Part shown: in pieces, positions 1 to 64,000 of the stretch | Layout of the letters: each line of letters opens with the position of its first letter | Position numbering within the stretch: the first letter of the stretch is position 1 | The notes under the pieces: generated by a model | The model's database searches: none | The model's input: the letters and a program-made list of their open reading frames with translations, nothing else | What the model was told of the DNA's origin: nothing | Assembly (NCBI GenBank): GCA_963590945.1 | Contig: CAVAQZ010000001.1 | Coordinates: 23,220 to 87,219 of the forward strand | Direction of reading: 5' to 3' | Source: Dysosmobacter segnis | GTDB lineage: Bacteria; Actinomycetota; Actinomycetes; Actinomycetales; Bifidobacteriaceae | Length of the DNA stretch: 64,000 bases | Made by a program: the position numbers and the translations under genes

Positions 1-294
1 CAGTCGAAGCATATGACGTTTCACCGTCAGCAAGCATGGACGCACCGACGATGCGCAACCCGCCTCGCCCAACCGCGCCTAACCGAACCAACCGCAACCA
101 TGCATGCGGCGAAGTCGGCATGCGGGAGCACGTCAGACCAGCATGCGGATAGCGGGAACGGCTTGACGCCATGGTTTCGTAGTATTGAACAACGCATGTG
201 GCCGCCCACGAAGTCGTTTGGGGCCGGCTGGTCGACCTCAGGCGTGCATCAATCGAAATTGCAGAACCGTTCCATCATTGAGCGAGAGGTTGTT

Positions 295-1389
295 ATGTCC
301 GAAAAAATCAAGGTCGGCATTCTCGGAGCTACGGGCATGGTCGGACAGCGCTTCGTCACGCTGCTCGAAAACCATCCGTGGTTCGAAGTGGTCACTCTTG
401 CCGCGTCCGCACACAGCGCCGGCAAGACCTACGAAGAGGCCATCGGCGGTCGCTGGAAGATGGAAACCCCGATGCCGGAATTCGTCAAGACCATGGTGGT
501 CAAGAACGTGGCCGACGTGGAGGACGTGGTCAAGGACGTCGACTTCGTGTTCTCCGCGGTGAACATGCCGAAGGCCGAGATTCGCGCCATCGAGGAGGAA
601 TACGCGAAGACCGAGACCCCGGTCGTGTCCAACAACAGCGCGCATCGCTGGACCCCGGACGTGCCGATGGTGGTGCCGGAGATCAACCCGGAACATTACG
701 ACGTGATCGAGCACCAGCGCAAGCGTCTCGGCACCAAGCACGGCTTCATCGCGGTCAAGCCGAACTGCTCCATCCAGGCGTACACCCCGGCTCTGGCCGC
801 GTGGAAGGAATTCGAACCCCGTGAGGTGGTGGTGAGCACCTACCAGGCCATCTCCGGCGCCGGCAAGACGTTCGAGGACTGGCCCGAGATGCTGGGCAAC
901 ATCATTCCGTTCATCTCCGGCGAGGAAGAGAAGTCCGAGAAGGAGCCGCTCAAGGTCTTCGGCCATGTGGACGCCGAAAAGGGCGAGATCGTGCCGTTCG
1001 ACGGCCAGCTGCGCATCACCTCGCAGTGCATCCGCGTGCCCGTGCTCAACGGCCACACCGCCACGGTGTTCGTGAACTTCGCCAAGAACCCGACCAAGGA
1101 AGAGCTGATCGAACGCTTGGAGAGCTACACCAGCAAGGCAGCCGAACTTGGCCTGCCGCACGCTCCGAAGCAGTTCATCCAGTACTTGACCGACGACGAT
1201 CGTCCGCAGGTGAAGAAGGACGTGGACTACGAGGGCGGCATGGGCGTTTCCATCGGACGCCTTCGTGAGGATTCCATCTTCGATTGGAAGTTCGTCGGAC
1301 TTGCGCACAACACTCTGCGCGGCGCCGCAGGCGGAGCGCTGGAAAGCGCCGAAATGCTCAAGGCTCTCGGATACATCACCAGGAAGTGA
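295..1389 (+). CDS. asd: Aspartate-semialdehyde dehydrogenase
   Basis: GILGATGMVGQ NAD-binding motif, KPNCS catalytic Cys, HNTLRGAAG C-terminal motif; ATG at 295 after GAGAGG. Confidence 0.95.
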   Translation: MSEKIKVGILGATGMVGQRFVTLLENHPWFEVVTLAASAHSAGKTYEEAIGGRWKMETPMPEFVKTMVVKNVADVEDVVKDVDFVFSAVNMPKAEIRAIEEEYAKTETPVVSNNSAHRWTPDVPMVVPEINPEHYDVIEHQRKRLGTKHGFIAVKPNCSIQAYTPALAAWKEFEPREVVVSTYQAISGAGKTFEDWPEMLGNIIPFISGEEEKSEKEPLKVFGHVDAEKGEIVPFDGQLRITSQCIRVPVLNGHTATVFVNFAKNPTKEELIERLESYTSKAAELGLPHAPKQFIQYLTDDDRPQVKKDVDYEGGMGVSIGRLREDSIFDWKFVGLAHNTLRGAAGGALESAEMLKALGYITRK

Positions 1390-1410
1390 CGGAATAACGA
1401 ACGAGCCATA

Positions 1411-1460
1411 ACGGAAACCCCGTGGAGGAACTTCAGATCGGTTCCTTCACGGGGTTTCGT
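1411..1460. terminator. Hairpin between convergent asd and askB, probable bidirectional terminator
   Basis: GAAACCCCGTGGAGGAAC...GTTCCTTCACGGGGTTTC inverted repeat. Confidence 0.8.
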
Positions 1461-1511
1461 ATTCAGCCATGCGCGGCCGCATTCGGCCGTATGCAGCTAC
1501 GTCGCGGCGGG

Positions 1512-2078
1512 TCAGCGACCGGTGCCGCCGTACACCACGGCCTCAACCTGGTCGGCGTCGAGACCGTACGCCGTGTGCAGGGCCTTGACCGCGTCCTGCA
1601 GCTGCTCGAGCGGAACGAGGGCCGCGATGCGGATCTCGGATGTGGAGATCATCAGCACGTTCACGCCCTTGTCGCTCAACGCGTTGAAGAACTTGGCGGC
1701 CAGGCCGGAGTGGGTCTTCATGCCCACGCCCACCACAGCCACCTTGCCAACGTTGGCGTCGATGTCGAAGGACTGGTATCCCAGCTCATCCTGCTTGTCC
1801 TGCAGCACTTCCTGCACCTTGGCCGCGGCGGTGCCCGGCACGGTGAAGGAGATGTCGGCGGTGCCGGTGGAGGCGGACGCCTGCACGATCATGTCGACGT
1901 TCACGCCGGCTTCGGCCAGCATGGTGAACACCTTGGCGGCCATGCCCGGTTCGTTCGGCACGCGGCGAACGGTGGCCAGCGATTCGGTGTTGTCATGCGC
2001 GACGCCGGAGATGATCGGGACTTCCGGGCCGAGATCGGGGAACAGGTCTCCCAGGGACTGGTTGTTGTTTTCGCTCAT
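1512..2078 (-). CDS. askB: Aspartokinase regulatory (beta, ACT-domain) subunit
   Basis: ISGVAHD, PGMAAKVF...NVDMIVQ, VGVGMKTHSG, ISTSEIRI, VYGGTGR match the C-terminal ACT half of actinobacterial LysC. Confidence 0.9.
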   Translation of the reverse strand: MSENNNQSLGDLFPDLGPEVPIISGVAHDNTESLATVRRVPNEPGMAAKVFTMLAEAGVNVDMIVQASASTGTADISFTVPGTAAAKVQEVLQDKQDELGYQSFDIDANVGKVAVVGVGMKTHSGLAAKFFNALSDKGVNVLMISTSEIRIAALVPLEQLQDAVKALHTAYGLDADQVEAVVYGGTGR

Positions 2079-2150
2079 GTTCTTACCTTTGCTTGTAAAG
2101 TCTTGAGGTTTCGTGGTTTCGGCGAACGTTCGATGTTCGCCGAAGGTCGG

Positions 2151-2912
2151 TCAGATGTTCGGCAGGGTGCGCGGGTCGACGCCTTCCGGCACGATCAGAG
2201 TGCCGCGACGGTGGGAGAAGGAGCTGCGCACGTGCAGCGGCATGTTGAATCGCTGCGCGTATTCCACGCAGCGCAGGGCGAGCACCTTGGAACCGCAGGA
2301 CGACATTTCCAGCATCGACTCGTAATCGATCACCGGAATGCGGCGGGCGGCCGGAACGATTCGTGGATCGGCGGTGAACACGCCGTCGACGTCCGTGTAG
2401 ATCTCGCACACGTCCGCGTTCAGAGCCACCGCGAGCGCCACTGCGGAAGTGTCGGAGCCGCCACGTCCGAGCGTGGTGGCGTCGCCGCCTTCGTTCACGC
2501 CTTGGAATCCGGCCACGATGGCCACGGAGCCCTTATCGAGGGCGCGGCGCACACGATCCGGTTTCACGGCCTTGATGTGTGCGGTGCCGAACTGGGCGTC
2601 GGTCATGAAACCGGCCTGGGAACCGGTGAAGGAGTATGCATGGGAACCGGCCGCATGAATCGCCATGGCGAGCAAACTCATCGAAATACGCTCGCCTGCG
2701 GTCATCAGCATGTCCATTTCGCGCGCGGGCGGGTTGGAATCGATGCTGAGCGCCTGATCAATCAGGTCGTCGGTGGTGTCTCCCATTGCGGAGACCACGA
2801 CGGCCACGTCGTTGCCGGCGTTCTTCGTTTCGATGATGCGTCGGGCCACGCGCTTGATGGATTCTGGGTCGGCTACGGAAGAGCCGCCAAATTTCTGCAC
2901 GATGAGAGCCAC
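2151..2912 (-). CDS. askA: Aspartokinase catalytic domain (no ACT domains)
   Basis: [46 protein letters not shown] start. Confidence 0.95.
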
Positions 2913-3020
2913 AACTTATCCAATCTTCTCAGTGTGTCGTTCGCCTGCGATATGGGCAGGCTGAACGATTATAGGAATATTCCGTTTTGCCGGGTCGCGC
3001 GGCGCCCAGCATACGGAATT

Positions 3021-3623
<603 letters not shown>

Positions 3624-3653
3624 GTGTCGTTCCCTTTCGTGGATGTGCGCCCG

Positions 3654-6260
3654 TCAGGAGTCGAGGCTCTTCTTGTGTTGCGTGTTGAGCGGGTTCTTCG
3701 GATCGTCGGATTTGAATTCCTCGACTTTTTTCACTTCGAACAGTCGGGTGAGGTCACTCACGCTCAATGCGGTGGACTGCCCTAACGATTCGTCGCTCAT
3801 GGAGTATTCGTCGTCTTCCGCCGCGACCTGTGGTTTCACGGGTTCCGCCGGAGCGAATTGCTGGTTCCATGGATCGTTCGCCGTCGGTTTCGCCGCGGGA
3901 TTCGCGGCATCGCCGCGCATGTCATGACGTTGGCCGTGGTGCGGATATCCGTCTGGGTTCGCATGACGCGCGGATTCCGGTGCGGATTCCGGTGCGGATT
4001 CCGGTGCCGGCTGTCGTTCGGGCTCGGCCGGCCCCGACTGCACCGGCATGGGAGCGCCCCATGGATCGTCGTCCGCTCCAGTCTGGTTTTCCGACATCGC
4101 GGATGCCGTCGGTGCGGAGCCCGGCATGGAATCCGTGGGTTCGGCAGTCGGCGCCATGGGGGCGCCCCATGGATCGTCGTCCTCGGCGGGCGCGGGTTGC
4201 GAAGCCGGAGCGGAGGGCCGCTGCGCGATCGGCCGCGCGTCCGCTTGTGGCATCGGCTGCGGGACGGGTTTCGGCGCGGTCACACCCCATGGGTCCGTCT
4301 CGTCTTGGTCGGAGGCGTTCGAATGGCTTCGGTGGGCCTCCTCGTCGGTGGGTTCGCTTTCTTCCTGGGATTTCCGCCCGTCGGACTTCTCGCCGCTTTC
4401 GAAGGAAGAGGCATTGCCGAGATTCGCGGTCAGCAGGGTCGCGGTCTTGAGCTGTTCCTGCACGAGTTGCGCGTTGATTTTGCTCTGCTCTTCCGGGCTG
4501 AGTTTGCTCCACGGAATGGCCTGCGTGCCGTCGCCCAGTTTCTTCGCCGGCATGAGCGTGGTCTGCGGGCCGAACGTCTTGCGCACTTCGGCGCGCAGGA
4601 TCTTCACCACGTCATTCGTGCCGTCCACTTCCTCCTTGGCCACGGCTTTGGCGAACGCGTACTTGCTCAGGGCCTTGTCGAATTTGATCCACAGTCGGTT
4701 CGATTTTTCGTCGAACAGCACGCGCGGAACCTTGGTGCGGTCCACATAGCGGCGCACGTCGTCCGGCAGGCCCGACACGATCGCGTCCCACTTTTCGTCG
4801 GGAGTGCGATTGTCCTGCATGGCGGATGTGGAGTCCGCAACGTTCGCGGCGTCCATTCCGGATCGCGCATCGTCATCCGACGATCCCATCGCCTGTTCCA
4901 CGGCGGCGAGCACGGAGGCCGCGCCGGAGACGACCGCGTCGGCGACGTTCGTCGGGGCGGCGGACGGCTGTACGGAACGCACGGGTTGGGCCGCGACGGG
5001 TTCGGCGGAAGCGCCCTGGGCCGCTCTGCGTCGGGAGCCGGCCATGGACGGCCGCTGCGGGCCGGATTGCGGGGAAGCGGCGGAATCGCCCGAAACCGCC
5101 GGAACGGGCATGCCGGAGGTCGGCGCGTCTCCGGCGGAGGCGGAGCCGAGGTTCTGCTCGCGTCCGGCCAGCAGGCGGGCGGCGAGGAGCTCCAATCGCA
5201 TGCGGGGCGAGATGGCGCCGTTCATATTGGCGAGCGTGGCGTTGATCGTATCGGCCATCGATGCGAGCGCGGCCAGCCCCAGCGAGGAGGCTTGTCGGCG
5301 CAGATCGTCCATGTTTTCGGCCGCGGCGTCGTCGGAGAGCACGCTTTCGGCGCGCTCCCCGCCCAACGTGAGCACCAGCAGGTCTCGCACGCGGGACAGC
5401 AGGTCCTCCACGAATCGGCGGGGATCGAATCCTCCGACCACGACTTTCTGAATCACCCCGTACAGCGCTTCGCCGTTTTTGTCGACGACCGCGTCGACGG
5501 CCTCGCCGATGAGCGCGTCCGGGGTGAAGCCCAGCAGCGCGACCGCGGAATCGTAGGGGATCTCGCCGTCCACGGCGCCGACCATCAGCTGGTCGAGCAC
5601 GGAGAGCGTGTCTCGCACGGAGCCGCCGCCGGAACGCATGGCCAGACGCAGCACGCCCGGTTCCGCTTCGATGTTCTCGTTGCCGCAGACCTGTTCCAGA
5701 TACGGGCCCATGATCTCCTGCGGCACGAGGCGGAACGGATAGTGGTGGGTGCGCGAGCGGATGGTCCCGATCACCTTGTCCGGTTCGGTGGTGGCGAAGA
5801 TGAACATGACGTGTTCCGGCGGCTCCTCCACGATTTTCAGCAGCGCGTTGAAGCCTTGCGGCGTGACCATGTGGGCCTCGTCGAGGATGAAGATCTTGTA
5901 GCGGTCGCGCGCGGGGGCGAATCCGGCCCGTTCGCGCAGTTCGCGGGCGTCGTCGACGCCGTTGTGCGAGGCCGCGTCGATTTCCACGACGTCGATCGAT
6001 CCGGGGCCTCCGGTGGCCAGGTCGCGGCAGCTTTCGCATTCGCCGCACGGATGCGAGGTGGGCCCCTGCTCGCAGTTGACGCAGCGCGCGAGGATGCGTG
6101 CGGACGACGTCTTGCCGCAGCCTCGCGGTCCGGAGAACAGGTAGGCGTGCGTGAGCTTGTGCTCGTCGAGCGCGCGCATCAGCGGGACGGTGACCTGGTC
6201 TTGCCCGATCACGCCTTCGAAAGTGTCGGGACGATACCTTCTGTACAGTGCCAATGCCAT
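3654..6260 (-). CDS. dnaX: DNA polymerase III subunit gamma/tau with long low-complexity C-terminus
   Basis: ALYRRYRP, GPRGCGKT Walker A, PCGECESC, EIDAAS, LDEAHM; likely start ATG 6260 after GGAAGG. Confidence 0.95.
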   Translation of the reverse strand: MALALYRRYRPDTFEGVIGQDQVTVPLMRALDEHKLTHAYLFSGPRGCGKTSSARILARCVNCEQGPTSHPCGECESCRDLATGGPGSIDVVEIDAASHNGVDDARELRERAGFAPARDRYKIFILDEAHMVTPQGFNALLKIVEEPPEHVMFIFATTEPDKVIGTIRSRTHHYPFRLVPQEIMGPYLEQVCGNENIEAEPGVLRLAMRSGGGSVRDTLSVLDQLMVGAVDGEIPYDSAVALLGFTPDALIGEAVDAVVDKNGEALYGVIQKVVVGGFDPRRFVEDLLSRVRDLLVLTLGGERAESVLSDDAAAENMDDLRRQASSLGLAALASMADTINATLANMNGAISPRMRLELLAARLLAGREQNLGSASAGDAPTSGMPVPAVSGDSAASPQSGPQRPSMAGSRRRAAQGASAEPVAAQPVRSVQPSAAPTNVADAVVSGAASVLAAVEQAMGSSDDDARSGMDAANVADSTSAMQDNRTPDEKWDAIVSGLPDDVRRYVDRTKVPRVLFDEKSNRLWIKFDKALSKYAFAKAVAKEEVDGTNDVVKILRAEVRKTFGPQTTLMPAKKLGDGTQAIPWSKLSPEEQSKINAQLVQEQLKTATLLTANLGNASSFESGEKSDGRKSQEESEPTDEEAHRSHSNASDQDETDPWGVTAPKPVPQPMPQADARPIAQRPSAPASQPAPAEDDDPWGAPMAPTAEPTDSMPGSAPTASAMSENQTGADDDPWGAPMPVQSGPAEPERQPAPESAPESAPESARHANPDGYPHHGQRHDMRGDAANPAAKPTANDPWNQQFAPAEPVKPQVAAEDDEYSMSDESLGQSTALSVSDLTRLFEVKKVEEFKSDDPKNPLNTQHKKSLDS
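3970..4007. repeat. 12-bp tandem repeat x3 in dnaX (APES)
   Basis: (GCGGATTCCGGT)3. Confidence 0.9.
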
Positions 6261-6389
6261 CGTGTTTTCCTTCCGCAGTAACGTCACTAGGCTACCGATT
6301 AAATACGACACGGCACACCCCGCAAGCGATTGTTTTTCCAACGGTTCCGCTCGACTCGCGCGCGGAGCGAGGAACGGCCCGCGCGAAAT

Positions 6390-6451
6390 TTGACGCGGTG
6401 TCAATTTTGGGATTAGACTTGATTTCGTCAAGAGATTGACGGAGTGTCAAT
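6390..6451. promoter_or_regulatory. Two palindromic operators TTGAC-N5-GTCAA, probable TetR autoregulatory sites
   Basis: TTGACGCGGTGTCAA at 6390-6404 and ATTGACGGAGTGTCAAT at 6435-6451, upstream of the TetR gene. Confidence 0.65.
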
Positions 6452-6496
6452 ATGTCGCGGAAACGCGAAACGCCACTCGCATGAAGGAGAAGAACG

Positions 6497-7090
6497 ATGG
6501 GCGCAACCACGCAGCCAGCGATCACGGTCGGAGACGCGCGACGTCAGCAGATCGTGCACGCAGCCCGCCAGATCTGCCTCGAAAAGGGTTTCTCGAAGAT
6601 CACGGTCAGCGACATAGCCGGCCGCGTCGGCATGACCAGATCGCTCTTCTACCACTATTTCCAAGACAAAGACGAGGTTGCGGACGCCGTCCTGGACGAC
6701 GTCATCGGCGAAGTCATATCGCACCTGGAAGAGTGGAACGCCCAACGCGAGGTAGGCAACATCTCGAAAGCGCTCGACGACGTGGTGCGGCTCACCCGAT
6801 CGCTCATCAAAGAGGACGGACCGTTCAGCCAACGCATGATCGAGGACGGGAACGCGGGACTGTACATCAAGTTCATCGACCGCGCGGCCGACCGCATCGC
6901 CGAATACATCTGCGCATCCACCGTGCGCGATTTCGAGAAGATGCACGGACTGCCGATAACCAACGAGCATGAAACCTTCTACACGCTCATCGTCGGCCTG
7001 ATCTCGCTGATCAGACTGCATCCCGGCACCGAGGACTCCGTCGTCAGGCAGGTCGCGGCACAGACGCTGCACCTGAACGAATACATGTGA
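6497..7090 (+). CDS. TetR/AcrR family transcriptional regulator
   Basis: KGFSKITVSDIAGRVGMTRSLFYHYFQDK HTH; RBS AAGGAG. Confidence 0.92.
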   Translation: MGATTQPAITVGDARRQQIVHAARQICLEKGFSKITVSDIAGRVGMTRSLFYHYFQDKDEVADAVLDDVIGEVISHLEEWNAQREVGNISKALDDVVRLTRSLIKEDGPFSQRMIEDGNAGLYIKFIDRAADRIAEYICASTVRDFEKMHGLPITNEHETFYTLIVGLISLIRLHPGTEDSVVRQVAAQTLHLNEYM

Positions 7091-7134
7091 CGCGAACCGT
7101 TTCGCGAACCATGTGAGGAGAGAAAGGATTAGCG

Positions 7135-8121
7135 ATGCTGTTCCAAGTCTATGGAGACACCGCCGTATACCAGTGGATCGGCTGGTTCCTTGTTTTCGGC
7201 TGTCTGATCGGGGCCAACGAGCTGGCCCGACGGACCAAAACCGGCGGAATCGTGGCGTTCCTGATCGTTCCGGCGATCCTGACCGTCTACTTCATCACCA
7301 TCTACGTGGCCGCCGCGGCCGGAGCCGAATGGGCGCTGAGCAACCCGACCTACGTGCACATGACCAGCTGGTTCCACTACGCGAAGCTGTACGCCGCCAC
7401 CGCCGGCTGCATCGGCTTCATGGCGCTGAAGTACAAGTGGGGCAGCATCGGCAAGTCCGAATGGTTCAAGTGCTTCCCGTTCGTGATCGTGGCCATCAAC
7501 ATCCTCATCGCCGTGGTCTCCGACTTCGAGTCCGCCATCCGCGCATGGGGCACCACCTGGATCTCCACTGAGGGCGTGACCCTGTACGGCGGCTGGCACA
7601 ACGTGTTCAACGGCGTGGCAGGCCTCATCAACATCGCCTGCATGACCGGCTGGTTCGGCATCTACGTTTCCAAGAGGAAGCAGGACATGCTGTGGCCCGA
7701 CATGACGTGGGTGTTCATCGTGGCATACGATCTGTGGAACTTCTGCTACACCTACAACTGCCTGCCCACCCACTCCTGGTATTGCGGCCTGGCGCTGCTG
7801 CTGGCCCCGACCGTGGCCAACTTCTTCTGGAACAAGGGCGGCTGGATCCAGAACCGCGCCAACACGCTGGCCATCTGGTGCATGTTCGCGCAGGTGTTCC
7901 CGGCCTTCCAGGACGAATCCAAGTTCGCCGTGCAGTCGGTGAACAACCCGAACGTGAACCTGACGATATCCCTCATCGCGCTCGTGGCCAACATCCTCGC
8001 CTTCGGCTACATCATGTACCGCGCCAAGAAGCAGCACGTGAACCCGTGGCTGCAGGAGGTGTTCTCCGGCACCAAGGACTTCGAGCAGGCCATGGCCCGC
8101 CGCGAGGATCTGGCCGCCTGA
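7135..8121 (+). CDS. Polytopic membrane protein of unknown function (DUF5692-like)
   Basis: Multiple hydrophobic helices, Trp-rich motifs (WFHYAK, DMLWPDM, WIQNRA), strong GC3 bias, RBS GAAAGGA. Confidence 0.75.
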   Translation: MLFQVYGDTAVYQWIGWFLVFGCLIGANELARRTKTGGIVAFLIVPAILTVYFITIYVAAAAGAEWALSNPTYVHMTSWFHYAKLYAATAGCIGFMALKYKWGSIGKSEWFKCFPFVIVAINILIAVVSDFESAIRAWGTTWISTEGVTLYGGWHNVFNGVAGLINIACMTGWFGIYVSKRKQDMLWPDMTWVFIVAYDLWNFCYTYNCLPTHSWYCGLALLLAPTVANFFWNKGGWIQNRANTLAIWCMFAQVFPAFQDESKFAVQSVNNPNVNLTISLIALVANILAFGYIMYRAKKQHVNPWLQEVFSGTKDFEQAMARREDLAA

Positions 8122-8332
8122 ACGACGCCGGTCATGAACACCGGACGGTGACCACACAATCAGCAACCAGTCGGGGCCGGCGAAGGCCGGCCCCTCTCCC
8201 AATCGACGTGAATCACGTTGCCCTGGTATTCGACATGCGCGGTCAGTTGCGTATTGTCGGCTGCACTGACCAATTGGTTGCGGCCGATTTCGTGCCCGTC
8301 GACCAGTAACGCCACGGATGCGGTAATGGACG

Positions 8333-9553
8333 TCAGTCGAGGAACTCACCGGTCAGAGGATCGCGATGGTCTCGTTCGATGGCCGCCGCAACGGTTTCAT
8401 CACCGTTTTCGGACCGGCCTGCCGCGACCGCGGGCGGAACGAGCACCCGCAAGGCACGGTCCTGCACCGCGACTTTGACCGGCATACGGCCCACGTATTC
8501 GCCGTCGGCCATCATCACCGGCGGTTCCGCACCGTCCTGCGCTTTGGTGATTTCGATTTCACGCACGCGTTTCCAGCCGAACGCCTTGCTGCCGAGCAGC
8601 CTTCCGTGGTAGGCGCGCATGATCGCGTCGACGCATTCCATGAAGTTCGGTACATGATCGAGCCACACCAAATCCAGCATGCCGTCCGAGAACCGCGAGT
8701 ATGGAGAGACCTCGATCCCTCCGCCGATATGCCTGGAATTGGCCACCGTGAGCAGCGGTGAGATGACGTCTCGTTCCTCCACGGAACCGTCCGCCAGCGT
8801 GGCTTTGATGTGGTATCCGTACCGTCGCATATGCGTCAGTTCCACGATCACGGCGGCGAAGTAACGCAGAGAGCCATTGGGCAGATGGGAATGATTCGCA
8901 CGATCGTTGATGCTCGCATCCAAACCGCACGACAGCATGCCCGCGTAGAAACGGTTGATCGCCGTGCGTTTCACCGTGGCGGAGCCTTGCGGAGTGGCAG
9001 GACTGCATGACGTGACGGAACCGCACGAATCGCCATCGTTCTCACGTCCATTCCCGTTCTTGTGCCCGCACTCATCCCTACTCCCGTCTTCACCGAAGCT
9101 GGGATCGACGGCATATCCGCCCGGCAGCGATGTCGCCAAGCCCATATCAACGTCGATATACGTGCCGCGCACTATCGCGCCGACTATGCCTTCCACCGCC
9201 GTATTCACGCGATTGACAGGCAGATTCAACCCCCGCGCAAAATCGTTTCCAGACCCGGTGGCCACAATGCCCAGTGGTTTTCCGGAAAGCCCGACCGCAT
9301 TGGCTCCGAGAGCGATCATGCCATCTCCGCCGACCACCACAAGATAGTCGTATTCGTCTTTTCGGGTTCTGGCGTTCCGCAAGGAATCCTCGAAACTCAG
9401 TCCGGTTACGTCAATCACATCGAAACCGTGCTTCGCCCCCGCTTCCTGAAGCAGGCGTACCACCTGTTCGCCGACTTTGGCGCCCTTGCCCTTGTTCGAC
9501 GTCGGATTCCCGACCACGGCAACTGTCATGCTCGTACGTGACGTTTCACTCAT
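8333..9553 (-). CDS. Diacylglycerol/lipid kinase family protein
   Basis: NPTS, VVGGDG, GSGNDFAR, GLDA, ADGE motifs. Confidence 0.88.
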   Translation of the reverse strand: MSETSRTSMTVAVVGNPTSNKGKGAKVGEQVVRLLQEAGAKHGFDVIDVTGLSFEDSLRNARTRKDEYDYLVVVGGDGMIALGANAVGLSGKPLGIVATGSGNDFARGLNLPVNRVNTAVEGIVGAIVRGTYIDVDMGLATSLPGGYAVDPSFGEDGSRDECGHKNGNGRENDGDSCGSVTSCSPATPQGSATVKRTAINRFYAGMLSCGLDASINDRANHSHLPNGSLRYFAAVIVELTHMRRYGYHIKATLADGSVEERDVISPLLTVANSRHIGGGIEVSPYSRFSDGMLDLVWLDHVPNFMECVDAIMRAYHGRLLGSKAFGWKRVREIEITKAQDGAEPPVMMADGEYVGRMPVKVAVQDRALRVLVPPAVAAGRSENGDETVAAAIERDHRDPLTGEFLD

Positions 9554-9718
9554 ATCTCAGTACGATAACCGCGTTTCCCGCCACACGCCACATGCCGCCG
9601 TCCAATACAGACAGCCGTACGCAATCCGTTGGATTTGTTGGGTTGCATACAATCGGCCCATGATCATTGGGATTGGCCCGGCAGGCAATCCGTCGGATTC
9701 ACTCAGTTGCCCGCAATC

Positions 9719-10198
9719 TCAACCGCATTCGATTGGTCCCGCACGAGATCTTCGGCTCACTTCCGGCACGAGCGGCACACTCGTGCTTATCGTGGCCGCA
9801 ACGATCACATCCTCGTCTTCCAACGAACATGATTCGAGTGCCACATCATTGCCGGAAAGCGTACGTTCCGCGGCCGCACATGGATCGGCATCGCCATCAT
9901 AGAGGGCCCGAGCCGCAGCGACCGATGCCAGGTCGGCCATGTTCTGCACGCGATGCAGACACAGCAGCAGATTGCCGGCCGATGCCACTGTGGCAAGCAT
10001 GATGGCCGCCACCGCGATCAGAGCGACACCGGAGATGGTTCCGGCCCCCTCGTCATCGTGCCATGCCAGACACTTGACGAAACGTTTCACGCATCTTTCA
10101 TTCGACCGTTTTGCAGATTGTTCCGCAGAACGTTCCACATGACATTTCATAAAGCATTTCGAATCTTGTTTCACACAGTGTTTCACACGACCGTTCAT
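9719..10198 (-). CDS. Tad pseudopilin (TadF/TadG-like, Rv3654c family); start uncertain
   Basis: DEG|AGT prepilin-like site, hydrophobic helix, ADLASVAAA, C..C, SRAGP C-terminus. Confidence 0.8.
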   Translation of the reverse strand: MNGRVKHCVKQDSKCFMKCHVERSAEQSAKRSNERCVKRFVKCLAWHDDEGAGTISGVALIAVAAIMLATVASAGNLLLCLHRVQNMADLASVAAARALYDGDADPCAAAERTLSGNDVALESCSLEDEDVIVAATISTSVPLVPEVSRRSRAGPIECG

Positions 10199-10216
10199 TT
10201 CATTTGCATCTCCTTT

Positions 10217-10576
10217 CTAGAAATATCGAATCGCCTTGCCCACGACCCTTGCCGGCAGCACTCCTGCAGGATCGGGCGCAATCGGGCATTGCACCGTTAC
10301 GGCAACGCTGTCGGAACCAACCACGAACGACACCGAGGAACCTTCCACCGCGGCGGCCAACGCGGCGTTTCGGGCGCGGGCCTCGCCATCGGCCCCGATC
10401 ACCGTCATGGCACGGGCTCCGGCAGCGGCGGCGTCCTGGCAATTCATGGACACCACGGACGCACGCCCCAAGCACAGCACCAACATCGCCACCACCGCAA
10501 CGCAGGGAAGCACCACCGCGAATTCCGCGGTGGCGGATCCCTCGTCATAGCGTCGTTTCCACCATGACGTCAGCAT
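10217..10576 (-). CDS. tadE: TadE-like pseudopilin
   Basis: DEG|SATAEFAVVLP prepilin motif, CQDAAAAGAR. Confidence 0.85.
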   Translation of the reverse strand: MLTSWWKRRYDEGSATAEFAVVLPCVAVVAMLVLCLGRASVVSMNCQDAAAAGARAMTVIGADGEARARNAALAAAVEGSSVSFVVGSDSVAVTVQCPIAPDPAGVLPARVVGKAIRYF

Positions 10577-10579
10577 GTT

Positions 10580-10870
10580 CTACCCCACGCTGAGCGCTTT
10601 CTTGATGATGTTGGTCAGCAGCGTCTTGATGGCATCGGATTTCATGATGCCCACCAATACCGCAGCGAATCCGGTCGCGGCAACCAACACGACCGCGTAT
10701 TCGGCGGTAGCGGCGCCTTCCTCCGGTTCAGCGGTCAGCATGCGCATACGTGAATCCAGCAGGCATACCGTTTTGTAGGATTTTTCCTTGATATCGAGCA
10801 TTCGCCGTCCGACACGAACCATCATGCCCGATGAACCATCAACATTGATTGGCGTTATATCGCTCATCAT
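10580..10870 (-). CDS. flp: Flp pilin precursor (DUF4244-type)
   Basis: EEG|AATAEYAVV Flp motif followed by a hydrophobic helix; RBS GAAAGGAG. Confidence 0.88.
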   Translation of the reverse strand: MMSDITPINVDGSSGMMVRVGRRMLDIKEKSYKTVCLLDSRMRMLTAEPEEGAATAEYAVVLVAATGFAAVLVGIMKSDAIKTLLTNIIKKALSVG

Positions 10871-10959
10871 GCTCCTTTCGTATGAATGATCCCGATCGAA
10901 TGACCAGGTGAGTTCAGTCTTGCGTACCGGAGCCGCAGGATGCGCGGTTTCCCGGGGTT

Positions 10960-11015
10960 GTGGTCGGAGAAGGCGAGTTATCCACAGGTTTGGCGTGTCG
11001 CCGAAGTTATCCACA
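10960..11015 (-). promoter_or_regulatory. Tandem DnaA-box element upstream of flp (copy 1)
   Basis: TTATCCACA at 10978-10986 and 11007-11015, preceded by TGTGGTCGGAGAA. Confidence 0.7.
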
Positions 11016-11081
11016 TTCCAAAGGCACGTCCACTTAAGTTCGAAGACGCCGCCGGTCGGCACGCGTCGATGCCAACGGAAA

Positions 11082-11609
11082 TCACCCGAAGAACGACGCC
11101 ATCGACGGAATGATTCCCAACGCCATGAACGCCGGGAGGAAGCACAAACCGGTCGGCAGCAGCAGTTTGATCGACAATTTGGCGGCTGATTGTTCTATGC
11201 GGGAGCGCTCATTCCAATCGATCTGTTCCACCGCCGCGTCCAACCGGTTCACCGGAGACGAACCGTTTCGCCATGACGAGGCGAACGCGTCCCGGACCAA
11301 CGCAAGATCCCCCTCATCCGGCCATGCATCATCCCAATCGACACCTTGATTAAGGTTCCTGCCGACCGACTGGAGTCCATCACCGAACCTGCCGGAGACG
11401 ATTTCCCCGACCGCGATCAGCGCACGCGGAATGGACGAACCCTGCCGTATGGCCACGGACAGCATCTCCAGAACCAACGGCAACGGCACTTCCTGCAATC
11501 GTTCACCCACTCCAGGCATCTCACGAATCGGAGTCCACCGCCATAGCCAGACGGCCTGCGCGGCAAAAACCGAAGCAATCAGCACCCAAATCCACGCCGT
11601 TTCAATCAT
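11082..11609 (-). CDS. tadC: TadC-like type II secretion system F family protein
   Basis: AAKLSIKLLLPTGLCFLPAF motif; ATGA overlap with tadB stop; RBS GAAAGGA. Confidence 0.85.
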   Translation of the reverse strand: MIETAWIWVLIASVFAAQAVWLWRWTPIREMPGVGERLQEVPLPLVLEMLSVAIRQGSSIPRALIAVGEIVSGRFGDGLQSVGRNLNQGVDWDDAWPDEGDLALVRDAFASSWRNGSSPVNRLDAAVEQIDWNERSRIEQSAAKLSIKLLLPTGLCFLPAFMALGIIPSMASFFG

Positions 11610-12448
11610 GTTGTTCCTTTCATCAACGCCCTCACCCACAGCAGTCCCAGCGCATAGCAACATGCCGCGAACCCCAGGCACAGCAATCCTTTGGCATTCC
11701 CAAACAAAAAAGCGAACGGCCTTGCACCAATCCCCTCCCCCAACAGCAGCGTCACCAACGGCAATGCAAGCAGCAGTTTCACCGTGGCCTGCGGCATGGC
11801 GAACACGTTGGCGCGCAGGTCATCCATCAAACGCCGCCGTTTCAGCGACGAGGCAACCACATCCAGACAATGGCCCGTCTCACAGCCCAAATCGGCGCTC
11901 AGCCGGCATGCCGCGTACAACTCCTCGCTGAGCAGGTCGGCCTGGTCACGTCGTTCTTGGGGCAGACTGCGAGCGCGCACAACCAGGCGGATGCGAAAGG
12001 GCGTCAATTCGGCTGTGGCAAAAGGCTCTCCACCGAGCTCTTCGAAAGCGCCCACCAACGTGGCCCCGCTTTTCACGGAAGCCTGCAGCGCGGACACACA
12101 TGCCACCCCACCTATCGGTGGCAGGTATGGCACGACCGTTCCCGCCGGTTCATCCGGTTCAGCCGGTCCATCCGGTTCAGCCGGTCCAGCCAATTCAGTC
12201 GGTTCAGCCAATTCAGCCATCTTGGCTATATTGGCGGCCCCAACCGTTCCGGCCATCCCGACCACCCCGGCCTTTCCAGCCGTCACAGACGGATCATGCA
12301 TACCGTGTTCAGACGGAATCTCCGCACCAATCATGGCTCCCATGCGCGGTATACGGCCATTCGCTCCGCATCTTGGCCAAAGCCATACCGCCATGCCGAT
12401 CAACACGGATGCCGTCAACGACCACACAAACCACACAGCGAAAGTCAC
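11606..12448 (-). CDS. tadB: TadB-like pilus assembly membrane protein
   Basis: PQATVKLLLALP...G..P motif, C-terminal TM helices, position between tadA and tadC. Confidence 0.8.
   Translation of the reverse strand: MTFAVWFVWSLTASVLIGMAVWLWPRCGANGRIPRMGAMIGAEIPSEHGMHDPSVTAGKAGVVGMAGTVGAANIAKMAELAEPTELAGPAEPDGPAEPDEPAGTVVPYLPPIGGVACVSALQASVKSGATLVGAFEELGGEPFATAELTPFRIRLVVRARSLPQERRDQADLLSEELYAACRLSADLGCETGHCLDVVASSLKRRRLMDDLRANVFAMPQATVKLLLALPLVTLLLGEGIGARPFAFLFGNAKGLLCLGFAACCYALGLLWVRALMKGTT
12144..12215. repeat. Degenerate 9-bp tandem repeat x8 in tadB
   Basis: GCCGGTTCA/TCCGGTTCA/GCCGGTCCA/GCCAATTCA units. Confidence 0.8.
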
Positions 12449-12461
12449 CTCGCTTCCTCAT

Positions 12462-13472
12462 CTAAACTCTCCGCACGGGATCTTTCGCTTGGAATTCCCC
12501 GTCCAGGAGATCAAGCCACCGTCCACTTTCCTGAACCTGTTTTCCGTCCCAGGAGGCCAGCGCGCGCCCAGTCAACCGGCCTTCATCCGACTCCAGGCAT
12601 CCGATCTGCGCAAGTCGTCTTTTTCCATCCACCCGTTCAACGTGCAGTACCACATCGAACGCGTCTTCGGCGAGCGCGGCCGTTGCCCTGGGCTCCAGTC
12701 CGGCGAGCAATCCCAGTGAAACCAACCGTGACGGCACCGCGCCCACATGGTTGGCATGCAGGGTGGTCATGCTTCCGCGATGTCCGGAATTCAAGGCTCT
12801 GAGCAGGTCCGCGATTTCAGCCCCTCTGCATTCGCCGACGATTATGCGGTCTGGCCGCATGCGCAATGTCGCCGCGATCAATTGGGACAATCCTATGGCT
12901 CCCGCGCCCTCCATATTGGCTTCGCGGGTTACCAGTGAAACATGGTTGGTATGTTCGATCATGCCGAGTTCCCGTACTTCCTCGACGGTGATGATGCGCT
13001 CCGTCGGCGCGCATTGTTTGAGCAGCGCTTTGAGCAATGTGGTCTTGCCCGCGCCCGTGCCACCGGTTATGAGGATGCTGGTTTGGCGTGCCACCAGCGC
13101 GTTAAGTGCGGGCAGCCAGTTCGAGGGGAACATGCCGTTGTTCGACAATGATCGCAGGCTTGGCCGCGCAACGTCCGGCAGTCGTATGCTGATGGCCGCG
13201 CCTTGTGGAACCAACGGAGCGATGACCGCGTGCACACGCACGCCTTCCACCGTCGACGCGTCGGCGATCGGGCATGCGTCGTCGAGTCTTTTGCCCAGCT
13301 GCGAGCATAATCGCACCGCGAATTCACGGATTGCGTGCGGGCTGGGGAACGGGTGCGAAACGCATGGGGTCATGCCTTGTCCCCAATCCGCCCACACCGT
13401 GCCATCGCAGGTGACGGCAATGTCGGTCACTCCCGGTTCTTCCGCCAACCTGCTAAGGGGACCGAGTTCCAT
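12462..13472 (-). CDS. tadA: TadA/CpaF pilus assembly ATPase
   Basis: GGTGAGKTT Walker A, TVEEVREL, LRMRPDRIIVGECRG, SGHRGSMTTLHA. Confidence 0.93.
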   Translation of the reverse strand: MELGPLSRLAEEPGVTDIAVTCDGTVWADWGQGMTPCVSHPFPSPHAIREFAVRLCSQLGKRLDDACPIADASTVEGVRVHAVIAPLVPQGAAISIRLPDVARPSLRSLSNNGMFPSNWLPALNALVARQTSILITGGTGAGKTTLLKALLKQCAPTERIITVEEVRELGMIEHTNHVSLVTREANMEGAGAIGLSQLIAATLRMRPDRIIVGECRGAEIADLLRALNSGHRGSMTTLHANHVGAVPSRLVSLGLLAGLEPRATAALAEDAFDVVLHVERVDGKRRLAQIGCLESDEGRLTGRALASWDGKQVQESGRWLDLLDGEFQAKDPVRRV

Positions 13473-14532
13473 GTTTTCTCCGCTTGTTTTCCAGCTGTTC
13501 CAATATGAAGTCGGTACATGTTCGAATCGCTTTGGCCGTCGATCTATTGGGATTCCGCAGGCCAAGGCCTTCCAATTGTTCACTGCATAGACGCGCGTCC
13601 GGCTGTATGACGGCCGGGATGTCGCATTCGAGATAGTCTTCCGCTTCTCCGATTTCCGTTATGCCGCGTCCACGCAAGGTGCCTCTGGGCTCGGCTCCCA
13701 CCACCAATATGCGGTTCGCGTCTTCGGCGGATCCGCCTTGCGTCTGGATCGAGGAGCGCAGCATGGTTTTGGCACGCGCCAATCCCAGCACCGTCAGCTC
13801 CACCACAACGATGCGCGCACATTGGTCGAGTTCCGTGACTTCCCGCAGTCCAACGCGCTGCGCCACATCCACGATCACGACATCGCGCACCTGCGAAAGC
13901 GCCTGGACGCAGGCCCTCATATCCCACGATTGCGGATTGCCCGTTTTCCACGGATCGCAGGATAGTATCGGCACGCCATCCCATGAGGGCATCTCCCTCA
14001 ACAACGCCTTGCCGTTCACATTGCCCAACGGAGCGTTGATGTCGCCGAATCGGGTTCCGTCCTCGTTTTCGATTCCCAGCAGCACATCGAGTCCGCCTCC
14101 CTGCAGGTCGGCATCGACGAGCGCGCATGCGGCACCGTATTGAACAAGATTCCGTGCCAGCAGCGACGACAGCGTGCTGACGCCCACCCCCGAAACAGCC
14201 GATTCCACAGTCACCACATTATTCGGCACGTTGTTTGGCGAGGGTCCGAGGTCGCGCAACCCATTACCTCCCGTTCCGTTCGGCCCCGGCGGGCTGTCCG
14301 GCGCCGACGGCCCGGCGGCTCCGACTGGCCCGGTTCCTCCCAACGAGCCTGTTTGGGATGATCCGTACCGCCATCTTTCGTCAGCGGCCCCGTCGGGCGT
14401 GTAGAAACGTTGGGGTGGTGCCTTCCCGTAATCCGCATCGTCGTATCTGAACCTCTGCCGTCCAAGGTCCATCCGCTCAATGTCGGCCTGATCGAATCCC
14501 GCCTGACCGGCGTAACGCATCGTGGTGTTCAT
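13453..14532 (-). CDS. tadZ: TadZ/Ssd (septum site-determining, MinD-like) protein; start uncertain
   Basis: Degenerate Walker A SGVGVST, LVDADLQGGGLDVLLG, VIVD; first gene of the tad operon. Confidence 0.82.
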   Translation of the reverse strand: MNTTMRYAGQAGFDQADIERMDLGRQRFRYDDADYGKAPPQRFYTPDGAADERWRYGSSQTGSLGGTGPVGAAGPSAPDSPPGPNGTGGNGLRDLGPSPNNVPNNVVTVESAVSGVGVSTLSSLLARNLVQYGAACALVDADLQGGGLDVLLGIENEDGTRFGDINAPLGNVNGKALLREMPSWDGVPILSCDPWKTGNPQSWDMRACVQALSQVRDVVIVDVAQRVGLREVTELDQCARIVVVELTVLGLARAKTMLRSSIQTQGGSAEDANRILVVGAEPRGTLRGRGITEIGEAEDYLECDIPAVIQPDARLCSEQLEGLGLRNPNRSTAKAIRTCTDFILEQLENKRRKHGTRSP

Positions 14533-14583
14533 GTATCCGATTGAAGAAGACCGTGCGTCTCGCACGCAACCTGATTCGGCCCC

Positions 14584-14641
14584 TGTGGTCGGAGAACGCG
14601 GGTTATCCACAGTTTCAGCGCGTCACGCAGCCTTATCCACA
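14584..14641 (-). promoter_or_regulatory. Tandem DnaA-box element upstream of tadZ (copy 2)
   Basis: TTATCCACA at 14603-14611 and 14633-14641, preceded by TGTGGTCGGAGAA. Confidence 0.7.
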
Positions 14642-14703
14642 AGCGAATATCGAGAGATCATCCCGCCGAGGACGCGAAACATGTAAAGTCCGGGCAAAAT
14701 CCT

Positions 14704-14737
14704 GGGTTATAGGGTTATAGGGTTATAGGGTTATAGG
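14704..14737. repeat. 8-bp tandem repeat (GGGTTATA)x4
   Basis: Four perfect copies plus GG. Confidence 0.95.
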
Positions 14738-14777
14738 CCAAAATCCTTGAAACTGGTCCATGGAGCCAGACCCGGGA

Positions 14778-14812
14778 CAAAAGAAAAGACCCGCCGAAGC
14801 GGGCCTTTTCTT
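14778..14812 (-). terminator. Rho-independent terminator
   Basis: Minus strand GGCCCGC-TTCG-GCGGGTC followed by TTTTCTTTTG. Confidence 0.85.
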
Positions 14813-14945
14813 CCAAGAATCCGAGAGCAGAATCGCTGCACAACAACATCGTCGTAACGGTAAGTCTATCCAATGCCCGTTCAACGTAACGACCTATCTT
14901 GGCCATACACTCTTTGTGGGCTCTGCTCTTCGGTTGTTCTTGTAC
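14778..14945 (-). ncRNA. Candidate Ms1/6S-like long-hairpin RNA
   Basis: Promoter-like TTGCGA-N16-CATAAT, long closing stem, apical stem, intrinsic terminator, located upstream of ssd/tadZ. Confidence 0.6.
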
Positions 14946-15230
14946 TTCGTAATTATGCTCACTATCGAATCAATCGCAAATCGGAACGCGCGGATGTTCC
15001 GTATTTATCCAAACTGTTTCTTTTCGATTGCGAGAATCACGGAAAATGCACCATCATGTGCGAAACAGACAACGCGTTTGTTAGATTACGTTCGTTTCAG
15101 CCATAAAAACGGCGTGTCGCCATGGCATTTTCCACAACTTTTCCAAAACAAGCAGTCAATTGTAAACTCCCTCTAAATTCTGCGGACTTTTGCGGGCTTT
15201 CACCACATCAAAGGAATAAAGTAGAACACT

Positions 15231-17465
15231 ATGGCACAGATTTTTGACGCACCCTCGAAGGCGATCCTGCGCAGCCAAATAGCTGAGCACATCGCAGAAA
15301 CAGACAAGAACGACAAGCGGGAGCTGCAAGCCGGCGAAGAGCCGCTTCCCAACGACCGCTTCTTCGACCGCGAGCTGAGCTGGCTGAAGTTCAACAAGCG
15401 AGTCCTCGAACTGGCCCAGGATGAAGACCTGCCGATCATCGAACGCGCGAGCTTCGCCGCGATCTTCGCGAACAACCTCGACGAGTTCTTCATGGTTCGA
15501 GTGGCCGGCCTCAAGCGCCGCATCGACACCGGCATCGCCGTCACCGCGGCGTCGGGCCTGAGCCCCCGCCAGCAGCTGCGCGCGATCAGCGAGCAGGCCC
15601 ACCGTCTGCAGGACGAGCACGCCCACTACGTGATCAACCACATCCTGCCGGACCTGGCCAAGGAGAGAATAGTCCTTCTGAGCTGGGACAAGCTCACCGC
15701 AGCGGAGCAGGAGCGTCTTTCGCGCTACTACCGCCAGCAGGTGTTCCCCGTCCTGACGCCGCTCGCCGTGGACCCGGCCCACCCGTTCCCGTACATTTCC
15801 GGCGGTTCCATCAACCTCGCCGTGTTGGTGGAGAATCCGACTTCCGGAAAGTCCCACTTCGCACGAGTGAAGATTCCCGGAAACCTGAACCGTCTCGTAC
15901 CGGTCGACGATCTGACCGACGACGATTCCGCCGAGGTCCGCTACGGCTTCATCACCATGGAGAACCTGATCATCGCCCACCTGGAATCCCTGTTCCCGGG
16001 CATGATCATCAAGGAAGCCCGTTCCTTCCGAGTGACCCGTAACGAAGACATCGACGTTGAAGAGGACGATGCGGAGAACCTGCTCAACGCCATGGAGAAG
16101 GAACTGCTGCGCCGACGTTTCGGACCGCCGATCCGTCTGGAGATCTCCGACGAAACCAGCCCGTTCCTCTCGCAGCTGCTCGCCGACCAGCTGCGCGTGA
16201 GCGCCGACGAAGTGTACCGTCTTCCGGCCCCGCTTGACGCGACCGTGCTGTTCGAGCTCGGCGGCATCGACCGTCCGGACCTGAAGTACCGTTCCTTCGT
16301 GCCGACCACGAACCGTCAGATCGCCGAGGTGGAATCGTCCCGCGCGCAAGACATCTTTGCGGCGATTCGCGAACGCGATATCCTCCTGCATCACCCGTAC
16401 GATTCGTTCTCTACCTCGGTTCAGGCGTTCCTAGCGCAGGCCGCCGCCGATCCGAAGGTGCTGGCCATCAAGCAGACGCTGTACCGCACGTCCAGCAACT
16501 CGCCGATCATCGACGCGCTCATCGACGCCGCCCATGCCGGCAAGCAGGTGCTCGCCTTGGTTGAGATCAAGGCGCGTTTCGACGAGGATGCCAACATCGC
16601 GTGGGCCCGCAAGCTCGAACGCGCGGGCGTGCACGTGGTGTACGGCATCGTCGGCCTGAAGACGCACTGCAAGCTGAGCCTCGTGGTCCGTCAGGAAGCC
16701 GACGGACTTCGCCGCTACTGCCACGTCGGCACCGGAAACTACAACCCGAAGACCGCGCGAATCTACACCGATCTGGGCATTCTGACCTGCGACCCGGTCG
16801 TCGGCCAGGACATGACCCGACTGTTCAACCAGCTGTCCGGCTATGCTCCGAAGTCAAGCTTCCACCGTCTTCTGGTCGCCCCGAGAACCGTCCGTTCCGG
16901 CCTGATCCAGCGCATCCGTCGCGAAGAGGACGCCGCACGCGCGGGCAAGGAAGCGTGGATCAAGATCAAGGTCAATTCCGTGGTCGACGAGAAGACCATC
17001 GACGCTTTGTACCGCGCAAGCCAGGCAGGCGTGAAGATCGACATCGTGGAACGTGGCATCTGCGCGCTCAAGCCGGGCGTTCCCGGACTCTCGGAGAACA
17101 TCCGCGTGCGTTCCATCCTCGGCCGCTTCCTCGAGCACAGCCGTATCTACGCGTTCGCCAACTCCGACGGCCCGCAGATCGGCGAGGGACCGGCATCCGG
17201 TCCGGAAGTGTGGATCGGTTCCGCCGATCTGATGCACCGCAACCTGGATCGTCGAGTCGAGGCTTTGGTACGTATCACCGCACCGGAGCAGATCGATGAG
17301 CTCATCAAGTACGTGGACCTGCAGATGGCCGATTCCACCGCATCCTGGCATATGGAGGCCGACGGCACCTACGTGCGCCACGCGAAGGATGAGGAAGGCC
17401 GACCGCTGGTCGATTGCCAGGAATACCTGATCAAGAGGCATTCCCGCCGCCCGTCGACGCACTGA
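15231..17465 (+). CDS. ppk: Polyphosphate kinase 1
   Basis: [60 protein letters not shown]. Confidence 0.97.
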
Positions 17466-17641
17466 CGCCATAAGACGTCGCAGAGACGCCATAGAAAAAG
17501 AAGGGGGTCGACCTCGCCGAATGAGCCGCGTGGTCGTTGAAATCCGATGATGAGGATTATTCGGATTTCAATGGTCGCGCAACGATTCAGGAAGGCGGGT
17601 CGGCCCTTCTTCGTACGTCCGCGAATCCTACAATGAAAGGC

Positions 17642-18730
17642 ATGAGCGAAGAGATGAGACGCATCGTGGAAGCCGCCGGCGGCATCGTATGGCGCTGGAA
17701 ATCCGGCAGCGAAATCGCCAAGAATCCGGCAATCGCAGCCGAAAAATCCACCAAGGAACAGCTCAACAGCATCGAAGTGTGCATCGTGCACCGTCCCAAA
17801 TACGACGACTGGAGCTGGCCGAAAGGCAAGCTTGAACAGGGCGAATCGCACAGGCATGCGGCCGTACGCGAGATCGGCGAGGAAACGGGCGTGCCGATCG
17901 CCCTTGGACCATATCTGGGCGAGGTGGAGTACCCGCTGGCCGACGAAGGCAAGAAAACCCGCCATTCGCATGATCGCACCGTAGACACCAAGCATTCGAT
18001 GTATTGGATGGCCAAGCCGATTTCCGACGCCGACGCGGAACGGCTGGCCGACGCGTTCGGGCCGGTGCAACGCGCGGACGTCGGCGAAATCAACGATGTG
18101 GTGTGGGTGTCCCCTCGCGAAGCCAGAAAGAAACTGACCCATTCAACCGACAAAGACATCCTCGCCACGTTCGTCGACCGCATCGAGGAAGGCGCCGCGA
18201 CCGCGCAGAATCTGCTGCTCGTGCGCCACGCGAAAGCCGAGTCGCGCAAATCGTGGAAGGGAACCGACGCCAATCGGCCGATCACACCGAAGGGCGCGGC
18301 GGCTGCGTTCGCGCTCAATCGCGAACTGGCCTGCTACAGCCCTGACCGGCTGGCCACATCACCGTGGCTGCGCTGCCAGGAAACGTTGCAGGTGCTGAGC
18401 TGGCAGACCGGACTTCCGCTGGAATACGTGGACGAACTCACGGAAGACGCCTTCGCCGATCATCCAAGCAAATCCTGGATCGCGTTCCGAAACCAAATCG
18501 AACAGACTCTGGAATCCCGCCAGACCACGGCGATCTGCATGCATCGCCCGGTGATCGGCGGCATGTTCGACCATCTGCGTGGCCTGTGCTCACGCAAGCA
18601 ACTCGCCAAGCAACTCATCGCGAAATCGCCGTACATGCCCACCGGAACGGCCATCGCGATGTTTATAATCAACACGCCGCAAGGTTTCAGCATCATCGAT
18701 ATTCAAAAGGTCACGCCACTTGTCTACTAA
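17642..18730 (+). CDS. NUDIX hydrolase fused to histidine-phosphatase domain (MutT1-like); start may lie further upstream
   Basis: [14 protein letters not shown]...[11 protein letters not shown]udix box; LVRHAKA phosphatase motif. Confidence 0.88.
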
Positions 18731-18731
18731 C

Positions 18732-19511
18732 ATGCACTACGGCTCCGGGTCCGTCATTCCAAGCCGTTCCGCTGGATTCACGAACACCGGCTCGCCGCGA
18801 CCGGCACGCCCCGGACAGCTCGACCAAATGATGGCCGACAGCATCGCGGGAGGCGCGGATCCCGCGCAGATCAGCGAAATGAGCCACGCCTCCGCGGCCG
18901 CCTTGCTGGACAAGGTGCATCATACGCAGGATACACAACTGGTGGAGCGCGTGCTCACGCTGGTGGACCGCGAGGGAGTGGATGTGATCGCGGAATTGTG
19001 GAGCCATGCGGAACCGGATTCGCTTCCGGGAATCATGTGGCGGCTGTACGTGATGCGCACCTGGATGCGCAAGAACCGCGATTCCATAGCCCGTCTGTGG
19101 CGCGTCGGAGAGCCCGTGGCCACTTCCGCTTCCGCGATTGCCGGCGTCGATCAGGCACCGACCGAAGACGACATCGCCGCCATCGCCGATTCGATTCTCG
19201 CCGGTGCGTTCACCGGAGATTTCGCCGTCGCGTTGGAACGTGCGGCGGCGTTCACCGACGTGGTTGCGTTGGGATTGCGCATTGAGGCACGCAGGATGAT
19301 CAAGCGGTTGGAATCCGGTGCGATCGAATCCGGATCGGATTCCCAGATCGCGCCGGTCTCCGCAACCGCTTCCGCCCCGGCGGCCGGCGCTATGGAAAAG
19401 CGGATTCGCATGAAGGCCTCACGTCTTATGCATACGGCCGGGAACCTGTTCGCCACGGCCAAGGATTTCCGTCATGGCGCCAATCTGTGGCGGCGGGGGC
19501 GTTTGGAGTAG
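18732..19511 (+). CDS. Conserved-looking hypothetical protein
   Basis: Clean codon bias, follows the NUDIX gene by 1 nt, motifs LPGIMWRLY and GAFTGDFAVALERAAAF. Confidence 0.7.
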   Translation: MHYGSGSVIPSRSAGFTNTGSPRPARPGQLDQMMADSIAGGADPAQISEMSHASAAALLDKVHHTQDTQLVERVLTLVDREGVDVIAELWSHAEPDSLPGIMWRLYVMRTWMRKNRDSIARLWRVGEPVATSASAIAGVDQAPTEDDIAAIADSILAGAFTGDFAVALERAAAFTDVVALGLRIEARRMIKRLESGAIESGSDSQIAPVSATASAPAAGAMEKRIRMKASRLMHTAGNLFATAKDFRHGANLWRRGRLE

Positions 19512-19652
19512 GATCGGCCCGCATCGCACCGGTCAAAACGATCAAAACGATCAAAGATACTAAAGAGTCCCGCGCCTCGCCGCCATGGTCCGTGCGACAC
19601 GTTTCTCATGAGGGGATACCGGTAAGTCCTACGCGACTGTACAATAAGTATC

Positions 19653-19739
19653 TGCGCCGGGCCATGCATAGCCCCGGGCTCCATTTTTTGCCGCTGCGAG
19701 CGGCCTTTGCGCCGACAGGCGCTTTCGTGGTTCGGCGCA
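19653..19739 (+). ncRNA. Candidate structured small RNA (four-way junction)
   Basis: 14-bp closing stem with three internal hairpins, -10-like TACAAT at 19640-19645, pyrimidine-rich tail. Confidence 0.6.
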
Positions 19740-19926
19740 CTTCCTTTCTCCATCCACTTCCCATCCACCGGTTCCATTATTTTTCTTTTTCCGATTTCCC
19801 CTCACAATCCGTTTCCCGCTGCGCGTGAGCACATCCGAACCCGCCAGAAAGAGGGTACTTTCGGGGGTATTCTGGGCATTCATTGGCTTTACGAACCCAA
19901 GATTTTCGGACTATGCTCGATAAACC

Positions 19927-20568
19927 ATGGATATTCATATTTTGAACCACCCGCTGGTGGAACATAAACTCACGATCCTCCGAGACAGGAACACTCCTTC
20001 CCCCGTGTTCCGCGAACTCGTCACCGAGCTTGTCACCCTGGAGGCGTATGAGGCGACCCGCAACATCGAAGTTGTGGACAAGCCGGTCGAAACCCCTGTT
20101 TCGCCTACCGTAGGCAAGACCATCGCCTCTCCGTCACCGCTCATCGTGCCGGTATTGCGCGCGGGACTGGGCATGCTAGACGGCATGATGAAGATGATTC
20201 CGACCGCCGAAGTCGGTTTCCTCGGCATGAAACGCGACGAAGACAACCCCACACGGCAGACCACGTACGCGAAGCGCCTGCCGGAGGATTTGACCGGACG
20301 CCACTGCTTCCTCATCGACCCGATGCTGGCCACTGGCGGCACGCTGGTCGCGGCCGCCCACTACCTGGCTGAGATCGGAGCCAAAGAGATTACCGCCATA
20401 TGCATTCTGGGCACTCCGGAAGGACTGAAATTCGTCGAGGACAACCTTGACCCGTCAATCAATTTCAATCTGGTGCTGTGCACGGTCGACGAAGGGCTCA
20501 ACGATCAGAGCTATATCGTTCCCGGCCTTGGAGATGCCGGCGACCGCCTGTACGGCGTCATCGACTAA
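19927..20568 (+). CDS. upp: Uracil phosphoribosyltransferase
   Basis: HPLVEHKLT, PVLRAGLGM, IDPMLATGG PRPP motif, YIVPGLGDAGDRLYG. Confidence 0.97.
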   Translation: MDIHILNHPLVEHKLTILRDRNTPSPVFRELVTELVTLEAYEATRNIEVVDKPVETPVSPTVGKTIASPSPLIVPVLRAGLGMLDGMMKMIPTAEVGFLGMKRDEDNPTRQTTYAKRLPEDLTGRHCFLIDPMLATGGTLVAAAHYLAEIGAKEITAICILGTPEGLKFVEDNLDPSINFNLVLCTVDEGLNDQSYIVPGLGDAGDRLYGVID

Positions 20569-20585
20569 ACACCCCACATGCAACG

Positions 20586-20651
20586 TGGCGCGGATCCCAT
20601 GAGATGGACTCGGTTCGAAGAATCCGAACCCATCTCATGGGATCCGCGCCA
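20586..20651. terminator. 22-bp perfect inverted repeat between convergent genes
   Basis: TGGCGCGGATCCCATGAGATGG / CCATCTCATGGGATCCGCGCCA. Confidence 0.75.
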
Positions 20652-20678
20652 TGTTTCAGACAATTCGGGCCTACCGAA

Positions 20679-21743
20679 TCAGCGGGGATCCGGCACGAAG
20701 GCCTCGAAAATGTGATGGTCGAACCAGTCGTCGCACTGGGCCAGCTCGTCACGGCTGCGTACTGTCCACGAAACCGGCACCGCACCCATGAATCGGGCCA
20801 GTCGAACCTGCGGACTGTTGCCGCCCTTCCAATCGTAGGCGATGAAATCGGGGCGGGAAATCCAATCAAAAGCAAGCGTTCCCGCCGCGTATTCCTTGGC
20901 CAGCGCCACGGGATCGGACGGCACGTCCTCACCCTGCGGCCACCAGGACAGCTGTCCGCGGCACACTTCCGGACGGTTCTCCTTATACCAGTTGACGGCG
21001 GCCGGATTGAACGATTCGACCACGTACTCGCCAGAATAGGCCTGCAGTAGCGCGTCGCCCTTCTCCATAAGCTCGACGTCGCGCGGAGTCCAGGCGGAAT
21101 TGTCATCGAACTTGTATTCCACGATCAGCGGCACGCGGCCGGCGACCACTTTGAGCACGTCCGAAAACAGCGGCACGTGCTGGTAGTAACCATCCGGAGC
21201 GGCATCCGGAGTCGTGACCAGCGGCGGTTTTTCCGTGGCGCCGGGAAGCGGCGTCGCCGCATCGGAGCCCGGCATGTCGGACGGGAACAGCGGAATGCGG
21301 GTCAGCTCATCGTAGGCGAGATCCTTGATAAGACGCGGATCCCCCGCAACGCGCATGAGATCGCCGTCATGAACCACCACGATTTCGCCGTCTCGCGTCA
21401 TCTGCAAGTCGAGCTCGATGCCATAGCCCGCCTCACAGGCCGCGGCGAAGGACGCGAGCGAGTTTTCCGGCGCGATCGACGTACACACGTCGGGATTGCC
21501 GTAGCCGGCCTTCATGGCCATACGGCGGGCGAGCGCCACGTATTCGCCGCTTTCCGAGGCGTATTGCGCGTTCAGGCCGGATCCTGCGTCGTGCAGTCCA
21601 CGATGGGCGTACCAAACGTCCGGAATGGCCGGAACGTAGTTGCGGCGCTTGTCGGAGAAGGTACGCGGCGCGATGGCCCACACCGCGGCTCCGGCTGCGA
21701 ACGCACCGAGAACCAGCGCTTTCTTGAACAACGAACTGGACAT
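20679..21743 (-). CDS. Glycerophosphodiester phosphodiesterase family protein
   Basis: AHRG, PENSLASF, IELDLQMTRDGEIVVVHD; N-terminal hydrophobic anchor. Confidence 0.9.
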   Translation of the reverse strand: MSSSLFKKALVLGAFAAGAAVWAIAPRTFSDKRRNYVPAIPDVWYAHRGLHDAGSGLNAQYASESGEYVALARRMAMKAGYGNPDVCTSIAPENSLASFAAACEAGYGIELDLQMTRDGEIVVVHDGDLMRVAGDPRLIKDLAYDELTRIPLFPSDMPGSDAATPLPGATEKPPLVTTPDAAPDGYYQHVPLFSDVLKVVAGRVPLIVEYKFDDNSAWTPRDVELMEKGDALLQAYSGEYVVESFNPAAVNWYKENRPEVCRGQLSWWPQGEDVPSDPVALAKEYAAGTLAFDWISRPDFIAYDWKGGNSPQVRLARFMGAVPVSWTVRSRDELAQCDDWFDHHIFEAFVPDPR

Positions 21744-21891
21744 AGGGCATGCTCCTTCACAATCGGCCCGGCATTATTCCCGATGCGCGGTTTCCACGTG
21801 CGAATCCACCTGGCCCCACACATGGGCGTCTTCTATGAGGGTATCCCAGATTCGTGCGCTTCGTCCGGTTTTCACCTGAAATTCAACAAAT

Positions 21892-21938
21892 TAAAAGAGG
21901 GTGACACGCCAAGCCGTTCGGCTGGCGCATCACCCTCT
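21892..21938 (-). terminator. Terminator of the sortase pilus operon
   Basis: AGAGGGTGA...TCACCCTCT stem, T-tract on the minus strand. Confidence 0.75.
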
Positions 21939-21976
21939 GGCAAGCGGTGCTCACACACCCGAGGCTACATTACCCC

Positions 21977-23737
21977 TCAGGCCTGCAGTTCGCGCTTGAC
22001 GGCGCGAATACGCACGGTCGCGATCGCCGCGACGACGATGAGCAGCGCCGCGATCACGGAGAACATCAGAATGCCCGCGCCACCGGTGAGGGGCAGCTGG
22101 GTGAGGGACTTCACGTTCTTCACCTTGATCGACTTATCGGCAGAATCCTGGGAAGCCAGCTTCAGCGCGTTGTTGTTCGATGTAAGGAGAAGCGTATTGC
22201 TCACCACACCGCCGGTAACCGACAGTTCCACTTTGACGGTGAACACCGGCTTGACGGCCTCCACGTCCATATAGCCGGTCGGGGCCTTGGTTTCCTTCAG
22301 TGTGTATATGCCGTCTTCGTCGGCTCCGGTGGCGATGTAGCCCTTCAGACCGTACACCTTGACATTGCCCGCACTGTCGGATTCCACTTCGGTGACCGTT
22401 CCGTCCGGGTCATAGTAGTAGTACGAGGTACCGTCCGCATTATCCACTTTGGTGAAGGTCAGCGGAGCGTCCGTGGCGCTCGTTCCTGCGAACACGTTGA
22501 ATTTGGCGCCGGAGATGGCCGCTTCGGCATCGCCGTTCTCACCGTACTTGAAGAACGCGAAGCCACCGACGTGCTGGTACGTGCTCGTGGTCTCCGACCA
22601 GTCGTTGTCGTTGTGCTGCACCTTGGCGGAGTTGCTGACGGTGTAGGCGTTCGTGGTTCCGGCATCCTTGTTCACGGTTGCGGAGTAGGTGATCCACAGC
22701 TGGTTGCCGGCCCAATTATGGGCGTCGGTGAAGGTCACCAGCATGGTGGTGGAGCCATCGTTATTCGGCGTCGTCGTGACGGCATACGCGGACGAATTGA
22801 TCGGGTGCTTGTCATCGGCACTCGTCGACTGCATATTACCCCAGTATGCCTTGATCTGAACGGCTCCGTCGGTCTCGTTGTAGGTCAGGCCCTTCGAGAT
22901 GGTATCGCTGATCTTGATCGGATACGTGGTGTAGCCGGCGGCGGCCTTCGACACGTTCGTCTGAACCACGTAGCACAGTTTTGTGCCGACGCTTACCGAC
23001 TTTCCGTTCAAAGACTCGGTGTTCTTGGTGATCTGCTCATCTTCGCTGCACATGGTCTCGTCATACACGTACTTGTTCGGCGCGTTCGGCTGGTTCTCGT
23101 TCTTCGGGTTGAACTTGCCGAGTTCGGTGACGTTCTTCTGGCCATCGTCAAGGTCGAATTCGATCTTGGTGTAGCCGTTGATCGTGGAGGTCACGACGGC
23201 GACGCTGTCCGTCACCGTGGAAGCGTCGGCTTCCGTGTGCTGCTTGACGACGATATACCAGCCTTCTTCGCTCAGAGGGATCTGCGTATCCGCAGGAGAG
23301 CTGGCGGTGTTGGTGGCCGATCCCTTCTTGAAGGTGTCAAGATTGGTGATTCCGCTCAGGGATGCCTGCATCCTCTCTGCGAACGTGCGCAGTTCCGAAG
23401 CGTTGAACGTGGCGATCCATGCGGCGATGTTATTGCTGTATTCCGTGGGAACGGTGCCGTTCTTCGCGGCCTGCGCGGCGGCGGAGATGGCGTCCAGGAA
23501 AGAGCCTTCCGCAGTGGTGGCGACGTCGATGTACGCGATCTTGGTGGCGTCACCGGCGCTGGCCTGCGGATTTGAGAATTCCGCGAATTTGTATGCCGTG
23601 TACGTATGGCCTTGCTGCGCGTTCAGCGCGGTGATGGTCGCGGTCGTATCGGCGGATGCGGTTGCGGCACCGAACATGGCGCCGCTGAGCAGGGTCGCCG
23701 CTGCGGCGATGCCTGCCAGGAGTTTTCTCATCTTCAT
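21977..23737 (-). CDS. Major (backbone) pilin, SpaH/EbpB/FimA type
   Basis: Signal peptide, FNPKN pilin-motif variant, E-box YTLKETKAPTGY, LPLTG + TM + basic tail. Confidence 0.9.
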   Translation of the reverse strand: MKMRKLLAGIAAAATLLSGAMFGAATASADTTATITALNAQQGHTYTAYKFAEFSNPQASAGDATKIAYIDVATTAEGSFLDAISAAAQAAKNGTVPTEYSNNIAAWIATFNASELRTFAERMQASLSGITNLDTFKKGSATNTASSPADTQIPLSEEGWYIVVKQHTEADASTVTDSVAVVTSTINGYTKIEFDLDDGQKNVTELGKFNPKNENQPNAPNKYVYDETMCSEDEQITKNTESLNGKSVSVGTKLCYVVQTNVSKAAAGYTTYPIKISDTISKGLTYNETDGAVQIKAYWGNMQSTSADDKHPINSSAYAVTTTPNNDGSTTMLVTFTDAHNWAGNQLWITYSATVNKDAGTTNAYTVSNSAKVQHNDNDWSETTSTYQHVGGFAFFKYGENGDAEAAISGAKFNVFAGTSATDAPLTFTKVDNADGTSYYYYDPDGTVTEVESDSAGNVKVYGLKGYIATGADEDGIYTLKETKAPTGYMDVEAVKPVFTVKVELSVTGGVVSNTLLLTSNNNALKLASQDSADKSIKVKNVKSLTQLPLTGGAGILMFSVIAALLIVVAAIATVRIRAVKRELQA

Positions 23738-23843
23738 GAGTTTCCTCTTCTCTGGTTTGTTGTTTTCGGGTTTGATGCTTTACAGGTATGCGGTCATCTG
23801 CGTTCCGGGGCAGGCGGTGGAGCCGCCGTGGAACGCCTTGCGT

Positions 23844-26800
23844 CTATTCCAATAACTGCTCCTTTCGCTGTTGTCGGCGCCACCATTCGCGGATGGCGAA
23901 TCCGGCGAATACCGCCAGCAAGCCCATGACAAGTCCTGATGCCAAATAGTTTCTGGTGGTCAATCCGCCGGTCAACGGCAGGTGTTCCGAACTCTTGCAC
24001 ACGTTCACGAACGCGGCCTCATCATTGGCGTCCGTGGCTGTCGGAGCGTCGTATCCCGGTGTGGTGACGATTACGGAGTACACGCCTTTCATCTGGTTCT
24101 CCTCCACGCGGAATCGCAGGTATCGCGCGTTTGTGGCGTAGGTGAGCGTGGCGTCGTTACCGGCGACTTCCGTCACCTTGTACACGTAGGCGCCCGGCTT
24201 GGAGAAGGTGAACGAGCCGAAGCCGATCTTGGCGAGGTCGCCCGCTTTGGTCGTGACCACATCGCTCTTTCCGACGGTCACCGACGTTCCGTTCGACGGG
24301 TCGGGAAGCGTGTCCAACGTGGTGGTGTCGGCGGTGCAGACGATGGAGCTCGCATCGCTGTATGAGCCGGCGTTGGCGCTGTAATTGCACTTTTCCACTG
24401 TGAACGTGAACCTGTCCCGGTCGGAATCCGACCAGTCGCGTCCGGAAAGCTGCTTGTACAACGGTGCGGAATCGGCGGTGCTGTCGATCGTCTTCGGGCT
24501 GAGCGTCTCATACGTGTTGACGAATTTGACGTCGTCCGCCGTTGCCGTCGAACCGTCGCCTTTCGTCACGCTTTTGGACGTATCCACGTTCAACGTGCCG
24601 TCGCGGTTGTCGGTTACCGTCACCGTCACCGTGTATGTCCACTGCTTGAACCAGATGCCGTCGATCTTCACGTCTTTGGCGGACGCGCCCGACTGCGGGG
24701 TGTAATCGGAATCATATTTGGTGTTCACCTCTCCGGTGTTCGGATTGGTGTGCTGCGGCAGCTCGTTGACTTCGAAAGTGTATGTCTTGCCGACATCGGA
24801 TTCGTTGAACACCAGATTGGCCAATTTGGTTACGGTGTTCGTTGCTTTGCCGTAACTCGTCTCACCCTTCGACTCGCTGCCGGCCGCATATTCGTTGGAG
24901 AATCTTCGGTCGCTCGCAAACGTTCCCGCTGCGATTCTCTGCGCCGAGGCTTCATCCTTTCCGCTGATGGTGAAGGTGAACTCGCCCGCGTACAGGTTGC
25001 GCGTGGTGCCGGCGTTCTTGTTGTGCAGTTCCTTGGTCACGGTGAATCCGGAGAACGCTGCGGTGGCGTGGTAGGCGTTGGTGAATGCCGCCTTGTCGGT
25101 CACCTTGCGATCATCCGTCGTTGCGGAGGACCTGTTGTTGTAGGTGACGCTTTCCACCTTCAATTTGCCGGTGTGCGTGCCGTTTTCGTCGGTATCGGAG
25201 ACCACGTAGGTAACCGTCGACGTGTGATCGTCGTATGTGACGCCCGCGATGCCGCCGGGTTCCTCCATGATATCGAACGTGTACGTTCCGGCTTTGCGGA
25301 ATGTGAGATCGGTGAAGTTGAACGATTTCGATTCACCGGCGTCCGCCGTCACATCCGTTGACGTTGCGCTGACGAGCGTGCTGGTAGCGGCGCAGGACGA
25401 GTCGCAATCGGCGCCGCTTACATAACCGTTCGTCACTGCGTTTTCCGTGGTCTCGTCCGCGGCCGTCACCTTGAACGAGAAGGAGTCGGTTTCGGTACGC
25501 GCACGCCCGGTCAGCGTCTTCATCCCTTCCGGAGTCGCAACAACTTCCGAAGCCACATACGTATTGGTGAACTGGATCGGATTCGAACCGTCTTCGGGAA
25601 CGTCGACCTTCATCAATGCGCCAGAATCGTCGGCCTTGTAGTAGGAAACGTTGGCATTCACCACGCCGTCCGTAACGGTCACCGCCACGAACACGTAGTA
25701 TGCCGTGGAATCGTAGGTCATGGCGCTGCCGGCGTCCGCGACCGTATCGGCGTTTTCCGTCACCTTGTACACGTACGTGTGGTCGCCGTGATCAGCTTCG
25801 AACGAAACGCTGGGGAACGAAGCCGTATGGAAGGCATCGAAGGACGAGTCCACGGAAACGCCGGCACCGTCCGGCATGGGTACTTCGGATGCGTTGTCAG
25901 GCAATTCAGAGACCGTCGACTTGTCCCCTTCGGATGTGGCGTAGCTGCCGATCGCGGTCAACTTCGTGCTGAACATGCCGGCTTGGTACGGGTAGCCGTT
26001 TTCCGAGTAGTTCTTGGTGGCGAAGAACGTGACCGCACGCGGGTCTTTGCTGTAGTTGTTGGTGAATTCCGCCTTGTTGCCCTCAACCGTCTCGCCGCTG
26101 CCGTCCGCGCCGGAATCGGTATGCGTCTGCACGGTCTTGACTTCTGTCACTGTAAGATCGCCGTTCTTAACGGAGACCGTGACCGTCACCGTGTATTGCG
26201 CACGCGAATAGTTGAACCCTGTCAAGGCTCCGGAGGACGGCATGGTTTCCGAAACCAGATACGTGTATGTGCCTGGTTTGGTGAAGGTGATGTCGCCGAA
26301 CGTCATGCTTTGCGAATCGTCGCCGGGAACCTGATAGGTCAACGTTTTCTTCATCACATGATTGCCGTTGCCGTCCACGTCGGAGACCGAGCAGCCGCCG
26401 CTTGATTGCGCGTCGCATACGGGCAGCGGCGTGTCTTGCGTCGTCTGCAGCTGGAATTCGAACGGATACGGACCGGTCGAATCTTCCGGCAGACCAGTCA
26501 CCTTTTTCACTGCCGTGACGAACTGGTCCGCGGCCAATGTGGTGTTGTTCGGCTGGTACACATTGCCCACCACCGCGGCTGATGTACCGGAGGAACGCTG
26601 GATCGTGCCGTTCAGATTGCTGGATTTGGCGCTTTCGAACACGTAGCCGTTCGGCAGGGACTCTTCCGTGATCGTGTAGGAGACGCCGTCGGAAATGTTG
26701 GCGATGCTGAGCGTCTGTTTGCGTGAAAGCTTGACTTGTTCCGTCCGAGCGCATTTCTCCTCGTCGGTGTCGCCTTCCGCCACGCAACGGACGAGCTGGC

Positions 26801-29800
26801 CGGAAGTGCTGTCTTCGGAATCACGTTCCAGTTTCATCACCACCGACTGGGCATCATCGAGCTTGCCATCGCCGGCTCCACCGGAAATCGTGCCGTAATA
26901 GTAGTCGGTCGCACCATCCTGCTGCAGTTTGGCGGCGTCATCCGCGCTTAACGTGATGTTGAACGAGAACTTCTGGGTATCGAAATCACTCGGCTTGTCA
27001 TAGCCGTCACCCACCGTGACTTTTTTGGTGAGCGTCAGACTGGCCTTGCGTTGGTCCTGCACGCGAATCACGCTCGCGCCTGTGAAGATATGCGCCAGAT
27101 CGGAATCCTTCAGGTCGAACCGAACGCCGGTCCCCTGCGACTCCCCTTTGTCTTCGGCCTGATCGACCTCGAAGTATGTCCAACCGGTGGTGTTGACGAA
27201 CCCATCGTCCGTCATCTTGCTCTGATCGGTCAACGTGTAGTAGCCGTTCTTGAAATCGCCCGTCCAACTGACGTCCACGGCCTTCTTGCTTTCGTCCCCG
27301 ATGGTTTCGGACCAGTTGCCGCTTGTCACGCATTCCTCGTCCGCGCAACGCACCTGCGTGACCCTCAGGTCGGAAAGCGTGCGGTTGATGGAACGATTGG
27401 CCGCGAACTGTTTGAGCACCTCATTTATGGTGCCGATATGCGTCATGGTGGACACGCCGTCGTCCTCCGTGCCGGCATCCGCGTAAATGCCGTTGTCGGT
27501 GATGAGCAGCTTCACCAAGGTGTCGTTGATTTCATAGCCTTCGGGCGCTTTGGTTTCCTTGACATAGTAGGTTCCGCTGTCAAGATCGACGCCGCTGCCT
27601 TCAACATCGTCGGAGGAGGAGCCCTTCATGCCGAACATGCAGGAGCCCTTCATCTCGTACGGATAGCTCGTGTTCGCCGTCACGCAGGTCTGCAATGCCG
27701 TGGCGCCATCCAACAGGGTCGCGCCGTCCTCGCTGACCTGATCCGCCGCATACAGGCTGAATTCCGCGCCTACCACCGGATTGCCGGCATCATCCACCTT
27801 CTGCACGATCGGATCGTTGCGTACGTCGGTAATGGCGATCTGCACACCAAAACTGCGCAGGAACTGCTGTCCGTTGCTGCCCACTTCGGAGGTGTCGAGA
27901 CGGAACGTATTGTCGGCGGTGATGCCGTCCACGGAGTCCGCAGTGGTGTAGTACGCGCCCAAAGCGTACAGCGAGTCGGCTTTCTCACTGTCGGAACGCA
28001 TAAAATAGTAGGTGAAGATGTCGCCGGGCATGCTGGAGATCGAGGCCGAGTATTTGCCTTCGGAGTCCAATCCGAAGAAATGCAGGAAATTCGTGCTCCC
28101 AGTGGCGTCCGAGTCAGCCAGTTCGGCGATGCTTCCCGTGTCATCCACAACGTTTTCGGAAAGGTCCCAACCTTCCAGCGCGCTTCCTGTGACCGCACTC
28201 CACGTATCGGTTTCCAAAGTGCCGGTGTCCGTTTTGTTCCTGTGCAGAATAACGGAGAACACCTTGCCTTTGGTCAGGTCATAGGCCGTGCCGTCCAAAC
28301 CGTAGACGGTGGTGCCGTTGGCCACGGTCATCGTTTCGTTGGCCACGGACCACGCGCCCGAATCCCACTTGCCGCTCTCCTCGTTGCAGAGCAGCAGACC
28401 ATCTCCCGTGGCGCCGATCTGATAGCGCAATCGTATGTCCGTGGATTTGCGGTATCCGGGCGGAGCGCTGGTTTCCTTCAGCACGTAGTGCGTGATGCCA
28501 CGCCCGTTGCGGGCAAGGTCGGCGAAGTTCACAGGTTTTCCGGTCTCGTAATTGGTGAACTTGTAGATGCCGTCCTTGTCGGTGGTGCCTTTGCTGATCA
28601 GGTCGGCCGCGGTGTAGGAATAGTCGCTGCCCGCCTTGTACAGTTCGAAGCTCGCCCCGGCGACTCGGTTGCCCTGCTGGTCGAGTTTGACGAGATTGTT
28701 TTCCGGAATGTCGGCGAGGTTGTATTTGATCTTCAGATTGGACTCGTTGTTGCCGCGTTCCAGATAGAAGAAGTCCAGCGTATGGTAGGTGCCGTCCGCG
28801 AAGGTGTTCGCGTTCGTCGTCGACCAGTCCAGCTTTTTGAACTCGTCGGAATCCTCGCCGTAGGCTTTGGCGAACATCTCGCGGATCGTCGTGTTGGTGT
28901 AGGTGGTGACACCGTCCGCGCTGCCCACCTTCACAGCGCCCGTCTGGAAGTTGATGCTCAGCGCCGCGCTGTTGTGGATGCCGCCCACGTCGCCGACCAG
29001 CACGCCGTCGATGAACACCCACACGTCATCGTCTCCACGGAAGTCGAAGGTCATCGCCGCGTCGTTGACGATGCCGTTGGCGGGCTGCATGAATTCCGAT
29101 TGGGAGTGCATGCCGAAGTAGTGGTTCAGCACGGAGCTCATCGGCCCGACTTTGCTCGACAGCGTCCCGTCCGAGTTCTCGCTGAACACATCGGATGCGG
29201 AGTTGAAGGGGAAGAACTCGCCATTACTCACACCAGCGGTGTCGTACAACGTCATGGAATACGATGATTTGCCCGATGTGGACGCATCATTCAGAGCGGC
29301 GAAATTCTCGGTGCTGTCGTATACGTAATAGCCGTTCTGCAGTTGCAGCAGGCCGGTCACGTTCGGATAGACCTTCTTGGAATCGCTCATATCCGTGTTC
29401 TCTGTATCGAACAGATAGTTCAGCGATTGCGTGCCGTCTGTTGTTCCGCCGCGCCACGAATACAGCTGGTTTGCCGCGATGACCGGATATCCGTCTTCCA
29501 ACAACGGTTTGACCATTCCGGAACGCGGGGACGCGCTTCCCGTCCACTTGTTGATGGTGGCCTGGCCGTTATAGGATTCGCCTCCATACGTGAAATGCAG
29601 CTGTTTGCCGCTGTTGATGCCCGAGTCGGAATGGTCGAACCATGTGTCGCTGCACGGATCGTAGCTATCCTGCGTATCCGCACAACCGTACGGCTGCACC
29701 CAATAGTCGAACAGGCTGATGGTGGTGCCGGACGGACTCACCGTATTGCCGACCACATGGTCCGGAAAGGGCACGCTCGAAGAGTCGTCCGCCCTGGCCG

Positions 29801-29921
29801 AAGGAGCCACGATTACCGTGGCAATGAGCGTCGTCACAGCCACCAAAACAGCGACGGGGGTATAAAACAGCCTTAATGCACCCCTGCCCGACCTTCCGCC
29901 CGAACAAGAGAACACCCCCAT
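23844..29921 (-). CDS. Large ancillary/tip pilin adhesin (~2025 aa) with fibro-slime/PA14-like domain and repeated isopeptide Ig-like domains
   Basis: Signal peptide; FRGDDDVWVFIDG..VGDVGGIH and FFYLERG; E-boxes; repeated TF.KPGTY.Y.V.E...FTN.Y units; LPLTG anchor. Confidence 0.88.
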   Translation of the reverse strand: MGVFSCSGGRSGRGALRLFYTPVAVLVAVTTLIATVIVAPSARADDSSSVPFPDHVVGNTVSPSGTTISLFDYWVQPYGCADTQDSYDPCSDTWFDHSDSGINSGKQLHFTYGGESYNGQATINKWTGSASPRSGMVKPLLEDGYPVIAANQLYSWRGGTTDGTQSLNYLFDTENTDMSDSKKVYPNVTGLLQLQNGYYVYDSTENFAALNDASTSGKSSYSMTLYDTAGVSNGEFFPFNSASDVFSENSDGTLSSKVGPMSSVLNHYFGMHSQSEFMQPANGIVNDAAMTFDFRGDDDVWVFIDGVLVGDVGGIHNSAALSINFQTGAVKVGSADGVTTYTNTTIREMFAKAYGEDSDEFKKLDWSTTNANTFADGTYHTLDFFYLERGNNESNLKIKYNLADIPENNLVKLDQQGNRVAGASFELYKAGSDYSYTAADLISKGTTDKDGIYKFTNYETGKPVNFADLARNGRGITHYVLKETSAPPGYRKSTDIRLRYQIGATGDGLLLCNEESGKWDSGAWSVANETMTVANGTTVYGLDGTAYDLTKGKVFSVILHRNKTDTGTLETDTWSAVTGSALEGWDLSENVVDDTGSIAELADSDATGSTNFLHFFGLDSEGKYSASISSMPGDIFTYYFMRSDSEKADSLYALGAYYTTADSVDGITADNTFRLDTSEVGSNGQQFLRSFGVQIAITDVRNDPIVQKVDDAGNPVVGAEFSLYAADQVSEDGATLLDGATALQTCVTANTSYPYEMKGSCMFGMKGSSSDDVEGSGVDLDSGTYYVKETKAPEGYEINDTLVKLLITDNGIYADAGTEDDGVSTMTHIGTINEVLKQFAANRSINRTLSDLRVTQVRCADEECVTSGNWSETIGDESKKAVDVSWTGDFKNGYYTLTDQSKMTDDGFVNTTGWTYFEVDQAEDKGESQGTGVRFDLKDSDLAHIFTGASVIRVQDQRKASLTLTKKVTVGDGYDKPSDFDTQKFSFNITLSADDAAKLQQDGATDYYYGTISGGAGDGKLDDAQSVVMKLERDSEDSTSGQLVRCVAEGDTDEEKCARTEQVKLSRKQTLSIANISDGVSYTITEESLPNGYVFESAKSSNLNGTIQRSSGTSAAVVGNVYQPNNTTLAADQFVTAVKKVTGLPEDSTGPYPFEFQLQTTQDTPLPVCDAQSSGGCSVSDVDGNGNHVMKKTLTYQVPGDDSQSMTFGDITFTKPGTYTYLVSETMPSSGALTGFNYSRAQYTVTVTVSVKNGDLTVTEVKTVQTHTDSGADGSGETVEGNKAEFTNNYSKDPRAVTFFATKNYSENGYPYQAGMFSTKLTAIGSYATSEGDKSTVSELPDNASEVPMPDGAGVSVDSSFDAFHTASFPSVSFEADHGDHTYVYKVTENADTVADAGSAMTYDSTAYYVFVAVTVTDGVVNANVSYYKADDSGALMKVDVPEDGSNPIQFTNTYVASEVVATPEGMKTLTGRARTETDSFSFKVTAADETTENAVTNGYVSGADCDSSCAATSTLVSATSTDVTADAGESKSFNFTDLTFRKAGTYTFDIMEEPGGIAGVTYDDHTSTVTYVVSDTDENGTHTGKLKVESVTYNNRSSATTDDRKVTDKAAFTNAYHATAAFSGFTVTKELHNKNAGTTRNLYAGEFTFTISGKDEASAQRIAAGTFASDRRFSNEYAAGSESKGETSYGKATNTVTKLANLVFNESDVGKTYTFEVNELPQHTNPNTGEVNTKYDSDYTPQSGASAKDVKIDGIWFKQWTYTVTVTVTDNRDGTLNVDTSKSVTKGDGSTATADDVKFVNTYETLSPKTIDSTADSAPLYKQLSGRDWSDSDRDRFTFTVEKCNYSANAGSYSDASSIVCTADTTTLDTLPDPSNGTSVTVGKSDVVTTKAGDLAKIGFGSFTFSKPGAYVYKVTEVAGNDATLTYATNARYLRFRVEENQMKGVYSVIVTTPGYDAPTATDANDEAAFVNVCKSSEHLPLTGGLTTRNYLASGLVMGLLAVFAGFAIREWWRRQQRKEQLLE

Positions 29922-30089
29922 CACCAACCTCTCTTTCGACACGAAAGTCAAATGAACATTCGCAAAACAGGCAACCAACGGCATTCGACAGAAAAAACGA
30001 ATAATCACAACCATACACAACCCCGTATACACCCGATGGCCCCCATGGAATGGTGGGGGCGCGAACCAACGCATTTCGTCGTTGGAGGA

Positions 30090-31076
30090 TCACAGGTGGA
30101 CGACCGCATGGCGCATGATGCGGGGCCGAGGATTCCTCCGCCACCCCAGAACGAGGAAGAACAGCCAGCCGGGAACGAGCACCCCCAACAAAGCGTATAG
30201 GCCCATGCGCACCGGGTCGTGCATGGTGTTCGGGTCAGGCGCCGGCACCGGAATACTCACCCTGTGGCCGGAAACCAATAATCGATGCGTGTTCACACCG
30301 TAGGGGGTGCAGGTCATCAGCGTCACACGGTCCTCGCCCTTGACCACACGCAGCTTGCTGGTGTCCTGCGGTTCGATCACGTCTATGCGGTCCACCTCGT
30401 AGCCGAGGGTCTCGCCCATCACCTCAAGGTAGAAGAAGTCGCCTTCCCGCAGTTCATCGATACGTGTGAACATGGCCGCCTCGACCAGGCCACGATGCCC
30501 GGTGATCACCGCATGCGTGCTTTTCCCGCCGACGGGAAGCGACGTGCCGTACAGATGTCCGGCGCCGGCAGCGAGCGCGGCGTCCGATGTTCCGTGGTAT
30601 ATCGGCAGTTTGATCGACACCTTTGGTATGCGGATTGTGCCGATCACACCGTCTCCGGAGTCCAGCAGCGACTGATATTCGCTGTCTTTGGCCGCCAAGG
30701 AGTCGTCGCCGGATGCCTGCGACCCGCCAGAGGAGGAAGAGAACGGGTCCTCGGTCTCGCCGAGGACGGTCTGTTCGGAAGTGGCGATCTTCTTGTTGTA
30801 TCGTTTCGCGGCGGCGATGGCTTCCTCCGCCTGCGGGTACGGCCATCCCTCAACGTGCTGCGTGGCTTCGTCGGCCGTCTGCGCTGTGCGCCGCGATGCC
30901 TGCCACTGCAGCATATAGGGGAATCCGGCGATGCTGACCGCAGCGATCACCAGCGTGATCACGAATGCGTACAGGGCATGCAGCTGGCGACGCAACCGGC
31001 TTTTGCGGGCCTCGCTCGCCGAAATGTCGATCGCCTTGTCGAACGCAAGGGGATGCCAGGTCTCGGTTTCGTCCAT
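30090..31076 (-). CDS. Class C (pilus-specific) sortase
   Basis: DPF lid, HAVITGHRG, TLMTCTPYGVNTHRLLV; N- and C-terminal TM helices. Confidence 0.95.
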   Translation of the reverse strand: MDETETWHPLAFDKAIDISASEARKSRLRRQLHALYAFVITLVIAAVSIAGFPYMLQWQASRRTAQTADEATQHVEGWPYPQAEEAIAAAKRYNKKIATSEQTVLGETEDPFSSSSGGSQASGDDSLAAKDSEYQSLLDSGDGVIGTIRIPKVSIKLPIYHGTSDAALAAGAGHLYGTSLPVGGKSTHAVITGHRGLVEAAMFTRIDELREGDFFYLEVMGETLGYEVDRIDVIEPQDTSKLRVVKGEDRVTLMTCTPYGVNTHRLLVSGHRVSIPVPAPDPNTMHDPVRMGLYALLGVLVPGWLFFLVLGWRRNPRPRIMRHAVVHL

Positions 31077-31172
31077 ATGGCCCCTCCCTTACGCAATCCG
31101 GAATTTCCGCCGCCCAACGTGACGTTGGGGTACACAATAGCGTTCGGAGGGGATGAGCGGGGGTGCGAACGG

Positions 31173-33002
31173 TCAATGTTTCTTCGTGTTGCGCCCCTTG
31201 AAGTAAATGTCGAATACGATCCAGACCGACAGTATGAACGCGATCACATATCCGAGGAAGCCAACGATCGGTATGCCGAAGATCACCGGTTTGATGCCGG
31301 CGTAATACACGATCGAAGAGCCGACGAACAGGCCGACCACAATCAGCGCCATCGTCAGTCGGTTCATCATATCGGCAAGCAGTTGCAACGGTTCCTGAGA
31401 CCCGACCATCTCCATGTTCACGCGTAATTGGCCGCGTGTGAGCATATGCGACGCGACTTTCAGTTCGCTGGCTGCGGCAAGCAGGCCGTGCAGGGCCTGA
31501 TGGCCCTCGATGGCGAACGATTTCGCTTCCTCTTTGAGGAAGTCCCGCTTCGATGTGCTGGCCTCGATGTGGTCGGAGATGATCTGGATCATGTTCACGT
31601 CGGGAATGAACTCGTCGAGCAGTCCTTCCAATGTGACCAGCGCGCGGCCGACCGTGGTGACGGTGCTCGGGACTTCGATGCCATGCTTCCGGGCCATCTG
31701 GGTGAGCGCCGTGAGCATGGCGGCGATGTCGAGTTCCACAAGTTCGACCGTGCCGAATTCCTTGACGATCACGTCAAGGTCGGCCAGCAGCGACGGATAA
31801 TCCTCGGGGTCGGCCTCGGCGCCGGCGAAGCGCAGCAGGCCGTCCGCCAGGGCGGGGGAATCCTGTTTGGCCACCGCGAAGATCATGTCTTTCAGCACGG
31901 AACGGGTTTTCGCGTTGAGCCGGCCCGTCATACCAAGGTCGAGCAGTATGATCCGCCCGCCGCTTACCATGATGTTGCCGGGATGCGGGTCGGCGTGGAA
32001 GAAGCCCTCGTCGAGCACCTGCGTCGCGTAATTGTCGACGAGTTTGGTGCCGATCTCCTTCAAATCGTAGCCGGCTTCGACGAGTTTGTCGGGGTGGGAG
32101 ACGGAGATGCCCTCCACATAGTCCATGACCACCACATGTTCGGTGCATAGGTCCATGTACGGCTTGGGGCAGTCCATATACTTGTAATGCTCGCAGAATC
32201 GTTTGAATTCCGCCAGATTCCGGGCCTCGTTCAGAAAGTCAGTTTCGGATTCGAACGTGTCCCACAGTTCCTCCACCACGCCGGAGAGATCCACCACCGA
32301 CGCGCTGGGAACGGTCTTCGACGCCACCTTGGCTATGGAACGCATGATGGATACGTCCTGCGCCATGGTTTCGCGCACGCCCGGCCGCTGGACCTTGATG
32401 GCGACGTCCTCGCCGGTGGAGAGTTTCGCGCGATGCACCTGCGCAAGGCTGGCCGATCCGAGCGGGGTGGCGTCGATGTGTTCGAAGATCTCGTCCGCGG
32501 GCCTGCCGAATTCGTTTTCGAGAACCTGCAGCACGGTGCCGTATGGCATGGGGTCGGCGTCGGCGCGCAGTTTGGCCAGTTCGTCGCAGAACTGCTGCGG
32601 CAGGATTTCGGAACGCATCGACAGAATCTGGCCGACCTTCACGAACGTCGGGCCGAGCGCTTCGAACATGAGCCTCATCTTGACCGGAGTCAATCCGTGA
32701 ATCACGTCGAATTGTTTGACGATGTCGCCGATTTCCTTCAGTCGTTTCAGTTTGCCGCGTCGGGTCAGATGGTAGCGTTCGGAGAACGTGTCCTTATGCG
32801 GAAACAGGCCGATGGTCTCACCTTGCGTCCGCTGATCCGCCATCTGCTTCGGCTGCGAAGCACCTGATTTCACCGCGGATTGCGCGGCCGCGTCGGGGGA
32901 CGGATCCGCGGCCGGGTTGATCACCGCATTGACCCTGTCGGACAACGTGACTGGCTCCACGCTTTCGGGGCGTGCATCGGACCGGGACGGCTTCACAAAC
33001 AT
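31173..33002 (-). CDS. ABC1/UbiB (AarF) family atypical kinase
   Basis: LGPTFVKVGQ, LGSASLAQVH, VAIKVQRP, FHADPHPGN, DLG; C-terminal TM helices. Confidence 0.92.
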   Translation of the reverse strand: MFVKPSRSDARPESVEPVTLSDRVNAVINPAADPSPDAAAQSAVKSGASQPKQMADQRTQGETIGLFPHKDTFSERYHLTRRGKLKRLKEIGDIVKQFDVIHGLTPVKMRLMFEALGPTFVKVGQILSMRSEILPQQFCDELAKLRADADPMPYGTVLQVLENEFGRPADEIFEHIDATPLGSASLAQVHRAKLSTGEDVAIKVQRPGVRETMAQDVSIMRSIAKVASKTVPSASVVDLSGVVEELWDTFESETDFLNEARNLAEFKRFCEHYKYMDCPKPYMDLCTEHVVVMDYVEGISVSHPDKLVEAGYDLKEIGTKLVDNYATQVLDEGFFHADPHPGNIMVSGGRIILLDLGMTGRLNAKTRSVLKDMIFAVAKQDSPALADGLLRFAGAEADPEDYPSLLADLDVIVKEFGTVELVELDIAAMLTALTQMARKHGIEVPSTVTTVGRALVTLEGLLDEFIPDVNMIQIISDHIEASTSKRDFLKEEAKSFAIEGHQALHGLLAAASELKVASHMLTRGQLRVNMEMVGSQEPLQLLADMMNRLTMALIVVGLFVGSSIVYYAGIKPVIFGIPIVGFLGYVIAFILSVWIVFDIYFKGRNTKKH

Positions 33003-33155
33003 ATCGCAACTCTTACATCAGGCGTATCGAACAGGGTTCAGCGGGCGCGTCGAACGGTTCGGACGGCAGCCGATCAATCGTTCGAACGCATGGCGAATCA
33101 CATAACAAATCGCCGTCCGGGCGCCTGCTGCGCGACGGACGGCGATTCGGATACG

Positions 33156-33398
33156 TTACTCGGCCTCGCCGGCGGGGGTATCGTCCTTGGCCTCGGGCTT
33201 GGCTTCGGACGCCTCCTTGACCTCCTCGACCTTGTGCTTGAGCTCGGCGTTGAGGGCCTTGCCCTGTTCCACGGTCAGCTCACCTTTCTTGACGAGATCG
33301 TCGACGATCTCCTGGCTCTTCTCAACGGTGGTCGCCAGAGCGCCGACGCCGGCGAGAAAGACCTTGCGCAGGCCGTCACCAAAATCAAAATCAGCCAT
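33156..33398 (-). CDS. Phasin-like (PHA-granule-associated family) small protein
   Basis: KVFLAGVGA...DDLVKKGELT.EQGK motif; RBS AAGGAGG. Confidence 0.8.
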   Translation of the reverse strand: MADFDFGDGLRKVFLAGVGALATTVEKSQEIVDDLVKKGELTVEQGKALNAELKHKVEEVKEASEAKPEAKDDTPAGEAE

Positions 33399-33541
33399 GA
33401 TTACCTCCTTAGGCGATGGTGGTACCCACTCTATCGCACTTTCTTCACATATATGCCGAACGAAACCGGCCAATCGTGGCAAAAATGGCCTATTTCCGGC
33501 TCGTTCTTCCGCTTGGGCTCCGGTCTGCCGTTCGTCTTGCC

Positions 33542-34300
33542 TCACCTTGGGCGGGACATCGCCACACGACGCGCGCGCTCGGCGACCGCATTGATGCGGT
33601 TCAGCTCGGCCAGCTGCGCATCGCTCTGCCCGGCCGCTTCCGGATCGAAGGAGCCGTAACGGCGTTCGACCGCGGTACGGATCAGGAAATCCGCGATCGC
33701 CGGGTTCTTCGGCAGCAACGAGCCGTGCATGTACGTGCCGATCACATTGTTGACCCGCGCGCCTTCCGTATGGTCCTCGCCGTTGTTGCCGGCGCCTTCC
33801 GCGTCCACGGTCCCCAGCGGTTTCACACCGCTGCGCAGGAACGTCTGTCCCGAATGGTTCTCGTATCCTACGATCCTGCCGAAATCGTCGGAATCTTCGG
33901 TCAGATTGCCGATCATGCGGGTCTCCTGGCCTACCGTGTAGGCTCCGATCACGCCGATGCCGTCAAGCCTGGATCCGTCGACCGTTTCGAAATACTCGCC
34001 GAACAGCTGGTACAGGCCGCAGATCATCAGCATCGGCATACCGTCCGCCGCGAGGGAGCGCAGCAGGTCCGCACGGCTGAAAAAGTCGCCGATGATCTTC
34101 TTCTGGCCGGTGTCCTGCCCGCCGCCGCCCAGAATCATGTCTACATGTTCCGGCCATTCGCAGCCCTGGTTGTAGGCGTGCACGCGCGGCTCGTACCCAT
34201 ACAGCGCAAGACGGCGCCGCACGGTGAGCACGTTGCCCGAATCACCGTAGATGTTCATGTCTTTCGGATATAACGACACGATGTCGATTATCTGGCTCAT
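33542..34300 (-). CDS. gatD: CobQ-like glutamine amidotransferase, lipid II isoglutaminyl synthase subunit
   Basis: MNIYGDSGN, GGGQD, ICGLYQLFG, ENHSG, TYMHGSLLPKNP. Confidence 0.9.
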   Translation of the reverse strand: MSQIIDIVSLYPKDMNIYGDSGNVLTVRRRLALYGYEPRVHAYNQGCEWPEHVDMILGGGGQDTGQKKIIGDFFSRADLLRSLAADGMPMLMICGLYQLFGEYFETVDGSRLDGIGVIGAYTVGQETRMIGNLTEDSDDFGRIVGYENHSGQTFLRSGVKPLGTVDAEGAGNNGEDHTEGARVNNVIGTYMHGSLLPKNPAIADFLIRTAVERRYGSFDPEAAGQSDAQLAELNRINAVAERARRVAMSRPR

Positions 34301-34326
34301 GTTCCCCTCGATTCCCGACCGTCCGC

Positions 34327-35871
34327 TCACTTGCCCACGCCCGCGTCGGACACTTGCGCGATGGTGGCGAGGGCGGCACGCGTCTTGAGCATGGCGGTGT
34401 ATGTGCAGTAGATGTGTTTCGGCACGCCGGGATTGGCCTGGACGAACGCCTTGACCGATTCCTCCAGTTCCGTGCTGACCGATCCGACCGGCACCTGGTC
34501 GTATTCGAGGCGCAGGGCCATATCCCATGCGCGCACGCCTGAAACGGAGCGTACGCCGGTTTGCCGCAACGACGTGAAATCAACATCCCACAGCCAGCTC
34601 ATGTCACGGCCGTCGGCGTATTCGTCGTTGATGCAGATCATCGTGTCGCAGCCCTCGGGCTTGAACGATGCGAGGGAAAGGCGGAATCCCATGGGGTTCT
34701 TGACGAGCAGCAGCTCCACTGGAGAACCGTTCACGTCGATCACCTCGCCTCGGCCGAATGCCGGCGTCACCTGCGCGGCCGCGTCGATCATGTTCTGGTC
34801 GGTGCTGCGGGCAAAGTCGATGACATGCTGCGAGATGCCGGCATCGCGCAGCATCCCGTCAGCGGCCGCATCGGTTTCGCCGGCCTGCGCGAACGCCTCT
34901 TCGAACGGCAGGAACATGGCCTGCGCATCGTCCACGACGGCACGCACGACGGCGAGTGCCGCGGCCGCGTTGTACAGGTTGTAGACGCCTTCCAGCTTCA
35001 CGCCGGTTTCGTAGGTTTTCCCGTCGATGGCGAAGCTTGCGCGATGTTCGCCGACGGATAGCAGGGTGACGTCGGCGGGCAACGGGTCGGCTGCGGAAGC
35101 GGCTGCGGGATCCTCCGTGAAACCCGCCGTGGAATCGGCGTCCGCGCCTTCCTGCCGTCCTGTTCGATTCCGCCGTTCCGAACGTTCCGAAACGTTTTGC
35201 AGGTCGTTTTCGCCGGTCGTTTCCGCTTCCACGGTGGTGCGCATGTCGTCATCGGACGGGAAGAAGCCGCGCAGGGACTCGTCAAGTCCGAAATAGCGTA
35301 TCTGCACGTCTTCCTCGGTGCGTACCACGTCGGCGAGGCGTGCGATGCGGGGATCTTCGCGATTGAGCACCACCGTTCCCGTGGTGGCTTCGGCGGCCTT
35401 GCTCAGCAACCGTGCGGTGTTGTCGATCTCTCCGAACCTGTCGAGCTGGTCTCGCATCACGTTGAGCAATAGGCAGTAGTCGGGCCGTACCTGTTTGACG
35501 AAATGCACCGCGTATGCCTCGTCCAATTCCAGTACCGCGATGTCGGCGTCCAGTTTGCCCCCCAACGAGACCTCGGCCAGCAGCGACGAGACGACCCCCC
35601 TGGTGAAGTTCGATCCGGTCGGGTTGGTGAACACCTTCAATCCCAACGATTCCAGCATGCTCGCCACCATGCGGGTGGTGGTGGTCTTGCCGTTGGTTCC
35701 CGAAACGAGCACCACGCCGAACGGCAGGTTCGCCAGGGTTCGCGCAAGGAATTGGGGGTCGATGCGTTCCACCACTTTGCCGGGGAACGCGCTGCCGCCG
35801 CCTCGCATGAGGCGTGCCGCCGCGCGCACGGCCTTGCCGATCAGCGGCGTTGCGAATGAGTTCCACGCCAT
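34327..35871 (-). CDS. murT: MurT ligase (Mur ligase + DUF1727)
   Basis: GTNGKTTT, ELDE, RDQLDRFGE, FGR, KNP.G, DGRDMSWLWD, TYTAM. Confidence 0.9.
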   Translation of the reverse strand: MAWNSFATPLIGKAVRAAARLMRGGGSAFPGKVVERIDPQFLARTLANLPFGVVLVSGTNGKTTTTRMVASMLESLGLKVFTNPTGSNFTRGVVSSLLAEVSLGGKLDADIAVLELDEAYAVHFVKQVRPDYCLLLNVMRDQLDRFGEIDNTARLLSKAAEATTGTVVLNREDPRIARLADVVRTEEDVQIRYFGLDESLRGFFPSDDDMRTTVEAETTGENDLQNVSERSERRNRTGRQEGADADSTAGFTEDPAAASAADPLPADVTLLSVGEHRASFAIDGKTYETGVKLEGVYNLYNAAAALAVVRAVVDDAQAMFLPFEEAFAQAGETDAAADGMLRDAGISQHVIDFARSTDQNMIDAAAQVTPAFGRGEVIDVNGSPVELLLVKNPMGFRLSLASFKPEGCDTMICINDEYADGRDMSWLWDVDFTSLRQTGVRSVSGVRAWDMALRLEYDQVPVGSVSTELEESVKAFVQANPGVPKHIYCTYTAMLKTRAALATIAQVSDAGVGK

Positions 35872-35873
35872 GC

Positions 35874-37298
35874 TTATACCTCCTGCTGCCTTTGGTAGTC
35901 CTGCGGCATGTCTTTGAATTTCGAATACGCGCCAAGGAACGCCAGGCTGAACGTCTGGGTCGGTCCGTTACGGTGCTTCGCCATGATGATGTCGGCCTCG
36001 CCCGGACGGTCTTCCTTGTCGTAGGCGTCGGGTCTGTGCACGAGGAACACCACGTCGGCGTCCTGTTCGATGGAGCCCGACTCTCGAAGGTCGGAAAGCT
36101 GCGGTTTCTTGTCCTGGCGCATTTCCGGACCACGGTTCAGCTGGCTCAACGCCACGACCGGCACTTCCAGTTCCTTCGCCAGCAGCTTCAATGCACGGGA
36201 GAAGTCGGAGACCTCCTGCTGGCGGCTTTCCACGGCCTTGCCCGAGGTCATGAGCTGCAGGTAGTCGATGACCACGAGTTTCAGATCGTTCGTCTGCTTG
36301 AGTCGGCGGCATTTCGCGCGGATCTCCATCAGACTCATGTTCGGACTGTCGTCGATGAACAGCGGCGCGTTCTGCAATGCCACTTGCAGGTTGTTGAGGA
36401 TGTTCCAGCGTTCCGGCGTGATGTCGTCCGCACGGCGCATGGCGGCCAGCGGAATGTTCGATTCCGCGGAGATGATGCGCTGAGCCAACTCGTTTTTGCT
36501 CATTTCCAGACTGAAGATCACGGACGTCATGTTGTGGTGCAACGCGGCGGCCCTCGCGAAGTCGACGCCGAGCGTGGACTTGCCCATGGCGGGTCGTCCC
36601 GCCACCACGATCATCTGGCCCGGCTGCAGGCCCTGCGTGACATCGTCGATGTCTCTGAAGCCCGTCGGCACGCCCTTCGACACCTCGCCGTTCTGCAGGC
36701 GTTCGATCTGGTCGAGCGTATCTCCGATCACCGGCCCGATCGCCGCGTAATCCTGACGCACCTTGCCGGTCGACATCTCATAGACCTCGGCCTGCGCCAT
36801 GTTGACCACGTCTTCCGCCTGGGATCCTTCGGCCGTGTAGCCGAGCTGCGCGATCTTCGTTCCGGCCGCGATCACGTTACGCAGGATGGCGCGCTGGTGC
36901 ACGATGTCGGCATAATAGGTGGCGTTGGCCGCGGTCGGCACGGATGCGACCAGACTGTGCAGGTAGTCGGAGCCGCCCACTTTTTCGAGGTTGCCCTCTT
37001 TGAGCAGCTGGTTGGCCACGAGCACGGCGTCGACCGGCTGCGACGCCGCGAACAGGTTGATGATCGCCTCGTAGACGGTTTGGTTGCGAGGCTGGTAGAA
37101 GTCGGTGACGTCGATGAGCTGCGAGACTTCGCCGATGGCGTCCTTGCTCATGAGCATGCCGCCGAGCACGGCCATTTCCGCGGCGTCGTCGTGCGGGGGG
37201 ACACGGTCGAAGATGGCATCGCGGATTACGGATTGCCTGTTGCCGCCATTGCCTTCATATTGCGTACGAGCGCCTCCCCATGGGGTTTCCTCTGCCAT
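35874..37298 (-). CDS. dnaB: Replicative DNA helicase
   Basis: PPHD..AE..VLG, AGRPAMGKS, FSLEM, IDYLQLM, LSQLNR, DLRESGSIEQDAD, KHRNGPT; no intein. Confidence 0.97.
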   Translation of the reverse strand: MAEETPWGGARTQYEGNGGNRQSVIRDAIFDRVPPHDDAAEMAVLGGMLMSKDAIGEVSQLIDVTDFYQPRNQTVYEAIINLFAASQPVDAVLVANQLLKEGNLEKVGGSDYLHSLVASVPTAANATYYADIVHQRAILRNVIAAGTKIAQLGYTAEGSQAEDVVNMAQAEVYEMSTGKVRQDYAAIGPVIGDTLDQIERLQNGEVSKGVPTGFRDIDDVTQGLQPGQMIVVAGRPAMGKSTLGVDFARAAALHHNMTSVIFSLEMSKNELAQRIISAESNIPLAAMRRADDITPERWNILNNLQVALQNAPLFIDDSPNMSLMEIRAKCRRLKQTNDLKLVVIDYLQLMTSGKAVESRQQEVSDFSRALKLLAKELEVPVVALSQLNRGPEMRQDKKPQLSDLRESGSIEQDADVVFLVHRPDAYDKEDRPGEADIIMAKHRNGPTQTFSLAFLGAYSKFKDMPQDYQRQQEV

Positions 37299-37416
37299 GT
37301 CCACCAATCCAGATTCACGAAAACAGGTATGTCAGCACGCGATGCGAGCTGGTTATAACAGTACCCACTGCCCCAAGTGGTGGGCAACTTTCCACTCGGG
37401 TATTTGTCTGCGACCG

Positions 37417-37676
37417 TTATCCACAACCAATATCCACAGCTGGCCCGAAGACGGGTCGCCACCGCTTCCGGCCGAATCCGGCCGGATATATTCATATGTG
37501 GATTCGGCCATCGGCGGAGCTTTTCCGGTCACGACACGCTCGGACAGGGGGCCTGTGGATAAGAAATCCACAAAAAGCCGAGTTATCCACATATTGGGGA
37601 TAACTATGTGGAAAACATCAACAGTTATCCACCGATTGGGGATAACTGAGTGGATAACTTGGGGACATCTTCCACA
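37417..37676. promoter_or_regulatory. Cluster of about 12 DnaA boxes in both orientations
   Basis: Consensus TTWTNCACA at 37417, 37554 (rev), 37583, 37607 (rev); 1-2 mismatch boxes at 37430, 37497, 37564, 37595, 37625, 37637, 37649, 37668. Confidence 0.85.
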
Positions 37677-37736
37677 GGTGGGCGATGTCCCCTGATTTCG
37701 ATTTGCCTATGCGCCCCACTAGTGGTATGCGCTCGT

Positions 37737-39563
37737 TCACATGTGATATTTCGTGGCGTTATACATGTTGCGCACCAGCGTCTCGCGCCATTTGCTCCAA
37801 CCGTACTGCTTGGAGATCGCCTCGCCGGAGGTGGCGCCCAGCGACGACCCATCGGCTCGGGTCAGATCGAACAGCATGTCAAGCAGCACCGGATCGTGGT
37901 CGATTCTCGACGCCAGTTCGCCGCCCACATTCGGATCATTGGGATTCTGTCCCGTGGCGAATTCGGAAAGCGTCAGATGCTCGCGCACCAGCAGCGTGAC
38001 CCACCATACGGTCTGCGAATCGAATCCCATGCGTTTCAGGACGGCGGACGCCTGACGGGCGCCCTCGGCGGCATGGTCGCCCACACCGGGGCGCTTGCCG
38101 ATGTCGTGAAGAATGCCCGCAAGCAGCAACGCCCGATAATGCCTATCGTCATAAAGCCCGCCATTCGGGGTCTCACGGCCAAGTCTCGTGACCACCTCCA
38201 CCATATGGCGGTCGATGGTGTAGCGGTGCGCGGCCGACGCGCTCGGACGGTTGCGCACGGCAAGCCATTCCGGAATGAGCCTGCCCGGAATGTCGACGAA
38301 ATCGATCTCCTCCCACACGTCGAGCAGGTTCTCTCCGGACGCGAGCAGACGCAGGAACAGTTCACGCGATTCATCGTTCCAATCGCGGTCGCCAAGCGGG
38401 CACTTCCTCAGATTCTGCAACGTGCCGGGAGCGATCGGCAGCCCCGATTCCGCGGCGGCGACGGCCACACGCAACGCCAGTTTCGCATCGGATTTCGGAT
38501 CCGCTCCCGGAGCCAGCACGATCTCCTCCTCATGCTTTGCCACACCGGGGGCGATCACGTCGAACGTAGGAGCCTGACGCTTGCCGCCGCCACGCGGCTG
38601 GAACACTTGGAAGAAAGCGAAACGCGGCTTCTCATGGGTCAGTGAATGTTCGGCTCGCGACGCGGTGGAATCCAACGAGAAGGCCACCTGGCGGCCGACC
38701 CGGGCAAGCAGCGTCTGCAAATCGTCGATGGAGGCGGCCTCACGCTCGCCCTCGGGCAGCGTGGGATCCGCCAGGCCAAGCATGGCCGCGACCCTCGCCT
38801 GGTACTGCGAAAGCAGCATATTCGTGTCTTTGTTGGCCACAAGATGGATGCAGTCGCGCACGTCCAGCAATCGTTCGACGGCATCATCGTATTTGCCGTG
38901 CGGACGGTCCGCCAGCCAGGACGCCGCAAGAGCGGATACCAGCACGCAATCGCGCAATCCTCCGCGGGCCTCCTTGATATCGGGCTGGTTGATGTATGCC
39001 ATACGTCCGAACCCGTCAAGACGGGACTTGGCCGATCCCAGCAATTCCGGCAGACGTTTACGCGCGGCCTTGCGCCAGCGTTCCAGAATCGAAACCGCGG
39101 TGTCCTCGATCAAACGGGCGTCTCCGGCGATCGCAACGACATCCAGCCAACCCATGGCGGCCGGCAGATCATGGTCGGTGACCGACTCGCACTGGGCCCG
39201 TGTACGTACGGACTGGTCCAGATCAAGGCCGGAATCCCAAATCGGATACCACAGTTTGTTGGCCAGCTCGTTGAGCTGCGGGTCGGTCAACGCATGCGGC
39301 TCGTAGATCACCACCAGATCAAGGTCGGAGCTCGGCCCAACCTGGCCGCGCGCCAAAGAGCCGACGGCGCCAAGACCGACGCCGGAGGAAGGAACGTCGA
39401 ACGATACCGCCTCGCAGGCCTCATTCCACAATTCCTTGAGGCAGGTCATGGCCAATTCGGTGCGAGCCTTGCGTTTTTGCGCGCCATTGCGGTAAACGCC
39501 ATCCGAATCCGGCTGGCTCATGGTCATGAAACGTTGTTTGAGGCCATCGACTGCTGAAGTCAT
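37737..39563 (-). CDS. glnD: PII uridylyl/adenylyl-transferase
   Basis: AVGSLARG...SDLDL NTase, DIKEARGGLRD, HRYTIDRH, LHDIGK HD domain; downstream of amtB-glnK. Confidence 0.92.
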   Translation of the reverse strand: MTSAVDGLKQRFMTMSQPDSDGVYRNGAQKRKARTELAMTCLKELWNEACEAVSFDVPSSGVGLGAVGSLARGQVGPSSDLDLVVIYEPHALTDPQLNELANKLWYPIWDSGLDLDQSVRTRAQCESVTDHDLPAAMGWLDVVAIAGDARLIEDTAVSILERWRKAARKRLPELLGSAKSRLDGFGRMAYINQPDIKEARGGLRDCVLVSALAASWLADRPHGKYDDAVERLLDVRDCIHLVANKDTNMLLSQYQARVAAMLGLADPTLPEGEREAASIDDLQTLLARVGRQVAFSLDSTASRAEHSLTHEKPRFAFFQVFQPRGGGKRQAPTFDVIAPGVAKHEEEIVLAPGADPKSDAKLALRVAVAAAESGLPIAPGTLQNLRKCPLGDRDWNDESRELFLRLLASGENLLDVWEEIDFVDIPGRLIPEWLAVRNRPSASAAHRYTIDRHMVEVVTRLGRETPNGGLYDDRHYRALLLAGILHDIGKRPGVGDHAAEGARQASAVLKRMGFDSQTVWWVTLLVREHLTLSEFATGQNPNDPNVGGELASRIDHDPVLLDMLFDLTRADGSSLGATSGEAISKQYGWSKWRETLVRNMYNATKYHM

Positions 39564-39583
39564 AATGCGATCCTTAATGGAAA

Positions 39584-39613
39584 TCCCCGTACGGCGCTAG
39601 GCACGTACGGGGA
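39584..39613 (-). terminator. Hairpin between glnK and glnD
   Basis: TCCCCGTACG/CGTACGGGGA 10-bp stem followed by TTT on the minus strand. Confidence 0.6.
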
Positions 39614-39658
39614 CCTGTTTTATTGATAACCCGAACTCAAAGGCCCGGGGGCTTTTAA

Positions 39659-41294
<1,636 letters not shown>

Positions 41295-41382
41295 GTTGCC
41301 CTCCCTCTCTTTTTCATTTCCTTATTCACAAATTCCCACCCCAACGCATGGGGTTGACAGAATGGTATGGAACGCCGCCCGC

Positions 41383-41419
41383 GTTTACTCAACGTTACGA
41401 AGTGTTACAGCGACGTAAC
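41383..41419 (-). promoter_or_regulatory. GlnR-box-like direct repeats upstream of amtB
   Basis: Minus strand GTTAC-n6-GTAAC-n5-GTAAC-n6-TAAAC. Confidence 0.6.
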
Positions 41420-41492
41420 GCCTGAAGGGGTGCCTCGCGCCAACCGGTGAATCGCGATCTTCATAAGCGAAAGCGCAAAACGGCGAGAAATC

Positions 41493-41532
41493 AACATTCC
41501 CGACCATCCGCACACAGGTGGTCGGGAATGTT
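41493..41532. terminator. Inverted repeat downstream of ftsY
   Basis: AACATTCCCGACCA/TGGTCGGGAATGTT 14-bp stem. Confidence 0.65.
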
Positions 41533-41704
41533 TCATGTTTTTTTCATACCGCAAATCGTCGGGAATCGCCGAAATGGACGGTTACGCGAATCGCATGGAC
41601 GACTGCGGACGGGCGTATCCGATGCCGGTAGACGGTGTGTCCGCCGGCGTCGGATGGCCGCGCCGGTTCAACCGGGAACGCCGTATCAGGCGTCCGTGCC
41701 TTCC

Positions 41705-42967
41705 TCAGGCGAGGATGCCGTCGACGAAGCCTTCCGGATCGAACGGAGCGAGATCATCCGGGCCTTCGCCAAGGCCGACGAGCTTGACCGGAACGCCAAG
41801 CGCCTTCTGCACGGAAATCACGATGCCGCCCTTCGCGGAGCCGTCAAGCTTGGAAAGCACCACTCCGGTGATGCCGATCGCCTCGGCGAACACCTTGGCC
41901 TGCGTCATGCCGTTCTGGCCCGTGGTGGCGTCGAGCACCAGCAGCACCTCGTCAACCGGAAGATTCTTCTCGGTGACTCGGCGAATCTTGCCCAGCTCAT
42001 CCATAAGATTGGCCTTGTTCTGCAAACGGCCGGCCGTATCGATGATCAGCACGTCCGCGTTGGCCTCCTTGGCCTTGCCGCTGGCTTCGAACGCCACGGA
42101 AGCCGGATCGGCGCCATCCTTGTCGGAACGCACGACCGGAACGCCCACCTTGGCCCCCCAGGTCTCCAGCTGGTCCGCGGCCGCGGCGCGGAAAGTGTCG
42201 GCCGCACCCAGAACGACCTGCTTGCCATCGGCCACGAACAGACGCGCAAGCTTGCCTGCGGTGGTGGTCTTGCCGGTGCCGTTCACGCCGACCATGATGA
42301 TGACGCTCGGCTTGTTCGCATCCTCTTTATTGGCGTTGAGGCGACGGTCGACGTCAGTGCCGACAAGATTCAGCAGCTTGTCCCGCAAAGCGGCGCGCAC
42401 CTGCTCCGGATCGGACTGGCCCGCGATGCGGGCGTCCGCGCGCAGCTCCTCGACCAGCTGTTCGCTGGCCTCGGCGCCGACGTCGGCAAGCAGCAAAGTA
42501 TCTTCGACATCCTCCCAATCGGCTTCGGACAGCTGGTCCTTGGCGAGGATGTTGAACAGCGCCTTGCCGAACGGATTGCCCGACTTGGCGAGCTTGGCCT
42601 TGAGGCGCTGCATGCGGGAGCCTGCGGATTCCGGCTTTTCGGTAGTGGAGGTGGCGGGAGCGTCCGGTACCGCCACGGCCGACTCGTGGGCAGTCTCGTT
42701 CTGCTGGGACTCCGGCTTTCCATGAGAGGACCCTTCCGCGCAATCCTTACGATCCTCAACCGCGACGGATGACGTTTCAGCAGCCTTCTTGGCCGCGTCT
42801 TCAGCGGCCCTCTCCGCAGCAAGACGGGCATCCGCCTTGGCCTTGGCGTCTTCGGTGGACTTGCTCACAGCATCGCTGCGGGTTTTTCCGAACCACCAGA
42901 AACCGAGGAAAACAATCGCGGCGATCGCGATCACGGCAACAACCGCAATAATCACATTCGTATCCAT
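41705..42967 (-). CDS. ftsY: SRP receptor FtsY
   Basis: GVNGTGKTTT, DTFRAAA, DTAGR, SKLDGSAKGG; N-terminal TM typical of actinobacteria. Confidence 0.97.
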   Translation of the reverse strand: MDTNVIIAVVAVIAIAAIVFLGFWWFGKTRSDAVSKSTEDAKAKADARLAAERAAEDAAKKAAETSSVAVEDRKDCAEGSSHGKPESQQNETAHESAVAVPDAPATSTTEKPESAGSRMQRLKAKLAKSGNPFGKALFNILAKDQLSEADWEDVEDTLLLADVGAEASEQLVEELRADARIAGQSDPEQVRAALRDKLLNLVGTDVDRRLNANKEDANKPSVIIMVGVNGTGKTTTAGKLARLFVADGKQVVLGAADTFRAAAADQLETWGAKVGVPVVRSDKDGADPASVAFEASGKAKEANADVLIIDTAGRLQNKANLMDELGKIRRVTEKNLPVDEVLLVLDATTGQNGMTQAKVFAEAIGITGVVLSKLDGSAKGGIVISVQKALGVPVKLVGLGEGPDDLAPFDPEGFVDGILA

Positions 42968-43100
42968 AATCACAGCCTAAAAAGCACAACGGACACCGAC
43001 TGCAGCCCCTGCGAAATCGCACGATTCGGGCCTTGCGAACCGTTTTGCGCAAAATGAACGGCGGTCCGCCACATCCATAGGGCGTGAAAAACTGGCCATT

Positions 43101-43913
43101 ATGGCCAACACATCCAGGATGACGTCGTTTCAAAGGCGCGAACAGCTCATTGAGATCGGCAGGTCTCTGTTCGCGGCGAAAGGCTTCGAAGCGGTAAGCG
43201 TCGAGGAGATCGCCGCGACCGCCAAGGTCTCGAAACCGATTGTGTACGAGCATTTCGGCGGCAAGGAAGGGCTGTACGCCGTGGTGGTGGACCGTGAGAT
43301 GCGTGCGCTCACCGACGTGCTCGTCGACGCGTTGTCCGACCCGCAGGCGCACCCCCGTCAGATTGTGGAGCGTGCGGCCATGGCGCTGCTCACCTATGTT
43401 GAGGAGAACGCCGACGGGTTCCGTGTGCTTACCCGCGATTCGCCGAGGACCGATCCCGCGGGATCGTTCAGCTCGCTGCTGGGAGACATCTCCATGCGAG
43501 TGGAGGACATTCTCGCCCAAGCGTTCAAGCGGCAGCATCTGCCGGCCAAAGGCGTTCCCTATTATGCGCAGATGCTCGTGGGCATGACCGCATACACCTG
43601 CCAGTTCTGGGCCGACCAGCGCAAGATCAGCAAGGAGCAGCTGGCCGCGCACATCGTGAACTTGGCATGGTATGGCCTCAGCCGCATGGAAGCCAAGCCA
43701 CGGCTGCGTTTTGAAAGCGGAAAGGCTTCGAAGTCGAAACGCACGTCGGAGAACGCCGGCGGAGAGCATGAAATCAACGAAATCGTACGGAGGGGAACGG
43801 AGCCGGGGACAGGGTCGGAAACCGCGGAAGAGTCCGGGACGGCGGAATCCGAACCGACAGGATCCGCACCGGCGCAGAGCCCTACGAAGGAAACGGATTC
43901 TGAAGCGCGATAG
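43101..43913 (+). CDS. TetR/AcrR family regulator
   Basis: GFEAVSVEEIAATAKVSKPIVYEHFGGK HTH; low-complexity tail. Confidence 0.92.
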   Translation: MANTSRMTSFQRREQLIEIGRSLFAAKGFEAVSVEEIAATAKVSKPIVYEHFGGKEGLYAVVVDREMRALTDVLVDALSDPQAHPRQIVERAAMALLTYVEENADGFRVLTRDSPRTDPAGSFSSLLGDISMRVEDILAQAFKRQHLPAKGVPYYAQMLVGMTAYTCQFWADQRKISKEQLAAHIVNLAWYGLSRMEAKPRLRFESGKASKSKRTSENAGGEHEINEIVRRGTEPGTGSETAEESGTAESEPTGSAPAQSPTKETDSEAR

Positions 43914-44217
43914 GCATCACGAGGCAACAGGCGGCACCGCCGCCGGCAAACCGACCGCATCAACCAAGCCAACCGCACCGGCGCAGATCGCACAATCGTA
44001 AAGCCGCACCATGAAACCGGCATCGCAAAACTGACGCGCGGCAACAAAACGTCAACAAATGTGTCTTCCGGGGAAATTCACGGCGCAAATCGCGAACACC
44101 ATTGTGCCGTTTGTGCAATAAGGCGTTCCCCCGAGCCATACAAGGTGCTAGGTTGGTTCCGTTACGAAACGCAACCGCACAACACCGCAGGCACCGCGGT
44201 TTAACTCAAGGAAGATC

Positions 44218-45249
44218 ATGCAGGAGAAAAAGACGCTCACCTTCGTGGTACCCGCATACAACATGACGGAATACCTGGAAAGGTGCGTTGAATCGTTGAT
44301 CGCGACGAAGCACAACGACGATATCGAAGTACTGATCGTGGACGACGGGTCGTCCGACGGAACGCTGGAAATGGCGAAGAAATTCGAAAACCGTCACCCG
44401 GGAATCGTCCACGCCATCCACCAGGAAAACAAGGGCCATGGCGGCGCCGTCAACACCGGAGTGGCGGCCGCGAACGGCATGTACGTCAAAGTCGTGGACG
44501 CCGACGACTGGGTCGGGCCGGAATCGCTGGAACAGGTGATGTCCGTACTCCGCAGGGAAGCCGAGTCCAGCGAACCGATCGACATGCTCGTCACCAATTA
44601 CGTGTACGACAAGGTGGGCAAACGCAACAAGCACGTGGTGAACTTCCGCCGCGCGATGGAAGCCGGGAAACGGCTCACCTGGGATGATCTCGGTCATTTC
44701 GGACTGTCCGAGTACATTCTCATGCACGCGCTGACGTTCCGCACCGAAGTGGTGCGGCAGTCAGGCATGAAGCTGCCGGAACACACATTCTACGTGGACT
44801 TCATTTACGCGTATCAGCCGTTCCCGTGGGTCAAAACCATGGAATACCTGGACACGCCGTTCTACCACTATTTCATCGGACGCGACGGTCAGAGCGTGCA
44901 GACCGACGTGATGATCCGCCGCGTGGACCAGCTGCGACTGGTGAACCAGTGCATGGTCAAGGCGACCCCGGAACGCGGCACCGTACCGGATGGACTGTAC
45001 CGCTATATGATTCATTTCCTGGCGATCGAAAGCTCGGTGGCCAGCGTGTTCATGATCCTTTCGCGCGATCCCGAGAATTACCAGAAGAAGAAGGACATGT
45101 GGGCCGACATCAAGGCCCACTCGCCTTCCATTTACGCGGACGTGCGCAAAAAGGCGATGTCACGCGCGCTGAATCTGCGCGGATCCGCCGGACGATTCGT
45201 GATTCGCAAGGGATATTTCCTGGCGGAGCACGTGGTCGGCTTCAACTGA
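44218..45249 (+). CDS. Family 2 glycosyltransferase
   Basis: VPAYN, IVDDGSSD, NKGHGGAVN, VDADD. Confidence 0.92.
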   Translation: MQEKKTLTFVVPAYNMTEYLERCVESLIATKHNDDIEVLIVDDGSSDGTLEMAKKFENRHPGIVHAIHQENKGHGGAVNTGVAAANGMYVKVVDADDWVGPESLEQVMSVLRREAESSEPIDMLVTNYVYDKVGKRNKHVVNFRRAMEAGKRLTWDDLGHFGLSEYILMHALTFRTEVVRQSGMKLPEHTFYVDFIYAYQPFPWVKTMEYLDTPFYHYFIGRDGQSVQTDVMIRRVDQLRLVNQCMVKATPERGTVPDGLYRYMIHFLAIESSVASVFMILSRDPENYQKKKDMWADIKAHSPSIYADVRKKAMSRALNLRGSAGRFVIRKGYFLAEHVVGFN

Positions 45250-45487
45250 CGCCGGAGGCCGGTTGGGGCTGGTCCATGCCGGCTCCTGCCCTGATGAGTT
45301 CCAGCGCCTCGCGCCGGAACCCGTCATCGTAGTGTTTCCTTCGATCCTCACGCATACGAAAGGACCGCGCCTCCGATCATCGAATCTGAATTTCTTCAGT
45401 CCAACAATCGGGGCGCAGTTCACTATCTCGCAATAAACAAAAAGTTCTGAAATCAACAATCACGAAGATTCCAGAACTTCCGAACGG

Positions 45488-45560
45488 TACCCCCCGTGGG
45501 ATTCGAACCCACAACCCACGACTTAAAAGGACGCTGCTCTAACCGTTGAGCTAGAGGGGC
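45488..45560 (-). tRNA. tRNA-Lys(TTT)
   Basis: GCCCCTCTAGCTCAACGGTTAGAGC...CTTTTAA anticodon loop...GGTTCGAATCC; 73 nt; CCA not fully encoded (CCG). Confidence 0.95.
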
Positions 45561-45823
45561 AACAGCAAATCAGTATACAACACTTTCACGCCAAACGCCA
45601 CAGCGAGTGTCTTAAGCGGCGATCCGGCCCATATCCGACGGACATCAGGATTGGTTCGCGCGGGAAGACCCACTCGCACGATCCCAACGCACCACCAGGC
45701 CCCAATGGGCGTCAAGAAGATGGTTTCGTCGCGCTGGACGCACATCGGCACCACCCGCGCCCAATGAGCGCCAAGGCGAATTCGGCGTGCCGATTTACGG
45801 AAGATGATAGACTGGACAAACAT

Positions 45824-45839
45824 TCGAACAAATGTTCGC
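45824..45839. promoter_or_regulatory. LexA (SOS) box
   Basis: TCGAACAAATGTTCGC matches the Gram-positive/actinobacterial CGAAC-N4-GTTCG consensus. Confidence 0.75.
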
Positions 45840-45865
45840 ATAGTTTCCGTAATATGGGGATTTCC

Positions 45866-45913
45866 CCACTATATGCAGTGGAAAAACTCACGACACACCA
45901 CTACCGGTAGTGT
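45866..45913. promoter_or_regulatory. Tandem NrdR-box-like palindromes
   Basis: CCACTATATGCAGTGG (45866) and CCACTACCGGTAGTGT (45898), 32 bp apart, upstream of an nrdH-like gene. Confidence 0.65.
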
Positions 45914-45988
45914 GTACACTAGAGTGTGGCCGTATACGGAACACGGCGCCGAACAACAGAACACAGGGCTGAGCAAAAGGAGGAATCG

Positions 45989-46225
45989 ATGACCGTCACC
46001 GTCTTCACCAATCCGAGTAATCCGCAGTGCGAAGCCACCGAACAAGAGCTTTCCAAACTTGGCGTGAAATACGTGGCCGTGGATCTGACTCAGAACCCGT
46101 GCACCTTCGAGCAGATCAAAGACGCAGGATTCAAGCAGATTCCCGTAGTCATCTCGCCGAACTCCTCCTGGAGCGGACACCGCCCGGACCTCATCAGGCA
46201 ACTGGCCCAGAGCTTCGCCGCATAG
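45989..46225 (+). CDS. NrdH-like glutaredoxin-fold protein (NPQC instead of CxxC)
   Basis: TVTVFT.P..PQC..T, GFKQIPVV, WSGHRPD NrdH signature; RBS AAGGAGG. Confidence 0.85.
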   Translation: MTVTVFTNPSNPQCEATEQELSKLGVKYVAVDLTQNPCTFEQIKDAGFKQIPVVISPNSSWSGHRPDLIRQLAQSFAA

Positions 46226-46255
46226 ACGGCCGGACGAACCCACAAACAACCAGAC

Positions 46256-47506
46256 CTACAGACGACCGGCGGAAGACGGGTCGAGCGTCATGGTCTGGAA
46301 TCGATTGGCCATGAAATCATCGCCGAAATACACGGCGAAGAACTGCGAAACCGGCGAGTTCTGCACGATACCGGCCATACGCGAATACCATGCGTCCAAT
46401 GCCATCAACGTCATGATGCCGTCGACGAAAATCAACGCGAAGCACACCACCGTCAGCGAATATCGGATCTTCCACGGAATGCGCTGAATCATGGACAACA
46501 TGTACGGCAGCACCAACTTAACCCAAACCAAGCCGAGCAATCCCCAGAAAAACATGTATTTGCCCGACGTGCGGCCATCGATCGACAGCCATTTGCCGGT
46601 GTAATCCCACGCGCGGATACCGAACGCCGTTTCCATGAACCAACTGGTGAAGTATTCGAACGCACCGCCGATCACCGCGCTGGAGCAGAAGATCAGCAAC
46701 CAATTCGACCTCCACAGATGGTTGAGCAGCACCGTGAGCAGCACCGCGCCAAAACCGTAGATCGGCGACAGCGGGCCCCATAGAAAACCGGCACGATCCT
46801 GGTATTCGCCGAACATGATGAAGTGGTACACGGTTTCCACAACAAGACCGAACACGCAGGCGAACACGAACAACCAAAACAGGTTGAAGAAATCCAAGGA
46901 AATATAGCCCTTGCCGGTCATATCGCGACCGGCCATGCCTACGGAAGCGGCCTCCTCATACTCACTGCGCGCGTCCATTTCACGCAGGGCGAATTTCAGA
47001 CGACGCTCGTCCCGAAGCGACGGGTCGGCAATGATATGCAGCACCACCAACACCGCCATCTTCAGCGCAGGCCCGAACATGTCGGCCCCGAAGCCCTGCA
47101 ACGCCAGAGTCAGCAGTCCTTCGACCACAGTAAGCGGAATCAGCACGTACGTCCACTGCGCCACATGCCTGCGCTTGTTCAGAACCAGCAGCGCGCCGAA
47201 AATCGACAGCGCAATCGTGTCGATCACCAGAACCGCCGCATGAAGCGAATCAAGGACAGTGGTGAGACTGACCACATCGACCTGCATGCGTCCATCGACC
47301 ACGGCATGAGCCACGCTCAGGCAGGAGACGACGATCGCGGGCAGCGCCATCACGCCTTCCGCCAGCATGATGAAGCCGAAGATGCGGAAAATCAGCGGCA
47401 ATCTGCGGTCGGCCGGATTGTCTATTTCAGCATTCGCAACGCCCGTTTCCATGGCATCAAGCTGCGTTTTGACTGCGATCGCCTCGCTCTGTTCGCGTTC
47501 TTCCAT
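46256..47506 (-). CDS. Putative ABC-transporter-type membrane protein (CmpB/DUF1113-like)
   Basis: RAGFLWGPLSPIYGFG and WDY motifs; many TM helices. Confidence 0.78.
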   Translation of the reverse strand: MEEREQSEAIAVKTQLDAMETGVANAEIDNPADRRLPLIFRIFGFIMLAEGVMALPAIVVSCLSVAHAVVDGRMQVDVVSLTTVLDSLHAAVLVIDTIALSIFGALLVLNKRRHVAQWTYVLIPLTVVEGLLTLALQGFGADMFGPALKMAVLVVLHIIADPSLRDERRLKFALREMDARSEYEEAASVGMAGRDMTGKGYISLDFFNLFWLFVFACVFGLVVETVYHFIMFGEYQDRAGFLWGPLSPIYGFGAVLLTVLLNHLWRSNWLLIFCSSAVIGGAFEYFTSWFMETAFGIRAWDYTGKWLSIDGRTSGKYMFFWGLLGLVWVKLVLPYMLSMIQRIPWKIRYSLTVVCFALIFVDGIMTLMALDAWYSRMAGIVQNSPVSQFFAVYFGDDFMANRFQTMTLDPSSAGRL

Positions 47507-47623
47507 ATCGGTCACACCATCAACCGTAGGCAATGTCGCAGACTGAAGCCGGATCGGCGGGATGCGGGAAGTCCCCGTTTTTGAGGCAGACGGGTGAACT
47601 GCGATCTTAGGTCAACCGATAAG

Positions 47624-47655
47624 AAGCCGCTCCCCGAAATCATGGGGAACGGCTT
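47624..47655 (-). terminator. Probable terminator
   Basis: AAGCCG.TCCCC...GGGGA.CGGCTT stem with TTCTT tail on the minus strand. Confidence 0.65.
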
Positions 47656-47686
47656 GCACACTTCCTTACATTGGTCGGCGAACGCG

Positions 47687-48241
47687 TCAGCTGGAGATGG
47701 CGTCGGAATCGGCCGAGCTGAAATATCCGCTGGAGCTGCTCGACCCGCCGGAACCGTTCGACTGGCCCGAACCGGTGGAGTTGCCGGAGTTGCCCGAACC
47801 ATTCGAATCGCCGGACTGGCCGGAACCAGACTGGCCGGACTGGCCGGAACCGCTCTGACCATCGGAGTTCTGGCCCGGCTGACCGCTCGGAGGTTCACCC
47901 ATCTGGCCGCTGGAATCGCCGCCCTGTCCACCCATCTGGCCGCCCTGCCCGCCGGGGCCGCCCTGCTGGCTCATCTGGGGTTCGTTGGATCCGGACAGCG
48001 CGCTCACCGCGAACGCCCCTCCGACACCGCCGATCAGGCCGCATACCAGGCTGATTCCAGCGACGAGTCCGATTACCTTGCCGCCAAGCGCAGGCCTTTT
48101 CGCCCCATTCGCGCCGGACACGTTGGGATCGCCCAGCGGGGTCTGCACGTTGTACCCGCCTCCTGCATTGCCGTTGTTGAAGTTGCCGCCGTTGTTGAAG
48201 TCGTTGGAATTGTTGCCGTTGCTGAAGTTGAAGTCGGTCAT
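47687..48241 (-). CDS. Single-TM Gly/Ser/Gln-rich low-complexity protein
   Basis: RBS AAGGAG, one hydrophobic helix, GGQGGQM and QSGSG repeats. Confidence 0.75.
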   Translation of the reverse strand: MTDFNFSNGNNSNDFNNGGNFNNGNAGGGYNVQTPLGDPNVSGANGAKRPALGGKVIGLVAGISLVCGLIGGVGGAFAVSALSGSNEPQMSQQGGPGGQGGQMGGQGGDSSGQMGEPPSGQPGQNSDGQSGSGQSGQSGSGQSGDSNGSGNSGNSTGSGQSNGSGGSSSSSGYFSSADSDAISS

Positions 48242-48357
48242 GATTGCTCCTTGATTACGGATTACGATTTACGCGGAATGGTCAGATGATTGGAAACAAA
48301 TAAGTAACGGTTAAAACGATGAGACAGGCCGGGACCCGCACGATTCACGCACGGCCA

Positions 48358-49935
48358 TCACAGGCTCCAGGTCGTCGAGGTGCCGAACCGCTCATCGAAC
48401 GAACTGCGGTCGATCACATCCGAGCTCAGTTCGGTTTCGGAGCCGACTTCCACGGAAGTGCCGTACGAGCCGGTGACCGTGACGGTAATGTCGCTGTCTC
48501 CGGAGACCACGGTCTTGCCGCCCGCGACGATGGTCACCGTGCGGCCGGAGGAATCCACGACCGACCCACCGGAAGCCACGTTCAGCGCGGAAACGGTCGT
48601 GTCGGACGTGACCACCCATGTGGAGGTGCCGTCGACGTTCACGGTGATCGGAGCGTCCGTGGACTGCGTTCCGGCGGAGTTCTCGGTGATTTCGGCGGAT
48701 CCGGTCCATGTGGAGCCTTCCAGCAGATTGAGCGTCACGCTCGAGATGGTGTCGGCCTCCACTTTGCCTTCCAGCGTCTGCGAGCGCCCGGTGAAGGTTA
48801 CGGTCGCGCCGTTCGAACCGGCGCTTCCCCAGCTGTTCGCATCGTTGCCTGCGGCGAGTATCAGGTTCGCCGCGGATGAGTCGAAGTCGAGGTCCGTGTT
48901 GGAGAGCACCACGTTCGCCGCGGTGTTGGTGAAGTAGAACATCGAACCGGATTCGATCGCCGATTTCAGGGTGGAGTCCTTGACTTGGAAGGTGGCATGG
49001 TCACCGGTGGACGTTTCCGCGTCGCCTGAGGTGGATTGGTAGATGATCACGCCGTTGGCCACCGGATCGAATCCGGTCGTGCCTGTGTTGGTGCTTTCCA
49101 GGGTCGAATCGTTGATGAGTATGGTGTTGAGGCCTTCCATGCCGGCGATCTGCGAACCGCTGGTGGTTCCCGTCACTTCTGACACTTCGACGTCTCCTGT
49201 GGAGTACAGCAGCGGGGATCCGCTTCCCGCCGTGCTGAGCGTGGAGTCGGTGACGGATACCGAACCGCCGCCGCGATCTGTGGCGAGTGCGGCGCTGTGG
49301 TCGCCTTGCGTAGAGATGGTCATCTTGTTGGCCACTATCGAACCGGAGTATGTTGCGTCGAGTCCACGCGAATTGTCGGATGAGGTGGAGATGTCCACGT
49401 TGTTGGCGAGGACGGTTGCGGAATCGGTGGAGAAGATCGCGTTGGAGCCGGAGCTCGTCGCGGTGATGGAGGAGTCGGAAATCACCGCCTTGGAGCTTTC
49501 TCCGACTGCCAGCAGCACCGAGTTCGTACCGTAGAAGTTGCAGTTGTCGGCGTTGTCGCTGTCTCCGGATTTGACGAGTTCGCCCGAGGTGATGGTGAGC
49601 GTGCCGCCGTTCTGCACGAGTGCCGCGTTCTGGTCGCTGTTGTTTGCGGTGACGGTCTCGCCGTCGGAACCCACTTCCTCGCCGTCCGCCGTGAGCGCGC
49701 CGGAGTAGCTGCCTGTGTAGTCGTAGTTCATGGTGTCGGCGCCGCCGCCGGCACCCACCAGAGTCTGGAAGGATTGTTGGCTGCTGGCGCTTGCTTTGAG
49801 CACTGCGGTCACGCCGGCGCCCGCTCCGAAACCGACGAGTGACACCGCCGCTGCGATGGCGATGATTTTGCCGAGGTTGCGACTGCCGCCACACGGTTTT
49901 CGTCGTTGCGTGGCATGTTCCGCTGCGTACGTCAT
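48358..49935 (-). CDS. Secreted/anchored Ser/Thr-rich probable beta-helix protein
   Basis: N-terminal hydrophobic helix; repeated ST.G..S..L units; NFYG.NS, ATDRGGG, IAGMEG and STWTG motifs; RBS GAAAGGAG. Confidence 0.75.
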   Translation of the reverse strand: MTYAAEHATQRRKPCGGSRNLGKIIAIAAAVSLVGFGAGAGVTAVLKASASSQQSFQTLVGAGGGADTMNYDYTGSYSGALTADGEEVGSDGETVTANNSDQNAALVQNGGTLTITSGELVKSGDSDNADNCNFYGTNSVLLAVGESSKAVISDSSITATSSGSNAIFSTDSATVLANNVDISTSSDNSRGLDATYSGSIVANKMTISTQGDHSAALATDRGGGSVSVTDSTLSTAGSGSPLLYSTGDVEVSEVTGTTSGSQIAGMEGLNTILINDSTLESTNTGTTGFDPVANGVIIYQSTSGDAETSTGDHATFQVKDSTLKSAIESGSMFYFTNTAANVVLSNTDLDFDSSAANLILAAGNDANSWGSAGSNGATVTFTGRSQTLEGKVEADTISSVTLNLLEGSTWTGSAEITENSAGTQSTDAPITVNVDGTSTWVVTSDTTVSALNVASGGSVVDSSGRTVTIVAGGKTVVSGDSDITVTVTGSYGTSVEVGSETELSSDVIDRSSFDERFGTSTTWSL

Positions 49936-50103
49936 GTCCGCTCCTTTCATGAAGCGTCGGGAAGGTTTTGTTTCGTCGTTAGTTGCATTGAACAACAGTC
50001 TTTCCCGTCTTTACTGGACGTGAGCGGAACGGTTTCTGCAAGGTTTTTGAGCGTTTTCTGAAAACGATTCGTTGTCGGCGGACTTGTTCCGCACCCCGTA
50101 TTA

Positions 50104-50139
50104 CGATACGTGATGCGTAGCGCTACGCGTAGCGTATCG
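50104..50139. promoter_or_regulatory. Two overlapping palindromic operators CG(A/C)TACG-N5-CGTA(G/T)CG
   Basis: CGATACGTGATGCGTAGCG and CGCTACGCGTAGCGTATCG upstream of the yhgE/pip operon. Confidence 0.6.
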
Positions 50140-50192
50140 CTATACGATCTACTTCGACACCTGAGCGAACCAAACCAAGGGGATGCCTGCCA

Positions 50193-53030
50193 ATGAGCAA
50201 CGTGCTGCAGATTCTGCGCCGAGATTTCAGACGACTGATCACGGTACCGACCGCATGGGTCATCATGATCGGTCTGATACTCATTCCACCGCTGTACTCA
50301 TGGTTCAACATCTATGGATTCTGGGACCCATACGGCAACACCAACAGCATCAGGGTCGCGGTGGCCAACTCCGACAAGGGCGCGAACAACGATCTGCTCG
50401 GCTCGGTGAATCTCGGCGACCAGATCGAAGACACCCTCAAGAGCAACGACCAGCTCGGATGGCAGTTCATGAGCGAGGACGCGGCCATGGACGCGGTGAA
50501 GTCCGGCGACTGCTACGCGGCGATCATCATCCCCTCCGATTTCAGCGCGGATCTTGCGGGCATACTCGACAACAACGGCACAAGGCCGACGCTCGAATAC
50601 TACGTGAATGAGAAATCCAGTCCGATTTCTCCGAAAATCACCGATCTGGGCGCGACGACCGTGGACCGCACCGTCAACAACACCTTCGTATCGACGGTCA
50701 GCGAAGTGCTTTCCGACGCGCTCAACTCCGCCAACGAGACCATCAACGCCACCAACGGCAAAATCGCCGACGAGACGACCAGCAAGCTCGACGAAACCAA
50801 ACAGAAGGTAAGCGACATCCGTTCCACCATCGGCAGTCTCAACGGGCAATTGGCCGACATCCCTCAGAAAACGCAATCCGCGCGCACCGCCATCAACGAA
50901 GTAAAGCTCGCCACAGCCGCGGCCGGCAACGGCCTGGCCAGCACGTCGCAGGCCATCACCGACGCGCAGAACACGCTGAACACGTTCTCCGCCAATGCCA
51001 ACAGCGCGATCGAAACCGGTTCCGGACTCGCATCGCAGGCGGCCAGCCAGTCCACCGCAAGCATCAACAAAGTCTCGTCCGCCGTATCTCAAGCAAGCGG
51101 AACCGCCAGCCAGGCCGTATCCGAAATGCAATCCGTCACCGATTCCAATGCGAAACTCATCGAACGGCTCAAATCGGTCAGCGACGACGAGTCGTACCAG
51201 CAGGTGATCAAGAAACTCGAGGATGCCAACAACACCGCGGCAAACACGTTGGGCGATCTTAAAACCCTCAGCGACGACACCACGGCCACATCCGAAAGCG
51301 TATCCAAGCTCTCCACCGACTTCAACACAGGCACGCAGGACCTGCTGAAGAACGTCGATACCGCACGCAACACCATCAACACGGGCGCGATGCCGAAACT
51401 CAATTCCGGACTCAGCTCGCTGGCCGGCACCGCCGGCACGCTGTCCGGCACGGTGACCAGTCAGGACATGATCGTCAGCCAGGCGACGACCGTCCTCGAC
51501 CAACTCGACCAGGTCGCGGCCGACGCGCGGACCGCGCTGACAAGCACCGATTCTCAGCTCGCGAAGGTGGAGACCAAGCTCACCACCATCAGCACCGATC
51601 TGAAAGCGCTGGAAACCGCGGATCTGCTGAAAAGCGTGACCGGCATCAGCGACCTCGACACCGAGAAGATCGCGTCGTTCATGCAATCGCCCACGGTGTT
51701 GAAGACCGAAACCGTGTATCCGCTCAACTCGTACGGTTCGGGCATGGCCCCGCTGCTCACCAATCTGGCGCTGTGGGTAGGCGCGTTCGCCTTCGTGGTG
51801 ATCTTCAAGGTGGAAGTGGACGATGAAGGACTCGAGGACCTTGAACTCACGCCAAAGGAGAAATACGTCGCCCGATACCTGCTGCTCAGCATGATGGGCG
51901 CCATCCAAGGCGTGCTATGCACCATCGGCGACCTCATGCTCGGCGTGCAGACAGAAAACGCCTTCCTGTTCTGCCTGACCGGCGTGATCACATCATTGGT
52001 GTACCTCAGCATCACCTACGCGCTGTCCACCACGTTCATGCATGTGGGCAGGGGGTTGTGCATCGCTCTGGTGATCGTGCAGATCCCGGGCGCCTCCGGC
52101 CTTTACCCGATTGAAATGATGCCGACGTTCTTCCGTATGGTGTACCCGTTCGTGCCGTTCAGCTACTCGATCGACGCGTTCCGCGAGACCATCGCCGGAT
52201 TCTACGACGGCCACTGGCTCAAGTCGATCGGCTCACTGCTGCTGTTCGCGGCAGCGGCCTTCTTCATCGGCCTGGTGATTCGACCGCTGCTCACCAACCT
52301 CAACAAGCTGTTCGCACGACAGATCGCGGAAAGCGACATGATCCTCGGCGAGGAAGTGCAGCTCAAGGAACGTGGATACAACGTTTCCCAAGCCATTCAG
52401 GTGCTGGCGGACAAGGGCGGATACCGTGAAACCATCGAAGAGAAGGCGAGCAGATTCGCCATGCTGTATCCGAAGCTCAAACGTGGCGCGCTCATCGCCG
52501 GATTCGTCGTGCCGATCGTACTCATACTCGTATTCTCGATGACCACCGGAGAAAAGGTGGTGGTGCTCGCCACCTGGATGCTGTGGATACTGCTCATCAT
52601 CGGCTTCCTGATAATCATCGAGTACATTCGCTACAGCTTGGAACGTCAAGTGGAACTCGGCAATCTGAGTGACGACGCGATCCAAAGCCTCATCACGGAA
52701 CGTCAGGCCAAGCACATGCGGCGCAAGAAACGCGCACGTCTCGCCAAACGTATGAAAAAACTGCGCAAGGACAAGCCTTCCCACGAGGGAAGACACGTCG
52801 ACGGCATCGAAACAACCCAGTCCCTCAACGTGACGGGAGCCGACCAAGGCACAGCCGACGGAATCGCCATACTCGCGCAGCGGATAGGCTCCGGCACCGT
52901 GGAGGACGAGAACGACGAAATCACCGAAACCATGGACCTGGACGCCGAATCCGACATTACGGACGATCCGGAAACCACAGAAACCACAGAAACCGACAAG
53001 ACCGAGACCGACGAAAGGAGCAACGCATGA
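50193..53030 (+). CDS. YhgE/Pip domain membrane protein, paralogue 1
   Basis: IPPLYSWFNI..FWDPYGN, YYVNEK..ISPKIT, long coiled-coil, YGSGMAP, C-terminal TM bundle. Confidence 0.9.
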   Translation: MSNVLQILRRDFRRLITVPTAWVIMIGLILIPPLYSWFNIYGFWDPYGNTNSIRVAVANSDKGANNDLLGSVNLGDQIEDTLKSNDQLGWQFMSEDAAMDAVKSGDCYAAIIIPSDFSADLAGILDNNGTRPTLEYYVNEKSSPISPKITDLGATTVDRTVNNTFVSTVSEVLSDALNSANETINATNGKIADETTSKLDETKQKVSDIRSTIGSLNGQLADIPQKTQSARTAINEVKLATAAAGNGLASTSQAITDAQNTLNTFSANANSAIETGSGLASQAASQSTASINKVSSAVSQASGTASQAVSEMQSVTDSNAKLIERLKSVSDDESYQQVIKKLEDANNTAANTLGDLKTLSDDTTATSESVSKLSTDFNTGTQDLLKNVDTARNTINTGAMPKLNSGLSSLAGTAGTLSGTVTSQDMIVSQATTVLDQLDQVAADARTALTSTDSQLAKVETKLTTISTDLKALETADLLKSVTGISDLDTEKIASFMQSPTVLKTETVYPLNSYGSGMAPLLTNLALWVGAFAFVVIFKVEVDDEGLEDLELTPKEKYVARYLLLSMMGAIQGVLCTIGDLMLGVQTENAFLFCLTGVITSLVYLSITYALSTTFMHVGRGLCIALVIVQIPGASGLYPIEMMPTFFRMVYPFVPFSYSIDAFRETIAGFYDGHWLKSIGSLLLFAAAAFFIGLVIRPLLTNLNKLFARQIAESDMILGEEVQLKERGYNVSQAIQVLADKGGYRETIEEKASRFAMLYPKLKRGALIAGFVVPIVLILVFSMTTGEKVVVLATWMLWILLIIGFLIIIEYIRYSLERQVELGNLSDDAIQSLITERQAKHMRRKKRARLAKRMKKLRKDKPSHEGRHVDGIETTQSLNVTGADQGTADGIAILAQRIGSGTVEDENDEITETMDLDAESDITDDPETTETTETDKTETDERSNA

Positions 53031-55219
53031 GGAACATCTGGAAACTGTTCGTAGGCGACGTCCGCCGTCTCACCAGCAATGTGGTCTCCGTGATCATCGT
53101 GATCGGACTGGTGGTAATCCCCGGCCTGTTCACCTGGTTCAACGTGGCGGCCAGCTGGGATCCGTTCTCCAATACCGGAAACCTCAAATTCGCCGTGGCG
53201 AACAACGACGAGGGATACAAATCCGACCTCATTCCGTTGAAGATCAACGTCGGCGACCAAGTGGTCAACACCTTGCGCGCCAACAGCCAGCTTGATTGGA
53301 CCTTCACCTCCAAAAAAGACGCCATCGACGGCACCAAATCAGGCAAATACTATGCCGCCGTGGTGATTCCGAAGAACTTCAGCACCCGCATGATGACCTT
53401 CTTCACCGACGATGGCGACCACGCGACGCTCACCTACTACAACAACGAGAAGAAGAACGCCTTGGCCCCGAAGATCACGGGCCAAGGCGCCGACACCGTG
53501 GCCGCGCAGATCAACGAAACGTTCTCGGAAACGCTCACCAACACGGCGTTGGAGATAGCCACGCAGCTCGCCGACGCGATCGACGACCCCGAAACGCAAA
53601 GCCAGCTGACCAAGTTCAACGGCAACATCACGCAGTTCGCGCAGTCGATCAATGACTCCGCCACCACTCTACGAACATTCGCGTCGTTGACGTCAAGCGC
53701 ACAGACCATGCTCAACAGCTCGGACCAGCTGCTCAAGCAGGTCAAAAGCAACACCAAGGATGCGAAGAAGCAACTCAAGGAATCCAGCAGCAATATAAGC
53801 GACCTGACAGATGCGGTGAATACCAGCACCGAGGCGCTGAGCACCGCGCTTGGCAATTCGGCGGATGGATTCGCCACCATATCGAACGACGTGGACTCGC
53901 TGTTCTCCAACGTCGGCACGCAGGCCAGCGACACATCCTCGGCATTGCGCAATCAGGCATCGACCATAAGCACGCACGCGGAAAGCTATCAGAAAGTCTA
54001 TGACGCGATCGACGAGCTCAGCAAGAGCGACAAGCTGCCGGAGGCCGCGAAGGCCGCGCTGGAACTGTTCAAAACAGACCTGTCCTCCACCATCGAGCAG
54101 CTCAACAATCTGGCATCCTCCATCAACGAAAGCGCCGACCGCATCGACTCCAAAGTAAGCGACGCAACACAGGAAAAAGAGCAGGTCAAGCAGCTCGTCG
54201 ACCAGGCGAAATCGTCCATCAGCGGCGTCAAAACCAGCTACGACGATGAAATCAAGCCGCAACTCGACAACATCGCCAGTTCCGTCAGCAGCACGTCCAC
54301 ATCGCTGGGCAACGCCGCATCCAGCCTGAAGAACGCACTCGGAGACCTCGATTCCACCACGTCCACCGCGAACAGCCAGTTGACGGCCCTGCAAGACACG
54401 CTCAACTCCACCGCGGAGACCCTCGACGGCACCGCGGGGAAGCTTTCCGAATTCAGCACGAAACTTTCCGACGCGTTGAACAGCGGAGACATGGACGCCG
54501 TGAAGGACGTGCTCAGCACCGACACGGAAACGCTGGCGTCCACGCTGGCCGCACCGGTGGCGCTCAAACGCACGGCCGTGTTCCCCGTGGAGAATTTCGG
54601 CTCCCAGATGACCCCGTTCTACACGTTCCTGCCGTTATGGGTGGGTTCCCTGCTGCTTGCGGTGACATTGAAGACCACCGTCTCGCGTAAGACCCGCAAG
54701 CAATTGGGCGATCCGAAACCGCATCAACTGTTCCTCGGCCATTATGGGGTGTTTGGCCTGATAGCCCTCATGCAAAGCACGTTCTCCCTGGGCGGAAGCC
54801 TGCTGTTCCTACGCGTGCAGGCGGTGCACCCATGGCTGTTCATGCTTACCGGATGGGTCAGCAGCCTCGTGTTCTCGTTCTTCGTGTACACGCTGGTGGT
54901 CAGCTTCGGCAACGTCGGCAAGGCGATCGGCGTGATCTACCTCGTCGTACAGATATCCGGTTCGAACGGCGCGTACCCGCTTTCGCTGCTACCGAACATC
55001 ATCACGAAAATCAGTCCGTTCCTGCCGGCCACGCATTCGATCACGGCACTGCGCGCGGCGATCGGCGGCATCTACAACAACGACTATTGGCAGGCGATCG
55101 GCTCGCTGCTGCTGTTCATTCCTCCGATGCTGATCATCGGCCTGCTGCTGCGCATTCCGTTGGTGAAATTCAACAGGTGGTATGTGGAGAAGGTCGAAAG
55201 CACGAAGGTGATCGCATGA
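53027..55219 (+). CDS. YhgE/Pip domain membrane protein, paralogue 2
   Basis: WFNVAASWDPF, NEKKNALAPKIT, FGSQMTPFY..L.LWVG; ATGA overlap. Confidence 0.9.
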   Translation: MRNIWKLFVGDVRRLTSNVVSVIIVIGLVVIPGLFTWFNVAASWDPFSNTGNLKFAVANNDEGYKSDLIPLKINVGDQVVNTLRANSQLDWTFTSKKDAIDGTKSGKYYAAVVIPKNFSTRMMTFFTDDGDHATLTYYNNEKKNALAPKITGQGADTVAAQINETFSETLTNTALEIATQLADAIDDPETQSQLTKFNGNITQFAQSINDSATTLRTFASLTSSAQTMLNSSDQLLKQVKSNTKDAKKQLKESSSNISDLTDAVNTSTEALSTALGNSADGFATISNDVDSLFSNVGTQASDTSSALRNQASTISTHAESYQKVYDAIDELSKSDKLPEAAKAALELFKTDLSSTIEQLNNLASSINESADRIDSKVSDATQEKEQVKQLVDQAKSSISGVKTSYDDEIKPQLDNIASSVSSTSTSLGNAASSLKNALGDLDSTTSTANSQLTALQDTLNSTAETLDGTAGKLSEFSTKLSDALNSGDMDAVKDVLSTDTETLASTLAAPVALKRTAVFPVENFGSQMTPFYTFLPLWVGSLLLAVTLKTTVSRKTRKQLGDPKPHQLFLGHYGVFGLIALMQSTFSLGGSLLFLRVQAVHPWLFMLTGWVSSLVFSFFVYTLVVSFGNVGKAIGVIYLVVQISGSNGAYPLSLLPNIITKISPFLPATHSITALRAAIGGIYNNDYWQAIGSLLLFIPPMLIIGLLLRIPLVKFNRWYVEKVESTKVIA

Positions 55220-55848
55220 CGCACGAGGATTGCGCCGATTCCCCGAAAGGGATCGTGCAGAACGCCGTCGACGCGGCCGTGCAGAAGGTGCATGGCCGTC
55301 GGGAGATGCTTCGCGAGCAGATCGACAACAAAATCATGCAGGCCACGCTGTCGATCGTCATTTCCGCAGGCATAGGCGCGGTGACGATCGAGGAGGTGGC
55401 GCGACGCTCCGGCGTCGCGAAAACCACGATCTACCGCAGATACAGGAACGCGGACGATCTGCTGCAACGCGCGAAGCTGGAGATTGCGGGACTGCCGGAT
55501 TTCAGCGATTTGGAGACGTCCCGCAATGGCCTGCTCGCCATGCTGCAGCGCATCCAGAACTGCTTCGACAGCGAATTGGGACTGAAGGCCGTGGGTGTGG
55601 TGCTGTCTTCCGACAACGATTCGTTGCGGTCGATCGCGGATCAGGTGATTCAGCCCGCCGAACAGCGGTTCTCGGCATTCATCAACCGTGGGATGGCCAA
55701 CGGCACATTCCGATCCGGACTCGACCTGCATTTCCTGTTCAGCACGGTATTGGGGTCGATGCTCACGTATAAGGCCCTGTACTGCAGCAACGAGATCACA
55801 TGGCCGGATCACATGGCCGGACTGCTCTGGCAGGCCATGTCCGCCTGA
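55216..55848 (+). CDS. TetR/AcrR family regulator
   Basis: VTIEEVARRSGVAKTTIYRRY HTH; ATGA overlap with the upstream gene. Confidence 0.9.
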   Translation: MTHEDCADSPKGIVQNAVDAAVQKVHGRREMLREQIDNKIMQATLSIVISAGIGAVTIEEVARRSGVAKTTIYRRYRNADDLLQRAKLEIAGLPDFSDLETSRNGLLAMLQRIQNCFDSELGLKAVGVVLSSDNDSLRSIADQVIQPAEQRFSAFINRGMANGTFRSGLDLHFLFSTVLGSMLTYKALYCSNEITWPDHMAGLLWQAMSA

Positions 55849-55932
55849 TATGCGATCGCTTGATAGGCGATTGACGGAACGTCCGGCGATCCGAGTGGTC
55901 CGTCAGGCATTCCGCACGGCCTTCCAATGGTC

Positions 55933-55976
55933 GAGTTCCGTGGCGGTTCCGAAGACACGGAACCGCCACGGAACTC
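55933..55976. terminator. 18-bp perfect inverted repeat between convergent operons
   Basis: GAGTTCCGTGGCGGTTCC/GGAACCGCCACGGAACTC. Confidence 0.8.
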
Positions 55977-55994
55977 ATCGCGCCAGTTGTTGCG

Positions 55995-56552
55995 CTACTG
56001 TATGGACGCTTCCTGACGGGCCACGTCGAGCGCTTTGTTGAACGCCTCGGAAGTCCAGCTGGCACCGGCGAGCTTGTCTATCTTGAGGTCCTTCAAAGGT
56101 TTGCCGACCACCGCGTCGGGAACGGCTTCGGCGAAGCTGTTCTGACGTTTCTCGGAAATCGACGTGAACGCGTGCCCGACGACCTTCACCGCCGTGACGT
56201 TCTGGTCCTTGACCGTCAGATATACGTCGATGGAATCCTCGCCGACCGGCCCGTACTGGCCTTTGACCGCATAGTCGCCGTCCGCGTAGTTGCCGGTGTC
56301 CTCCTTGTCGGAGGTGGTGGAGTCCTCGCTGTCGGCATGGTTTTTTACGGAATCGTCGCTATCGGAGGAATCGTCGGTGGCGCTGCCGCTGGTCTGCGAC
56401 TTCTCCTGCTGGGACTGCACGCTTTCGCCGGAATTGCCCGAATATTCGTCGTCCATCGGCGTGGCGGTCGCCTCACCGCATGCCGAAAGCAATGCGAGGC
56501 TGGCCGCCGTCAAAGCGATGGTCCTCACCACGGTGGATTGCTTGTTGCTCAT
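55995..56552 (-). CDS. FMN-binding lipoprotein of the iron uptake operon
   Basis: LSAC lipobox; YADGDY; AGASWTS FMN-binding motif. Confidence 0.82.
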   Translation of the reverse strand: MSNKQSTVVRTIALTAASLALLSACGEATATPMDDEYSGNSGESVQSQQEKSQTSGSATDDSSDSDDSVKNHADSEDSTTSDKEDTGNYADGDYAVKGQYGPVGEDSIDVYLTVKDQNVTAVKVVGHAFTSISEKRQNSFAEAVPDAVVGKPLKDLKIDKLAGASWTSEAFNKALDVARQEASIQ

Positions 56553-56630
56553 AGTCACTCCCGTTGCCTCGTTCCGGCCGGTTGGGCCGTTCTTTCCGTT
56601 CCTGCCGACCGCGACGGCACACTTGCGTTT

Positions 56631-57440
56631 TTACTCCTCGCCACCGGTTTTCGCCGCTTTGGTGGGGTCCGTGAATTCGATCGCGACATCGCCGTTCTGC
56701 GCGCCTTCCGCTGACGATCCGGTGAACGCCGGCTTGCCGCCGTCCGCCTCATATGCCCGCTTCGCAACCTCATCATTCCACTTCTCGCCGACGAGCACGC
56801 CATGGTTGAGCATGATCTCGCGTTGGGCGCAGGATGCGACGAGCGCGTCATGCGTGACCACGATGATCGTGGTGCCCTGCTCATGCAGCTGACGGAACAG
56901 GTCGAGCACGATCTTCTCGTTCTTCTCGTCGAGATTGCCGGTCGGCTCGTCGGCCAGGATCAGCTTCGGACAGTTGATCAACGCTCGCGCGATGCACACG
57001 CGCTGCTGCTCGCCGCCCGAAAGCTGGCCGGGCAGATGGTGCGCGCGATCCTTCAAACCTACGCGTTCCAACGCATCCATGGCTTGCTTCTCGTTGACCA
57101 CGGAATGGTAGTACTGGGCCACCATGACGTTTTCCACAGCCGTCAGATGAGGTACGAGATAGAACTTCTGGAACACCAGGCCGATCATGTTCTTGCGCAC
57201 GTCCGCCAACTGCCTGGCGTTCAAATCCTCCAGCTTGCGCCCTTCAAGCATCACGGAGCCTTCGGAAGGCGTGTCCATGCAGCCGATCATGTTCATCAGC
57301 GTGGTCTTGCCGGAACCGGACGAGCCGACGATCGCCAGCCATTCGCCCTGAGGAACGGTCAGCGTCAAATCGTCGACGGCATGCAGGTCGCCGTAGATTT
57401 TGGAAATATGGCTCAGTTCAAGAAGCATTTCGGAGCTCAT
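56631..57440 (-). CDS. ABC transporter ATP-binding protein (LolD/MacB-like)
   Basis: [30 protein letters not shown]. Confidence 0.93.
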
Positions 57441-57442
57441 GG

Positions 57443-58648
57443 TTATTCCTCCCTCAGAACGATGGCGGGGTCGATGCGGGTTGCGCGGCGGACCGGCGGA
57501 ATGGACGCCACGATGGCGATCAGCATGCTGAGCATCAGAGACGCAAGACCCAGCGGCCAGTTGAAGCCGATCGCGCGGTCGAATACGGTGACGCACAGCA
57601 CACGTGCCAGCAGATAGCCGACCGCAGTGCCGAACAGGCCGCCAATCAGGCCGTATATGGCCGATTCCACGTAGAATTCAATGCCGATGGCCTGCGAGGA
57701 TGCGCCGAGCGCCTTGCGCAGGCCGATCTCGCTGCGGCGTTGGCTCACGATCGAGCTGATCGTGGTGCCCACGCCGACGAACGTCAACACAAGCACCACC
57801 AGCGAAACGATCCAGAACAGGGTTTGCAGCATGGTGATGATCCGGGTGTCGGATGACGTGATTTTGGTGACGGCCTGCGCCTTCACGCCGGTGTTCGGAT
57901 TGGCGTTGAGGCTTTTGATGACGGCGCTGAGCTCGTCTCCCACCGCGTTCACGGAATATTCCACCACGTCGGCGCCACGGTCGGAACCGGAAAGCCTGGT
58001 CACATCGGCGTTGGTGGCGTACACGATGGAATCCTCGTTGCCGCCCGTATCCACGATACCGGCCACGCGGAACTCCGTGCCCTCGGTGTCGAGAATGTCG
58101 GACGAGACACGGCCGTTTTCCGTGGTTTGGGATTCATCGGAACCGGATGTGTCGTCGGAAGCGCGGTAGCCGATGGTCACACGCGAGCCGACCTGCACGC
58201 CGAGGGCGTCGGCGACATCGCGGCCGATCATGACGTTGCCCTCGCTCGGCCAATCGCCGGTGACGCTCCAATGGCGGTTCAGCGCCTTGACCGCTTCCGT
58301 GCTCACGCCCGCCAACGTGTAGGGGGCGGAGTTGATGCGCACGCTCTCATACCGGTAGGCCGCGGATTTCGTGCTGTATTCGCCGGAAACGAACGCGGTC
58401 ACGATATCGATGGTCTCACTGCTGATGCCCTGCGATTTCTCTTCGGCATCGGACGGGGTGACGATCATGTTCGCACCATACGCGCGCATCTCCTCGTTCA
58501 TCTGCTGCGGCACCGCGATGCATACGGAAGCCAGGCAAAACAGCGTCGCCGCGCCCACCAAAGACGCGATGACGGCCATCACCGCACGCGAACGACGGCG
58601 GAATACCGCACCCCACAGCATGGTGAGGAACATCCTGCGATTGGTCAT
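57443..58648 (-). CDS. ABC transporter permease (FtsX/MacB family); start may be 58693
   Basis: RRSEIGLRKALGA motif; DPAIVLREE C-terminus. Confidence 0.9.
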   Translation of the reverse strand: MTNRRMFLTMLWGAVFRRRSRAVMAVIASLVGAATLFCLASVCIAVPQQMNEEMRAYGANMIVTPSDAEEKSQGISSETIDIVTAFVSGEYSTKSAAYRYESVRINSAPYTLAGVSTEAVKALNRHWSVTGDWPSEGNVMIGRDVADALGVQVGSRVTIGYRASDDTSGSDESQTTENGRVSSDILDTEGTEFRVAGIVDTGGNEDSIVYATNADVTRLSGSDRGADVVEYSVNAVGDELSAVIKSLNANPNTGVKAQAVTKITSSDTRIITMLQTLFWIVSLVVLVLTFVGVGTTISSIVSQRRSEIGLRKALGASSQAIGIEFYVESAIYGLIGGLFGTAVGYLLARVLCVTVFDRAIGFNWPLGLASLMLSMLIAIVASIPPVRRATRIDPAIVLREE

Positions 58649-58682
58649 GTCACGCCCTTTACGTTCACGGATCCTATGTTCA

Positions 58683-60023
58683 TCAGCGGCCATGGAGCAC
58701 CTCCGCCGGTTTCAGGTTCAGAATCGAACGGATCGACGAGAACGACGCCACAAGTACGGTGATCGTCAGCAGCACGAACACCAGCACGAACACCATCGGC
58801 CGCATCGTAATGCCGGAGCCGAAGACGACCTGGCCCACGATCTGCGCGACCCCGGAACCCGCCAGCGCGCCAACCAACGCGCCGAACAGCGAGATCACGG
58901 CCGTTTCGGCCAGCATAAGGCGGGAAACCGCCCCGTCGGTGGCGCCGATCGCCTTCATCAACGCAAGTTCCGAACCGCGTTCGCCGATTGAGGCGGCCAT
59001 CAGGTTCGCGACGGCGATCGCGGCGGCAACCAACGAAAGCGCGGTCATCAGCACCATCACCGCCTGCGTTTTCTGCAGCACGTTGCCCTGCAACGCAGCC
59101 ACCTGACGTACCTGTTTCGCCACGGAACCGTCGATCACCTCCTCGATCTGGTAGGCGATCGAAGACGGGTATGCCGTGCAATACCAGGTCTCCCACTCGT
59201 CTTGCGTAAGCGCGTTCGGATTCTTCGACGCCTTGCGAGCCAGATCGTTGTCCGGCGTGGTGAGCGCCTTGACTTCGATCTTGTCGATGGAATCCGGCAG
59301 ATCGGCAAGTTCCTGCGCCACACTGGACGCGATGTACATGCCGTTGTTGTCCGAATCGCCGGAATCGTAGATGCCCGTGATCGTGATCCGCGTGCTGTTG
59401 CGCACGCCCGACGACGTGGTTTTGCCGAGGGTTACGGTATCTCCGATGCCCACGCCCAGTTTCGAGGCGAGCGTGGCGCCGATGAGTCCCTGATCGGAAT
59501 CGTCCTGCGGCCAGGAGCCCTCCAGCGTCCACCAGGAGCGCATGCCGTTCATGCCGGCCACCGCCGATTCGCCGGAATCCATGTGCAGGGTCTTGGCGAA
59601 CCACGTGCCCACGATCGCGACATTGGACGCCTCGCATGAGCTTGGGTCGGCGGAGTCGTCCGAGCAGTCGGCGTCAACGTGGATGTTCAGTTCCGGCGCG
59701 AAATTGGTGATGTTGAACGCCCAGAAAATCGTTTTGATCTTCGCCGCGTCGGATTCCTTGAGGAACGCGGTCGGATCGGAATCGTCGGAGTCCGAGGATT
59801 CCGACGTGTTGTACAGGTCGTTCACCACGGCGTCTGCCTTCGGCTGCACGACGATGTTGGAACCGTAGGAGGAAAGCTCCGCGGTGAGCTTGTCTCCTAC
59901 GTCGAACACCACGCCGAGCATGGCCACGCTCACCGTGGCCGAAAGGCATACCGTTACGGCGATCAGCAGCCTGCGTTTGAACTGACGGCTGAACGAACGG
60001 AGGATCATCCTCAGGAAGAACAC
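58683..60023 (-). CDS. ABC transporter permease (FtsX/MacB family)
   Basis: ERGSELALMKAIGA, WYCTAY motif, PAEVLHGR C-terminus. Confidence 0.9.
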   Translation of the reverse strand: MFFLRMILRSFSRQFKRRLLIAVTVCLSATVSVAMLGVVFDVGDKLTAELSSYGSNIVVQPKADAVVNDLYNTSESSDSDDSDPTAFLKESDAAKIKTIFWAFNITNFAPELNIHVDADCSDDSADPSSCEASNVAIVGTWFAKTLHMDSGESAVAGMNGMRSWWTLEGSWPQDDSDQGLIGATLASKLGVGIGDTVTLGKTTSSGVRNSTRITITGIYDSGDSDNNGMYIASSVAQELADLPDSIDKIEVKALTTPDNDLARKASKNPNALTQDEWETWYCTAYPSSIAYQIEEVIDGSVAKQVRQVAALQGNVLQKTQAVMVLMTALSLVAAAIAVANLMAASIGERGSELALMKAIGATDGAVSRLMLAETAVISLFGALVGALAGSGVAQIVGQVVFGSGITMRPMVFVLVFVLLTITVLVASFSSIRSILNLKPAEVLHGR

Positions 60024-60043
60024 GGTTCAATCACCCCTTTCGC

Positions 60044-61315
60044 TCACTGGAAATGACTCGACAGCTCGTCGAGCACGGACGTTTGAATGACGATCCTGCC
60101 TTGTTCGACCTTGTAATCGAACGGCACGGGGTTGCAACCGCCTTGGAAGCCGATGGTGGCGAGATTGATGGCCACATCGCATTTCTTGCAGATAATCTTG
60201 CCGTCCTTCTCGTAGTAGCCGGCGTCGCCGCAGTTATCGCATGCGTCGAGGCCCACGCCGTACGCGCCGCCGTTTTTCTTGATGACGATGAAGCGCATGA
60301 CCGTGCCGTCTTTCGCCGTGTATTCGAAACGATGCAGATGGCCGTCGGAAACCTGGCTGAATTTGATCGTGGCCACGCCGTCTTCGAGCGAGTACTCCTC
60401 CGGATCGGAAAGCGTGACGACCTGCTGCGTCTGTGCGACGCCATACGTGAGCGCCACCGTGACGCCGATCACCGCCACCAGAGTCCAAGCGCCGGCGGCC
60501 TTAGCCCGGCGCCGGAACGCGATGTGGGAACGTGCGATGGCCTCGTTCGCGCCAGTGGGTTTCACCTTGAATCCCATGATGATGCTGGCGACCGCGGGAA
60601 TGGCGAACACCACAGCCATCGCGATGGTGACATGCCGCTGATGATTGATGGCCCATACGAGTGCGAGGAAGGCGGACGTCGGGAATTTCACGATGCGCTT
60701 GGACTGCAGCAGCTGCGCAAGATCGGTGAAATGCGTGACGAACAGCAGCGTGACGAACAGCAGCACGGCAATGGTGAACGACCATCGCACCGCGGTGGAA
60801 CGCATGGTGCGGAAAATGCAGGCGGCGATGATCGCGGTGGCCGCGCCGAGCGCGAATCCGAGGGCACGCAGCAGCATGTCGGAAGTGAAGACCGGATCGC
60901 CGGGTTCCACGAAGATCGTAAGCTTCAGGATGACGTCCGGCAGTGCGCGGAACGTGGCGGCGGCGATGGCGAGGGCCGCAATCAGATTGGCCATGTCCAG
61001 CATCATGCGGTGGTCATGCCATTTGGTGGTGATGCGGCGTGCGAAGAGCACGATCACGAAAACCGCGACATCGAGGATCACGCAGCACCACAATGTCGGA
61101 TAGTTGACGAACGTACGTTGCGTGATCACGGCGGTGGCTCGCAGCGCCGCGAACGCCACGGAGCCGGCGAATCCCACGAGGAAGCCGATCAGCCGCCAGT
61201 ACGCGCTTGTCGGCCTGTCTCGCCCCTCCCCGACCGTGAGCATCACATTCAGAGCCATGATCAGCAAAGCCGGTGCCAGCAATCCCTGCAACACCGTCAC
61301 ATACTGCAGCAGCAT
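60044..61315 (-). CDS. DUF2318-type membrane protein with predicted Fe-S domain
   Basis: TM N-terminal half; DACDNC, CKKC, GGCNP. Confidence 0.87.
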   Translation of the reverse strand: MLLQYVTVLQGLLAPALLIMALNVMLTVGEGRDRPTSAYWRLIGFLVGFAGSVAFAALRATAVITQRTFVNYPTLWCCVILDVAVFVIVLFARRITTKWHDHRMMLDMANLIAALAIAAATFRALPDVILKLTIFVEPGDPVFTSDMLLRALGFALGAATAIIAACIFRTMRSTAVRWSFTIAVLLFVTLLFVTHFTDLAQLLQSKRIVKFPTSAFLALVWAINHQRHVTIAMAVVFAIPAVASIIMGFKVKPTGANEAIARSHIAFRRRAKAAGAWTLVAVIGVTVALTYGVAQTQQVVTLSDPEEYSLEDGVATIKFSQVSDGHLHRFEYTAKDGTVMRFIVIKKNGGAYGVGLDACDNCGDAGYYEKDGKIICKKCDVAINLATIGFQGGCNPVPFDYKVEQGRIVIQTSVLDELSSHFQ

Positions 61316-61476
61316 CTTTCCCCTTACGGTTGCGTATTTCGATCACGCATTACGATCACGCGATTTGTGCGGCGCGACTTCCGCCGCACAACTTCCGCCG
61401 CGTAATTACGCATGAAGTCGGAACCCGCTTGCGCAGGCTCCGACTTGGTTGTATTCACGGATTCAGACCGTGGCGA

Positions 61477-62130
61477 TCACCACTCCTGCGGAGTGTAGTT
61501 CCAGTTCGGGAAGGTGACCTCGAGCGGCTCGGTCCAGAACTTGCCGGTGACGCCGGTCTCCGGATCGACGTGGAGCATCCAGCCCTTCTTTTCCGGGGAT
61601 TCGATCGACAGCACCAGCTTGTAGGAGCCGGCCTGGTCCAGCTTGATGTTGGCGCCGTAGTGCGGGCCGTCGGAGGCGTTCATCTGCATGAAGGTGCCGG
61701 AGCCGACGGATTCGTTGGTGGAGTTGTCGATGATGTCGTAGTTCACGGTCAGGTCCGGAACGAAGTCGCCCTTGCCGTAACCGAGCTCGGTGCCCTTCTG
61801 GTTGGCGTGGATGTCGGCTTCCAGATGGAAGCTGGCGTCGGCGGCCTTCAGACCCATGCCGGACGGTTCCATGTCGATCGGCTGGAAGTACACGGCGTTG
61901 ACGGTCAGCGGGCCGACTTCCTGATCGGAGTTGTCTTCGTCAACCTGAATTTCCTCGAAACCGGCGGAATCGTCGGAGGAATCCGAAGAATCGCTGGAAT
62001 CGGTGGTGGAGGTGTCCGTGGAGCTCGTGTCGGAGCTGGAGGAGCTGCCGGTGCCGCAGGCGGACAGGGAGAATGCCATGGAGCCAGCCAGCAGAAGGCC
62101 GAGCAAAGCGGCGATTTTCTTGTTCTTCAT
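61477..62130 (-). CDS. P19/FetP-type iron-binding lipoprotein
   Basis: LSAC lipobox; AVYFQPIDMEP, HLEADIHA, MNASDGPHYG. Confidence 0.92.
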   Translation of the reverse strand: MKNKKIAALLGLLLAGSMAFSLSACGTGSSSSSDTSSTDTSTTDSSDSSDSSDDSAGFEEIQVDEDNSDQEVGPLTVNAVYFQPIDMEPSGMGLKAADASFHLEADIHANQKGTELGYGKGDFVPDLTVNYDIIDNSTNESVGSGTFMQMNASDGPHYGANIKLDQAGSYKLVLSIESPEKKGWMLHVDPETGVTGKFWTEPLEVTFPNWNYTPQEW

Positions 62131-62141
62131 TTTCTCTTCCT

Positions 62142-63935
62142 TTATTGTTGTGGTTCCGTATTGGAAATTTCGGAAATCTTCATTTTGCGCTTCTTGGCGA
62201 AGCCGATTGCGAACAGCGCGATCACGGCGACCGCGGCAAGCGCTTGTGCGGCAAGGCATTCGACGTACGGGTACAGGCCGATCCAATCATTGGTCGGCAC
62301 GGAGCTCAGATAGTGTCCTTCCACAAGGTCTCCTTCGATGAGCGCATGCACGCCGCCGCCGGCGAACACCACCACCAGCACGGCCATCAGAATCGAGGTG
62401 ACGAGGAAGAACGGGCCGATCGGAATCTTCACCGAAGTGAATCGCAGGATCAGGAAGATGACCAGCAACACGGCCGCGGCCGCAAGACCGCCGATCCACA
62501 TGCCGCGCGAATCCTGGCTCATGGAATAGATGGACTCGTAGAAGATGACCGTTTCGGCACCTTCGCGGAACACCGCGAGGAAGCTCAGCATGGCGAGCGA
62601 GACGACCATGCCGACGCCCACGCTTTCGCCGGATTCCACCTTGCTTTGCGCGTTGGCCACGGCGGACTCGGTTTTGTTGCGGATGTAGCGGTTCCAGGCT
62701 TCCACGGAGCTTTTGTTGAGCATCCAGTTGCTGGTCCACAGCAGCATGCACATGGCGATCAGCGCGCATACGCCTTCGGAGATCTCCTGAATCGGGCCGG
62801 AGCCGCCGAACAGGAACGTGAAGAGCACGGCGATCAGACCGGAAGCGGCAAGGCCGACCAGCACGCCCAAGTAGATGTATTTGGTGAAACGCTTGTTTCC
62901 GGATTTGACCAGGTAGGCGATCACCGCGGCCACCACGAGCAGCGCTTCGAGACCCTCACGGATCAGAATGAGGAACGCCTGGCCTACGGAGCTGGTGATG
63001 AACTTGGTGAAGCCGTTGACGTTGCTCGCGGCGCCGCCGTCGAGGGTGGCGGCGTCTTCGGTGAGCCAGCTCTTCAAATCGTCGACCAGCTGCTTGATCT
63101 CCTTCTGGGAGCCTCCGTCACGCATGGTTTTACGGGTCATTTTGAACTGGTATTCCACTTGGGAGACACGGCTGCCGGAGATCGCGTTCATCACGTTCTT
63201 CTCGAAGCCGAGCTTCTCGTAGTACTGGTAGTACGCGGTGTTCACCAGGCTGGAGCCCTCCGAGCCCTTGCCCGACACCGCGGCGTCGTAGGCCTGGTCG
63301 AGGATCTCGTTCATTTCAACGGCGACGTCGCTCCAGGTGCGGTCGCCCTTGCCTTTGGAGGAGTTCTTCTTGGCGGCGTCGAGTTCCTTGCGTTCCGCGG
63401 CGGTCTGCGCGGCACGCTGCTTGGCGTATTCCTTGGGAGCGGCAAGGTCCGCGTTGGCGTCGAGCGTCTGCGCGGTTTCGTTGAGATCCGCGGTCAACGC
63501 GTCGACTTTGGATGCGATTTCGCTTCCCTGATCCTGCTGGTAGGCAAGCGTTTCGAGATCGGTGAACTCCTTGAGCAGCGCGGTCTGCTTCTCGGCGGAG
63601 ATGGTGTCGTTGACCACTTTGGAAAAGTTCGAGGCGTCGTAGCCGATCCAATGAGCGTTCTGGAAGTCGGTGCCGGCCTGGTAATAGTTGCCGTCCCCGT
63701 ATTCCTGCTCGGCGGTGGCGAGCTGCCGTTCGATGTTGGCGGCGGCTTCGGCCCATGATGCGAAGTTCGTCTGGGAATCGTCGGCGGCGATGGCCCGCTG
63801 CGGGGTCACCGTACCCACGAACAGCGTTGCCAGCGCGATCATCATCGCTGCGATGAATGCAACGAGACGCCCCGAAACGAATCCGTATTCCGAATCCATG
63901 GAGCATCGCTGACGACGCGAGACACAAGATGACAC
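62142..63935 (-). CDS. FTR1-family iron permease
   Basis: Two REGxE motifs (REGLE, REGAE), extracytoplasmic N-terminal domain; GTG start after GAAGGA. Confidence 0.92.
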   Translation of the reverse strand: MSSCVSRRQRCSMDSEYGFVSGRLVAFIAAMMIALATLFVGTVTPQRAIAADDSQTNFASWAEAAANIERQLATAEQEYGDGNYYQAGTDFQNAHWIGYDASNFSKVVNDTISAEKQTALLKEFTDLETLAYQQDQGSEIASKVDALTADLNETAQTLDANADLAAPKEYAKQRAAQTAAERKELDAAKKNSSKGKGDRTWSDVAVEMNEILDQAYDAAVSGKGSEGSSLVNTAYYQYYEKLGFEKNVMNAISGSRVSQVEYQFKMTRKTMRDGGSQKEIKQLVDDLKSWLTEDAATLDGGAASNVNGFTKFITSSVGQAFLILIREGLEALLVVAAVIAYLVKSGNKRFTKYIYLGVLVGLAASGLIAVLFTFLFGGSGPIQEISEGVCALIAMCMLLWTSNWMLNKSSVEAWNRYIRNKTESAVANAQSKVESGESVGVGMVVSLAMLSFLAVFREGAETVIFYESIYSMSQDSRGMWIGGLAAAAVLLVIFLILRFTSVKIPIGPFFLVTSILMAVLVVVFAGGGVHALIEGDLVEGHYLSSVPTNDWIGLYPYVECLAAQALAAVAVIALFAIGFAKKRKMKISEISNTEPQQ

Positions 63936-64000
63936 GAGACCAATTCCTTCTCTCCGACGGCCGGGCCGGCCGTTCCGAACCCTGGTTCCAGTGCGCCGCC

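Follow-up and report, generated by a model that had tools for sequence, protein, structure and literature searches.

A previously undescribed RNA gene lies on the minus strand at positions 14778-14945 of the window, by which we mean the whole 64,000-nt stretch of DNA that was analyzed. The gene is self-contained, consisting of a sigma-70-like promoter, a structured core of ~135 nt, and an intrinsic terminator, and its reality stands far beyond chance. It very probably represents a new family of stand-alone, trans-acting, structured small RNAs (sRNAs) that is restricted to the Bifidobacteriaceae. A sequence-only reading of this DNA had proposed an unannotated RNA gene of ~170 nt at this site, and the proposal has been borne out: the RNA is conserved and structured, and its gene adjoins the tad cluster.

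Architecture, fold, and conservation of the RNA gene

The gene is situated between tadZ and ppk, with a NUDIX/histidine-phosphatase gene (Pfam) also on the divergent ppk side; its parts and neighbors are as follows (window coordinates).

12462-13583, minus strand: tadA (Pfam)
13453-14610, minus strand: tadZ-like ParA/CpaE ATPase gene, the downstream neighbor, followed by tadA, tadB, and tadC (Pfam)
14778-14812, minus strand: intrinsic terminator (stem at 14781-14812, UUCG loop, and U tract to 14778)
14778-14945, minus strand: predicted primary transcript of about 168 nt, core plus terminator (fold, conservation, and RNA-library contigs of a relative)
14952-14957, minus strand: -10 box CATAAT (16-nt spacer from the -35 box)
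14974-14979, minus strand: -35 box TTGCGA (sequence and consensus scan)
15231-17465, plus strand: polyphosphate kinase gene ppk, the divergent neighbor (Pfam)

Both promoter elements that the sequence-only reading had picked out (TTGCGA at 14979-14974 and CATAAT at 14957-14952) are confirmed in the sequence, and in a consensus scan they form the only promoter-like site in 14300-15500, a region for which shuffled sequences lead one to expect 0.6 ± 0.8 such sites. Among 82 homologous loci, a -10-like hexamer is present in 79 (CATAAT in 47 and GATAAT in 20), and a TTGnnn hexamer stands 16 to 19 nt upstream of the -10 in 64. Transcription is predicted to start near 14945, where that reading had also placed it; the position lies ~7 nt past the -10 box, in agreement with -10 spacing, and is likewise consistent with the ends of a relative's RNA-library contigs at about 14935-14939. 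The UUCG-loop terminator and U tract described earlier are present as a GGCCCGC-UUCG-GCGGGUC hairpin, with arms at 14781-14794 and 14799-14812, followed by UCUUUUCUUUUG. In 80 of the 82 loci, a hairpin and T run begins 0 to 5 nt past the core, and the terminator stems vary among species with compensating changes. The terminator hairpin can also be read as a terminator on the plus strand.

The absence of a credible open reading frame (ORF) inside the gene, also part of that reading, agrees with three results: the longest sense ATG ORF has a median length of 28.5 amino acids over the 82 homologues; one-base insertions and deletions in the loop of hairpin P3 (see below) shift the frame while the downstream bases stay conserved; and although three window ORFs overlap the RNA, two of them on the opposite strand, none has a Pfam match above the curated cutoff.

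The 168-nt RNA has a folding energy of -70.4 kcal/mol versus -44.9 ± 4.3 kcal/mol in shuffled sequences (z = -5.96; none of 200 shuffles equals it), and the core without the terminator has a fold z of -3.65. This core, whose length ranges from 127 to 155 nt among the 82 homologues, contains the following elements.

14921-14942, minus strand: 5' strand of the closing helix P1, in segments P1a (14937-14942), P1b (14930-14933), and P1c (14921-14928)
14914-14918, minus strand: CACAA, within the invariant motif GCCCACAA, able to form a possible helix P2 with UUGUG at 14839-14843
14890-14905, minus strand: small hairpin P3 (UGGCC/GGUCG; 93.3% paired, double changes in 5/5 pairs)
14850-14886, minus strand: apical stem-loop P4 (CGUUGAACGG ... 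CCGUU-A-CGACG; 97.6% paired)
14832-14849, minus strand: AUGnnGUUGUGCAGMGAU, 3' strand of the junction and internal loop, with almost no variation (alignments)
14814-14832, minus strand: 3' strand of P1 (covariation and inverted repeat)

Covariation across homologues, which the sequence-only reading had put forward as a check on its claims, is present in an alignment (A3) of the 82 sequences fitted to a covariance model with 34 modeled base pairs. Standard pairs occupy 88.3% of the cells, against 80.1% in column shuffles and 26 to 54% when partners are slid by 1 to 3 columns, and compensatory changes on both sides occur in 22 of the 34 pairs, a number attained by none of 500 shuffles, all of these figures being biased towards structure in that the alignment is structure-fitted and the sequences are related. 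Two further results are independent of the structure fit: RNAalifold on a plain MAFFT alignment returns P3, P4, and the terminator with compensatory changes, and P1 has undergone multiple double changes between lineages, such as GAGCAGA/UCUGCUC to GGUGGAA/UUCCGCC (locus L001 versus locus L035). Within P1, P1a is 93.7% paired, with double changes in four of five pairs; P1c is 97.3% paired, with double changes in all five (e.g., AU 41 and GC 38); and P1b is 70.4% paired in a segment where the alignment is uncertain. This covariation in the closing stem, together with an inverted repeat that joins the 5' and 3' arms (14922-14938 with 14815-14831), upholds the pairing of the two arms as originally described. 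The apical stem of that description survives only in part: AACGG/CCGTT is supported by covariation, but GTCGT/ACGAC is not, as GGUCG forms the 3' half of P3, where by covariation it pairs with UGGCC, and ACGAC pairs with CGUUG in the lower apical stem.

In P4, double changes number 24 and 22 at two pairs of the upper part, the lower part hardly varies, and the loop carries a conserved GACUUA on its 3' side. P2 can form in almost all sequences, and both of its sides are almost invariant, such that covariation is uninformative for this helix. Much of the remaining sequence is conserved as well: all 67 rows of alignment A1 share GUUGUG, CAGAGAUUC is conserved at a level of at least 90%, and throughout the Bifidobacteriaceae there is almost no variation in the 3' strand, GUUGUGCAGAGAUUC, or in the motif GCCCACAA. 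Single-sequence folds pair GUUGUG with CRAC of lower P4 instead; it is conceivable, if speculative, that the GUUGUG strand of the 168-nt RNA adopts two alternative conformations. A GCCC/GGGC pairing that appears in single-sequence folds was rejected, since it conflicts with the covarying upper part of P4 and is lost in distant genera.

Within the genus, 127 of 151 genomes each give a single BLASTN match to window positions 14740-15000, and the matches start at the -10 box and stop at the terminator. With a covariance model (R1) trained on 64 core sequences, a single full-length copy was detected in 123 of 151 sampled Bifidobacteriaceae genomes (117 of the 128 of high quality). These belong to 9 of 17 genera, and the other eight have genomes that are small or fragmentary, at 0.7 to 1.8 Mb. 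A second model (R2), built from 82 sequences and applied to 151 genomes sampled from the order, matches eight, all of them Bifidobacteriaceae. It has no match at E values up to 1, under stricter search filters, in the 143 genomes from 23 other families of the order, and on 14 tadA loci of other Actinomycetia, with filters off, its best E value is only 4.2. An exact scan of 185,579 species genomes with a 27-letter degenerate core motif gives 118 stretches; among the 80 listed of these 118, nearly all are in Bifidobacterium, Alloscardovia, or Scardovia records, and about nine are isolated matches in unrelated taxa, which we take as chance or mis-binning. Within the genus, R2 has no match in four genomes, including one complete genome (G098) in which a Gp49-like/HTH gene pair replaces the RNA upstream of ppk, and the model matches a fifth genome only weakly, at 45.6 bits. 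Given the four genomes without a copy, the RNA is therefore widespread but dispensable.

Relationship to Ms1, 6S, and 6C

Searched at gathering scores over the whole window, Rfam 15 matches only a tRNA at 45488-45560 and leaves the RNA unmatched. With E values up to 10, positions 14400-15400 yield 12 weak matches, all far below the cutoffs and most of them overlapping the terminator hairpin; the best is BASRCII26, at 24.6 bits against a cutoff of 218 bits. Membership in Ms1, 6S, or 6C was rejected, as the RNA fails all three Rfam models, and the Ms1/6S-like identity that the sequence-only reading had suggested, to be checked against these models, finds no match even at E values up to 10.

The genome itself (95% complete, 93 contigs) was also searched for the three families. 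6S has no match at E values up to 1, in a search that detected positive controls in 5 of 14 named genomes, and 6C has no match in the genome; the best Ms1 matches, of 16.3 and 15.3 bits, lie away from the RNA locus and fall far short of both the gathering score (162 bits) and the positive control at locus L173 (235 bits). Among 41 Bifidobacteriaceae genomes, 6C was found in none, by a search of limited sensitivity that scored a Corynebacterium control below the cutoff.

Ms1 (RF02566; MTS2823 in M. tuberculosis and scr3559 in Streptomyces) is likewise a stand-alone actinobacterial sRNA encoded near tad/ssd, and its consensus shares with the 168-nt RNA a topology in which a long closing stem leads to a junction that bears one small hairpin and one longer arm, with a terminator hairpin directly after the closing stem in both. 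Ms1 is about 230 to 310 nt long, however, whereas the bifidobacterial RNA, at about 168 nt, is about half as long; Ms1 has a 5' hairpin and the bifidobacterial RNA has none; and a HAD-IB hydrolase gene or, in some genera, a CpaE-like gene adjoins Ms1 (PMC9130861), whereas the bifidobacterial RNA adjoins the ParA/CpaE-like tadZ with no HAD gene in between. The first and last of these differences agree with the earlier statements that the RNA is shorter than mycobacterial Ms1 and is without the neighboring HAD gene. Ms1 binds the RNA polymerase core without the primary sigma factor and accumulates in stationary phase.

Sequences lying upstream of tadA orthologues in 14 genomes of other Actinomycetia families served as an outgroup. 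Because tblastn with the window's TadZ located TadZ in just 1 of these 14 loci, positions were judged relative to tadA. Rfam detects 6C in eight of the loci at gathering scores (49 to 89.5 bits) and in a ninth at 46.5 bits against the 47-bit cutoff, always about 1.3 to 1.7 kb upstream of the tadA start and co-oriented with it, a placement that puts 6C just upstream of the ssd/tadZ-like gene. Ms1 is detected in one of the 14 (locus L173, 235 bits), which is arranged as follows (coordinates of that locus).

2-466, minus strand: tadA
463-1617, minus strand: ssd-like gene
1694-1769, minus strand: 6C (Rfam)
1871-2803, plus strand: HAD hydrolase gene
2868-3168, plus strand: Ms1 (Rfam)

With tadA, ssd, and 6C reading in one direction and HAD and Ms1 in the other, 6C holds the same-strand slot immediately upstream of tadZ. 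The assignment of the RNA to the Ms1 syntenic position consequently holds insofar as the gene lies beside the tad cluster, but the exact slot is that of 6C, Ms1 being located beyond the HAD gene and pointing away. In the inverted form of the locus, which occurs in other genera, the bifidobacterial RNA does point away from tadZ, as Ms1 does in L173, minus the HAD gene. Across the Bifidobacteriaceae, ppk, not tadZ, is the gene that stays beside the RNA, which itself occurs in both orientations.

6S (RF00013) resembles the bifidobacterial RNA in its length class, in its paired 5' and 3' ends, and in having an interrupted rod with a large internal opening. The 6S rod is about 160 to 200 nt, with a long terminal stem, whereas that of the bifidobacterial RNA is about 135 nt, with a closing stem of about 18 bp, a terminal (apical) stem of 10 bp, and an opening that CACAA/UUGUG could close into a three-way junction; the bifidobacterial RNA, unlike 6S, also has its own terminator hairpin. 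In function, 6S is marked by binding of the sigma-A holoenzyme and by templating of pRNA. As for 6C (RF01066), its slot just upstream of and co-oriented with ssd/tadZ is the place that the RNA occupies in the window and in 45 of the 82 loci, but in 36 loci the RNA is oriented opposite to 6C. Further, 6C consists of two hairpins with loops of at least six cytosines, whereas the loops of P3 and P4 are devoid of cytosine runs, the only C-rich motif of the RNA being an invariant GCCCAC at the junction base, and the bifidobacterial RNA is about twice as long as 6C. CoRP of Corynebacterium, in the accessible text of its report (PMC11077062), is an earlier case of an RNA-polymerase-associated RNA confined to one actinobacterial lineage that has neither 6S nor Ms1; described there as 516 nt, cleaved, and encoded beside tRNA genes, CoRP is set apart from the bifidobacterial RNA by that description.

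Possible functions of the RNA

The sigma-70-type promoter drives a stand-alone, trans-acting transcript predicted at ~168 nt, whose 5' and 3' parts pair into a long irregular closing helix; this helix opens into a junction bearing the small hairpin and the apical stem-loop, with the intrinsic terminator directly following. The results establish the gene, its conservation and fold, and its independence of the genes beside it. We further propose that the RNA acts by binding protein; in the likeliest form of this proposal, it would stand in for Ms1/6S in a more compact shape, binding RNA polymerase so as to buffer or sequester it (e.g., in stationary phase).

That the RNA may bind RNA polymerase is our leading guess but a tentative one. 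Three indirect considerations lead to it: neither 6S nor Ms1 is detectable in this genome, the tad/ssd neighborhood holds Ms1 in the control locus, and the topology is the same as that of the Rfam Ms1 consensus. In addition, the near-invariant bases of the internal loops and stems across the family suggest a protein partner. Against these stand the failure of every Rfam family, 6S and Ms1 included, to match it in sequence or structure at E values up to 10; a length of 168 nt, shorter than any known Ms1; a rod of ~135 nt, below the ~160 nt given for the shortest known 6S in the available portion of PMC9130861; and an apical stem of only 10 bp. If P2 forms, moreover, the "bubble" of the rod becomes a three-way junction; the exact slot beside tadZ belongs to 6C, a base-pairing RNA; and four genomes of the genus, one of them complete, are without a copy. 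A more specific version is somewhat more doubtful still: the RNA would be the missing RNA-polymerase-binding RNA of the Bifidobacteriaceae, an Ms1/6S miniature of ~170 nt and the shortest of its kind, which would have arisen or shrunk at an ancestral tad/ssd-6C-Ms1 locus and in which GUUGUG could swap CACAA for the lower apical stem.

Bifidobacteria are major gut commensals and probiotics, and to our knowledge, their RNA biology is almost unexplored. In one strain of Bifidobacterium breve, we take the tad locus to start at Bbr_0132. If it does, Bbr_0130-0132 would be the short-region synteny of an Ms1 survey (PMC9130861), Bbr_0130 being a HAD hydrolase and Bbr_0131 a DedA protein in the supplementary table of the B. 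breve transcriptome paper. According to the accessible text of that survey, Bifidobacterium has the Ms1 gene neighborhood but with intergenic regions of 20 to 100 nt and, thus, no Ms1; the search called for a long intergenic region (>300 nt in the Streptomyces step) and for set annotation phrases on both flanks, the synteny phrases including HAD hydrolase, CpaE, and chromosome partitioning. Given the set flank phrases, as far as the text available gives them, we infer that a ppk flank would escape this search (PMC9130861).

The Ms1 group, in the accessible parts of two papers (PMC9130861 and PMC11077062), describes Bifidobacterium as without 6S and Ms1 and predicts an unknown RNA-polymerase-associated RNA there, an expectation that favors polymerase binding; the second paper adds that Bifidobacterium bifidum has neither a known 6S nor a known Ms1 and that a unique polymerase-associated RNA could come to light by RIP-seq. 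Table 2 of the B. breve transcriptome paper (PMC5746004) contains only RNase P, tmRNA, 4.5S, and three riboswitches, all of them known to Rfam. Four conserved motifs of the RNA have no match in two supplementary files of the B. animalis sRNA paper (PMC4338058, with 11 predicted sRNAs), the comparison being a motif check only, and the accessible text of a 2026 review (PMC13750123) describes bifidobacterial sRNA candidates as largely unvalidated. No prior description of this RNA was found in a literature search in which coverage of subscription journals was small. The RNA supplies a concrete polymerase-RNA candidate for the Bifidobacteriaceae, with exact coordinates, a structure backed by covariation, and a covariance model that matches nine genera; should its function prove to be another, it would still define a structured RNA family that is new, has no entry in Rfam 15, and is conserved throughout a bacterial family.

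Behind polymerase binding, we rank a base-pairing role in the place of 6C, which we consider unlikely, if by no means negligible. The RNA would be a regulatory sRNA that functionally replaces 6C, pairing with mRNAs by way of unpaired, conserved segments, for instance GCCCACAA, the CAGAGAU internal loop, or GACUUA of the apical loop. Its position directly upstream of tadZ on the same strand, where Rfam finds 6C in 9 of the 14 outgroup tadA loci, speaks for this role, as does the invariance of the C-rich GCCCAC motif; 6C itself was found neither in this genome nor in any of the 41 Bifidobacteriaceae genomes, a result that carries less weight given the limited sensitivity of the search and its Corynebacterium control below the cutoff. 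However, the RNA fails the 6C model and does not have the two cytosine-loop hairpins, it is oriented opposite to 6C in 36 of the 82 loci, and its conservation extends over almost the whole molecule, helices included, well beyond a seed.

We accord a similarly minor chance to a structured RNA with some other partner or activity, either as part of a different ribonucleoprotein or as a trans-acting binder of small molecules. Such a role would suit a covariation-backed fold with a possible three-way junction and invariant loop bases, in an RNA that resembles no described family, is restricted to one bacterial family, and is lost in a few genomes and so nonessential; yet nothing specific points to any one partner, and conserved neighboring protein genes other than ppk and tadZ were not seen.

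Locus orientation and the leader explanation

In the window, the RNA lies upstream of tadZ on the same strand, and a 5' leader is thus a serious rival to a stand-alone RNA. The element would then act in cis as a leader or attenuator, riboswitch-like, of whatever gene lies downstream, namely, the tad operon here and ppk in other genera. The co-oriented gene often begins about 50 to 350 nt past the terminator, and a three-way junction is a shape often met in aptamers; nevertheless, the arrangement of the homologous loci makes this explanation highly improbable.

Among the 82 loci, ppk is within the examined flank in 73 and tadZ is adjacent in 62, while 20 have no tadZ within 1.5 to 2 kb. The window's arrangement, with the RNA co-oriented with tadZ or divergent from ppk, is seen in 45 loci; in 36 the RNA is inverted, that is, co-oriented with ppk and divergent from tadZ; and a single locus has neither gene within the examined flank. 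The inverted form comprises all 33 loci of eight other genera plus 3 from the genus to which the window belongs. As a possible driver of the inversion, only one weak 12-nt inverted-repeat pair of 83% identity was found around the cassette (14778-14789 with 15019-15030), which is taken as chance. In both orientations, the cassette retains its own -35 and -10 boxes and terminator, and in the inverted-form loci examined, a -10-like hexamer stands directly before the ppk ATG. In ten loci without tadZ that were examined, the downstream gene encodes a MIP channel, PAP2, metallophosphoesterase, GDPD, TetR, or ABC1 kinase or is convergent, and one of the ten has no downstream ORF of at least 110 amino acids starting within 1.4 kb; the constant class of downstream gene that would mark a cis-acting leader was not found at these loci.

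The same cassette therefore faces tadZ in 45 loci, ppk in 36, and elsewhere unrelated or convergent genes, and these two opposite orientations, together with the widely varying downstream gene, argue that the 168-nt RNA is not a leader: a structured element whose sequence stays the same no matter which unrelated gene it faces, and in either direction, is a gene in its own right. Also against a leader are the strong terminator, present in 80 of the 82 loci with a freely variable sequence; the absence of a noticeable conserved antiterminator in the alignment, which was inspected by eye; and the -10-like hexamer just before the ppk ATG in the inverted-form loci examined.

RNA libraries of a relative bear on both the leader and the stand-alone explanations. 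Fourteen RNA-type runs are listed, each with 4 to 8% of the sampled words of a 1.2-kb stretch; the four that were examined, from four studies, are all contig sets of a related species ("organism A") that is about 90% alike, and all four have a contig that covers the RNA. In run X10, a separate contig of 157 nt corresponds to about 14779-14935, nearly matching the predicted transcript, and has a depth of 6.9 versus 156 to 202 for the neighboring contigs, contig depth being a poor measure of abundance; small RNAs are lost from standard libraries. Contigs that enter from ppk in runs X1 and X7 stop 22 and 51 nt beyond 14827, at the terminator, which disfavors a leader. In run X5, one contig spans the RNA and the start of tadZ, as a leader would predict, but this bridging contig could also be read-through or DNA. 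For a discrete transcript from the RNA gene, these contigs, which carry no strand, end, or level information, provide a weak hint.

The weakest explanation holds that there is no RNA gene at all, only a chance stem-loop or an intergenic terminator that works in both directions. It can be dismissed, for although the hairpin reads as a terminator on the plus strand too, tadZ and ppk are divergent and leave nothing between them to terminate, and the family-wide 135-nt core, with its covariation and its own promoter, contradicts it.

Orientation and occurrence of the RNA cassette

Across 82 homologous loci, the cassette comprising promoter, RNA and terminator is found inverted in place within the tadZ-ppk interval, with 45 versus 36 loci per orientation, and all eight other genera represented among these loci carry it in the orientation opposite to that of the window. 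An inverted-repeat search of the window returned no convincing inverted repeats flanking the cassette. The sequences on either side of it contain the following features:

Window 14982-15001: hairpin CGGAACG...CGTTCCG, 7 bp, directly upstream of the -35 box of the RNA
Window 14704-14737: perfect tandem repeat of the 8-nt unit GGGTTATA, 4.2 copies, between the RNA terminator and tadZ

A scan of the region listed the hairpin as terminator-like on the plus strand. On the tadZ side, BLAST matches in other genomes stop at the terminator, and the part of the spacer that holds the repeat has none.

One genome of the family, G213, has a full copy of the RNA and a second, partial match to its covariance model (G213:C50:2062-2171; model positions 14 to 127, 63.5 bits). 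The complete genome G098, which belongs to the window's genus, lacks the RNA and has two other genes upstream of ppk, which look like a toxin-antitoxin pair:

Locus L183 of G098, 552-1398: Gp49-like (PF05973) gene and HTH_3 gene, upstream of ppk

6C RNA at tadA loci

In other Actinomycetia, Rfam 6C lies directly upstream of the ssd/tadZ-like gene and in the same orientation at 9 of 14 tadA loci (L168, L169, L171-L173, L175, L176, L178, and L179; eight at gathering score and one at 46.5 bits against a cutoff of 47). No 6C match was obtained in the 41 Bifidobacteriaceae genomes searched, by a route of limited sensitivity, and 6C may have been lost in this family at the site now occupied by the new RNA. 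Scanned against Rfam over its full length, the window yields a single match that reaches the gathering score, a tRNA gene (45488-45560, minus strand).

Start of ppk

A -10-like hexamer precedes the ATG of ppk at three loci, that of the window and two in which the RNA is inverted (L096 and L058):

Window 15210-15233: -10-like hexamer and ppk ATG
L096 2190-2233: the same region
L058 1800-1830: the same region

Because the hexamer lies only ~2 to 3 nt before the ATG, its position suggests that the ppk mRNA would be leaderless or have a very short leader.

Follow-up and report, generated by a model that had tools for sequence, protein, structure and literature searches.

We find that positions 19653 to 19739 of the + strand of the window (the whole stretch of DNA that was analysed, 64,000 nucleotides long) very probably hold a real and conserved gene for a non-coding RNA, and that the family to which this RNA belongs is uncatalogued and absent from Rfam. 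Our overall reading, to which we give a probability of roughly 0.55, is that of an independently transcribed small RNA that would act in trans, would be regulated by stress in most lineages, and would combine a four-way junction serving as a recognition module with, possibly, a pairing tail. Expression in the source organism, stress induction, a partner and targets are all elements of this reading that we infer.

A first-pass annotation of this DNA had described a cloverleaf-like junction of four stems, P1 to P4, with three G-U pairs in P1. All of these are present in the sequence, and RNAfold, applied to the + strand, returned exactly the same four-way junction at -48.1 kcal/mol, compared with a shuffle mean of -36.3 kcal/mol (sd 3.06; z = -3.85; 0 of 200 shuffles equally stable). 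For the - strand the fold had a z of -0.45, and 62 of 200 shuffles were equally stable. The loop of P3 can be drawn in two ways, as GCCGCT-GCG-AGCGGC with 3 nt or as TGCGA with 5 nt. The TACAAT hexamer 7 nt upstream of P1 and the pyrimidine tail downstream, which had also been pointed out at first pass, were both seen in the sequence. The element occurs as a single copy in its own genome.

Features of the small RNA locus and of the start of upp, in window coordinates
Feature	Position	Strand	Basis or remark
Core small RNA, four-way junction P1-P4, 87 nt	19653-19739	+	RNAfold; covariance model R1 score 107.2 bits
P1, 5' strand, pairs with 19726-19739	19653-19666	+	14 bp including three G.U/U.G
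P1, 3' strand	19726-19739	+	sequence, RNAfold, covariation
P2 hairpin AGCC-CCG-GGCT	19670-19680	+	sequence, RNAfold
J2/3 single-stranded junction CCATTTTTT; CCA conserved, remainder variable	19681-19689	+	alignments
P3 hairpin GCCGC-TGCGA-GCGGC, loop consensus YNCGA	19690-19704	+	RNAfold
P4 hairpin GCGCC-GACA-GGCGC, GNRA tetraloop	19709-19722	+	sequence, RNAfold
-10 hexamer TACAAT, 7 nt ahead of P1	19640-19645	+	sequence
Tail, pyrimidine-rich and U-rich	19740-19820	+	sequence
TATGCT, -10 of upp, 9 nt ahead of ATG	19912-19917	+	sequence
upp ATG	19927	+	upp confirmed by Pfam (UPRTase)

The first-pass annotation could assign the element to no known family, and our searches led to the same result. 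A scan against Rfam 15 matched nothing at the locus, either at gathering scores or at E ≤ 10, and nothing in six homologous loci from other lineages at E ≤ 0.1; the surroundings of a Streptomyces-like copy gave solely weak, terminator-driven rows. The sole Rfam row at E ≤ 10 was a 10-bit chance match at 19480-19513, outside the element. ARAGORN found 0 tRNA or tmRNA genes within 19400-20000, and the sole match of the Rfam tRNA model (RF00005) in the window, which is also the only Rfam match there, lies at 45488-45560 and is unrelated to the element. A tRNA or tmRNA was rejected on these negative results and on geometry, since P1 has 14 bp and not 7 and the loops have 3, 3 (or 5) and 4 nt. The earlier statement that the element is not a tRNA thus stood; one detail differs, namely TTCGA, whose absence had been noted at first pass and which forms the P3 loop in many relatives. 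Two further candidates were set aside: the small SRP RNA (RF00169), because the SRP RNA of this genome sits elsewhere (G000:C1:1214-1304, 54 bits), and 6C RNA, because RF01066 was unmatched both in the window and in the whole genome (95% complete). Searching full texts of the literature for short sequence words of the element returned no paper, and within the openly searchable literature we found no description of a class-wide four-way-junction RNA.

The element is widespread. Using 19600-19930 as query, BLAST gave matches in 55 of 61 relatives, including 36/36 genomes of the source genus, and among these relatives the matches always spanned the junction and never the flanks; the genomes are related and not independent, so every count here and below overstates the support. 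From 48 distinct copies we made an alignment (A1), on which RNAalifold gave the same four helices and from which the covariance model R1 was built. R1 matched 85 of the 151 class genomes sampled (6 of the 85 matches being from unpublished genomes), in all cases at full length and mostly once per genome, and 72 of 120 class genomes of good quality. The remaining ~44% of sampled class genomes, whole genera among them, gave no R1 match, and neither did any of 140 genomes from other classes of the phylum. Within one large family, R1 matched 62/151 genomes in a pattern that was nearly all-or-none by genus, with 2-3 copies in some. A pattern scan of named genomes matched at least 120 loci, and the genera among the matches listed include Bifidobacterium, Cellulomonas, Brevibacterium, Microbacterium, Rothia, Nocardioides, Propionibacterium, Rhodococcus, Williamsia, Modestobacter and Nakamurella as well as others. 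The search for homologues thus revealed a family conserved across the class, which is that of the actinomycetes, bacteria that are Gram-positive and high in G+C.

We examined base pairing in a second alignment (A4), which holds 100 R1 matches, 97 of them distinct, fitted to the model. Across the 97 distinct homologues, standard pairs occupied 97.6% of cells, compared with only 33-41.5% in slid controls, and none of 500 shuffles reached the observed covariation values; these figures are generous, given an alignment fitted to the model and a set of related genomes. Changes on both sides were found in 16 of the 24 model pairs. In P1 all 11 scored pairs changed on both sides. Both-side changes were fewer in P2 (2 pairs), P3 (2) and P4 (1), and these three hairpins are otherwise nearly invariant, so that covariation backs them weakly and their pairing rests mainly on thermodynamics. 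In P2 it is the outer two pairs that covary or open, the inner two being invariant; in P3, one C-G pair becomes U-A in 20/97 sequences and another C-G becomes G-C in 1/97. Conservation extends to the loops: the P2 loop is CCG in 87/97 sequences, CCA follows directly after P2 in 83/97, the P3 loop is TGCGA, TACGA or TTCGA in 74/95 (C-initial in 20/95), and the P4 loop is a GNRA sequence (GAGA, GACA, GTGA or GCGA) in 90/97.

These patterns also bear on whether the element acts as RNA at all. Many of the P1 pairs are G.U or U.G, which would be A-C mismatches on the opposite strand, and this fixes the transcribed strand. A DNA-level element, either inverted-repeat sites for a protein or a repeat or mobile element, could account for three hairpins that are invariant inverted repeats, and a decayed tRNA gene could account for the cloverleaf-like outline. 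The G.U/U.G pairs and compensatory changes of P1, however, make sense on one strand only and refute the DNA-level reading; moreover, the element is single-copy in its own genome, and its exact words of 12, 13 and 14 bases recur 36, 9 and 4 times in that genome, about what chance would give by a rough estimate, which also speaks against mimicry of rRNA or of other sequence in the genome. Against a decayed tRNA stand the negative results of ARAGORN and of the Rfam tRNA model at the locus. We therefore give these non-RNA readings scarcely any probability. Coding is ruled out as well, since single-base indels among the copies of the genus preclude a reading frame.

We compared the genes around the element. 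In the source genus, a homologue of the upstream 263-aa ORF was kept in 26 of 29 loci of other genomes and a MutT1-like gene in most, and upp was found within about 1.5 kb in 15/29. Elsewhere in the order and the class, unrelated genes adjoin the element (pit/DUF47, ppk, a GlnR-type regulator, accD, PAC2, Lsr2, SecDF, malic enzyme, HelD and others), and the downstream gene often lies on the opposite strand. Because the linkage to upp is partial and the neighbourhood varies across the class, we conclude that the RNA is trans-encoded. Since there is no conserved downstream gene, downstream genes being unrelated and often on the opposite strand, the element was rejected as a member of a riboswitch or cis-leader class. 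Two clues from the neighbourhood were also dropped. One other family has a GlnR-type regulator upstream, to which the 263-aa ORF does not correspond (BLASTP E 2.7), and the phosphate-linked neighbourhood of pit/DUF47, ppk and MutT1 recurs in some families of the order and is not class-wide.

The position of upp, which starts 188 nt downstream of P1 on the same strand, suggests a cis-acting leader or attenuator of pyrimidine salvage in the source genome, working for example through read-through of the U/C-rich tract. Such a role would agree with the lack of a strong terminator hairpin between the element and upp and with four loci of the genus (L004, L005, L013, L014) in which the upp ATG follows P1 by ~30-40 nt. 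Yet upp is the less faithful neighbour in the genus (15/29 loci, compared with 26/29 for the upstream ORF), the gene downstream is unrelated and often on the other strand in the rest of the class, and upp has a -10 box of its own, as had been proposed at first pass: TATGCT stands 9 nt before the ATG, a spacing typical of leaderless mRNA. At the level of the family the leader reading is largely refuted, and for the source genome it retains very little probability. The independent small RNA of ~90 nt suggested by the first-pass annotation fits the data better, given a TANNNT box of its own in every copy of the genus, the partial linkage to upp, the variable neighbourhood and the lack of an Rfam family.

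The end of that TANNNT box, which reads TACAAT or TATACT, lies 4-12 nt ahead of P1 in 30/30 distinct copies of the genus, compared with 0/30 in an interval shifted 60 nt upstream. A simple sigma-70 scan found no two-hexamer promoter at the locus, and there is no good -35. From the sequence, transcription is predicted to start at ~19652-19653. Outside the genus a different motif precedes the RNA. GGAAY-N15-19-GTT was found upstream of P1 in 36 of 67 distinct model-derived copies, compared with 2/67 and 0/67 in controls, and in these non-genus copies the GTT mostly ends 6-12 nt before P1. Among the matches listed, it was found in 35 of 118 distinct named loci, compared with 0/118 downstream and 1/118 on the reverse strand; a shuffle control on the same 118 loci gave a mean of 0.55 and a maximum of 4. 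Several further copies carry near matches, for example GGAAG or GGAAA, and in some lineages a 5' hairpin is added ahead of P1.

A promoter of the SigH/SigR type marks the regulon of thiol-oxidative and heat stress. A consensus of the GGAA...GTT type has been published for SigR in S. coelicolor and for SigH in both M. tuberculosis and C. glutamicum (PMC3489674), although other ECF sigma factors recognise GGAAC...GTT-like motifs, so that the assignment to SigH/SigR is by likeness only. We consider it likely, on the strength of these motif counts, that a stress sigma factor controls the RNA outside the source genus. Within the source genus, the window included, the ECF motif was found in 0/30 copies, and the link to stress may thus not apply to the window's own copy.

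A stress-type promoter in many lineages would also suit an RNA that senses stress itself. The junction could be an aptamer for a small molecule of redox or thiol stress, acting in trans, whose binding makes the tail more or less available or changes how stable the RNA is, and a four-way junction of ~90 nt with conserved core nucleotides and a variable P1 has the usual look of an aptamer. The pattern of conservation nevertheless runs the wrong way, since riboswitch stems normally covary and their junctions are conserved, whereas here the stems are invariant and J2/3, J3/4 and J4/1 vary. There is also no conserved downstream gene or expression platform and no match to an Rfam riboswitch, and we regard this sensor as highly unlikely.

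We then considered the 3' end. In 97 distinct copies, the first 20 nt past P1 were 66.5% pyrimidine, compared with 48% far upstream, a modest bias, and CU-rich words were enriched in the same 20 nt; the sequence of the tail itself is not conserved. At least 5 T were found in the first 10 nt after P1 in 24/30 copies of the genus, compared with 6/67 elsewhere, and part of this contrast may reflect a lower G+C. Within 90 nt downstream in the window there is no hairpin stronger than -2.7 kcal/mol. Among copies outside the genus, 15/67 have a hairpin of -28 kcal/mol or lower within 90 nt downstream, compared with 3/66 in the upstream control, and at thresholds of -15 to -24 kcal/mol there was no clear excess (for example, 43/67 compared with 36/66 upstream at -20). 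Judging from these features, P1 together with the U-rich tract probably terminates the transcript in the source genus. A search of RNA runs gave 24 runs, each with about 4-6% of the sampled words. In four RNA libraries of relatives, the conserved core lay within contigs 228 to 12,046 letters long, from which nothing can be read on ends, strand or level.

As to how the RNA might work, we propose that its gene would be transcribed independently, from an ECF promoter of the SigH/SigR type in most lineages and from a housekeeping-like -10 in the source genus. The transcript would fold compactly, with the covarying P1 closing three near-invariant hairpins, whose loops are a CCG triloop in P2, YNCGA in P3 and a GNRA tetraloop in P4. 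A compact tertiary structure is suggested by tandem C-G pairs and by two of these loops, GNRA and the T-loop-like YNCGA. Since the helices are invariant while P1 varies freely, we infer that a conserved partner in the cell, most likely a protein or a ribonucleoprotein, would recognise the junction by its sequence. The pyrimidine-rich J2/3 and the 3' tail may in turn pair with purine-rich, Shine-Dalgarno-like stretches of mRNA. Such pairing with ribosome-binding regions has been proposed for other Gram-positive small RNAs. We put forward this division into a recognition module and a pairing tail tentatively.

The main rival to our overall reading dispenses with mRNA pairing. The RNA would then be purely protein-binding or part of a ribonucleoprotein, with a partner (for example the ribosome, RNA polymerase or an RNase) that it sequesters or scaffolds in the manner of 6S or Ms1. 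Near-invariant P2-P4 beside a P1 that is free to covary would fit sequence-specific recognition of helices better than a mere scaffold, the GNRA loop (90/97) and the YNCGA loop suggest a compact tertiary fold, and the tail, as far as its sequence goes, is not conserved; the 84-nt scr2952 of Streptomyces, discussed below, is moreover about the length of the junction alone, with no tail. On the other hand, no conserved neighbouring protein gene was found across the class, the element resembles neither 6S nor Ms1 nor any further family of Rfam, and the pyrimidine bias of the tail would be left unexplained. We consider a purely protein-binding RNA possible, if doubtful, and about as probable as the division into a recognition module and a pairing tail. 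A bolder proposal, which we think unlikely, is that a class-wide actinomycete machine for thiol-oxidative and heat stress has the junction as its RNA subunit or decoy. The RNA would then be an ancient riboregulator on a par with 6S and 6C, with hairpins recognised by a conserved protein or a redox-linked ligand, and bifidobacteria would have rewired it to constitutive expression.

Returning to the trans-acting small RNA that we favour, what is new is probably the class-wide family absent from Rfam; structured small RNAs are already known as a kind in bacteria, and the Streptomyces member had probably been seen before and never characterised. Class-wide conservation, near-invariant helices and, in most lineages, a promoter of the SigH/SigR type make the RNA a strong candidate for a core riboregulator of oxidative and heat stress in bacteria among which are antibiotic producers, gut commensals and pathogens. 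The family is ready for RNA databases, as the alignments A1 and A4 and the model R1 exist, and with R1 a gene could be added to the annotation of a large proportion of actinomycete genomes. The family also ties scr2952 to homologues in genetically easy model organisms. For the window itself, a suspected upp leader is replaced by an independent RNA gene.

To our knowledge, few small RNAs of actinomycetes have a known function. The closest in general character is 6C RNA (RF01066), which is likewise a small, structured, trans-encoded RNA found widely in actinomycetes. Pairing of its C-rich single strands with G-rich sites in mRNA is the function proposed for it. Whereas 6C has two hairpins with C-rich loops (six or more C), the four-way junction of the present RNA holds three, whose loops are CCG, YNCGA and GNRA, and the promoters described for 6C are of SigA and SigB (PMC5014011). 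ArnA of Corynebacterium glutamicum resembles it in being an actinomycete small RNA with a SigH-type promoter and induction by heat (PMC3489674, PMC4046766). By its published description, ArnA differs in being antisense to the 5' region of cg1935; in a same-family genus of small genomes, presumed to be Corynebacterium, R1 matched 0 of 37 genomes at E ≤ 0.01.

MrsI (ncRv11846) is described as a structured mycobacterial small RNA of ~100 nt, which oxidative stress induces and whose conservation extends past a single genus (PMC6016810). According to the same account, which links it to IdeR, it has a 5' hairpin with a terminator behind it, and a 6-nt seed lies in the 7-nt apical loop of that hairpin (PMC6016810); identity with MrsI was rejected on this architecture, as published. 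That paper also states that Hfq and ProQ are absent from actinomycetes (PMC6016810).

With tRNAs and T-loop RNAs the element shares a cloverleaf-like outline and, in most members, a P3 loop of TTCGA, TACGA or TGCGA. The five-base T-loop motif resembles this loop, and the C-initial loops of 20/95 members do not allow the canonical U.A pair of a T-loop. A tRNA differs further in a P1 of 7 bp, compared with 11-14 bp here, and in having a D-loop, an anticodon loop and a CCA end, none of which is found in the present RNA with its loops of 3, 5 and 4 nt.

The nearest known counterpart is scr2952 of Streptomyces coelicolor, an 84-nt RNA discovered by RNA-seq and encoded between sco2951 and sco2952 at 3208719-3208802 (+), with the orthologues sar5126 and svr2719 (PMC3765725, supplement). 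PMC8388888 reports that its expression in S. coelicolor was confirmed by Vockenhuber et al. 2011, that over half of the tested Streptomyces share it, and that it is in Rfam; Scr2952 is not among the eight Scr families that have the accessions RF02826-RF02833, and RF02825 and RF02834 are unrelated. In those accounts scr2952 is described as conserved within Streptomyces, and the parts concerned make no mention of a class-wide family, a four-way junction or a promoter of the SigR type, the features reported here. SCO2952 and SVEN_2719 are HelD (PMC8655204) and SCO2951 is malic enzyme (PMC7244524), and in two Streptomyces-like loci (L082, L083) we found the RNA placed after a HelD-like gene (UvrD-helicase/AAA_19) and before malic enzyme. 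In the genome G148 the element lies at 3.474 Mb, between the Rfam matches to Scr2736 (3.275 Mb) and Scr3202 (3.859 Mb), about where scr2952 would be expected. The HelD/malic enzyme interval is thus shared and 84 nt is compatible with a junction of ~90 nt, and on this basis of synteny and length, rather than of sequence comparison, the Streptomyces member of the family is very probably scr2952.

Within the window, the four-way-junction RNA gene is flanked upstream by a 263-aa ORF and downstream by upp, which encodes UPRTase. The promoter-like TATGCT box ahead of upp (window 19912-19927 region) ends 9 nt from the upp ATG, and its position suggests that the upp mRNA is leaderless or nearly so. 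In relatives where upp begins only 30-40 nt past the RNA, TACTCT or CACTAATCT likewise precedes the upp ATG.

The upstream ORF was kept immediately 5' of the RNA gene in 26/29 loci of the genus, and searches of Pfam and NCBIfam with its product returned no match. A GlnR-type regulator, which lies upstream of the RNA in one other family, was considered as a possible identity, and on comparison the two were unrelated. The ORF overlaps by 11 bases with a gene for a NUDIX and histidine-phosphatase fusion protein, which in NCBIfam scores highest against MutT1, a mycobacterial 8-oxo-(d)GTP phosphatase, at 150.6 bits and thus far under the model's cut-off of 475 bits. Elsewhere in the window, the anticodon of a tRNA gene was read off the alignment as UUU.

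Coordinates of annotated features (window positions unless a locus is named)
Feature	Position	Strand	Basis or remark
NUDIX + histidine-phosphatase fusion (MutT1-like)	17537-18730	+	NCBIfam
263-aa ORF	18720-19511	+	directly 5' of RNA gene
upp (UPRTase)	19927-20568		Pfam match
tRNA gene	45488-45560	-	Rfam, 64.3 bits
RNA element, homologue locus L100	L100:5001-5091		convergent to smpB
smpB, homologue locus L100	L100:5161-5637	-	

Many copies from the genus (loci L016-L020, L025, L027, L028, L050 and L186) share a CGGCGYG word ~18-19 nt 5' of the -10 box, at the position expected of a -35; the word may represent an atypical -35 or the site of a regulator, and is absent from the window's own copy. 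In some lineages (L105, L113, L117, L136, L141, L175 and L218, and also L066, L069, L074 and L078) the promoter and P1, the closing stem, are separated by an additional short hairpin that is rich in G and C and frequently reads GGCC-TTCG-GGCC, and the transcript there seems to start ~25-30 nt further upstream. Separately, in one copy (L096:5001-5108; match length 108 nt) the 5' half and loop of the P3 hairpin are duplicated by an insertion of 15 bases.

The RNA gene occurs two or three times over in some genomes, mainly of one family (G382, G470, G445, G365, G387, G424, G440 and others in the one-family search; G077, G093, G101, G130, G145 and G167 in the class-wide search), and in whole genera of that family the gene was undetected.

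Phosphate-related genes adjoin the RNA gene in several families of the order (L035, L038, L041, L032, L048 and L045), namely DUF47/PhoU_div together with a PHO4 transporter, or else polyphosphate kinase. A MutT1-like gene lies near the window's copy. The association with phosphate-related genes was not upheld across the loci of the class. In one genome (L100), 67 nt separate the RNA element from smpB, at a site whose opposite strand would be expected to hold a tmRNA gene.
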